A DNA stretch of 12,455 nucleotides, taken from a virus. The position numbers and the translations under genes were made by a program. The DNA lies in UHGV virus genome UHGV-1619099, one strand, 5' to 3'. Positions 1-12,455 of this stretch are shown here, in pieces. Positions within the stretch are counted from its first letter, which is position 1; every line of letters starts with the position of its first letter. A model generated the notes under the pieces. That model saw only the letters and a program-made list of their open reading frames with translations, made no database searches and had not been told where the DNA came from.

Positions 1-18
1 GATGTGTATAAGAGACAG
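1..18. other. Tn5/Nextera mosaic-end adapter remnant (library artefact, not biological sequence)
   Basis: gatgtgtataagagacag matches the 19-nt Tn5 mosaic end AGATGTGTATAAGAGACAG minus its first base; its reverse complement sits at the other end of the window. Confidence 0.85.
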
Positions 19-41
19 GTAGAGAGTACTTCACTCCGCTG

Positions 42-61
42 GGGTGGGCTAACGCCCACCC
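42..61 (+). terminator. GC-rich hairpin (8-bp perfect stem gggtgggc/gcccaccc, loop taac) nested in a 7-bp outer inverted repeat (23-29 / 72-78) that ends in TTTT
   Basis: Inverted repeats read directly; T-run 78-81 follows the outer stem; lies upstream of the first gene. Confidence 0.3.
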
Positions 62-183
62 ACTGCGTTGCGTACTCTTTTAAGAAACGAAAGAATCACA
101 ACGGCATCGTAACTATTCTCTTGCACACCCCAATATAATAGGACACTATTCACTTATCGGAACGAGACAGAGGAGTTGGGGTT

Positions 184-453
184 ATGTTTAAGAAGGGTCA
201 GTTGGTGAAAACGAAACGCGGTGGGCAGTACGTAATAGTGTTGCAGGACGAGAACGAGTATGACGAGGATAATATAGTCGACGTATGGGGCCTGGTAAGA
301 AAGAAACCCGGGTTCGCCTTACGCGATAATCTGGAATTAATTGGCAACAATTTTAAATTCAAAGGGGTATTCGATGGCGGACTGAAAGCCTCATTCACAA
401 CGGCATCGAATCATGATGCTCGTGCCGACGACTCTGAGGGAGGTTGCCGTTAA
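184..453 (+). CDS. hypothetical protein (89 aa)
   Basis: ATG at 184 preceded by gaggagttgggg SD-like tract; stop TAA 451-453 overlaps the next start (TAATG). Confidence 0.6.
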   Translation: MFKKGQLVKTKRGGQYVIVLQDENEYDEDNIVDVWGLVRKKPGFALRDNLELIGNNFKFKGVFDGGLKASFTTASNHDARADDSEGGCR

Positions 454-644
454 TGAGGATTCGAATAACTGATGTTGAACAAACATGCCCTGAGGAATAC
501 CAGGACGTTAGCCTTGCGTACTTTGGCGTCTCTGTTGGAGATGAGTTCGACGTAGGGATTAGTTGCGAATATGGGTTTGTTGTAAATCATCGCGGCGAGA
601 ATTTGTTCGTCCGAAATTCTGAATGCGAAGTTCTGGAGGACTAA
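453..644 (+). CDS. hypothetical protein (63 aa, MRIRITDVEQ...)
   Basis: ATG 453-455 overlapping the upstream stop, gagggagg SD upstream; ORF track 444..644 uses an earlier TTG. Confidence 0.55.
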   Translation: MRIRITDVEQTCPEEYQDVSLAYFGVSVGDEFDVGISCEYGFVVNHRGENLFVRNSECEVLED

Positions 645-647
645 GTT

Positions 648-815
648 ATGAAAGAAGCATTCGAACGGTGGGCCGTTGTCGAGGGTCTGCCCGTTAACAA
701 GGGTTCGAAGAAAGAGTACCTGAACGTCAAGACGCGTCTCGCGTGGCGGGCGTGGAAAGCTGGTGTGTTGTCTGTTGTGTTGTCTGTTGTGTTGTCTGTT
801 GCGAATCCGAGGTGA
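648..815 (+). CDS. small hypothetical protein (55 aa) with C-terminal VLSV-VLSV-VLSV repeat
   Basis: ATG 648, stop TGA 813-815; contains the in-frame 12-bp x3 tandem repeat; below the ORF-track size cutoff. Confidence 0.45.
   Translation: MKEAFERWAVVEGLPVNKGSKKEYLNVKTRLAWRAWKAGVLSVVLSVVLSVANPR
765..800. repeat. perfect tandem repeat, 3 x 12 bp (gtgttgtctgtt)
   Basis: Three identical adjacent 12-mers at 765-776, 777-788, 789-800. Confidence 0.9.
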
Positions 816-818
816 GAT

Positions 819-1013
819 ATGGGTAAGTGGATTAAGTGTAGTGAGCGGATGCCTGATGACTTTGAAGATGTGCTGGTTTCAGATGGCGTGGATGTAGAAG
901 TTAAATGGCTTGATGGAAATTACTGCTGGGATAGTTTCACGGAGAACAATTCAAATATTCGTAGCTGCGACGTGGTGTACTGGATGCCGTTACCGCAGCC
1001 GCCAGAATTGTGA
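819..1013 (+). CDS. small phage protein, DUF551-like (64 aa)
   Basis: ATG 819 with gaggtgag SD; W/C-rich sequence ending ...VVYWMPLPQPPEL resembles the phage DUF551 family as I recall it. Confidence 0.55.
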   Translation: MGKWIKCSERMPDDFEDVLVSDGVDVEVKWLDGNYCWDSFTENNSNIRSCDVVYWMPLPQPPEL

Positions 1014-1055
1014 TGCTATATTGTAACAATAGTTTGAGATTTTACTGAGTGACTT

Positions 1056-1090
1056 ACGCTGCTACACAGCAGCGTATCATTTTTCTCATT
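1056..1090 (+). terminator. rho-independent terminator
   Basis: Stem acgctgct (1056-1063) / agcagcgt (1068-1075), loop acac, followed by atcatttttctcattttt. Confidence 0.6.
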
Positions 1091-1229
1091 TTTGTTCTAT
1101 TTCACCAAACGCAACAATCGAAGCGACTATTGCAGGAGATGCAACAATACAAACACCAATAAAATTTACTTGCACACTGGGGGAGAATAGGATACCATTC
1201 ATTTACACAAACGAGAGGAGAGGCAGAAT

Positions 1230-1379
1230 ATGGTTACTTTGATGATTATGGAGTTCGAAAACAGCGCTGCAACTTACCGCGAGATGACTATGGCGCAGGC
1301 GTACCACCTGGCTAAACACGGCAACTTCTACAAGGCTCAAATCATTAATGAGTTTGGGGTAATTGACTATGAATTTTAA
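1230..1379 (+). CDS. hypothetical protein (49 aa)
   Basis: ATG 1230 preceded by gagaggagagg SD; stop TAA 1377-1379; below ORF-track cutoff. Confidence 0.45.
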   Translation: MVTLMIMEFENSAATYREMTMAQAYHLAKHGNFYKAQIINEFGVIDYEF

Positions 1380-1641
1380 CAGCTACACCGTGACCGTTGA
1401 TTTTGAGGGGCTGGAGTTGCCCCTCCCTAACAACTACCGGTACATAACGCGCGATAATAATGGGTTTATTCAGGGGTGGAGGAACAAACCGACGGACACT
1501 GAGTTCGGGATGTCAGGAGGAGAAGAGTTGCCGGTCACTTTCGGGCATCAGAGTAGCAATGGAGAACTTAAAACGGTGATTCGTAAGTATCGTCGCCGCG
1601 ATAACACCGGGCTTATCGCAATAACAGGCGCTGTTGAATAA
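1369..1641 (+). CDS. hypothetical protein (about 90 aa)
   Basis: ORF track 1363..1641 (TTG at 1363); first ATG at 1369; overlaps the upstream stop. Confidence 0.5.
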   Translation: MNFNSYTVTVDFEGLELPLPNNYRYITRDNNGFIQGWRNKPTDTEFGMSGGEELPVTFGHQSSNGELKTVIRKYRRRDNTGLIAITGAVE

Positions 1642-1660
1642 GCGAGAGGAGAGACAGAAG

Positions 1661-2173
1661 ATGAGTAACAAAAACGAAGTATTCGAGTGGCTGATTGACC
1701 AACTACGGCAGCAGGTAAATAGCAACCCGTACAAGCAACAGTGCGAAGACCTGGCGCACGAGGTGTTGTCACTTAAGAATCAGTTACGCGACGCTTCGGC
1801 ACAGATTAAGGAGTTGCACCTGGCCTTGGTCAAAGCAACAGGTGATGCGGAGGCCTACAAACTTATACGCAAGGGTGGGTACATCGATGGTGGTAAGCGC
1901 TATGTAGTGGGTGAACATGTGCCTGGGACAACGGTAAATTGTCGGTGTACCTCGACGCCTGTACCGCCGGAACAATCTGGTTGCCGGAAAGAAGACGCGC
2001 AGGAATGCCACCATAACTGGCGATTAGTTAACGGAAAGGCTCCCGCCGTATGTATTAATTGCGGTGTGACCAAAGCTGATGAGTGCAAGCACGCCAACAC
2101 AGCGCAGTTACGTAAAGGCTTCGCGCCGGGGTTTACTAAAAAATGTCTGGATTGCGGGGCTAAACTTAAATGA
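1661..2173 (+). CDS. hypothetical Cys-rich protein (170 aa), N-terminal coiled-coil-like region and C-terminal Cys clusters (possible zinc-binding)
   Basis: ATG 1661 with gagaggagag SD (ORF track frame 1634..2173); motifs CRC, CINCG, CLDCG in the C-terminal half. Confidence 0.6.
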   Translation: MSNKNEVFEWLIDQLRQQVNSNPYKQQCEDLAHEVLSLKNQLRDASAQIKELHLALVKATGDAEAYKLIRKGGYIDGGKRYVVGEHVPGTTVNCRCTSTPVPPEQSGCRKEDAQECHHNWRLVNGKAPAVCINCGVTKADECKHANTAQLRKGFAPGFTKKCLDCGAKLK

Positions 2174-2373
2174 CCAGCATCTTATTTATATGGGTATTGT
2201 CCGCGGGCCAGATGCAACTGGCGGCATCAGAAACGTTTTACTCGATGGAGGCGTGCCAGTCAGCGGCACGCGCCGCAGAAAATGCGCACTTCCTGTTTCA
2301 GGGGGACAAACCCAACGATTCAGAGGTACGCGCTATCTGCTCCCCTAAGCGACTTGGTAAACAGGAGAAGTGA
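2170..2373 (+). CDS. small protein with hydrophobic N-terminus (signal peptide or TM-like), 67 aa
   Basis: ATG 2170 overlaps upstream stop (ATGA); N-terminus MTSILFIWVLSAGQMQLAA. Confidence 0.5.
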   Translation: MTSILFIWVLSAGQMQLAASETFYSMEACQSAARAAENAHFLFQGDKPNDSEVRAICSPKRLGKQEK

Positions 2374-2375
2374 TT

Positions 2376-2573
2376 ATGGCACAGAGATACGATTTAAAAG
2401 AAGACTGGGTTACTGGGTGTATTGACTTAGAGAAAGACGCAGACGGTGACTGGGTTGGCCACAGAGACTATGCGAAACTTGAAGCAAAGTTACGTGAATT
2501 CGCCGAACAGGTAATTAACGAACCTTGTTCGAAAGTTACAGAAGAAATGGCCCGCGAGATTCTCGGAATATGA
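2376..2573 (+). CDS. hypothetical protein (65 aa)
   Basis: ATG 2376 with aggagaag SD 5 nt upstream; ORF track starts at GTG 2370. Confidence 0.55.
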   Translation: MAQRYDLKEDWVTGCIDLEKDADGDWVGHRDYAKLEAKLREFAEQVINEPCSKVTEEMAREILGI

Positions 2574-2863
2574 GCCTTGCAACTGACATCCTGAAACGAA
2601 GCGGCCTTGCGCCGCTTTCACCGAGAGCGAACACCAGAATACACAAGCGACGCCGTAACGCGCTGCACCCGGAGATTCAAGCCAGACGCAAAGCAGTCCG
2701 CGCCTGCGGATTCCAGAACGGGAAGGCCGTGAATCTCGGTGAGTTTAAAACAAAGGAACGTGCAGCAATCGCTAATCGGTTATTTAATTACTGGAAATCG
2801 CTGGGGTACGATGATATTCCGACGAAACCGCAGAGACGACAATACATCTGGAGACACAAATAA
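2570..2863 (+). CDS. small basic protein with AP2-like DNA-binding signature (97 aa)
   Basis: ATG 2570 overlaps upstream stop (ATGA); segment AVNLGEFKTKERAAIANRLFNYW resembles the AP2 domain found at the C-terminus of phage HNH endonucleases (from memory); no HNH motif present. Confidence 0.5.
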   Translation: MSLATDILKRSGLAPLSPRANTRIHKRRRNALHPEIQARRKAVRACGFQNGKAVNLGEFKTKERAAIANRLFNYWKSLGYDDIPTKPQRRQYIWRHK

Positions 2864-2893
2864 ACAACTATTAGGATAATTCCTACCCGTGGT

Positions 2894-2933
2894 ATCCTCC
2901 AGTTACTGCATACTTAATACGCACCTGGAGGAT
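2894..2933 (+). promoter_or_regulatory. stem-loop sequestering the holin Shine-Dalgarno sequence
   Basis: atcctccag (2894-2902) is the exact reverse complement of ctggaggat (2925-2933); the right arm contains the SD ggagga (2927-2932), 6 nt upstream of the TTG start at 2939. Confidence 0.45.
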
Positions 2934-2938
2934 TCATC

Positions 2939-3247
2939 TTGGATAAATTTACTGAAACAGTGACGGGGTGGCTTCTCGCCGCCGCACTGGTCGGTGGATT
3001 GGTCGGACTAAGACAACATAAAAAGTCTATATCCGGGCCGATTGACGGACTGGTATTTCTTCTAACCGGCTTTGCGTGTGCCATTTTCGGTGCGCCTCTT
3101 GCCGCTCAATGGTTCGGTATTACCGGTGAGCGCGAGATAGCTGGCCTCGGATTCATCATTGCCATTCTCTGGATGCCTATCTATTCCCGCCTTTCTGGCA
3201 TCGTATCGGGTGGCGATATTTCCCGCCCGGGAGGACCTCATGACTGA
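2939..3247 (+). CDS. holin (three predicted TM segments, class I-like), TTG start
   Basis: 102 aa with three hydrophobic stretches (WLLAAALVGGLVGL; LVFLLTGFACAIFGAPLAAQWF; IAGLGFIIAILWMPIY); immediately upstream of the endolysin. Confidence 0.65.
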   Translation: MDKFTETVTGWLLAAALVGGLVGLRQHKKSISGPIDGLVFLLTGFACAIFGAPLAAQWFGITGEREIAGLGFIIAILWMPIYSRLSGIVSGGDISRPGGPHD

Positions 3248-3512
3248 GCTATTCTGGTTTGTCGTAATGCTGGCAATGGGCGCTTCGTCCCTGTTCAACG
3301 TGTATAATGAGCACGTGGACGACGGGTTATTCGGGCGTGTGCTCTATATCCTGACTGCGATTGTCTGCGCCGCCGGATGTATCCACCTGTTACAGGGCAG
3401 CGTGTCACCAACGTTGCCTGAGACGTTAATCACATTAGTCGCGCTGCGTCAGATTCGTCAGGCGTGGCTGTCGTACGGAGGACATAAGCGTGTCTCGAAA
3501 CATTTCAGATAA
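3240..3512 (+). CDS. small membrane protein with two TM segments (second holin/antiholin-like)
   Basis: ATG 3240 overlaps the holin stop; hydrophobic stretches LFWFVVMLAMGASSLF and VLYILTAIVCAAGCIHLL; sits between holin and endolysin. Confidence 0.5.
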   Translation: MTELFWFVVMLAMGASSLFNVYNEHVDDGLFGRVLYILTAIVCAAGCIHLLQGSVSPTLPETLITLVALRQIRQAWLSYGGHKRVSKHFR

Positions 3513-3975
3513 TGGATTGCATTTCACCGCCGCGTTCGAGGGATTCCGTGGTACTGCGTATCGTGCTACGCCGAACGAGAAGTATCTGACTATTGGTTAT
3601 GGTCACTACGGGCCGGACGTAACACCAGGTAAGACCATCACGCCGGGGCAAGGCATCCTGTTACTGAATCGTGATATGGCTAAGGCCGTGGCTGCGGTTG
3701 ATGCCGCAGCACACCATTCACTGGCACAGGCGCAGTTCGATGCAGTGTGCGACCTGGTATATAACGCGGGTGCTGGCGTGATTGCAGCTACTACTGGCAC
3801 AGGTAAGGCACTGCGATCTGGTGATGTTGCGATACTTCGCGCCAAGCTAACGCTGTTCATCAACCAGAACGGCAAACCATTACTCGGCCTGCGCCGCCGT
3901 ACAGCAGGTCGTCTGGCGCTGTTCGACGGTAAACCGTGGCAGGAGGCTGAGGCTATCGGGAGGGCTGTTAAATGA
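3490..3975 (+). CDS. endolysin, T4-type lysozyme (glycoside hydrolase family 24)
   Basis: N-terminal ...GLHFTAAFEGFRGTAYRATPNEKYLTIGYGHYG matches the catalytic Glu and TIGxGH region of T4-lysozyme-like muramidases; GTG start at 3490 overlaps the upstream gene by 23 nt. Confidence 0.85.
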   Translation: MSRNISDNGLHFTAAFEGFRGTAYRATPNEKYLTIGYGHYGPDVTPGKTITPGQGILLLNRDMAKAVAAVDAAAHHSLAQAQFDAVCDLVYNAGAGVIAATTGTGKALRSGDVAILRAKLTLFINQNGKPLLGLRRRTAGRLALFDGKPWQEAEAIGRAVK

Positions 3976-4141
3976 TGGACGAATACGAAGGCGTTTAGTA
4001 TTCTGGTTAGGCCAAGTTTTTCGTATTTGCTAACGGCAACAGAAGATTAAACAACATTGAGGGCATTCCGGGTATCATCACCCTCGCGGACCTGTAACAA
4101 GGTCGGGCCAAAGTGCGATAACGCGTGCCGGAGAATCTCTG

Positions 4142-4170
4142 TTGACACCTAAGACTAATCCGACGATACT
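4142..4170 (+). promoter_or_regulatory. sigma70-like promoter candidate (TTGACA, 17 bp, GATACT)
   Basis: Perfect -35 ttgaca at 4142-4147, 17-bp spacer, -10 gatact at 4165-4170. Confidence 0.35.
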
Positions 4171-4209
4171 TAAATCACCTCCTGTTCCATCCCTCTGCTC
4201 TCCAGTTTT

Positions 4210-4244
4210 ATCCCGGCCCTGACCCAGCTGGGATTTTTTTTATC
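4210..4244 (+). terminator. terminator-like GC-rich palindrome followed by a T8-9 run
   Basis: atccc (4210-4214) pairs with gggat (4230-4234) around ggccctgacccagct, followed by tttttttt. Confidence 0.5.
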
Positions 4245-4263
4245 TATTTTCTGCAATGACTAG

Positions 4264-4292
4264 TTGACTATTACCCTCGACCCTATTATATT
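4264..4292 (+). promoter_or_regulatory. sigma70-like promoter (TTGACT, 17 bp, TATATT) for the downstream small-gene cluster
   Basis: -35 ttgact 4264-4269, 17-bp spacer, -10 tatatt 4287-4292; first gene starts at 4327. Confidence 0.5.
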
Positions 4293-4326
4293 TACTCCAT
4301 CGACAACGAGAACGGAGTAGAGAGAA

Positions 4327-4476
4327 ATGAAAATCACAGATATCGAAGCATTCAAAGACGCACAACTGATGGCACGCATCGCCGTTGGTAACCTGAGCAA
4401 CAGCATTCCGGCGGACGCGTTCTGGTTCGCCGCGATGCAGACACTGAAAGCAGCTTATGCAGGAGATGAGAAATGA
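4327..4476 (+). CDS. hypothetical protein (49 aa)
   Basis: ATG 4327 preceded by gaacggagtagagag SD; stop overlaps next start (ATGA); below ORF-track cutoff. Confidence 0.5.
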   Translation: MKITDIEAFKDAQLMARIAVGNLSNSIPADAFWFAAMQTLKAAYAGDEK

Positions 4477-4628
4477 CAGTTTATATTGTTACTGGTTGGC
4501 GATGTCTGCGTGATACAGAAATTATTAACGTGTTTGCAAATGAAGAGAAGGCCAAAAAAGCTGCGGAGTTAGTGCGAACCGCTGGCTACTACGATGTTGT
4601 TGAAATTAATAATTACGAGGTTAAGTGA
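4473..4628 (+). CDS. hypothetical protein (51 aa)
   Basis: ATG 4473 overlapping upstream stop; ends TGA 4626-4628 overlapping the next ATG. Confidence 0.5.
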   Translation: MTVYIVTGWRCLRDTEIINVFANEEKAKKAAELVRTAGYYDVVEINNYEVK

Positions 4629-4786
4629 TGAGCGAACAAGGTCAAGTAAGCCAACCATTACGGGTTGGCCGTAAAGTCAGTCACACCCCGTTCCCGACAC
4701 GTGAGGAACTGATGAAACGTAACAGTTTCCCGGGGCCGGACAAGAACAAGTATCTCAATCGCATGTGGGGAGAGTGTAAAGAATGA
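4628..4786 (+). CDS. hypothetical protein (52 aa)
   Basis: ATG 4628 (TGATG overlap); stop TGA 4784-4786 overlapping the next ATG. Confidence 0.5.
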   Translation: MSEQGQVSQPLRVGRKVSHTPFPTREELMKRNSFPGPDKNKYLNRMWGECKE

Positions 4787-4974
4787 GACGTAAACCGTTA
4801 CCAAAAGTTGGCGATAGCTGGTTAACCCCTGAGTGGAGAAGGCTGAAAATAACAGCAGTTGTCCGTGAAAGACACTCAATGCCACAGTTAGATGTTAAGG
4901 CTGTTTGGTGTCTGAATTTTAACGATGGTACTTGCGAGTACGTTGACGAGGACGAGTTTTATGACCGACCGTGA
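4783..4974 (+). CDS. hypothetical protein (63 aa)
   Basis: ORF track 4783..4974; ATGA overlap with the upstream gene. Confidence 0.55.
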   Translation: MRRKPLPKVGDSWLTPEWRRLKITAVVRERHSMPQLDVKAVWCLNFNDGTCEYVDEDEFYDRP

Positions 4975-5134
4975 GTATGAAAAAGCATGCGTCGAATCCG
5001 CGACTGGTGAATCTGAAATAGTGTGGATTGACGCCCACATCGAACACCACTTACGGCAGGTAGATAATCTTATGGAACGCCGCCGTGAACTGATTAACCG
5101 CTTCAACCTGAACAAAGGTGACGCCAATGCCTAA
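4961..5134 (+). CDS. hypothetical protein (57 aa)
   Basis: ATG 4961 in the frame of ORF 4925..5134; overlaps the upstream stop. Confidence 0.5.
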   Translation: MTDREYEKACVESATGESEIVWIDAHIEHHLRQVDNLMERRRELINRFNLNKGDANA

Positions 5135-5375
5135 AATCACAATCACATCACTTGAGCGCCGTATTCTGGTACTCGAGTCAGAGAAACAGACGTTAGGCGG
5201 ACAACTGTCAATTAACGGTGAGTACCAGTTAGCCGCATTTAAGGTTCTTCTCATGTTGTTGAGAGGAGAAGAGGAAAAGATGAACGCCTGCGAGCATGAT
5301 TACCGCCTGCATTTAGTTGATGGGGTACATCGAGCCACATGCTTAAAATGTGGTAAAGCGTATGAAGTCGCCTAA
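5127..5375 (+). CDS. hypothetical protein with C-terminal zinc-ribbon-like motif (CEH...CLKCG)
   Basis: ATG 5127 overlapping upstream stop (ATGcctaa); ORF track frame 5118..5375. Confidence 0.5.
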   Translation: MPKITITSLERRILVLESEKQTLGGQLSINGEYQLAAFKVLLMLLRGEEEKMNACEHDYRLHLVDGVHRATCLKCGKAYEVA

Positions 5376-5544
5376 ACCAGTAGTAATTGATGGTGTCCTG
5401 TGGAAGCCCTACTCGGTTAACCACATCGACGCCGACGGGAAGAAGTTTAGCTTCTACATTTTTGCAATTAGCCGTGAGCACGCCGCCTGTGTGGTCGACG
5501 ATATACGAGAAACAGCGTGGCTTGGTGATGAGATAGTGGGGTGA
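5362..5544 (+). CDS. hypothetical protein (60 aa)
   Basis: ATG 5362 in the frame of ORF 5350..5544; overlaps the upstream gene. Confidence 0.45.
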   Translation: MKSPKPVVIDGVLWKPYSVNHIDADGKKFSFYIFAISREHAACVVDDIRETAWLGDEIVG

Positions 5545-5548
5545 GAGT

Positions 5549-5632
5549 ATGAGTCTTGAGGTGGTTATAGGTCTGGTCGGTCTTAGTTACTTCATTGGGC
5601 TGTTGGTTGGATTTCTGTGGGGTAGATACTAA
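5549..5632 (+). CDS. 27-aa hydrophobic micro-protein (single TM-like helix)
   Basis: ATG 5549 with ggtgagag SD; MSLEVVIGLVGLSYFIGLLVGFLWGRY; stop TAA overlaps the next ATG (TAATG). Confidence 0.35.
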   Translation: MSLEVVIGLVGLSYFIGLLVGFLWGRY

Positions 5633-5802
5633 TGTTCAGTGACATTAACGCAGCAATCGAGGAAGCAATCTGGCGTCGCTACAACGGCGAACAGCAACGG
5701 CACTTCTGCCTGGTGCAACACGGAAACATGATTGCCGTAGTGCAGGACCGCGATAACAAATATCCGAATGCGATGTGGACAACGAGGAATTTTTTAGGAT
5801 GA
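5632..5802 (+). CDS. hypothetical protein (56 aa)
   Basis: ATG 5632, stop TGA 5800-5802 overlapping the next ATG at 5799; competes with antisense ORFs 5645..5899 and 5679..5951, which I consider shadow ORFs. Confidence 0.45.
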   Translation: MFSDINAAIEEAIWRRYNGEQQRHFCLVQHGNMIAVVQDRDNKYPNAMWTTRNFLG

Positions 5803-6035
5803 TTACCAGCATTCCGAACCTGATTAAAGAATTTGGCACGATGGCGGAGACATGCCGACAAACTGGACTCAATGAAATGACGATTGCGAAGTACAGCAAA
5901 GACGTCGATTGCGAGCGCCATGTAATTTATAACAATCGTCTCATGACGCACGTTAAGACAAGCCCGGTGTTATTCACGCGCCGTGGTATCACTAAAACTG
6001 AGCTACGAATTGCTAAAGAGGAGAGCGGGGAATGA
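5799..6035 (+). CDS. small helix-turn-helix protein, possible transcriptional regulator
   Basis: ATG 5799 (frame of ORF 5775..6035); HTH-like segment TMAETCRQTGLNEMTIAKYSK. Confidence 0.5.
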   Translation: MITSIPNLIKEFGTMAETCRQTGLNEMTIAKYSKDVDCERHVIYNNRLMTHVKTSPVLFTRRGITKTELRIAKEESGE

Positions 6036-6304
6036 TTGAATATGATAACTACCACATAAACCGGTGTGAGGCCCTTGAATTTTTGTCCAGAAACTTCCAC
6101 GATTTCCCAGAACACATGCCTAATGTGCGCGAAGTTGCGGAGGGTATTTCCGAGAACATATTCAAAGGCTGGCGATTCGTCGTTATTGATTCTGGTGAGT
6201 TGGTTTTCGCTGATTGCTTTTCACCATGTATTCGTAAAATAGACCTTGAGGAATTTAATGCAACTTTTAGTCTTTCCGAATGCCTGGACTATAGCCGTAG
6301 CTAA
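6032..6304 (+). CDS. hypothetical protein (90 aa)
   Basis: ATG 6032 overlapping upstream stop (ATGA); ORF track. Confidence 0.55.
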   Translation: MIEYDNYHINRCEALEFLSRNFHDFPEHMPNVREVAEGISENIFKGWRFVVIDSGELVFADCFSPCIRKIDLEEFNATFSLSECLDYSRS

Positions 6305-6362
6305 CGACCATTACGGCGGCGATGGTAAGAGAGCACCGCGACGCGGCCTATATAACTGATAC

Positions 6363-6384
6363 AAGCCCTCTATGGAGGGCTTTT
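6363..6384 (+). terminator. rho-independent terminator
   Basis: Stem aagccctc (6363-6370) / gagggctt (6375-6382), loop tatg, followed by ttctg. Confidence 0.55.
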
Positions 6385-6385
6385 C

Positions 6386-6415
6386 TGTACATCCCACCCA
6401 ATCCACTTATATAAT
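6386..6415 (+). promoter_or_regulatory. promoter candidate with perfect -10 TATAAT (6410-6415) and weak -35 tgtaca (18-bp spacer)
   Basis: Read directly; placed between the terminator and the packaging genes. Confidence 0.35.
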
Positions 6416-6421
6416 CCCTTT

Positions 6422-6440
6422 AGACGCGTAGGGCGCGTCT
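6422..6440 (+). promoter_or_regulatory. inverted repeat agacgcg-N5-cgcgtct in the terS leader (operator-like or 5'-UTR hairpin)
   Basis: 7-bp perfect arms at 6422-6428 and 6434-6440; related agacgc copy at 6459-6464. Confidence 0.35.
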
Positions 6441-6480
6441 GGTGCGCTCTGATGGTCAGACGCATACGAAAGGGGATTCT

Positions 6481-7026
6481 ATGAAGCTGAAACTTAAGCG
6501 GCCATCGCCAGAGGTGGTGCAAGCTGCACATGAAGAAGCTGTTAGCGCAAATCGTCGCCGTAAACGACCGCGCGGTAAACAGAGCCTTTATCAATCATCC
6601 CGTAATTCCGCCGCGCTGTGGGACCCGGACTATTGCGACGCGTTAATCGAGTTCTTCGACCGCACGTCGTGGGAACTTGTGCCTACGTCCAAGGGTGATG
6701 AACGCCCGTTGATTCAGGATAAACCACCGTCACTGGCCCGATTCGCCTTACACATAGGCGTCACTATCCCGATTATTAAGCTGTGGCTGCGTGAGATTCC
6801 CGCATTTGCGGAAGCCTATGAAACAGCACAGGCACTGGAAGAGGCGTATTTCACCGAGACAGGGGCCGCCGGCATCTCTGCTACGTTTGCTGCCGCTAAG
6901 CTGGGCCTTAGTAAAGAGAAACCTGTTGAATCGACAGAAGAAACCGCCCCGACGGAGATTGTTTTCAGTGTCGCGGAGCCTGTAGGTAAAATCGTAACAA
7001 CGAATATGGGTGAGGTAGAGGAATGA
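6481..7026 (+). CDS. terS: terminase small subunit (putative)
   Basis: 181 aa, basic N-terminal region, directly upstream of and overlapping the terminase large subunit (ATGA); ATG 6481 with aaagggga SD; call rests on synteny and size. Confidence 0.5.
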   Translation: MKLKLKRPSPEVVQAAHEEAVSANRRRKRPRGKQSLYQSSRNSAALWDPDYCDALIEFFDRTSWELVPTSKGDERPLIQDKPPSLARFALHIGVTIPIIKLWLREIPAFAEAYETAQALEEAYFTETGAAGISATFAAAKLGLSKEKPVESTEETAPTEIVFSVAEPVGKIVTTNMGEVEE

Positions 7027-8273
7027 GTATTCAGCTATCGGCCCCTCAGGCACTGTTCCTGAATTGTGACAATAAATACAAGGCATACGTCGGCGGCTTC
7101 GGTAGTGGCAAGACATTTGTTGGCTGCCTTGACCTGCTTACGTTTATGCTCAAGCACCCTGGTACGCGCCTTGGCTACTTCGGCCCGACCTACCCGGCTA
7201 TCCGTGACATCTTCTACCCGACATTCGAGGAAGCGGCTAACCTGCTCGGCCTTGATGTGCTGGTTAAATCCGGCGACAAAGAAGTCGTGGTTACTCGCGG
7301 TAAGACGGTGCTAGGAACGGTTATCTGCCGTTCGATGGATAACCCTGGCTCTATCGTAGGTTTCAAAATCGCTGCTGCGGTCGTGGATGAGCTGGATGTA
7401 CTGAGCCGCGAGAAAGCCGAGCTGGCGTGGAACAAAATAGTAGCCCGTATGCGTCTGGTTATCCCCGGTGTAATTAACCACATCTCTGTCACCACGACGC
7501 CGGAAGGGTTCAAGTTCGTCTATGCCAAGTTCAAAGAGAATCCAACACCGAGTTACTCGATGGTGCAGGCTTCCACACACGAGAATGCGCGATTCCTGCC
7601 ACCGGATTACATCAGTTCGCTGACCGAGACTTACCCGGCGCAACTGATTAACGCGTATCTGAACGGTGAGTTCGTCAACCTGACATCCGGCAGCGTGTAT
7701 TACGCCTATGACCGTCGCAAGCACCGCAGTAAAGAGACAATTCAGCCGGGCGATACACTGTACATCGGGCAGGACTTCAACGTTACAAAGAACGCCAGCG
7801 CTGTGTATGTGCAACGTAAAGACGGCTGGCACGCGGTGGCGGAACTGAAGGGCCTGTTTGACACGCCGGACACCGTGCGTGTTATTACTGAGAAGTGGAA
7901 GTCGCAAGGCCACCGCATCGTCGTTTACCCGGACGCCAGCGGCAAGAACCGCAAAACCAACTCGGCGTCAATCTCCGATATCGCGTTACTACAGCAGGCA
8001 GGGTTTGATGTTCGCGCTAAATCCGCCAACCCCCCTGTTAAAGACCGTGTTTTAGCGGTGAATACCGCGCTGGAAAAAGGTAAGCTGTGGGTTAACGACC
8101 ACTTATGCCCTGAGATAGCGAAGACGCTGGAGCAGCAGGCATACGACGATAACGGGGAGCCAGCTAAAGATGGCGTCATTGACCATATGGCGGATGCTCT
8201 CGGCTATCCTGTAGTTTACGAGATGCCGGTGGTTAAACCCGTAATCAACATCCCGGTGACTTTCGCACTTTAA
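7023..8273 (+). CDS. terL: terminase large subunit
   Basis: 416 aa; N-terminal Walker A P-loop VGGFGSGKT; sits between terS-like gene and portal. Confidence 0.8.
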   Translation: MSIQLSAPQALFLNCDNKYKAYVGGFGSGKTFVGCLDLLTFMLKHPGTRLGYFGPTYPAIRDIFYPTFEEAANLLGLDVLVKSGDKEVVVTRGKTVLGTVICRSMDNPGSIVGFKIAAAVVDELDVLSREKAELAWNKIVARMRLVIPGVINHISVTTTPEGFKFVYAKFKENPTPSYSMVQASTHENARFLPPDYISSLTETYPAQLINAYLNGEFVNLTSGSVYYAYDRRKHRSKETIQPGDTLYIGQDFNVTKNASAVYVQRKDGWHAVAELKGLFDTPDTVRVITEKWKSQGHRIVVYPDASGKNRKTNSASISDIALLQQAGFDVRAKSANPPVKDRVLAVNTALEKGKLWVNDHLCPEIAKTLEQQAYDDNGEPAKDGVIDHMADALGYPVVYEMPVVKPVINIPVTFAL

Positions 8274-8285
8274 GAGGATTATTCA

Positions 8286-9767
8286 ATGTTAACAATGAAC
8301 GGTCAGAATCAGGGTGTTAAGACAAAACACCGGGAATGGCTGCATCACTTCAATAAATGGCAGAAGGTACGCCACGCGCTGGAAGGTGACCTTATTCGCT
8401 ATCTGCGCAACGTCGGGAAGAACGAACCCGACCCGGCCTACGCGGCGCAGCGCCAGGAAGAATACGAGAATGGTGCTATCTGCTACAACTTCACTAAACG
8501 TACCCTGGCGGGGATGGTGGGGTCGGTGATGCGCAAAGACCCTGAACAGATTATTCCGCCTGAACTGGAGTACCTGTTACGTAACGCCGATGGTTCTGGT
8601 GTCGGGCTGTGGCAGCACGCGCAGGATACGCTAATGGAGATTGACTCGGTTGGTCGTGGCGGGTTGCTGGTGGACGCCCCGGAGACAGCCGCGGCAACGG
8701 CGGCAGAACAGAACGCGGGATTACTAAACCCGGTCATCGCTTTCTATACCGCAGAGAACATCATCAACTGGCGACTAACTCGCGTTGGTTCAGTTAACCG
8801 CGTGACAATGGTCGTGTTGCGCGAAGTATGGGAATACTCAGAACCGGGTGCAGAGTTCGAAACAAAGTTCGGTGAGCAGTATCGCGTTCTCGATTTGATT
8901 GACGGGCGCTACCGCCAGCGCATTTACCGCTTCGATGCCGGAGGTGGTGCTCAGGGTGAAGTAATCGAAATATTCCCGGAACTTGGCGAACAGTTGCGCG
9001 GCAAAATCCCCTTCACGTTCATTGGGGCGAGCAACAACGACGCAACCATCGACGATGCGCCTTTGCTACCGTTGGCTGAGCTCAATATCGGACATTTCCG
9101 CAACAGCGCGGACAATGAGGAGTCCAGCTTCGTTGTAGGCCAGCCCACTCTGTTCATTGCCCCGGGCGAGAACATGAGCATGGAACAGTGGAAAGAAGCT
9201 AACCCACACGGCGTGCGCATGGGGTCGCGTTCAGGTCATAACATCGGTTACGGCGGCAATGCGTTTCTGGTTCAGGCCGGCGAGAACAACCTCGCCAAGC
9301 AGAACATGCTGGATAAAGAGAATCAGGCCATCCAGATTGGTGCGCAGCTTATTACCCCGACGCAGCAAATCACCGCTGAATCTGCCCGACTGCAACGCGG
9401 CGCTGACACCTCAGTTATGGCGACAATCGCACGTAACGTAAGTATGGCGTATACAGATGCGTTGCGCTGGGTAGCTGCGATGCTAGGGTTGCGCGAAGAC
9501 ACAGAGATTGAGTTCAAGCTGAATATGGAGTTCTTCCTGCAACCTATGACAGCTCAGGACCGCGCTCAGTGGATGGCGGATATTAACGCAGGCCTGTTAC
9601 CGGCTACGGCCTACTATGCTGCGTTGCGCAAGGCCGGGGTAACTGACTGGACAGACGAGGATATCCAGAACGCTATCGAAGACGCACCTCTGCCGTTGGG
9701 TGCTGTTGCTCAGGTGGCGGGAGAGATTCCGCAGTCGGCGCAACAACAGGACACCACTCAGCCGTAA
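8286..9767 (+). CDS. portal protein
   Basis: 493 aa immediately downstream of terL with aagagga SD; size and position typical of portal proteins; acidic C-terminal tail. Confidence 0.7.
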   Translation: MLTMNGQNQGVKTKHREWLHHFNKWQKVRHALEGDLIRYLRNVGKNEPDPAYAAQRQEEYENGAICYNFTKRTLAGMVGSVMRKDPEQIIPPELEYLLRNADGSGVGLWQHAQDTLMEIDSVGRGGLLVDAPETAAATAAEQNAGLLNPVIAFYTAENIINWRLTRVGSVNRVTMVVLREVWEYSEPGAEFETKFGEQYRVLDLIDGRYRQRIYRFDAGGGAQGEVIEIFPELGEQLRGKIPFTFIGASNNDATIDDAPLLPLAELNIGHFRNSADNEESSFVVGQPTLFIAPGENMSMEQWKEANPHGVRMGSRSGHNIGYGGNAFLVQAGENNLAKQNMLDKENQAIQIGAQLITPTQQITAESARLQRGADTSVMATIARNVSMAYTDALRWVAAMLGLREDTEIEFKLNMEFFLQPMTAQDRAQWMADINAGLLPATAYYAALRKAGVTDWTDEDIQNAIEDAPLPLGAVAQVAGEIPQSAQQQDTTQP

Positions 9768-9777
9768 GTTCACATAT

Positions 9778-9800
9778 AGCCCCGAAAGGGGCTTTCTTAT
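9778..9800 (+). terminator. hairpin agcccc-gaaa-ggggct followed by ttcttat (weak terminator or attenuator between portal and head-morphogenesis genes)
   Basis: 6-bp GC stem with GAAA tetraloop read directly. Confidence 0.4.
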
Positions 9801-9803
9801 AGT

Positions 9804-11696
9804 ATGCTATTAACTTTAGCACCACAGGGTTTAACTATGAGCTTACTTACATCACTCATCAGCCATCAGATATGGCTGCAACGCACCGCATCCGGTGAGG
9901 TGAAAGACCTCGCACCGTTCATTAAGGAGATGCGGGATGAAATAAAACGGCAGGTGCTGTTATTCGGTGATGACGGGCGGAGCACTGCGCGACTGAATAA
10001 ACTGTTACTCGACCTTGAAGAAGCGCTAACCGGACTTACCGGCGATTGGCAAACAAAGCTGACAGAAGACCTTAAGGAACTGGCGGCATACGAGGCTGAG
10101 TGGAACGTAAAGACACTAACCGCCAACGTTAACGCGGAATTTGTTACGCCTACCGCCGAACAGGTGTGGGCCGCCGCCGATTTTCAGCCATTATCGTTAA
10201 ACGACAAGCCTGTTGACTTCACTAAATTGATGTCTGGTTGGGGTGAAACCGAAGTCGCCCGCCTCGTAACTGGAGTTAAGATGGGCTTTGTACAAGGTCA
10301 AACCACACGGCAGATTGTTAAGAATGTCGTAGGCTCTGGTGGGCTGGCCGACATCTCAGAACGTAACGCGGCTACAGTAATCCGCACCGCGCTGTCTCAT
10401 GTATCCAACGAAGCCCGTAACGAGACGTACCGCCAGAACGACGACATCATCGAGAAATACGAGTGGGTATCAACGCTGGACAGCCGTACCAGTACGATTT
10501 GCAGAGCCAGAGACAGGATGACGTGGGAAATCGGTAAAGGGCCGATGCCTCCGGCCCATCATAATTGCTTACTTGGGGATACTGTAGTATCTACCGGTAG
10601 TCCGGTTTCTAACATTTTTAAACGGGCGTACAAAGGCACTATAGTCTATGTCTCTACAAGGTCCGGTCGCACCTTGTCTATCACCCCAAACCACCAGGTA
10701 TTGACTACCAATGGTTGGGTTGCTTCCGGCCTTCTCAATGTAGGCGACAAGCTCGTGTGCGCTAAGGACTCTGCGCTCTCTCTCAAGCATAAGGAACACA
10801 ACGTTGTAGCCAAGTTCTCCGATTTGTTTAGTGCGGCTAATGTAGCGGTCAATCCTGCGGCGGTCCGTACAAGCCCAACCACCACCGAAGACTTCCACGG
10901 CGACGGAACCGACGGCGAAGTCGAGATTGTACTTGTCAACCGCCTTTCCTGGGATAAAGTCAAGTCCGGACTGAATAAGCAAATCATTGACAAGGAACTC
11001 CCAGTGGCTTCCCGCATTTATGACTCCCTCTCTGGCTTTGGCTCTGCGAAGCAGTTCAGCATGGTCGGCCTTTCTCCCTCGGACAGCTTCATGCGCCGCG
11101 GCGGAGAGAGCGAGGCGCTCCTCGGGAGTAGCTTTAGCCATTCTGATAAACATAGCGTCGCTGACACCGCGAATACTAACGCCGTTCTCTCTGAGAACGC
11201 GTATGACTGGGTTACACGAAACGCCGATAATCTTTCCGATTTCAACTGGTCCGATGCCGTCGGTATAGAGCTTGATGATGTTGTCGATTTGGTCTTTAGT
11301 GAAGCTGATTTTTGCGGGCATGTTTATAACCTCGAAAATGAACAGAACTGGTATCTCGCAAATGGAATTATAGCACATAATTGTCGCTCAACAACCGCGC
11401 CAGTAATCAGTTCTGAGTTCGACTTCCTCGATAAAGGCGCAAAACGCGCGGCTAAGGGTGCGGACGGTGGTATGCAGGTAAGTGCAGACACCACCTATTA
11501 TGAGTTCCTCAAACAACAACCTGCGTGGTTTCAGGACCAGGCGCTCGGCCCTGTTCGCGGTAAGATTTTCCGTAACAGCGGTATATCACCGGAAGAGTTT
11601 CGCGTAATATCTGTAGATGGTTTCGGGAATCCGCTCACGCTTAAGCAGATGGCGGAACTCGATAAACGTGTTGCTGATTATCTGAAAGGGGATTAA
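9804..11696 (+). CDS. head morphogenesis protein (MuF / SPP1 gp7-like) interrupted in-frame by an intein; start codon uncertain (9804 or 9837)
   Basis: 630-aa continuous ORF after the portal; without the insert the extein is about 358 aa and carries PPAHHN|CRS at the junction, resembling the conserved H-x-N-C motif of MuF-like proteins (from memory). Confidence 0.65.
   Translation: MLLTLAPQGLTMSLLTSLISHQIWLQRTASGEVKDLAPFIKEMRDEIKRQVLLFGDDGRSTARLNKLLLDLEEALTGLTGDWQTKLTEDLKELAAYEAEWNVKTLTANVNAEFVTPTAEQVWAAADFQPLSLNDKPVDFTKLMSGWGETEVARLVTGVKMGFVQGQTTRQIVKNVVGSGGLADISERNAATVIRTALSHVSNEARNETYRQNDDIIEKYEWVSTLDSRTSTICRARDRMTWEIGKGPMPPAHHNCLLGDTVVSTGSPVSNIFKRAYKGTIVYVSTRSGRTLSITPNHQVLTTNGWVASGLLNVGDKLVCAKDSALSLKHKEHNVVAKFSDLFSAANVAVNPAAVRTSPTTTEDFHGDGTDGEVEIVLVNRLSWDKVKSGLNKQIIDKELPVASRIYDSLSGFGSAKQFSMVGLSPSDSFMRRGGESEALLGSSFSHSDKHSVADTANTNAVLSENAYDWVTRNADNLSDFNWSDAVGIELDDVVDLVFSEADFCGHVYNLENEQNWYLANGIIAHNCRSTTAPVISSEFDFLDKGAKRAAKGADGGMQVSADTTYYEFLKQQPAWFQDQALGPVRGKIFRNSGISPEEFRVISVDGFGNPLTLKQMAELDKRVADYLKGD
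10566..11381 (+). mobile_element. intein (Hint domain, class 1: Cys1 ... His-Asn / Cys+1), 272 codons
   Basis: Block A CLLGDTVV at 10566; block B ITPNHQVLT...GWVASGLLNVGDKL; blocks F/G VYNLENEQNWYLANGIIAHN ending 11381; +1 Cys codon tgt 11382-11384; the ~170-aa linker between blocks B and F has no LAGLIDADG or HNH motif in this frame. Confidence 0.8.
10569..11321 (-). CDS. putative homing endonuclease encoded antisense within the intein: N-terminal HTH + Vsr/DUF559-like (PD-(D/E)xK-related) nuclease domain, about 250 aa
   Basis: Minus-strand ORF 10569..11378 from the ORF track; likely start is the ATG at 11321 (GAGG SD 8 nt upstream); HTH-like IIKLYTDGIGPVEIGKIIGVSCNPVIRVLRENGV; nuclease core LDFAVGSVAVEVFGGGW ... 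DRRRIDRYISRTKQIGELGYNVVFLMLE resembles the Vsr/DUF559 pattern. Confidence 0.7.
   Translation of the reverse strand: MPAKISFTKDQIDNIIKLYTDGIGPVEIGKIIGVSCNPVIRVLRENGVSIRGVSDAMFIRMAKATPEERLALSAAAHEAVRGRKADHAELLRRAKAREGVINAGSHWEFLVNDLLIQSGLDFIPGKAVDKYNLDFAVGSVAVEVFGGGWACTDRRRIDRYISRTKQIGELGYNVVFLMLERERRVLSAHELVAYIEKAGSNPTIGSQYLVVWGDRQGATGPCRDIDYSAFVRPFKNVRNRTTGRYYSIPK
11367..11395 (-). promoter_or_regulatory. extended -10 promoter (TGcTATAAT) on the minus strand driving the antisense endonuclease gene
   Basis: Reverse complement of 11367-11375 is tgctataat; weak -35 ttgttg 16 bp upstream; overlaps the intein C-terminal splice-junction codons. Confidence 0.4.
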
Positions 11697-12157
11697 TGAT
11701 GGGCTTTTTCAAAGTAACTGATGTGCCGTCGCGTCGCGTAGTCCAGTACGCTCGTGTGTCTGGCTCCGGCGAGAACGTAACCTACGTTGAAGATGAAAGT
11801 GTACTAGGTACACCTGTAGACGAGATGCCGTACGCGGATAAAACCGGTATCGCACTCTCCGCGGCAGGTATGCTTTATGAAATTCCGTATCTGGCCGATG
11901 CTGGCGATGTGTATTTCTCCGTACAACCGCAAGGCACCGAACTGGTGGACGGCAGCGCAATTATCACTGTTGAAGTTAAGGCGGGTAAAGCCCCGTACGC
12001 GCTGACCTGGTACAAAGACGGTAAGGAAGTTGTAAACGCCCCGGAAGAGGCCTCGTCACTGACGGTTAATGCGGTCGGTGAATACTTCGTTAAAGTTACT
12101 GATGCCGATGGGGTAGAGGCGGTGAGCAAGGCGGCGAAGGTCACTAAACCAGAATGA
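11696..12157 (+). CDS. Ig-like domain protein (possible head decoration or accessory protein), 153 aa
   Basis: ATG 11696 overlaps upstream stop (TAATG), aggggat SD; C-terminal half (YALTWYKDGKEVV...GEYFVKVTDADG) looks like an Ig-like beta-sandwich repeat. Confidence 0.55.
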   Translation: MMGFFKVTDVPSRRVVQYARVSGSGENVTYVEDESVLGTPVDEMPYADKTGIALSAAGMLYEIPYLADAGDVYFSVQPQGTELVDGSAIITVEVKAGKAPYALTWYKDGKEVVNAPEEASSLTVNAVGEYFVKVTDADGVEAVSKAAKVTKPE

Positions 12158-12160
12158 TAA

Positions 12161-12180
12161 AAGGCCCCTTACGGGGCCTT
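12161..12180. terminator. bidirectional terminator hairpin between convergent genes
   Basis: Perfect 8-bp stem aaggcccc / ggggcctt with loop ttac; on the minus strand it is followed by a U-rich tract (ttttatcatt). Confidence 0.6.
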
Positions 12181-12184
12181 AGTT

Positions 12185-12409
12185 TCAATACCCAGTCTCT
12201 TGGGTTAAGTTAATCTCTTTATTCCAGACGTTTTGGTTATACTTTTCACGAATCTGGCGCATACTTCTACCGAGCGCGGCGGATAGAGACATATCCCCGT
12301 CTTCTTGCGCGTCCAGTTGCATCTGCTGAAGCTCAATATACGCCGAAATATCGCCGCGTAATTCAGCCTGTTCATACTCTTTTTTAAGAAAGGAACCAAG
12401 GTCCTGTAC
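12185..12409 (-). CDS. 3' end of a minus-strand gene (hypothetical), truncated by the window end and adapter
   Basis: ORF 12185..12445 reads ...VQDLGSFLKKEYEQAELRGDISAYIELQQMQLDAQEDGDMSLSAALGRSMRQIREKYNQNVWNKEINLTQETGY; the apparent N-terminus MSRGLGDVYKRQ is translated adapter. Confidence 0.45.
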   Translation of the reverse strand, partial: VQDLGSFLKKEYEQAELRGDISAYIELQQMQLDAQEDGDMSLSAALGRSMRQIREKYNQNVWNKEINLTQETGY

Positions 12410-12455
12410 CTGTCTCTTATACACATCTCCGAGCCCACGAGACACTGAGCGATCT
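12410..12455. other. Nextera adapter read-through (library artefact): mosaic end + read-2 adapter + 8-nt index position + start of flow-cell sequence
   Basis: ctgtctcttatacacatct (12410-12428) + ccgagcccacgagac (12429-12443) + actgagcg (12444-12451) + atct. Confidence 0.9.

Follow-up and report, generated by a model that had tools for sequence, protein, structure and literature searches.

The first gene of the lysis cassette in a 12.4-kb stretch of phage DNA (the whole of which we call the window) starts beneath a hairpin: its Shine-Dalgarno sequence (SD) lies within a perfect 9-bp stem that is invariant within the genus, is an outlier in its genome, recurs with different sequences in other lineages, keeps a constant geometry relative to a promoter-like hexamer and has terminator-like versions in relatives. 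The invariance in Kagunavirus, the loop variants that lengthen the stem and the different self-complementary stems of other lineages strongly support that the structure is selected and not accidental. We infer that the hexamer is used as a promoter, that RNA from upstream reads into the cassette and that folding represses translation. The reading we put forward, to which we give about an even chance, is that the hairpin acts as a lock on the ribosome-binding site (RBS) that depends on where the transcript starts, i.e., the logic of T4 gene e combined with a host-type promoter.

The window derives from a virulent siphophage of E. coli in the genus Kagunavirus (Guernseyvirinae), and across 2780-3300 it is closest to Kagunavirus NRG857CP3 (99.4% identity), with ~120 other records at 77-97%. 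The cassette has the order holin/holin/endolysin, with the TTG-initiated gene (2939-3247) at its head (Table 1). The product of this gene matches the phrog_2359 profile over residues 1-97 (E = 4.6e-32) and has no match in Pfam. The same 309-nt coding sequence is annotated as 'holin' or 'antiholin/holin' in K1G, Sciku and Schulenburg, and three transmembrane domains were predicted by the relatives' annotators (TMHMM notes); by these annotations, either this gene or the next (3240-3512) may be the holin or the antiholin. A run of small genes on the + strand precedes the cassette, and the terminator scan called no terminator-like site on this strand within 1077-2938; since none separates the gene at 2570-2863 from the holin gene, that gene would be a source of read-through transcripts. 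Further upstream, the only terminator-like site before the cassette, a perfect 9-bp hairpin with a T-run (1055-1076), is followed by a promoter-like site (1202-1229), a pair that probably marks the start of an operon reaching the lysis cassette. Downstream of the endolysin gene there are two more promoter-like sites, both strong (10/12 matches; 4142-4170 and 4264-4292), ahead of small genes and the terminase. Within the cassette, the RBS region of the second holin-like gene (ATG at 3240; 3222-3247) has a predicted opening energy of 16.4 kcal/mol, higher than that of the first gene, which together with the overlap of the two genes suggests that their translation may be coupled.

Table 1 Features at the head of the lysis cassette, in window coordinates.
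Feature	Coordinates	Strand	Remarks
Upstream small gene, phrog_9632	2570..2863	+	Unknown function; same strand as the holin gene
Conserved upstream motif TTAGGATAATTCC	2871..2883	+	Contains weak -35-like TTAGGA and GGATAATTCC (2874-2883)
Extended -10-like element TGgTATCCT	2890..2898	+	Hexamer TATCCT, 4/6; overlaps left arm by 5 nt
Left (5') arm ATCCTCCAG	2894..2902	+	Contains anti-SD-like CCTCC; 0/9 positions variable
Loop, 22 nt	2903..2924	+	8/22 positions variable
Right (3') arm CTGGAGGAT	2925..2933	+	Contains SD GGAGGA (2927-2932); 0/9 positions variable
First lysis gene, holin family phrog_2359	2939..3247	+	102 aa, TTG start; ORF, profile match, relatives' annotation
Second holin-like gene, phrog_2508	3240..3512	+	ATG overlaps stop of first gene (ATGACTGA); profile match
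Endolysin, Phage_lysozyme PF00959	3490..3975	+	GTG start; domain match

The holin gene had been assigned a TTG start in the first-pass annotation, and the comparison with homologues supports this codon as the real start: the N-terminal M-D-K aligns with homologues initiated at ATG or GTG, the family profile matches from residue 1 of the TTG-initiated product, and the 309-nt coding sequence of the relatives agrees. The codon is the first start-type codon in its ORF, which opens with TTG-GAT-AAA-TTT-ACT-GAA-ACA-GTG (M-D-K-F-T-E-T-V); TTG starts are used by 3 of the 73 genes of Sciku. No second in-frame start lies near codon 1, the next start-type codon being the GTG at codon 8, which has no SD. 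A dual-start holin of the lambda S type was rejected, since there is no second start one or two codons from codon 1.

The two arms of the hairpin (2894-2902 and 2925-2933) are exact reverse complements and thus form a perfect 9-bp stem, after which a spacer (ttcatc, 2933-2938) leads to the TTG at 2939-2941, with GGAGGA ending 6 nt before it. On all of these points (the coordinates of stem and 22-nt loop, the SD within the right arm and its distance to the start, and the anti-SD-like CCUCC of the left arm) direct reading bore out the first-pass annotation. Its proposed stem is also present in both the minimum free energy (MFE) and centroid structures predicted for the RNA from 2880 to 2960 (-19.6 kcal/mol, z = -2.67), while the core (2890-2941) folds with -15.9 kcal/mol (z = -3.5). 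The probability that the SD is unpaired was 0.00 in all modelled RNAs that carry the left arm (starts at 2789, 2864 and 2887), and 0.17-0.44 for RNAs starting at 2903-2907, varying with the length of coding sequence included. Removal of the 5' arm lowered the RBS opening energy in the window modestly, from 13.6 to 9.9 kcal/mol. In the nested-promoter model the SD would be largely free in RNA without the left arm, and the predicted short RNA shows it only partly freed. A second, G-U-rich helix is predicted (2935-2970), in which the TTG start region CAUCUUGG pairs with codons 9-11 (ACGGGGUG); these partner codons vary among relatives (ACAGGCTG). An Rfam scan of 2600-3300 with E up to 10 returned nothing at the element, its two matches being chance hits to snoRNAs.

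Is such a hairpin more than chance would supply? Two perfect stems of at least 9 bp with loops of 3-30 nt occur in the window, at 2894-2933 and at the terminator-like 1055-1076, and dinucleotide shuffles of the window contain 1.3 such hairpins on average, so that the mere existence of a 9-bp stem in 12 kb is not significant and could by itself be taken for an inverted repeat without function. Its placement over the SD, its invariance across relatives and its first rank in Sciku are beyond chance. Sciku is a Kagunavirus with careful start annotation, and its holin gene has the longest perfect SD-covering stem among 73 genes (9 bp, the next being 7 and 6), with an RBS opening energy of 15.3 kcal/mol against a mean of 7.7 (sd 3.5; rank 3/73). 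A rougher control within the window itself, based on heuristic gene starts, was less extreme (13.6 against a mean of 9.3 kcal/mol, sd 4.3).

The first-pass annotation had named conservation in related phages as a check on its stem, and across 37 distinct Kagunavirus sequences the arms (0/18 positions variable) as well as the spacer and TTG (0/8) proved invariant, i.e., 0/26 in total, whereas 86 of 101 third-codon positions vary in the same sequences (pairwise diversity 0.36). Arms that never change can show no covariation inside the genus, and two loop variants (L012 and L015) add pairs that lengthen the stem. The element is unchanged whether its upstream neighbour is a small ORF or an inserted gene for an HslV-like protease. 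A functionless repeat is hardly credible against this invariance within a highly variable coding background, the stem-extending variants and the recurrence in other lineages described below, and the third-position diversity contradicts very recent common descent as the cause of the invariance.

Two further features of the genus concern the neighbourhood of the element. In many Kagunaviruses the HslV-like protease gene lies directly upstream of it (e.g., Sciku, 1580-2017), and the last ~16 nt of that gene (ACAACTATTAGGATAA, including the stop) are present also in protease-less genomes, such as the window at 2864-2879, which places an indel boundary just upstream of 2864. In vB-Eco-KMB36 and vB_EcoS_fTaEco03 the holin match is split in two, spanning ~360 and 600 nt, which suggests an insertion or duplication within or beside the holin gene.

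Outside the genus, holins of the phrog_2359 family in about nine other lineages are preceded by stems of different sequence with the layout kept, in the order -10-like hexamer, 5' arm, loop, 3' arm with SD and start codon. This layout is present in Jerseyvirus A and B, phiEap-2, Smarc3/Otaku, Dhillonvirus, KW1E/KLB22, Scapp/Smarc4 and eiAU, each with a predicted hairpin (z from -1.3 to -6.9), and without the 5' arm the RBS is predicted to open more easily in every lineage; in Jerseyvirus A, for instance, the opening energy drops from 17.5 to 5.8 kcal/mol. It is absent from Ounavirinae (Wc4-1, Arno162), Nafs113, RF1, Amjad_SA and MED16, which have the same holin family. Jerseyvirus A and B are clearly homologous to each other and differ in their inner pairs by compensatory changes (A-T A-T vs T-A A-T T-A), and within the KW1E group the stems are likewise compensated (TCCCCGG/TCGGGGA, ATCCCCC/GGGGGAT, GCCCCGGTA/TATCGGGGT and ATCCCCAAA/TTTGGGGAT). 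The right arms of the two Jerseyvirus types were wrongly aligned by MAFFT, and the KW1E stems slip register; therefore anchored pair counts and folds of each sequence were used. An inverted repeat could also be a DNA operator that flanks the promoter start and serves a dimeric regulator of phage or host origin, and the repeat does surround the putative transcription start (+1) and adjoin the conserved motif GGATAATTCC. However, the arm sequences and their spacing (6-22 nt) differ widely across lineages while the 3' arm is always the SD, which points to RNA pairing rather than to a conserved protein contact and makes an operator very improbable.

In four lineages (Jerseyvirus A, Dhillonvirus, KW1E and eiAU) the hairpin at the homologous position, with a T-run that extends into the start codon, scores as an intrinsic terminator, and cassettes so arranged would need either initiation inside the hairpin or read-through. 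One could accordingly see the element as a matter of transcription or RNA fate, namely as a degenerate terminator serving as a pause site, weak attenuator or processing/stability element, with the SD overlap a by-product of packing. In the window, however, an intrinsic terminator was rejected (22-nt loop, a tail TCATCTTG without a U-tract, and no call by the scan), and a 9-bp stem is too short for RNase III. Moreover, five lineages, the window included, have no U-tract after the stem and yet keep a hairpin whose 3' arm is the SD, from which it follows that the conserved property is the hairpin over the RBS and not termination. We consider this reading unlikely.

The layout was also examined in newly fetched sequences: a profile search returned family members 72-85% identical to the known lineages, whose contigs gave 13 distinct upstream regions, and all 13 have a hairpin over the RBS region and a TAnnnT hexamer on or beside the 5' arm, with the predicted +1 at or beyond the arm end. 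Scans of viral contigs added one locus with the KW1E holin as query and none with the Wc4-1 holin, a metagenome scan returned the Kagunavirus and Dhillonvirus types only, and a single-sequence protein search found close relatives only.

The Jerseyvirus Salmonella phage VT223 has, at 1985-2240, an element nearly identical to that of Kagunavirus, in which CG replaces TG before the hexamer and the outermost pair is broken. It precedes a 49-aa ORF whose opening resembles the Kagunavirus holin but whose remainder does not; directly behind come the hairpin of the Jerseyvirus type and the phage's own holin, and the arrangement looks like a recombination scar between two lysis-cassette heads. In Edwardsiella phage eiAU (283-337), ATG-GAC-TTA-TGG at 283, directly after the hairpin and T-run, gives the M-D-x-W N-terminus of the family, and the annotated holin start thus appears to lie 54 nt too far downstream. 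In a metagenomic Smarc3-like relative (L130, protein P0036; 360-400) the polarity is swapped, with GGAG in the 5' arm beside TATACT and CTCC in the 3' arm just before the ATG; positions -14 to -1 are still sequestered and no clear SD is visible there.

A conserved -10-like sequence, TGgTATCCT, which the first-pass annotation had overlooked, overlaps the left arm of the hairpin. The weak TTAGGA (2871-2876; 3/6 matches to a -35) lies 16 nt before the hexamer, and if +1 is taken as the seventh base after the hexamer, transcription is predicted to start near A2905, inside the loop. Among the 37 Kagunavirus sequences one of the nine positions of the element varies, namely the base between TG and the hexamer, which is g or c. 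All 11 lineage representatives have a TAnnnT hexamer on or immediately next to the 5' arm, with the arm ending between -3 and +2 of the predicted +1, so that RNA from such a promoter would lack the 5' arm; a TAnnnT near the 5' arm is found in 1 of 10 ordinary Sciku terminators. This geometric rule was found post hoc and then checked on the newly fetched sequences. The hexamers themselves differ by lineage: the window has TGgTATCCT, Jerseyvirus TGtTAATCT, phiEap-2 and Smarc3 TATACT, Dhillonvirus TGaTATAGT, KW1E TTGACC-17-TACTAT (with the hexamer ending one base before the stem), Smarc4 TTACCA-17-TAATCT (TTACCC in Scapp) and eiAU TGtTACCAT, a TG thus preceding the hexamer in Kagunavirus, Jerseyvirus A and B, Dhillonvirus and eiAU.

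On paper the promoter of the window is weak (3/6 plus 4/6, with the TG in addition) and is omitted by a simple -35/-10 scan, the TAATCT of Jerseyvirus and Scapp matches at 3/6 positions, and the hexamer of the window shares five of its six bases with the arm, which confounds its conservation with that of pairing. Two alignments speak for a role of the hexamer in a promoter, beyond its place in the RNA. The five KW1E-like sequences all keep TTTGACC and TAnnAT, and differ in their stems and in the spacer of 17-18 nt. In a MAFFT alignment of ten Guernseyvirinae lineages, TATCCT of the window aligns with TATACT, TACACT and TACCCT, the T, A, C and T being invariant, and the upstream motif TTGCAGATTAATCCTAA of the other Guernseyvirinae corresponds to ATTAGGATAATTCCTAC in the window at the same 7-nt distance from the hexamer.

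The motif at 2874-2883 has counterparts elsewhere: GGATAATTCC(TA) corresponds to GATTAATCCTAA in phiEap-2, Smarc3 and related phages, at equal distance from the -10-like hexamer, and the Jerseyvirus counterpart is GGATAAATCC, further upstream. The motif may be a regulator binding site that overlaps the -35 and spacer. GGATAAWTCC has four matches in the window (at most one mismatch) against 1.1 expected, the copy at 2874 being the only exact one; the motif does not recur in the window beyond chance and was dropped as a repeated genome-wide promoter signal. In Sciku (8166-8196), the terminator behind the major capsid gene has a perfect TATAAT 3 nt ahead of its 5' arm, possibly a further case of a promoter set on a terminator, here in front of the gene for the decoration protein. 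For Kagunavirus, Jerseyvirus and Dhillonvirus, the genome papers that we found give predictions only of where lysis-gene transcripts start; the one RNA-seq study of a Kagunavirus, a coarse time course with K1B4 that leaves 5' ends unmapped, puts the lysozyme gene in the 'middle' class (PMC12645636).

The principal competitor of the conditional lock is a constitutive throttle, whereby all lysis mRNAs start upstream of 2894 and carry both arms, the hairpin and the TTG permanently lower initiation on the first lysis gene and thereby tune lysis timing, and a hairpin near the 5' end could stabilise the mRNA as well. It draws on the predicted stable stem, within which the SD is wholly paired whenever an RNA carries both arms, on the rarity of TTG in this type of genome (3/73 in Sciku, as above), on relatives that keep the stem with or without a U-tract, and on the sole nearby promoter-like site listed by the scan, GAGACA-18-GATAAT (2851-2880), which would start RNA ~7 nt before the stem. 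Yet this promoter was rejected as the conserved one: its GAGACA -35 is replaced in protease-carrying Kagunaviruses in which the element is unchanged, and its GATAAT belongs to a motif that is not -10-like in other Guernseyvirinae. A throttle also leaves unexplained why every lineage has a TAnnnT next to the 5' arm, in many cases together with TG or a good -35, and where the hairpin is a terminator, transcripts with both arms would mostly stop before the gene. We hold it to be a serious alternative, though less likely than the conditional lock. The first-pass annotation had likewise suggested that holin synthesis is deliberately throttled or regulated: deliberate regulation agrees with a structure that appears to be selected, whereas throttling of all holin synthesis would not follow if the -10-like sequence at 2890-2898 is used, since only read-through would then be gated.

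The conditional lock would work as follows. RNA from the upstream small-gene operon would carry both arms, fold and bury GGAGGA, and the lysis genes would not be translated from this read-through RNA; in several relatives the hairpin with its U-tract would terminate it as well. A host sigma-70-type promoter, with its -10 (TGgTATCCT) overlapping the left arm, would start the cassette mRNA in the loop at ~2905, the loop thus being both the site of transcription start and the 5' end of the leader of the lysis mRNA. The cassette's own mRNA would have no left arm, a lock would be impossible and the SD would be largely free, and the weak TTG would then set a modest rate of translation.

More tentatively, and with somewhat less confidence than an even chance, we suggest that such a promoter-inside-a-hairpin switch is widespread at the head of the lysis cassette of enterobacterial siphophages that share phrog_2359, i.e., in Kagunavirus, Jerseyvirus, other Guernseyvirinae, Dhillonvirus, Scappvirus, Eiauvirus and KW1E-like phages, with the -10 and discriminator serving as the 5' arm and early read-through RNA being terminated and/or translationally locked. 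As part of the same suggestion, the adjacent motif GGATAATTCCTA / GATTAATCCTAA could bind a phage regulator that times the promoter and hence lysis. A full-text literature search returned no description of such an element for these phages.

Lysis timing sets the burst size and fitness of a phage, and there are many proposals to use members of Kagunavirus and Jerseyvirus in therapy and biocontrol. The puzzle is how virulent siphophages without an RNA polymerase of their own silence lysis genes that lie directly downstream of early genes on the same strand. If the conditional lock is correct, a compact cis element of ~50 nt would explain this silencing, the principle of T4 gene e would extend further than has been supposed and would include host-type promoters, and the element would offer a simple handle for engineering lysis timing. 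Annotation habits would also be corrected, with terminators being called atop holin starts and at least one holin start, that of eiAU, apparently misplaced.

Among known systems, the stem-loop sdi at the 5' end of the lambda holin gene S controls translation initiation and thereby lysis timing (PMC3359269). The window resembles it in having a 5' stem-loop on a holin gene that overlaps the SD, but sdi sets the ratio of two close starts (Met1-Lys2-Met3, antiholin vs holin), whereas the gene in the window has no dual-start motif. A second point of comparison is the Rho-independent terminator overlapped by a promoter, which the hairpins of Jerseyvirus A, Dhillonvirus, KW1E-like phages and eiAU resemble, scoring as terminators with their T-run and having a putative -10 that abuts the 5' arm.

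The closest parallel is T4, in which an inhibitory helix covers the RBS of gene e (lysozyme), soc, 49 and I-TevI in long early transcripts, and translatable RNA comes from late promoters on the DNA of the 5' strand of that helix (PMC3014915). In T4 gene e, as is predicted for the window, transcripts initiated upstream hide the SD or start of a lysis gene within a hairpin, and the shared purpose would be to prevent premature lysis from read-through RNA. The differences are threefold: T4 uses its own late promoters (TATAAATA, with the sigma factor gp55) whereas the element in the window resembles a host sigma-70 extended -10; the gated gene belongs to a holin family in the window and encodes the endolysin in T4 e; and the hairpin doubles as an intrinsic terminator in several relatives of the window. 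By analogy, the element would work like that of T4 gene e but is no member of the T4 late-promoter system, since no TATAAATA is present in 2864-2938. The principle is known; its recurrence in many genera of siphophages, a host-type promoter with its -10 and discriminator region as the 5' arm, and, in some lineages, a hairpin that doubles as a terminator appear to be undescribed.

Follow-up and report, generated by a model that had tools for sequence, protein, structure and literature searches.

A Kagunavirus-like siphophage with a likely composite mobile element in its MuF gene: an intein with an antisense gene for a putative Vsr-fold homing endonuclease

The window, a 12,455-nucleotide stretch of the virus genome UHGV-1619099, carries on its plus strand a MuF-like head-morphogenesis gene interrupted by an intein (Table 1). 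An alternative in-frame start codon, ATG at 9804, lies upstream of the start listed there. The gene product matches the Pfam models Phage_Mu_F (2.7e-9, above the gathering score) and Intein_splicing (4e-10) as well as PHROG 241 "head morphogenesis" (1.3e-147), and it is 94% identical to gene 004 of E. phage Snoke, annotated as "intein-containing capsid morphogenesis protein". Searches for tRNA and Rfam features in the window returned none.

The intein scores 42.8 bits against PF14890 (cut-off 35.8). It begins with Cys1 (TGC, 10566-10568) and ends with the penultimate His (CAT, 11376-11378) and Asn (AAT, 11379-11381), directly followed by Cys+1 (TGT, 11382-11384), and its splicing blocks are recognizable as CLLGDT, TPNH (the TxxH of block B), GHVYNLE and IIAHN|C. 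The segment GHVYNLE...NGIIAHN is kept in 61 IMG/VR loci. The insertion point in MuF is PPAH(P/H)N|CRS, with PPAHHN and CRSTT as the flanking extein ends in the window. The intein-less allele of phage XY2 reads PPAHPN|CRSTT without interruption over the junction, and at the DNA level this site is ...CCAGCCCATCCTAAT|TGCCGAAGT.... The sense ORF is a single frame of 630 codons, with no stop codon across the nuclease gene described below. Because the host gene is essential and sense dN/dS is near 0 in the Hint blocks, we infer that the window intein undergoes protein splicing.

Table 1. Coordinates of features at the MuF locus, with the basis of each assignment or a remark.
Feature	Position	Strand	Basis or remark
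MuF-like head-morphogenesis (minor capsid) gene, including intein	9837..11696	+	Pfam, PHROG, Snoke match
Class-1 intein, 272 codons / 816 nt	10566..11381	+	PF14890 and splicing blocks
Hint N-terminal splicing region, blocks A and B	10566..10760	+	dN/dS, distant homology; tail of nuclease ORF on minus strand
Sense read-through linker, 183 codons, open, unselected as protein	10761..11309	+	dN/dS, codon positions, AF2
Hint C-terminal splicing region, blocks F and G	11310..11381	+	Codon positions, dN/dS, conservation
Putative homing endonuclease gene, 250 aa, HTH and Vsr-fold nuclease	10569..11321	-	Extension to ATG 11378 possible
N-terminal three-helix HTH DNA-binding module, residues 9-45	11187..11297	-	
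Vsr-like nuclease core, residues 106-200	10722..11006	-	
Invariant core residues	E108 10998-11000; D134 10920-10922; E143 10893-10895	-	Alignment A1; HMM alignment to 3r3p
Shine-Dalgarno-like GAGGT, 7 nt upstream of ATG 11321	11329..11333	-	Antisense of block F Asn-Leu AAC-CTC
Candidate extended -10 promoter TGCTATAAT, 45 nt upstream of start codon	11367..11375	-	Antisense of block G ATT-ATA-GCA (Ile-Ile-Ala)
Upstream half of putative homing site and co-conversion-like tract, N-extein	10497..10565	.	Window/LP31 identity
Downstream half of putative homing site and co-conversion-like tract, C-extein	11382..11470	.	Identity decay

The minus-strand ORF (10569..11378, 269 aa) lies within the intein at exactly the coordinates given by the original prediction, including the complementarity at both of its ends: its stop codon TAA (10571..10569) reads on the plus strand as intein codon 2 (TTA, 10569-10571), and the penultimate His codon, read on the minus strand, gives its first ATG. 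Stops in the codon-aligned antisense frame occur at 12 of 347 extein codons versus 1 of 272 intein codons (P about 7e-5), and the lone stop within the intein is the ORF's own. The ORF reaches beyond the linker on both sides: at the 5' end its signals overlie Hint blocks F and G, and the final 50-65 codons overlie blocks A and B.

Selection on the two strands differs by region. In the linker, antisense dN/dS is 0.03-0.19, a range that covers pairs with antisense dS up to about 1.2, versus 0.8-3.6 for the sense frame. Variable columns at sense codon positions 1, 2 and 3 number 114, 23 and 56, the reverse of the exteins; substitutions pile up at sense position 1, which is antisense position 3, whereas the exteins and the C-terminal Hint region show the opposite. 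In that C-terminal region the corresponding counts are 0, 1 and 11, and sense dN/dS is near 0, while in the N-terminal Hint region sense dN/dS is 0-0.37 and antisense dN/dS is 0.5-1.5. When translations were compared with eight distant phage loci, the middle of the intein scored 50-145 bits in the antisense frame and 0-55 bits in the sense frame; for 10566..10760 it is the sense translation that finds distant homologues (40-75 bits), the antisense one matching a Vibrio phage only. The codons TTA, CTA and TCA, which the sense strand would read as stops, are avoided in the nuclease gene (none among 31 Leu and Ser codons, P 0.0017); seven other embedded copies have 0 of them as well, but the free-standing copy in Acinetobacter phage P1068 has 12. 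The dN/dS values, distant homology and Leu/Ser codon avoidance agree in supporting what had been proposed from the window alone, namely that selection in the intein middle acts on the antisense frame and does no more to the sense frame than keep it open. We also considered the C-terminal tail of the nuclease, antisense to blocks A and B, as a conserved functional domain and rejected it, given the antisense dN/dS of this region and the lack of any alignment there between the free-standing and embedded copies.

The same data already refute the view that the antisense ORF is a non-coding by-product of sense codon usage, or that the sense middle is a real novel in-frame domain, and we grant it practically no probability. 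The codon-aligned antisense frame is admittedly the most permissive for accidental long ORFs, and genome annotators call the sense ORF only. However, the chance of a stop-free antisense frame is about 7e-5, and the sense middle has a dN/dS around or above 1 with a reversed codon-position pattern. The sense middle is also without structure (AF2 pLDDT of only 23-43 across intein residues 69-226), and its weak distant similarity is an echo of antisense conservation, whereas the antisense protein gives a confident structure model with the fold of a known nuclease type and has homologues at 23-40% identity.

The original prediction had the nuclease ORF filling the intein almost from end to end. The long ORF does exist, but the likely start of the gene is its second ATG (11321..11319, Met20 of the long ORF), which leaves a protein of 250 residues and is preceded by GAGGT; similar sites precede the nuclease start in eight distant loci. 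In binomial tests that count 45 diverged loci as independent, though they are kin, CAT, which reads ATG on the opposite strand, encodes the block F His in 37 of 42 against a background of 34%, and the block F Leu codon is CTC in 28 of 45 against 25% (P 2e-7), with no CAT bias at the block G His codon (18/45). On the strength of this codon bias we rejected ATG 11378 as the main start. A stop codon separates the two candidate ATGs in three loci.

Further upstream, TGNTATAAT occurs once in the window, both strands counted, at the candidate extended -10 element, which close relatives keep, as do the Vibrio, Aaphi23 and Idiomarinaceae phages. By the same tests, with the same kinship among the 45 loci, block G codons are biased to ATT (35/41), ATA (21/28), GTA (11/14) and ACA (17/31; all P<1e-5). 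Read in antisense, the biased codons of blocks F and G give ATG, GAGGT and TGnTA(T/C)AAT (P 1e-5 to 1e-16), and adjacent synonymous sites are randomised. No -35 element accompanies the -10 candidate, and a standard sigma-70 scan upstream of the nuclease gene found no promoter. Synonymous sites of block G probably contain an extended -10 promoter for the nuclease. Transcription of the nuclease gene would run head-on into the late structural operon.

An N-terminal HTH followed by a Vsr-like fold had been recognized by eye in the antisense protein. The structure model and the family profile uphold this assignment, with PDB entry 3r3p as the top match both by sequence profile and by Foldseek. The Pfam Vsr/DUF559 match that had been expected stays below threshold for the nuclease alone, which reached no Pfam family's gathering score: MTES_1575 (PF18741) scored 12.6 bits (0.15) against a cut-off of 38.2, and HTH_7 gave 0.09. 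Single-sequence searches of Pfam, PHROG and PDB returned sub-threshold or irrelevant matches only, such as designed helical repeats, so that recognition of the fold needed the family profile and the structure model. Among 14 relatives, five match MTES_1575 (best E 4.7e-5), two DUF559 (PF04480) and one Vsr (PF03852), each of them weakly. Few homologues (14 and 13) were found in a word-indexed protein database; the antisense ORF is rarely called by gene callers, and the sense linker diverges fast.

Within the core, E108 and D134 are invariant in alignment A1, and the HMM aligns them to E170 and D196 of I-Bth0305I (Vsr E25 and D51). W149-A150 (10872-10877) occupy the place of Vsr W68-H69; Vsr H69 and the equivalent H213 of I-Bth0305I are the presumed general bases of these enzymes. 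Among 58 relatives, the residue after this Trp is His in 49, Ser in five and Ala in four, and the clade of the window has no equivalent histidine. For the final EDxHD Asp (D222; Vsr D97), the aligned segment RIDRYISRTK offers D158, one position off and unconserved in the family. Given the missing His and the unclear last Asp, the nuclease may nick, use another mechanism or be inactive. The His-less clade has its own conserved replacement motif, W-[AS]-x-[ST]-[DE]-[KR]RRI, which suggests a rewired active site and not decay. One could imagine that the antisense gene is selected, but not (or no longer) as a double-strand-cutting homing endonuclease: its product might regulate by binding DNA, act as a nickase or serve as a weapon against phages in the same cell, and be kept for some such other benefit to the phage or the element. 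Ala150 in place of the general base, the unconserved terminal Asp and the intact HTH module would all suit such a role, whereas the replacement motif and the family-wide invariance of E108, D134 and E143 argue against it.

Homologous loci were found in phages of Gordonia, Vibrio, Klebsiella, Aggregatibacter, Cronobacter, Idiomarinaceae, Acinetobacter and Helicobacter. The nuclease gene lies antisense within the MuF gene in seven of these eight distant loci and in Snoke. It is free-standing in Acinetobacter phage P1068, as a separate convergent gene over the 3' end of an intein-less MuF, about 20 codons from CKCR. We considered P1068 as a split-intein ("fractured") version of the element and rejected this, since its MuF is complete and intein-less and its nuclease gene stands alone. 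IMG/VR contains 462 relatives; for the best 80 of these 462, the nuclease gene lies inside a codon-aligned open frame of 363-1284 aa on the opposite strand in 79. Among 50 such opposite-strand ORFs, 44 match Intein_splicing and 32 match Phage_Mu_F. Interruption of the antisense frame in homologues would have spoken against the gene, yet even very distant phages keep this frame whole. Of the approximately 80 GenBank records with the gene, nearly all leave it unannotated or mis-call it.

A few copies look damaged (IMG/VR locus L027 and the UNVERIFIED records GE_vB_M4 and GE_vB_HIL). Together with the loss of the catalytic His, they would be expected if the nuclease gene were a decaying relic, the intein now being inherited vertically and the antisense frame bound to erode. 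This is very improbable in view of the low antisense dN/dS at substantial antisense dS, the intact frame in all but one of the diverse best 80 loci, and near-identical inteins within exteins that are 73% identical.

This last observation comes from a comparison of the window with Jerseyvirus LP31, in which the inteins are 95.8% and the exteins 73.4% identical; STM-ZS and SaI5577 show the opposite relation (80.6% for the intein, 90.2% for the extein). Window and LP31 are 47-78% identical ahead of 10497..10565, 83-92% identical in this tract and 95-100% identical within the intein, and on its 3' side identity falls from 88% to 73% in about 90 nt, so that decay flanks the intein on both sides over about 70-90 nt. 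The intein is absent from at least 145 related records, which are contiguous over the junction, and present in 57-82; about 100 E. coli phage records are contiguous over the spliced junction. In Kagunavirus its distribution is sporadic (the window, Snoke and GZMU_E2010), and in many Jerseyvirus genomes it appears to be fixed. Near-identical inteins in 73% identical exteins, together with the intein-less relatives, point to recent homing. The discordance between intein and extein identity could also be ordinary mosaic recombination in phages. Apparent fixation in Jerseyvirus would again suit a role other than homing, but discordance in both directions, the short decay tracts at the junctions and the sporadic occurrence in Kagunavirus speak against it, and we consider such a role unlikely.

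With good confidence, we regard this MuF locus of a Kagunavirus-like siphophage as a composite mobile element, with an intein on the plus strand and an antisense nuclease that is most likely its homing endonuclease. MuF would be translated together with the intein, which would then excise itself and join ...PPAHHN to CRSTT.... Selection at the protein level acts only on the intein ends, which comprise about 65 codons at the N-terminus (blocks A and B) and about 24 at the C-terminus (blocks F and G). The sole requirement on the 183 linker codons is the absence of a stop. The minus strand, in the codon-aligned frame, would be transcribed and translated into the 250-residue protein with its HTH and Vsr-fold core (E108, D134, E143), from a start codon, ribosome-binding site and probably an extended -10 element embedded in synonymous positions of Hint blocks F and G. 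Once an intein-plus and an intein-less phage shared a cell, the nuclease would cut the intein-less MuF near ...CCGGCCCATCCTAAT|TGYCG..., and recombinational repair would give the cut allele a copy of the intein with its nuclease gene and short flanking stretches.

A stronger version of this reading is possible, and we put it forward more tentatively. The intein and its antisense nuclease may form an obligately interlocked unit, tied together by the signals (TGnTATAAT, ribosome-binding site and start codon) in blocks G and F and by the restricted Leu and Ser codons. This unit may have endured as it spread among MuF genes of phages on at least three bacterial phyla, and its enterobacterial and Vibrio clade may cut without the Vsr-type general-base His, using a rewired EDxHD/Vsr active site. 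The locus offers about 0.75 kb of DNA in which each strand serves a different selfish function and the signatures of selection are separable by region, and it extends this architecture to the well-studied and genetically tractable Guernseyvirinae of E. coli and Salmonella. It contains a gene that standard phage annotation overlooks, the nuclease being a candidate enzyme for recognition of long DNA targets, and the large unconstrained insert that the intein tolerates is of use in intein engineering.

Free-standing homing endonuclease genes beside their targets are known from T-even phages and cyanophages, in "intronless homing" and in collaborative homing with introns. The P1068 homologue, free-standing near the MuF site, recalls this arrangement, whereas the window nuclease is nested in the intein and not beside its target. 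Among individual enzymes, a counterpart is I-Bth0305I, an EDxHD Vsr-like homing endonuclease whose gene lies in a group I intron (Taylor et al. 2011, PMC3239194; PDB 3r3p). Both have a Vsr-like fold after modular DNA-binding motifs and reside in a self-splicing element of a phage gene, and E170, D196 and an extra acidic residue of I-Bth0305I correspond to E108, D134 and E143. They differ in that one is carried by a group I intron and the other lies antisense within an intein, and in that the window has Ala in place of H213, as does, by coincidence, the inactivated domain of the crystal structure, which carries D196A and H213A. In "fractured genes", a free-standing Vsr-like or GIY-YIG endonuclease gene lies between the halves of a split intein (Dassa et al. 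2009, PMC2677866). These share with the window a Vsr-like endonuclease gene in phage-like intein DNA and a model in which a free-standing gene invades an intein. There, however, host and intein are divided between two genes and spliced in trans, and the hosts are enzymes of DNA metabolism, while in the window the intein is contiguous, its sense frame is open and the host is MuF.

A contiguous intein with an antisense endonuclease had at first seemed to be without precedent, which does not hold. Antisense LAGLIDADG genes occur in inteins of Synechocystis DnaX and a Chloroflexus SpoVR-like protein (Gorbalenya 1998 and Gogarten 2002, as cited in bioRxiv 10.1101/2025.01.02.630785); as far as that account goes, splicing and homing are split between strands in the same way, and the nuclease family and host genes differ. 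Closest are actinobacteriophages whose full MuF inteins carry VSR-like genes in antisense (Gosselin, Arsenault & Gogarten, bioRxiv 10.1101/2025.01.02.630785), and the supplement of this preprint lists our Gordonia homologues as "VSR -1 ORF" MuF inteins. The window nuclease matches Vivi2 gp14 in tblastn at 9e-25 (35% identity), and matches in the listed phages Vivi2, Angelicage, Affeca, Fosterous, ViaConlectus and Sampson range from 9e-25 to 4e-10 at 27-36% identity. Common to both are the MuF host, a contiguous class-1 intein at the same site before the Cys of N|CR(C/S), and an opposite-strand, codon-aligned (-1) nuclease with a Vsr-like fold and a helical N-terminal extension. The window differs in belonging to Guernseyvirinae of E. 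coli and Salmonella, which the preprint does not mention, in the loss of the catalytic His, and in having the start codon, ribosome-binding site and candidate promoter within blocks F and G and the ORF tail over blocks A and B. On comparison of sequences, then, the architecture is already known from the preprint and its occurrence in Guernseyvirinae is new; to this we add the putative start signals found in synonymous sites of Hint blocks F and G, the free-standing relative and the loss of the His in one clade.

The MuF/head-morphogenesis gene gave matches to Phage_Mu_F and Intein_splicing, both over the curated Pfam cut-offs. Its intein starts at Cys1 (TGC, 10566), ends in His-Asn (11376-11381) followed by Cys+1, and contains the splicing blocks CLLGDT, TPNH, GHVYNLE and IIAHN. 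The minus-strand ORF at 10569..11378 (269 aa) exists as originally predicted, its stop codon being the reverse complement of the second intein codon and its first ATG that of the penultimate His codon. Codon-aligned antisense stops occupy 12 of 347 extein codons and 1 of 272 intein codons, the latter being the ORF's own (P ~7e-5); the open antisense frame in the intein is not due to chance. At position -2 of the N-extein, the window has His (AHHN|C, codon CAT, 10560-10562), whereas each of the eight sequenced relatives has Pro (AHPN|C, CCN), as does the intein-less allele of phage XY2. Located near the splice junction and the putative cleavage site, this His could shift splicing efficiency or nuclease recognition.

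Features of the window and putative signals within the intein
Feature	Coordinates	Strand	Remark
Lysis genes			First in region order, before small terminase subunit
Small terminase subunit	6442-7026		
Large terminase subunit	7023-8273		
Portal	8286-9767		
MuF/head-morphogenesis gene	9804 or 9837..11696	+	Pfam Phage_Mu_F
Hint N-terminal part	10566-10760		
Intein middle	10761-11309		
Hint C-terminal part	11310-11381		
Candidate extended -10	11375..11367	-	TGCTATAAT
GAGGT before likely nuclease start	11333..11329	-	
Likely nuclease start ATG	11321..11319	-	
Hoc-like decoration gene	11696-12157		
GC-rich hairpin and T-run	12161-12180		AAGGCCCCGTAAGGGGCCTT
Convergent ORF	12185-12445	-	Runs towards window end

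Among GenBank records, this Kagunavirus-like phage (Guernseyvirinae) is nearest to Escherichia phage Snoke (94%). The window belongs to a 44,173-bp IMG/VR contig, IMGVR_UViG_3300045988_011391, which contains window segments verbatim and is 100% identical over the 750-nt endonuclease region. The MuF gene may start at ATG 9804 (630 aa) or ATG 9837 (619 aa); the start equivalent to 9837, with its RBS, is annotated in most relatives, Snoke included. Within 3976-6440, about 350 nt past the endolysin gene hold no ORF of 35 aa or more and are followed by a series of small plus-strand ORFs (49-90 aa), with a G+C content of 0.46-0.47 vs 0.52-0.58 in the structural genes. The hairpin separates the Hoc-like gene from the convergent ORF, and a bidirectional terminator is annotated at the matching position in Snoke.

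Selection on the two strands was compared in a gapless alignment of the 1860-nt gene from the window and eight Guernseyvirinae relatives (nine sequences). Variable columns at sense codon positions 1/2/3 number 98/65/214 and 24/14/92 in the exteins, where dN/dS is 0.05-0.11 in the sense frame and at least 1 in the antisense frame. The intein middle shows the reverse pattern (114/23/56), with a dN/dS of 0.8-3.6 in the sense and 0.03-0.19 in the antisense frame. Both Hint parts follow the sense frame: the N-terminal part is sense-dominated (sense dN/dS 0-0.37, antisense 0.5-1.5), and the C-terminal part has 0/1/11 variable columns and a sense dN/dS of ~0. In comparisons with eight distant phage loci, the middle scored 50-145 bits (E 2e-10 to 2e-43) in antisense translation vs 0-55 bits in sense translation, and homologues of the Hint N-terminal part were found by sense translation only (40-75 bits). 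Within the structural module, GC skew is negative only at 10401-11200. Since dN/dS, the reversal of codon positions and the distant-homology scores agree, the middle 550 nt is protein-coding on the minus strand and the plus strand is merely held open, just as the original prediction had proposed. That the antisense ORF is a real, selected protein-coding gene is, in our judgment, close to certain.

The expectation of Pfam matches to a nuclease family and an HTH was borne out only in part. Searched alone, the protein gave sub-threshold Pfam matches (HTH_7, 0.09; REase_MTES_1575, 0.15); the Vsr-like fold and the HTH were both recovered by profile and structure comparisons. A profile of the family alignment A1 (the window protein and 13 database homologues) found the catalytic domain of I-Bth0305I (PDB 3r3p) as the best solved relative (E 9.7e-6), with HTH proteins next. 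The AlphaFold2 model (mean pLDDT 83) consists of a three-helix HTH (residues 9-45), a helical region with an invariant AAHxAxRG motif and an alpha/beta core, and Foldseek ranked 3r3p first (probability 1.00). The sense-frame reading, modeled from a shallow alignment, has pLDDT 23-43 at intein residues 69-226 and 61-79 in the Hint parts. The sense-linker motif (A)EDFHGDG (A2 consensus, window 10870-10900) was rejected as an in-frame domain: it mirrors the antisense active-site strand AVEVFGG(G)W and could mislead searches for such a domain.

Active-site positions of the antisense protein and corresponding residues
Window protein	Vsr	I-Bth0305I
E108	E25	E170
D134	D51	D196
E143	F62 position	Extra conserved acidic residue
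W149	W68	
A150	H69	H213 (general-base His)

Of 58 distinct IMG/VR relatives, 49 have His directly after the Trp, 5 have Ser and 4 have Ala. The clade without His, to which the window, Salmonella phages and Vibrio-like phages belong, has the common motif W-[AS]-x-[ST]-[DE]-[KR]RRI. Because the general-base His is replaced and the final Asp of EDxHD is not clearly conserved in the family, we describe the protein as a predicted Vsr-fold nuclease related to the EDxHD family, short of strict membership.

The likely start of the nuclease gene is an ATG lying antisense to the His codon of block F; the GAGGT preceding it is antisense to AAC-CTC, the Asn-Leu codons of that block, and GAGGT-like sites also precede the start in eight distant loci.

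Codon choice in blocks F and G (P values from 45 distinct IMG/VR loci, which are not independent samples)
Position	Codon	Loci	Background	P
Block F His	CAT	37/42	34%	6e-13
Block F Leu	CTC	28/45	25%	2e-7
Block G Ile	ATT	35/41	24%	1e-16
Block G Ile	ATA	21/28	24%	1e-8
Block G Val	GTA	11/14	13%	5e-8
Block G Thr	ACA	17/31	17%	2e-6

Between these biased positions, the codons for Val, Tyr and Glu are randomised, as is the block G Gly codon, and the block G His codon is unbiased (CAT in 18 of 45 loci). Read in antisense, block G (Ile-Ile/Val-Thr/Ala) gives TGnTA(T/C)AAT, 45 nt upstream of the start in every locus, as TATAAT in 19 and TACAAT in 9. The window copy is the sole such motif on both strands of the 12.4 kb, and it is conserved in close relatives and in Vibrio, Aaphi23 and Idiomarinaceae phages. 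A standard promoter scan upstream of the nuclease gene found no -35 element. Judged by sequence, the motif is a candidate extended -10 promoter, from which transcription of the nuclease gene by host RNA polymerase would not depend on the late operon; alternatively, read-through from the minus-strand unit at 12185-12445 would supply antisense RNA across the intein.

Constraint also acts in the other direction. The codons TTA, CTA and TCA are stop codons when read on the other strand. None of them occurs among the 17 Leu and 14 Ser codons of the nuclease gene (P 0.0017, with expectation from the phage's own codon usage) or in seven other embedded copies, whereas the one free-standing copy, that of Acinetobacter phage P1068, has 12. 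Thus, plus-strand openness is itself under selection.

A tblastn search of 50,697 phage records with the antisense protein matched 106, of which ~80 are Guernseyvirinae (75-97% identity); the others (23-41%) are Vibrio, Gordonia, Klebsiella, Aggregatibacter/Haemophilus, Cronobacter, Idiomarinaceae, Edwardsiella and Acinetobacter phages and a Helicobacter prophage. Nearly all matches lie under genes labelled MuF, minor capsid, head morphogenesis or hypothetical protein. In 8 of 9 loci checked, the matching stretch runs antisense to MuF, with a stop-free codon-aligned sense frame. A single peptide pattern recovered 462 relatives from IMG/VR; among the best 80, the nuclease ORF lies inside a codon-aligned opposite-strand open frame (363-1284 aa) in 79. 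Fifty such enclosing ORFs matched Intein_splicing (44/50), Phage_Mu_F (32/50) and Phage_min_cap2 (4/50), and the consensus junction among IMG/VR loci is PxPPxHPN|C...HN|CRC. Homologues in very distant phages keep the antisense frame open. Locus L027 (IMGVR_UViG_3300028214_000030, 1168-1860) has a broken nuclease frame and three sense-frame stops, and the match is split or partial in GenBank MG969409 and MG969408, one of which is confirmed as flagged UNVERIFIED; such apparent damage could reflect decay or sequencing error.

The ninth locus checked is the P1068 copy (L008, OQ689089). There, the MuF gene (1806-2699, plus strand) is complete without an intein (...PMCKCRAKLIIEIP... up to the stop codon), and the nuclease homologue (2693-3469, minus strand) is convergent with it, overlapping its stop region by 7 nt. 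Annotated as a 'hypothetical protein', it shares 37% identity with the copy of the Klebsiella phage across 220 aa. This arrangement fits the published idea of a site-specialised free-standing endonuclease gene later nested in an intein, with either direction being compatible.

At least 145 records, chiefly E. coli Kagunavirus, give an uninterrupted match to a spliced-junction query and therefore lack the intein; its carriers among Kagunavirus-like phages are limited to the window, Snoke and GZMU_E2010. Between the window and Jerseyvirus LP31, exteins are 73.4% and inteins 95.8% identical. Sliding identity rises from 47-78% to 83-92% over the last 70 nt upstream of the insertion site, reaches 95-100% in the intein and returns to 73% by 90 nt downstream, a decay resembling a co-conversion tract. 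The discordance is opposite in Salmonella phages vB_STM-ZS (L015) and SaI_NFG_5577 (L014), whose exteins are 90.2% and inteins 80.6% identical, which implies that Jerseyvirus-like phages have at least two intein lineages in circulation. Part of the intein/extein discordance could stem from general mosaic recombination; presence/absence, discordance and flank decay together are what homing would predict, and we consider a homing-endonuclease mechanism likely.

The original observation holds and its interpretation finds support; its suggestion of novelty does not stand. Dassa et al. 2009 (PMC2677866) described Vsr-like genes only between split-intein halves, unlike the contiguous intein of the window. 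The supplementary table of a recent preprint (bioRxiv 10.1101/2025.01.02.630785), however, lists homologous inteins in Vivi2, Angelicage, Affeca, Fosterous, ViaConlectus and Sampson as 'minor capsid, MuF-like ... VSR -1 ORF'. Because these six Gordonia phages are the same ones matched by tblastn with the window protein and their inteins share its insertion site, N|CR(C/S), the window is a homologous member of this described class, in a phage group (Guernseyvirinae) outside the preprint's actinobacteriophage coverage. The Snoke annotation already includes the intein, which is also mentioned for Jerseyvirus phages; among the records inspected, the antisense gene is unannotated except for fragmentary 'hypothetical protein' calls. 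To the described class, the present analysis adds putative expression signals in the Hint blocks, reciprocal codon constraints linking both strands, for which the free-standing copy is a natural control, and a clade without the canonical general-base histidine.

Follow-up and report, generated by a model that had tools for sequence, protein, structure and literature searches.

Antisense 'VSR -1 ORF' inteins have been described in the MuF-like minor capsid proteins of actinobacteriophages (Gosselin, Arsenault & Gogarten, bioRxiv 10.1101/2025.01.02.630785). The survey in this preprint was limited to PhagesDB, and its supplement enters the phages Vivi2, Angelicage, Affeca, Fosterous and Sejanus as 'VSR -1 ORF'; the terms promoter, ribosome binding, start codon and synonymous are absent from its main text. 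As summarized in the same preprint, antisense LAGLIDADG endonuclease ORFs occur in the inteins of Synechocystis DnaX and others (Gorbalenya 1998, Gogarten 2002). A different arrangement is found in the 'fractured genes', in which the intein is split and a free-standing endonuclease gene of the Vsr-like or GIY-YIG type stands between the two halves; Vsr-like endonucleases were at that time 'not known to be present in inteins' (Dassa et al. 2009, PMC2677866). The prototype of the EDxHD (Vsr-like) homing endonuclease family is I-Bth0305I (PDB 3R3P; PMC3239194).

The locus reported here lies in a window of 12,455 nucleotides, which is the whole stretch of viral DNA analysed. We put the probability at about 80% that it represents a mobile class-1 intein of a two-strand, non-canonical architecture, in which an antisense gene encodes a Vsr-like endonuclease that would be expected to spread the element. 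Contrary to the novelty implied by the sequence-only reading, the intein is already annotated in MK931441 and published in at least three papers (PMC6776784, PMC8425127 and PMC11162368); added here are the antisense gene in enterobacterial phages, its candidate expression signals and the evidence of selection.

The host gene on the plus strand (9804..11696) encodes a precursor of 630 aa, as delimited by the ORF list and its translation; the start annotated in close relatives corresponds to the Met at 9837. The precursor matches phrog_241 'head morphogenesis' in PHROGs (1.3e-147), and its residues 159-255, which fall within the N-extein, match Pfam Phage_Mu_F (PF04233). The gene order is the same as that of phage Snoke: terminase small subunit, terminase large subunit, portal, MuF-like gene and Hoc-like decoration protein. 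An insert of 816 nt (272 codons, 10566..11381, plus strand) interrupts this gene in frame, with the N-extein (9804..10565) ending in PPAHHN and the C-extein (11382..11696, including the stop codon) starting with Cys+1 of CRSTTAPV.

In-silico splicing yielded a product of 358 aa. Phages vB-Eco-KMB35 and Bas75 have intein-less proteins of equal length (358 aa), to which this product aligns with 95% identity and zero gaps. Across the junction, the sequence is PPAHHN/CRSTT in the window and PPAHPN/CRSTT in the two intein-less proteins (the slash marks the insertion point), whose site in full is …CCAGCCCATCCTAAT/TGCCGAAGTACC…; the spliced junction peptide expected for the window protein is GPMPPAHHN-CRSTTAPVISSEFDFLDK. 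Searching with an insert-free 600-nt junction query matched 145 phage records over at least 80% of the query length, and among the matches listed every one aligned as a single piece over 100%. Altogether, the intein-less homologues run continuously across the proposed junction, and the translation together with excision against the intein-less alleles fixes the boundaries exactly at 10566 and 11381. The earlier assignment of a MuF-like host with an insertion exactly at a conserved H-x-N/C motif likewise holds, given the Phage_Mu_F match and the retention of the H-x-N-C(R)(C/S) site in 55 distant host proteins. It is reasonable to suppose that splicing must come before head assembly.

With its flanking residues, the translated insert reads GPMPPAHHN/CLLGDTVV... 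ITPNHQVLT...GWVASGLLNVGDKL ... NWYLANGIIAHN/CRSTTAPV, and profile searches placed it among the inteins by three models, each above its curated cut-off: Pfam Intein_splicing (PF14890; 42.8 bits against a gathering threshold of 35.8), TIGR01445 for the intein N-terminus (25.4 against 24.5) and TIGR01443 for the C-terminus (18.8 against 15.6). It has the hallmarks of class 1, namely the nucleophile Cys1 (CLLGDTVV), the block B motif T41-P-N-H44, and a C-terminal end NGIIAHN/C in which H271 and N272 are followed by Cys+1. The N-terminal splicing region, comprising blocks A and B (aa 1-66, 10566..10763, plus strand), doubles on the minus strand as coding sequence for the C-terminal tail of the predicted endonuclease; AF2 models aa 11-70 with β-strands at a block-mean pLDDT of 57-87. 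The C-terminal splicing blocks F and G (VYNLENEQNWYLANGIIAHN, aa 253-272, 11322..11381, plus strand), which are delimited by TIGR01443 and by sense-type constraint, belong to a segment (aa 234-271) that is also modelled with β-strands. Between them, the interior (aa 67-252, 10764..11321, plus strand) is predicted to be unstructured, with pLDDT below 50 for aa 69-106 and 125-223, and no Pfam domain was found in its sense frame. This interior, judged by its substitution pattern and the AF2 model, appears to be a sense read-through of the antisense gene. The profile matches and the exact excision confirm the insert as a real class-1 intein that is presumably active in splicing. By contrast, its earlier description as canonical and mini-intein-like does not stand, for about 186 of its 272 codons are read-through of a gene for a predicted Vsr-like homing endonuclease on the opposite strand.

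Could the Hint domain be a splicing-dead relic, with the head protein working unspliced or being cleaved rather than spliced? The window alone has His at extein position -2, where the other close alleles (13 in total) have Pro, and this exchange could affect splicing efficiency. However, Cys1, TxxH, HN and Cys+1 are kept in 13/13 close alleles and across the 55 distant hosts, and the splicing blocks are under sense-frame purifying selection. Moreover, the insert breaks the most conserved motif of a head-assembly protein, in a conserved packaging and head gene block. We regard a relic as very improbable and retain the reading of a splicing-competent intein.

The antisense gene (10569..11321, minus strand), which the sequence-only reading had overlooked, starts with an ATG at 11321-11319 and ends with a TAA at 10571-10569, encoding a 250-residue protein with predicted helix-turn-helix (HTH) modules and a Vsr-like (EDxHD-related) homing endonuclease domain. 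It is codon-aligned with the intein (frame -1); most of the gene is the codon-aligned reverse complement of sense aa 67-252, and its last ~60 codons run opposite blocks A and B. Each of the 13 close alleles preserves the full 250-aa ORF. Among these alleles we counted the codon differences that are synonymous only in the sense frame and those synonymous only in the antisense frame. The sense-only to antisense-only counts are 5863:430 in the N-extein and 2726:151 in the C-extein, but 371:1984 in intein aa 67-252. Blocks F and G return to the sense type (186:22), and intein aa 1-66 are under mixed constraint (447:235), with an antisense-favoured pocket at aa 13-30. The variable sites at sense codon positions 1/2/3 follow the same division: the fractions are 0.41/0.28/0.89 and 0.23/0.14/0.88 in the two exteins and 0.05/0.05/0.55 in blocks F and G, whereas the interior reverses the extein pattern with 0.62/0.12/0.30. 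Purifying selection switches to the antisense frame inside the intein.

Conservation of the encoded proteins points in the same direction. Over the same bases, amino-acid identity to the window is 78-98% in the antisense frame compared to 53-90% in the sense frame. In five distant phages (Vibrio, Gordonia, Klebsiella, Aaphi23 and Mycobacterium phages), the antisense frame is two to three times better conserved, with antisense/sense tblastn bit scores over identical nucleotides of 145/64, 99/44, 83/34, 78/29 and 59/none. These patterns identify the antisense frame as a real gene under protein-level selection, which is presumably transcribed and translated.

Searched as a single sequence against Pfam, PHROGs and NCBIfam, the antisense ORF yielded nothing beyond HTH and REase matches below threshold; its homology became clear only with a family profile, which matches PDB 3r3p (I-Bth0305I) with an E value of 9.7e-6. 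The antisense protein is modelled by AF2 with a pLDDT of 83. It has an N-terminal HTH DNA-binding module (aa 9-45, 11187..11297, minus strand) and a core with the Vsr-like fold and family similarity (aa 105-180, 10782..11009, minus strand), which reads ...E108...YNLD134F...VAVE143VFGGGWA150... in the HMM alignment to the catalytic domain of I-Bth0305I.

The arrangement recurs far beyond the close alleles. Across 80 viral loci the register is codon-aligned in every case; in 79, the opposite strand in this register reads unbroken through the endonuclease gene, and the sense frame is open in 79. The sole exception (L021) has both frames interrupted at one and the same position, suggestive of an indel or an assembly error. 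A seeming split-intein variant (L009) was dismissed, its break being due to scaffold Ns, and family members considered as possibly free-standing (e.g. P0013, P0064 and P0172) each proved to lie antisense inside a MuF intein. The same open antisense arrangement was found in 5/5 further metagenomic contigs sampled, and in five annotated distant phages the endonuclease match is on the strand opposite the host gene. Intein_splicing is detected in 47/55 host proteins and Phage_Mu_F in 32/55. Using the antisense protein as a tblastn query, we also recovered Vivi2, Angelicage, Affeca, Fosterous and Sejanus (28-37% identity, E values of 2e-10 to 6e-25), and in Vivi2 and Sejanus the annotation places the match opposite the MuF gene.

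A more conventional explanation would take the element as a canonical intein with either a linker or a degenerate endonuclease, in frame, as its interior, and the antisense ORF as a low-stop by-product of the codon-aligned frame. Such frames are indeed often long, the terminase gene of the window having a 218-codon open antisense run; the single-sequence Pfam matches are sub-threshold, and no published annotation of these enterobacterial phages treats the antisense ORF as a functional gene. Nevertheless, purifying selection flips to the antisense frame, that frame is far better conserved in distant phages, and the antisense protein combines a confident fold with homology to Vsr and I-Bth0305I where the sense interior is predicted to be unfolded. 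The endonuclease family extends to 1,403 cluster representatives at E ≤ 1e-30. The chance of the 269-codon open run is ~8.5e-4 in this window alone, yet it recurs in 79/80 loci, and the codons TTA, CTA and TCA, which would create sense-frame stops, make up only 3 of 18,905 endonuclease codons, with ~490 expected. A chance open frame was rejected on these grounds, and the by-product explanation merits very little credence compared with a selected antisense gene.

The putative expression signals of the antisense gene coincide with the splicing blocks. A Shine-Dalgarno sequence GAGG (11330..11333, minus strand) stands 8 nt upstream of the antisense ATG and is the reverse complement of the block F Asn/Leu codons (AAC CTC). 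It is kept in 12/13 close alleles, an SD-like motif is present in 45/48 diverse loci, and the codon opposite the block F His is ATG in 41/48 and GTG in 7/48. Further upstream is a candidate extended -10 element, TGCTATAAT (11367..11375, minus strand), which may act as a promoter and is the reverse complement of the block G Ile-Ile-Ala codons (ATT ATA GCA). We noticed this candidate on inspecting the sequence and then examined it with codon statistics. TATAAT is present in 11/13 close alleles and TATAAC in the other two; the Ile-Ile pair is encoded by ATT-ATA in 18/23 diverse viral loci, against ~5% expected from codon usage (P ~1e-19), and 15 of these 18 loci have the upstream TGn. A generic promoter and terminator scan revealed no convincing minus-strand signal close to the antisense gene, and no promoter adjoining it, because the candidate lacks a good -35 element; a minus-strand terminator was located upstream of the gene at 12180-12161.

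A broader reading can be proposed, which we hold tentatively and judge slightly less probable than its negation. The endonuclease expression cassette (extended -10 TGnTATAAT, GAGG and ATG/GTG) would lie on the reverse complement of the most conserved splicing blocks of the intein, with the C-terminal tail dual-coded with blocks A and B. Splicing motif and expression would then constrain each other, and the two genes would be inseparable by recombination. The element would be no actinophage curiosity but belong to a very large, mostly unannotated family, with 1,400 or more clusters at 50% identity, that targets the MuF H-x-N/C site in phages of proteobacterial, actinobacterial and marine hosts.

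Alignment of the catalytic residues leaves some room for a different function in this subgroup. Among 162 family members, E108, Y131, D134 and E143 are invariant or nearly so, and position 150, which is aligned to His213, the general base of I-Bth0305I, is His in 141/162. In the window protein it is Ala, and no acidic residue aligns with D222 of I-Bth0305I in the HMM alignment. The composite E-D-x-H-D motif is incomplete, with E108 and D134 present and Ala at the His position, and we therefore term the protein related to the I-Bth0305I family rather than a full member. These two differences make the nuclease chemistry of the window enzyme uncertain.

It is conceivable, though unlikely, that the antisense protein of the Guernseyvirinae subgroup is real and selected but no longer cuts both strands, acting as a nickase, as a DNA-binding factor with another role, or through other catalytic residues, while the intein is kept mainly by vertical descent and ordinary recombination. 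Consistent with this, the Ala of GGGWACT is common to 13/13 close alleles, D222 has no acidic counterpart in the window protein, and H213A and D222A/N have been used to inactivate I-Bth0305I (PMC3239194). On the other hand, E108, D134 and E143 are retained, purifying selection on the antisense frame is strong, and none of the close alleles has lost the ORF.

The distribution of the intein also argues against a merely vertical history. Its nucleotide identity exceeds that of the exteins in 77/78 allele pairs, and inteins that are 94-96% identical are found where the N-exteins share 69%; between the window and phage LPSE1, for example, the intein is 95.7% and the N-extein 69% identical. Synonymous-type sites are less diverse in the intein interior (0.18) than in the exteins (0.40-0.46), and the intein is patchily distributed among the Guernseyvirinae. 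The high intein identity could partly stem from dual-coding constraint instead of transfer. An intein more alike than its exteins, together with its patchy spread, is a signature of horizontal transfer and would be the expected trace of recent homing.

Based on these results, we propose how a mobile two-strand intein would operate. On the plus strand, the whole 272-codon insert would be translated within the MuF-like precursor; the Hint blocks (aa 1-66 and about 234-272) would fold, excise the insert and join PPAHHN to CRSTT, with the 186-residue interior forming an unstructured loop at the usual endonuclease insertion point. On the minus strand, the interior would be expressed as a separate gene running from 11321 to 10569, its codons exactly in register with those of the intein. 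During mixed infection, intein-less MuF alleles would be cut by the endonuclease at or near the H-P-N/C-R site, and repair from an intein-bearing genome would copy the whole element in. Splicing activity, antisense expression, DNA cleavage and its target are what we infer.

The endonuclease gene is carried by more than 50 sequenced phages of Salmonella and E. coli that are under study for biocontrol or therapy. The Snoke and E2010 records leave it unannotated, and PK1 enters it as a mere 'hypothetical protein'; in the other phage records listed, only the host gene is named among the features. Metagenome gene callers sometimes choose the antisense ORF, thereby truncating or dropping the essential MuF gene. 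The locus also provides an unusually clean natural pair of long (750-nt) antisense overlapping genes, and, since the direction of selection measurably switches along one ORF, a benchmark for the detection of overlapping genes. For intein evolution, it supports the model of 'splicing first, endonuclease invades later'. In addition, the element is a probable driver of gene flow between Jerseyvirus and Kagunavirus phages in the region of the head-morphogenesis module.

Compared to the described systems, the window protein differs from I-Bth0305I in its setting: the latter is encoded on the sense strand of a group I intron of recA, whereas the former is antisense inside an intein. It shares with the antisense LAGLIDADG inteins, as far as these are outlined in the preprint that cites them, an endonuclease opposite the intein and an intein frame that reads through, but belongs to another nuclease family and resides in other host proteins. 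As in the fractured genes, the intein interrupts a phage gene and has a separate Vsr-like endonuclease gene at its endonuclease insertion point. There, however, host gene and intein are in two ORFs and splice in trans; here a single continuous sense ORF of 630 codons would splice in cis, and the host gene is likewise unbroken in 79/80 related loci. Inversion of the endonuclease gene, together with its avoidance of the three codons that would read as stops in the sense frame, keeps the sense ORF unbroken.

Within enterobacterial phages, the capsid morphogenesis intein of Escherichia phage Snoke (MK931441; PMC6776784) is the same intein at the same site, 94% identical (95.7% in nucleotides), and so are the inteins of the Jerseyvirus phages (PMC8425127). 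These annotations mention 'a large intein' only, to which the present analysis adds the antisense gene. The closest counterparts are the actinophage VSR -1 ORF inteins, which resemble the window in the MuF-like host protein family, class 1, the endonuclease type with its link to 3R3P and Vsr, and the antisense ORF in frame -1 with the intein frame reading through. Set against them, the window comes from an enterobacterial Guernseyvirinae phage and belongs to a subgroup that lacks the catalytic His; its start codon, Shine-Dalgarno sequence and candidate -10 lie inside blocks F and G, and its endonuclease tail overlaps blocks A and B. As the same architecture was reported for actinophage MuF inteins in 2025, the layout of the window is a further example of a described kind.

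The window is from a Guernseyvirinae siphophage of the Kagunavirus/Jerseyvirus-like type, with the gene order terminase small subunit, terminase large subunit, portal, MuF-like gene and Hoc-like decoration protein. Its own contig is IMGVR_UViG_3300045988_011391, and the top named match is Escherichia phage Snoke (94% over the gene). The MuF-like precursor is encoded by a plus-strand ORF of 630 codons (9804-11696), which carries an insert of 272 codons (10566-11381, plus strand). Translation of 9804-11696 gives the order ...GPMPPAHHN / CLLGDTVV...ITPNHQVLT...GWVASGLLNVGDKL...NWYLANGIIAHN / CRSTTAPV..., confirming the insert and sequence blocks described in the sequence-only reading. Its intein call is also borne out by the Pfam model Intein_splicing (42.8 bits on the precursor; cut-off 35.8) and by the TIGRFAM models of the intein N- and C-termini, both above their own cut-offs. 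The Phage_Mu_F match of Pfam falls on the N-extein, and the host protein belongs to the PHROGs category 'head morphogenesis' (1.3e-147). The label 'canonical', by contrast, proved wrong: the element is a non-canonical intein, and its interior, when read on the other strand, is the gene of a homing endonuclease with putative nuclease activity. The intein as such was already known, since the Snoke homologue is annotated as 'intein-containing capsid morphogenesis protein', the Snoke genome announcement states the intein in its abstract (PMC6776784), and two subsequent publications refer to this intein in phages of Jerseyvirus and Kagunavirus. In several GenBank records, the MuF protein goes under the name 'NAD+--asparagine ADP-ribosyltransferase'. 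The gene has two possible start codons, 9804 and 9837; the equivalent of the former is annotated in phages KMB35, Bas75 and PK1, and that of the latter is used in Snoke and most Jerseyvirus records.

Removal of 10566-11381 leaves a 358-aa protein that aligns without gaps, at 95% identity, to its 358-aa counterparts in vB-Eco-KMB35 and Bas75, two phages lacking the intein. In this test, which the sequence-only reading had proposed, homologues lacking the insert are continuous across the junction. The junction reads PPAHHN|CRSTT in the excised window protein and PPAHPN|CRSTT in the intein-less phages. A 600-nt query of the insert-free junction gave matches covering at least 80% of it in 145 phage records, each listed match being one piece over 100%, and the full intein-containing gene is present in 57 records. 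Among 55 distant host proteins, the consensus of the site is P-x-P-P-x-H-x-N-C | ... H-N | C-R-(C/S). Judged from these alignments, the insertion is precise and lies within the most conserved motif of the host protein. Extein position -2 (10560-10562) is His in the window (PAHHN|C) and Pro (PAHPN|C) in all 12 other intein-bearing alleles and in all the intein-less ones. Splicing efficiency can depend on the residues adjoining the splice site.

The antisense ORF (10569-11378, minus strand) has 269 codons, fills the intein almost exactly and is in codon-aligned register; from its Met codon at 11321, preceded by GAGG 8 nt upstream, it encodes 250 residues. The length of an ORF in this frame is by itself weak evidence that it is a gene; an open run of 218 codons also occurs in the codon-aligned antisense frame of the terminase large subunit gene (7023-8273). 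Four independent lines, including distant conservation, selection direction and homology, show that the minus-strand ORF is a gene, and its translation resembles a real protein. The identical nucleotides 10773-11315, translated both ways, were searched against five distant phages: scores were 145, 98.6, 82.8, 78.2 and 58.5 bits for the antisense frame and 63.9, 43.5, 34.3 and 28.5 bits for the sense frame, which had no match in the fifth. Each of the five phages has the match on the strand opposite a MuF-like or head protein gene.

Analysis of 13 gap-free close alleles revealed that the direction of selection is reversed within the intein. The fractions of variable sites at sense codon positions 1/2/3 are 0.41/0.28/0.89 in the N-extein, 0.62/0.12/0.30 in the intein interior (aa 67-252) and 0.23/0.14/0.88 in the C-extein, the antisense third position being the most variable in the interior. 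Pairwise codon differences that are synonymous in one frame only agree with this pattern: sense-only versus antisense-only differences number 5863 versus 430 in the N-extein, 447 versus 235 at intein aa 1-66, 371 versus 1984 at aa 67-252, 186 versus 22 at aa 253-272, and 2726 versus 151 in the C-extein. Between alleles, the antisense protein is 78-98% identical, compared to 53-90% for the sense translation over the same bases. In the model of the sense intein, the Hint halves are folded, with block-mean pLDDT values of 57-87 (aa 11-70) and 65-77 (aa 231-272), and the interior falls below 50 at aa 69-106 and 125-223.

A family profile, built from the window protein and 13 database relatives, matches the catalytic domain of the homing endonuclease I-Bth0305I (PDB 3r3p) with an E-value of 9.7e-6. 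Family members also match the Pfam models HTH_7, HTH_23, HTH_28, HTH_58 and REase_MTES_1575, and JGI names one relative 'very-short-patch-repair endonuclease'. Alignment to I-Bth0305I showed that a Glu (E108), the metal-binding Asp (D134) and the invariant Glu (E143) are retained. However, Ala150 (GGGWACT; codon 10872-10874) aligns with the general-base His213, and no acidic residue of the window endonuclease aligns with D222; the mutations H213A and D222A/N have been used for inactivation of I-Bth0305I. Of 162 members of the wider antisense family, 141 have the His, and the Ala is common to all 13 close alleles. This Ala-bearing subgroup nonetheless displays strong purifying selection and a signature of transfer; its endonuclease may use other residues, or nick instead of cut. 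As catalysis of the His-lacking subgroup is in doubt, we term the window protein 'related to' the EDxHD family rather than a member of it.

The putative expression signals are embedded in the splicing motifs. The antisense ATG (11321-11319, minus strand) is the reverse complement of the His codon in block F 'GHVYNL', and GAGG (11333-11330, minus strand) that of the Asn/Leu codons after this His. Opposite the block-F His, 41 of 48 diverse loci have ATG and the other seven GTG, and an SD-like motif lies upstream in 45. A perfect extended -10 element, TGCTATAAT (11375-11367, minus strand; 38-46 nt upstream of the ATG), lies opposite the Ile-Ile-Ala codons of block G 'NGIIAHN' as their reverse complement. 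Eleven of the 13 close alleles retain it, the remaining two having TATAAC. Among diverse loci, ATT-ATA encodes the Ile-Ile pair in 18 of 23 cases, against ~5% expected from Ile codon usage of the same genes (P ~1e-19), and most Ile-Val pairs are encoded by ATT-GTA, read as TACAAT on the opposite strand. Codon choice thus provides strong evidence for a constraint on the strand opposite the Ile-Ile codons, and we infer that the constrained element is a candidate promoter. A generic promoter scan did not report it, because its -35 is poor. A GC-rich hairpin AAGGCCCCGTAAGGGGCCTT (12161-12180), annotated in its Snoke counterpart as a bidirectional terminator, separates the Hoc-like decoration gene from a convergent minus-strand gene; a minus-strand read-through transcript would need to cross it before reaching the endonuclease gene. 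Opposite blocks A and B, the 3' part of the endonuclease ORF continues in antisense as far as its stop codon, the complement of Leu2 (TTA). Blocks A and B show sense-favoured substitution and the pocket between them, intein aa 13-30 (10602-10655), antisense-favoured substitution, so this tail appears to be truly dual-coded. Residues 13-30 also correspond to the endonuclease C-terminal tail, with the motif SAFVRPFxNVR.

Between the window and phage LPSE1, the intein is 95.7% identical, the N-extein 69.1% and the C-extein 83.8%, and of the 78 pairs among the 13 alleles, 77 have a higher similarity in the intein than in the exteins. Synonymous-type sites of the intein interior (antisense third positions) have a diversity of 0.18, versus 0.46 and 0.40 for those of the exteins (sense third positions); therefore, dual-coding constraint alone fails to explain the high similarity of the intein. 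The element is common in Salmonella Jerseyvirus phages and rare in E. coli Kagunavirus phages, one search giving 65 Salmonella and 2 Escherichia records, and the window exteins are Kagunavirus-like. Such a pattern of similarity and distribution would be expected of recent cross-genus homing.

A scan of viral contigs yielded 462 relatives. Among the best 80, the two frames are codon-aligned in all, and the opposite strand is open across the full endonuclease match in 79. In the sole broken arrangement (locus L021, ~1224-1285), sense and antisense frames shift at the same place, which could reflect an assembly indel or a decaying copy. TTA, CTA and TCA, the endonuclease codons that become sense-strand stops, account for 3 of 18,905 codons in the 80 loci, against ~490 expected; by this avoidance the intein stays in one piece. 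Of 55 non-redundant host proteins, 47 match Intein_splicing, 32 Phage_Mu_F and four the related Phage_min_cap2. Moreover, 1,403 proteins at E ≤ 1e-30 emerged when 1.84 billion cluster representatives were searched exhaustively with a profile, and all five sampled members (P0009, P0013, P0038, P0064 and P0172) lie antisense within a MuF intein at H-x-N|C. Some of these proteins have additional HTH modules and are up to 446 aa long, and the sense frame remains open. Tandem helix-turn-helix modules vary from one to at least three across the family, as in P0009 (locus L009; 353 aa) and P0038 (locus L102, 165-1505; 446 aa), and the sense intein frame is open even across a 1.3-kb antisense gene. In the metagenomic contigs L104 (2363-4192) and L009 (4665-5726), the gene caller picked the antisense endonuclease ORF, so that the MuF gene was truncated or lost; in L104 it also chose a second plus-strand ORF.

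Dassa et al. (2009) described Vsr-like endonuclease genes between split intein halves ('fractured genes') and stated that such endonucleases were not known within inteins. The flip in selection direction, the expression signals within blocks F and G, the family size and host range, and the loss of the catalytic His in the window's subgroup are absent from the text of a preprint on antisense 'VSR -1 ORF' inteins in actinophage MuF-like minor capsid proteins (bioRxiv 10.1101/2025.01.02.630785). That preprint already describes the architecture, frame and host protein, and the window intein is a homologous new case, from enterobacterial phages, of this recently described kind.

Follow-up and report, generated by a model that had tools for sequence, protein, structure and literature searches.

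A phage intein with an antisense Vsr-like homing endonuclease whose expression signals appear to be spelled in intein codons

Main

The stretch of DNA analysed here (the window; 12,455 nucleotides of virus genome UHGV-1619099) is Guernseyvirinae siphophage DNA, and its head morphogenesis gene is split by what we consider, at a probability of about 75%, to be a mobile intein that carries a Vsr-like homing endonuclease (HEN) on the antisense strand, with the endonuclease's own expression signals spelled in intein codons. The HEN is related to the EDxHD family and is a separate gene, nested in codon register in the intein. Full inteins with anti-sense VSR-like HENs have already been reported from actinobacteriophages (Gosselin, Arsenault & Gogarten, bioRxiv 10.1101/2025.01.02.630785); the present case adds the apparent embedding of expression signals in the codons. 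That preprint deals with actinophages only, and the strings 'promoter', 'express' and 'ribosom' occur in it zero times. It was the only result of a literature search for opposite-strand intein HENs, and in the literature searched we came across no prior account of expression signals embedded in codons for antisense intein HENs. According to citations in the same preprint (10.1101/2025.01.02.630785), anti-sense LAGLIDADG ORFs have been reported in inteins, as in Synechocystis DnaX (Gorbalenya 1998; Gogarten 2002); there, as here, an endonuclease ORF lies opposite the intein strand, but it belongs to the LAGLIDADG nuclease family.

Results

The host gene is a MuF/SPP1-gp7-like head morphogenesis gene on the plus strand (9804-11696; Pfam PF04233 and PF14890; PHROG 241), and its orthologue in Snoke is annotated as an intein-containing capsid morphogenesis protein. 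Between an N-extein (9804-10565) and a C-extein (11382-11696), the translation and Pfam Intein_splicing place a class-1 intein of 272 codons (10566-11381; PF14890 at 40.2 bits against a cutoff of 35.8). It lies in frame in the host protein and has the features of a Hint domain of this class, namely Cys1 (TGC, 10566-68), block B TPNH, block F GHVYNLE, block G GIIAHN, and a terminal Asn (11379-81) directly followed by the +1 Cys of the C-extein (11382-84). A scan of the whole window against Rfam gave no match. The insertion site, PPxHxN/C (the slash marks the junction), is identical in all related loci. In approximately 394 phage records the head gene is uninterrupted and matches the spliced extein query in one piece; the junction in K1ind1, Jersey and others reads H-P-N/C-R-S, an exact join of the exteins. 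At the DNA level the intein-less junction is CCGGCCCATCCGAAC/TGCCGG. Alongside these roughly 394 alleles without the intein there are 70 that carry it, and intein identity stands at 94-96% between copies whose N-exteins are 67-74% identical. Judged from this identity gap and from the coexistence of the two kinds of allele, the intein appears to be an active element. Protein splicing is predicted, given that the head-morphogenesis gene is essential and the phages have been isolated and are viable.

The HEN gene (10569-11321, minus strand) encodes 250 aa plus a stop codon, with N-terminal helix-turn-helix modules followed by a Vsr-like nuclease core. It lies wholly within the intein, in exact codon register opposite intein codons 2-252, and leaves the sense frame unbroken. 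We found 14 homologues of the protein at 27-50% identity with conserved nuclease motifs, and homologues begin at the position of 11321. The antisense frame in register with the intein is uninterrupted in 83/84, 78/78 and 46/46 related loci. Substitutions by sense codon position were 71/7/17 and 67/21/38 in the intein centre, compared with 29/22/86 and 18/13/99 in the exteins. At the level of these sequence comparisons, purifying selection in the intein centre demonstrably acts on the HEN frame and not on the sense frame. Avoidance of TTA, CTA and TCA, the complements of stop codons, in the HEN keeps the sense frame open: all three are absent from the window HEN (P ~0.001), and the HEN family has 3 of them among approximately 2,650 Leu and Ser codons.

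A Vsr-type nuclease fold is recognizable in the window HEN, and an hmmsearch against PDB matched 3r3p_A (E = 9.7e-6), a profile relationship to I-Bth0305I, the prototype of the EDxHD homing endonucleases (Taylor et al. 2011, PMC3239194; PDB 3R3P). Both proteins have the Vsr-like core after DNA-binding modules, whereas the gene for I-Bth0305I is a sense-strand ORF within a group I intron and that for the window HEN lies antisense in an intein. Residues E108, D134 and E143, which are invariant among the homologues, align with the active-site Glu, the Asp and the extra Glu of I-Bth0305I. The full EDxHD motif is incomplete: Ala150 of the window HEN stands in place of the general-base His (H213 in I-Bth0305I), and the final Asp has no confident placement. 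In the window's HEN clade (13 unique sequences) the His position holds Ala or Ser, as opposed to His in 49 others, and nuclease activity is not assured given this replacement of the proposed general base. A Pfam search with the HEN protein gave no match and PHROGs returned weak DNA-binding matches only. Gene callers miss or mis-start the gene in most records, and it is annotated in just 1 of 17 Guernseyvirinae records (PK1). For vB_StyS-sam and PK2, extra hypothetical proteins are listed at the match, which may be the same ORF.

The predicted extended -10 element, TGCTATAAT, lies on the minus strand at 11367-11375, where the earlier note had correctly located it, and reads on the plus strand as intein codons ATT-ATA-GCA, which encode Ile-Ile-Ala in GIIAHN (positions -5, -4 and -3 counted from the intein end). 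It matches the TGnTATAAT consensus, and 45 nt separate the hexamer from the HEN start codon. The note's placing of a GAGG Shine-Dalgarno sequence was equally accurate: it occupies 11330-11333 on the minus strand, as the reverse complement of (AA)C-CTC (Asn-Leu, block F), with a gap of exactly 8 nt (11329-11322) to the ATG at 11319-11321, which lies opposite CAT, the His codon of block F. The stop codon TAA (10569-10571, minus strand) lies opposite intein codon 2, which reads TTA (Leu) on the plus strand. Hence, all four signals lie within the intein (10566-11381). Transcription is predicted to start near 11360, which gives a 5' UTR of approximately 38 nt (11322-11360). This 5' UTR is predicted to be unstructured, which speaks against an RBS-sequestering hairpin as in fractured-gene HENs.

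Two further elements in extein codons were considered as parts of the same minus-strand expression unit, and neither is supported. The first is a weak -35-like TTGTTG (11389-11394, minus strand; C-extein codons Ser-Thr-Thr), 16 nt upstream of the -10. It agrees with TTGACA at 3 of 6 positions, is absent from the list of the consensus scan, has no conservation among close relatives or family-wide, and probably lacks function. No conserved -35 signal was found in the extein codons across the window's clade, and the promoter would consist of the -10 or extended -10. The second is a GC-rich inverted repeat in the N-extein codons for GPMPPA (10539-10557, minus strand), 11 nt beyond the antisense stop, suggested as an antisense terminator. 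The repeat itself is present, with arms gggccg at 10539-10544 and cggccc at 10552-10557, but a role as a terminator is not supported. Its hairpin (dG -12.9 kcal/mol, z = -0.47) folds at chance level, with 58 of 200 shuffles folding at least as well, and the tract after the stem, CUUUACCGAUUUCCC, is a weak U tract (3 U directly after the stem; U at 3 of the first 8 bases). It is not listed in a consensus terminator scan of the window. Comparable hairpins are present in alleles without the intein, the stem is degraded in SE1, PhiSTP2 and BPS11Q3, and family-wide a hairpin with a T-run downstream of the HEN stop was seen in 1 of 54 clusters, against 1.3 in shuffles. We therefore reject it as an antisense terminator.

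The strongest competitor, which we regard as unlikely, is that the HEN is real but transcribed from elsewhere, by read-through from the right or from TTTACC-18-GATAAT at 11989-11960, and that the block-G -10 is not a working promoter. The consensus promoter scan does list the 11989-11960 site and omits the block-G element, the latter because of its poor -35. Nor is the -10 invariant. Among 17 Guernseyvirinae copies, three read TATAAC and have lost the key final T, three further copies have lost the TG of the extended -10, and two carry TAGG instead of GAGG, all with intact HEN ORFs. Against this, the consensus scan found a good intrinsic terminator at the right-hand minus-strand gene (12180-12161; AAGGCCCC-GTAA-GGGGCCTT, then TTTATCATT), placed on the minus strand so as to separate the HEN from the genes to its right; the Snoke annotation gives its counterpart as terminating transcription in both directions. 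Read-through into the HEN would be blocked there, which leaves the HEN in need of its own promoter. Moreover, a promoter beyond the intein borders would be left behind when the intein moves, and the block-G element alone is conserved family-wide at a constant spacing to the HEN start. We infer from sequence conservation that the block-G -10 functions as a promoter.

On its own, the occurrence of the motif in the window says little. TGNTATAAT is found once across both strands of the 12.4-kb window (0.24 expected), and this is weak evidence because 48 of 200 shuffles contain at least one. The lack of significance of the single copy would suit a reading in which the motifs are functionless by-products of the conserved residues Ile-Ile-Ala-His-Asn and Asn-Leu-Glu, as would the fact that Ile-Ile forces A2, T3, A5 and T6 of the hexamer. 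We give this reading very little credence, given the results of family tests on 54 sequence clusters of the window's intein clade, in which simulations resampled synonymous codons with the amino acids fixed. TAnnnT occupies the exact -10 position in 34/54 clusters, far above the 8.4 expected from extein codon usage and the 13.3 expected from uniform codon usage, TGnTAnnnT is found in 18/54 (1.4-2.5 simulated) and the Shine-Dalgarno sequence in 35/54 (11.0 simulated), with the proviso that clusters share ancestry and their counts are thus not fully independent events. None of 5,000 simulations reached any of these counts, and the enrichment also holds with uniform codon usage and 70% clustering. 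At the -10 offset, 35/54 clusters agree with TATAAT in five or more of its six positions, whereas other offsets average 0.67 such clusters. Further evidence against mere by-products is that even genomes of 60-70% GC use the rare codons ATA, GTA and TTA, and that a second clade carries a perfect promoter, described below.

The bias resides in the individual signal codons, with CAT, CTC, ATT, ATA and ACA enriched 2- to 3.4-fold. In block F, His is CAT in 41/49 clusters (19.3 expected), the other eight having CAC and thus a GTG start; Leu is CTC in 36/53 (13.0 expected) and Asn is AAC in 43/49. In block G, Ile-5 is ATT in 37/46 clusters (11 expected) and Ile-4 is ATA in 19/29 (7 expected), and Thr-3 is ACA in 17/33 (5.7 expected). 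The HEN stop falls on intein codon 2 in 33/54 clusters, and Leu2 is TTA or CTA in 33/36 (6.8 expected). No bias was seen at the adjacent His-2, Asn-1 and Cys+1 or at several internal codons (2, 7, 13-16), and some other A/T-ending codons of the 5'-UTR stretch have a weaker bias. A recognizable -10 at the block-G place is missing in approximately one-third of the clusters, mostly high-GC ones. Taken as comparative evidence, these counts demonstrate that synonymous-codon choice maintains the -10/TG, Shine-Dalgarno, start and stop sequences throughout a large and deeply diverged family. The conservation proposed as a check in the earlier note is thus borne out for the -10 and Shine-Dalgarno sequences, which exceed the synonymous expectation, with the restriction that the -10 varies, and fails for the hairpin. 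Of the proposed minus-strand promoter and ribosome-binding site, the parts within the intein are those that the comparative evidence favours.

In a second, independent intein clade the antisense strand carries TTGACA-N17-TATAAT, perfect at 12/12 positions in 19/45 clusters and matching at 11/12 or more in 30/45 (0.19 in simulation). The same arrangement and motifs recur in prophage and MAG copies from many phyla. These inteins thus appear to use two or more promoter layouts, one being the extended -10 of block G and another the full TTGACA-N17-TATAAT that stretches across blocks F-G. The recurrence in prophages and MAGs, together with the position of -10/TG, Shine-Dalgarno, start and stop inside the intein, gives comparative support to the note's suggestion of a self-contained two-strand module. 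A constraint on the sense strand, imposed for instance by mRNA structure or by pausing at rare codons ahead of the C-terminal splice junction, could mimic an antisense promoter, and ATA, TTA and TCA are indeed rare codons near that junction. This is highly improbable, given that the constrained bases spell sigma-70 elements, with the canonical 17-nt spacing, in two codon contexts and at a fixed distance upstream of a conserved antisense SD-ATG, whereas the Shine-Dalgarno codons AAC and CTC are not rare and the codons next to the junction (His-2, Asn-1, Cys+1) are unbiased.

Least credible of all is that the conserved bases are coding sequence for a longer HEN N terminus, translated from an ATG at 11378 (a 269-aa ORF, 10569-11378), which is the first ATG in the ORF listing and the start of some database gene calls (P0001, P0002, P0010), but which is rejected by in-frame stops between the two starts in 21/54 clusters (TAG in SE1 and PhiSTP2), by in-frame TAA and TGA within the -10 and -35 of the second clade themselves, by constraint on just three codons by the 11378 start, and by a Shine-Dalgarno sequence that precedes the 11321 ATG.

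Discussion

We propose that the intein carries the HEN together with a working antisense expression unit. Host RNA polymerase would start near 11360 on the minus strand, and translation of the resulting leadered mRNA (5' UTR, about 38 nt) would yield the HEN. During mixed infections the HEN would cut intein-less alleles, and homing would thereby be driven. Since the -10, Shine-Dalgarno, start and stop sequences lie inside the intein, the element would carry its own expression cassette along. The antisense transcript would probably end in a Rho-dependent manner or by collision with late sense transcription, rather than at the proposed hairpin, and its perfect complementarity to the late mRNA may confine HEN expression to early times. 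A literature search for transcription starts, RNA-seq data or antisense transcripts of Jersey-like phages, which was partly ill-targeted, returned nothing usable.

In contrast to the actinophage inteins of Gosselin et al., the HEN ORF here extends over the entire N-terminal splicing lobe as far as intein codon 2, where it stops, and blocks F and G hold its signals. In the 'fractured genes', split inteins have a free-standing Vsr-like HEN between their halves (Dassa et al. 2009, PMC2677866). The same HEN family accompanies phage inteins in both systems. In the fractured genes the host gene is broken in two and the HEN has its own intergenic space, with its own control elements, a late-promoter-like TATAAATA and hairpins over the RBS (PMC2677866). 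Here, the host ORF is intact, the HEN and its putative signals are overprinted on intein codons, and the 5' UTR has no hairpin over the RBS.

On balance we also find probable, with less assurance than the main reading, a broader generalization: that the C-terminal splicing motifs of these inteins are a dual-use code, which also spells an antisense sigma-70 promoter, ribosome-binding site and start in two layouts, that the inteins are autonomous two-strand selfish elements, and that head-on antisense transcription may time the HEN. The same bases would then hold several layers of information, comprising two proteins, a promoter, a ribosome-binding site and start and stop codons. Such codon constraints are relevant to any re-engineering of these inteins and, if the proposal is true, synonymous recoding should abolish homing with the intein protein unchanged. 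It would also explain how an endonuclease encoded against the late structural operon is expressed, a point left open by the 2025 preprint, and would mean that an intein can hold a complete expression cassette inside its own borders.

Results

The window belongs to a Guernseyvirinae siphophage, Kagunavirus/Jerseyvirus-like, and its nearest record is Escherichia phage Snoke, with 94% identity across the head morphogenesis gene. Alongside terminase and portal genes, the region has a plus-strand Mu F/SPP1-gp7-like head morphogenesis gene (9804-11696; Pfam PF04233, PHROG 241), which is interrupted by a class-1 intein of 272 codons whose boundaries we placed at 10566-11381. The splicing motifs are found in the translation (Cys1 in CLLGDTVV, block B TPNH, block F GHVYNLE, block G GIIAHN), the +1 Cys (11382-84, plus strand) follows directly, and the Pfam Intein_splicing model exceeds its cutoff. 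In Snoke the intein is already annotated in both the database record and the genome announcement, and among phage records approximately 70 carry the intein and approximately 394 the uninterrupted allele. The host protein goes by the name 'NAD+--asparagine ADP-ribosyltransferase' in several records. At the contig end, an exact 34-nt Illumina Nextera adapter (CTGTCTCTTATACACATCTCCGAGCCCACGAGAC; 12410-12443, plus strand) is an artefact; the last ~46 nt are not phage sequence, and the ORFs at 12185-12445 and 12205-12438 (minus strand) extend into the adapter. Salmonella phage UPWr_S5 has ~1 kb in the portal-to-MuF region that is absent from the window, including two minus-strand ORFs of ~217 aa annotated as hypothetical (202-855 and 1237-1887 of its locus, L003), which might be further mobile genes.

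The minus strand of the intein holds a 250-aa ORF for a Vsr-like homing endonuclease (HEN; 11321 to 10569), and by its database homologues and substitution pattern this is a real gene. Among the 14 homologues (27-50% identity), E108, Y131-N132-D134, V142-E143 and G146 are invariant and G147 and W149 nearly so, and the homologue profile matches the I-Bth0305I catalytic domain (3r3p, E = 1e-5) and helix-turn-helix modules. Across 17 Guernseyvirinae copies, substitutions at sense codon positions 1/2/3 number 29/22/86 in the N-extein and 18/13/99 in the C-extein, both sense-coded. In the intein centre the tallies are 71/7/17 (first part) and 67/21/38 (second part), and because these changes concentrate on the antisense third position, the HEN frame, but not the sense frame, is under purifying selection there. 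HEN and sense codons share an exact register, and therefore the sense frame stays open simply by the HEN avoiding TTA, CTA and TCA, none of which occurs among the 17 Leu and 14 Ser codons of the window HEN (P about 0.001) and only 3 of which occur family-wide in ~2,650 HEN Leu and Ser codons.

Ala150 of the window HEN (10872-10874) sits where EDxHD enzymes, Vsr and I-Bth0305I have the proposed general-base His. The window's HEN clade (related loci L001-L019) reads GGGW[A/S]x[T/S][D/E], whereas most relatives read GGxWH; the His is present in 49 of 62 unique sequences and absent in 13. Because Ala or Ser replaces it in the window's HEN clade, the strict EDxHD motif is lacking there, and the evidence that the HEN would be active is indirect.

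The HEN ORF crosses the whole N-terminal splicing lobe (10569-10871; intein codons 2 to ~100, HEN residues ~150-250), with block B TPNH opposite HEN ..VVWG.. and the HEN stop exactly on intein codon 2. Here both frames are open family-wide, substitutions divide 47/18/52 among the three sense codon positions and the last 50 HEN residues, at the C terminus, are still predicted as beta-strands (pLDDT 68-82), so that these ~100 codons may be truly dual-coding. In phage PK1 (L002) the antisense ORF is entered as a hypothetical protein whose start is the upstream ATG equivalent to 11378; vB_StyS-sam (database matches H55/H61) and PK2 (H70) have two additional hypothetical proteins where the match falls, which may be the same ORF, and most other records, Snoke included, leave the position unannotated. 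A HEN extended at its N terminus from ATG 11378 was rejected as an explanation of the signal conservation described below: of 54 clusters in the window's clade, 21 have an in-frame stop between the two start codons, as do SE1 and PhiSTP2.

The earlier note had read, on the minus strand, an extended -10 element, TGCTATAAT (reverse complement of 11367-11375, intein codons att-ata-gca), and a GAGG Shine-Dalgarno (SD; reverse complement of 11330-11333) 8 nt ahead of the ATG at 11321; every coordinate proved correct when the motifs were re-read. Within the window alone, the single TGNTATAAT is not significant (one copy on both strands, 0.24 expected, at least one in 48 of 200 shuffles). The 22-codon stretch running from the block-F His through the +1 Cys served as anchor for the 54 clusters of sequences from the window's clade (clusters sharing <85% identity across 132 nt), and codon choice there was compared with that expected from the usage in the exteins of the same locus. 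The strongest departures fall on the signal codons: the start (ATG) as His CAT in 41/49 (19.3 expected), the SD (GAG) as Leu CTC in 36/53 (13.0), the -10 as Ile-5 ATT (AAT) in 37/46 (11.0) and Ile-4 ATA (TAT) in 19/29 (7.0), and the TG (TGT) as Thr-3 ACA in 17/33 (5.7). The Asn codon is AAC in 43/49. A weaker bias is seen at some A/T-ending codons of the predicted 5'-UTR stretch (codons 3, 6, 8-10, 12), and no bias at His-2, Asn-1, Cys+1 or internal codons 2, 7 and 13-16 in these clusters.

When synonymous codons were resampled with amino acids fixed, none of 5000 runs reached the counts observed at the site in the 54 clusters for TAnnnT (34; simulated mean 8.4), TGnTAnnnT (18; 1.4) or the SD (35; 11.0). 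Cluster counts exceed the number of independent events, given that clusters share ancestry, although synonymous sites nearby are in many cases randomised. The enrichment persists when codon usage is taken as uniform and when clusters are drawn at 70%. TATAAT is matched at 5 or more of 6 bases in 35/54 clusters at offset -51 relative to the ATG, against a mean of 0.67 at other offsets. The -10 and SD are thus conserved in homologous inteins beyond chance by these synonymous-site tests. About a third of the clusters have no recognisable -10 at the site, and in Guernseyvirinae it is not invariant (TATAAC in 3/17 copies, via an Ile-to-Val change); the TG is lost in 3/17 and the SD reads TAGG in 2/17. 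Judged by codon choice, the HEN stop is likewise embedded: it lies on intein codon 2 in 33/54 clusters, and of 36 Leu2 codons 33 are TTA or CTA (6.8 expected).

The minus-strand gene to the right of the HEN ends in an intrinsic terminator (12180-12161, minus strand; rated good and annotated in Snoke), a context in which the HEN would need a dedicated promoter. The antisense terminator with a U-rich tract that had been proposed in the GPMPPA codons is not supported. Its inverted repeat gggccg/cggccc (10539-44 and 10552-57) lies 11 nt past the antisense stop (complement of 10569-71); the hairpin (-12.9 kcal/mol, z = -0.47) is equalled or bettered in 58/200 shuffles, only 3 U immediately follow the stem, the consensus promoter/terminator scan of the window does not call it, and SE1, PhiSTP2 and BPS11Q3 no longer have an intact stem. 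Intein-less alleles carry comparable hairpins, because these come from the target site's own GC-rich Gly-Pro..Pro-Ala codons, and family-wide a hairpin plus T-run 3' of the HEN stop occurs in 1/54 clusters against a background of 1.3. A -35-like TTGTTG (11394-11389, extein codons) is conserved neither in close relatives nor in the family. Since both extein elements are unsupported, the signals lie in intein, not extein, codons. Between the portal and head morphogenesis genes, a terminator-like plus-strand hairpin (9778-9793; AGCCCCGAAAGGGGCT then TTCTTATAGT) lacks a minus-strand T-run and so would not stop an antisense transcript.

A second clade of inteins, also inserted at the MuF site of the window's intein (clade 2; L102-L179, e.g. 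L112 and L135; C-terminus HVYDLQT.SSLY.ANG.LSSN/C), supplies an independent replicate, with antisense TTGACA-N17-TATAAT at one fixed place in its last 13 intein codons. Leu-4/Ser-3/Ser-2 (YTG-TCA-AGY) supply the -35 as their complement, and Ser-12/Leu-11/Tyr-10 (TCA-TTA-TAY) the -10. Of 45 clusters, 19 match at all 12 positions, 30 at 11 or more (0.19 in simulation) and 34 at 10 or more (1.4). A GGAGG-type SD, present in 34/45, and an ATG come next. The codons TCA and TTA used here are exactly those forbidden in the HEN-overlapped part. Prophage and metagenome-assembled copies have TGTTATAAT or TGCTATAAT in Chloroflexota, Firmicutes, Armatimonadota, Sumerlaeota and Peregrinibacteria, and TGATACAAT in Actinomycetota. 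High-GC actinobacterial copies ending ..IVSN/C (L183, L188, L189, L212 and L220, from Streptomyces, Nanopelagicales, Mycolicibacterium, Glycomyces and Actinomyces) spell antisense TGATACAAT or AGATACAAT, using GTA and TCA, both rare codons, at a place shifted by one codon towards the intein end relative to the window.

IMG/VR scans returned 462 and 483 relatives in overlapping sets, of which the best 80 of each were examined, and species-representative genomes added 46 from MAGs and prophages in at least ten phyla. The in-register antisense frame is open over the whole HEN in 83/84, 78/78 and 46/46 loci, and all related loci have a MuF-like protein with the intein at the same PPxHxN/C site; the family is large and its architecture fixed. 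In the sole exception, L013 (1231-1285), the sense intein and HEN frames break at one point; possible causes are an indel, an error of sequencing or decay of this copy. In comparisons of the window with L091, L093 and L096, inteins are 94-96% identical, N-exteins only 67-74% (S55, BPS11Q3 and PST-H1 are examples of such phages) and C-exteins ~81-85%. This is the pattern expected from recent homing, and the element is probably active. For phage sidste, similarity is 84.5% in the 200 nt adjoining the insertion site versus 67.5% in the distal N-extein, which could reflect co-conversion.

Discussion

In two different codon contexts, sigma-70 consensus elements with the canonical spacing precede an SD and start that are themselves conserved, which favours reading them as promoters and is hard to explain otherwise. 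The earlier note's motifs are exact, and its -10 and SD, unlike its terminator, stand above chance in the comparison; the proposed two-strand, self-contained module is supported in part, for the intein-encoded promoter and ribosome-binding site but not for the terminator or the extein part. That the intein codons contain a self-contained promoter and ribosome-binding site is, from comparative sequence evidence, very likely.

Full inteins with antisense VSR-like HENs were reported in 2025 in actinobacteriophages, minor capsid proteins included, in a preprint silent on promoters and translation signals (bioRxiv 10.1101/2025.01.02.630785). A HEN of the same family, lying between the halves of split inteins and equipped with control elements of its own, was described by Dassa et al. 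2009 (PMC2677866), and Taylor et al. 2011 characterised I-Bth0305I (PMC3239194); the window element therefore belongs to a kind that has been recognised only recently. Whereas fractured-gene HENs have hairpins that sequester the ribosome-binding site (PMC2677866), the predicted 5' UTR of the window HEN (~11360-11322) is unstructured (dG -5.7, z +0.99). A HEN contained wholly within the intein, between codon 2 and block F, appears undescribed, as does the apparent embedding of its promoter, SD, start and stop in splicing-motif codons. These results extend antisense-HEN inteins to phages of enterobacteria and, in metagenomes, to a very broad family.
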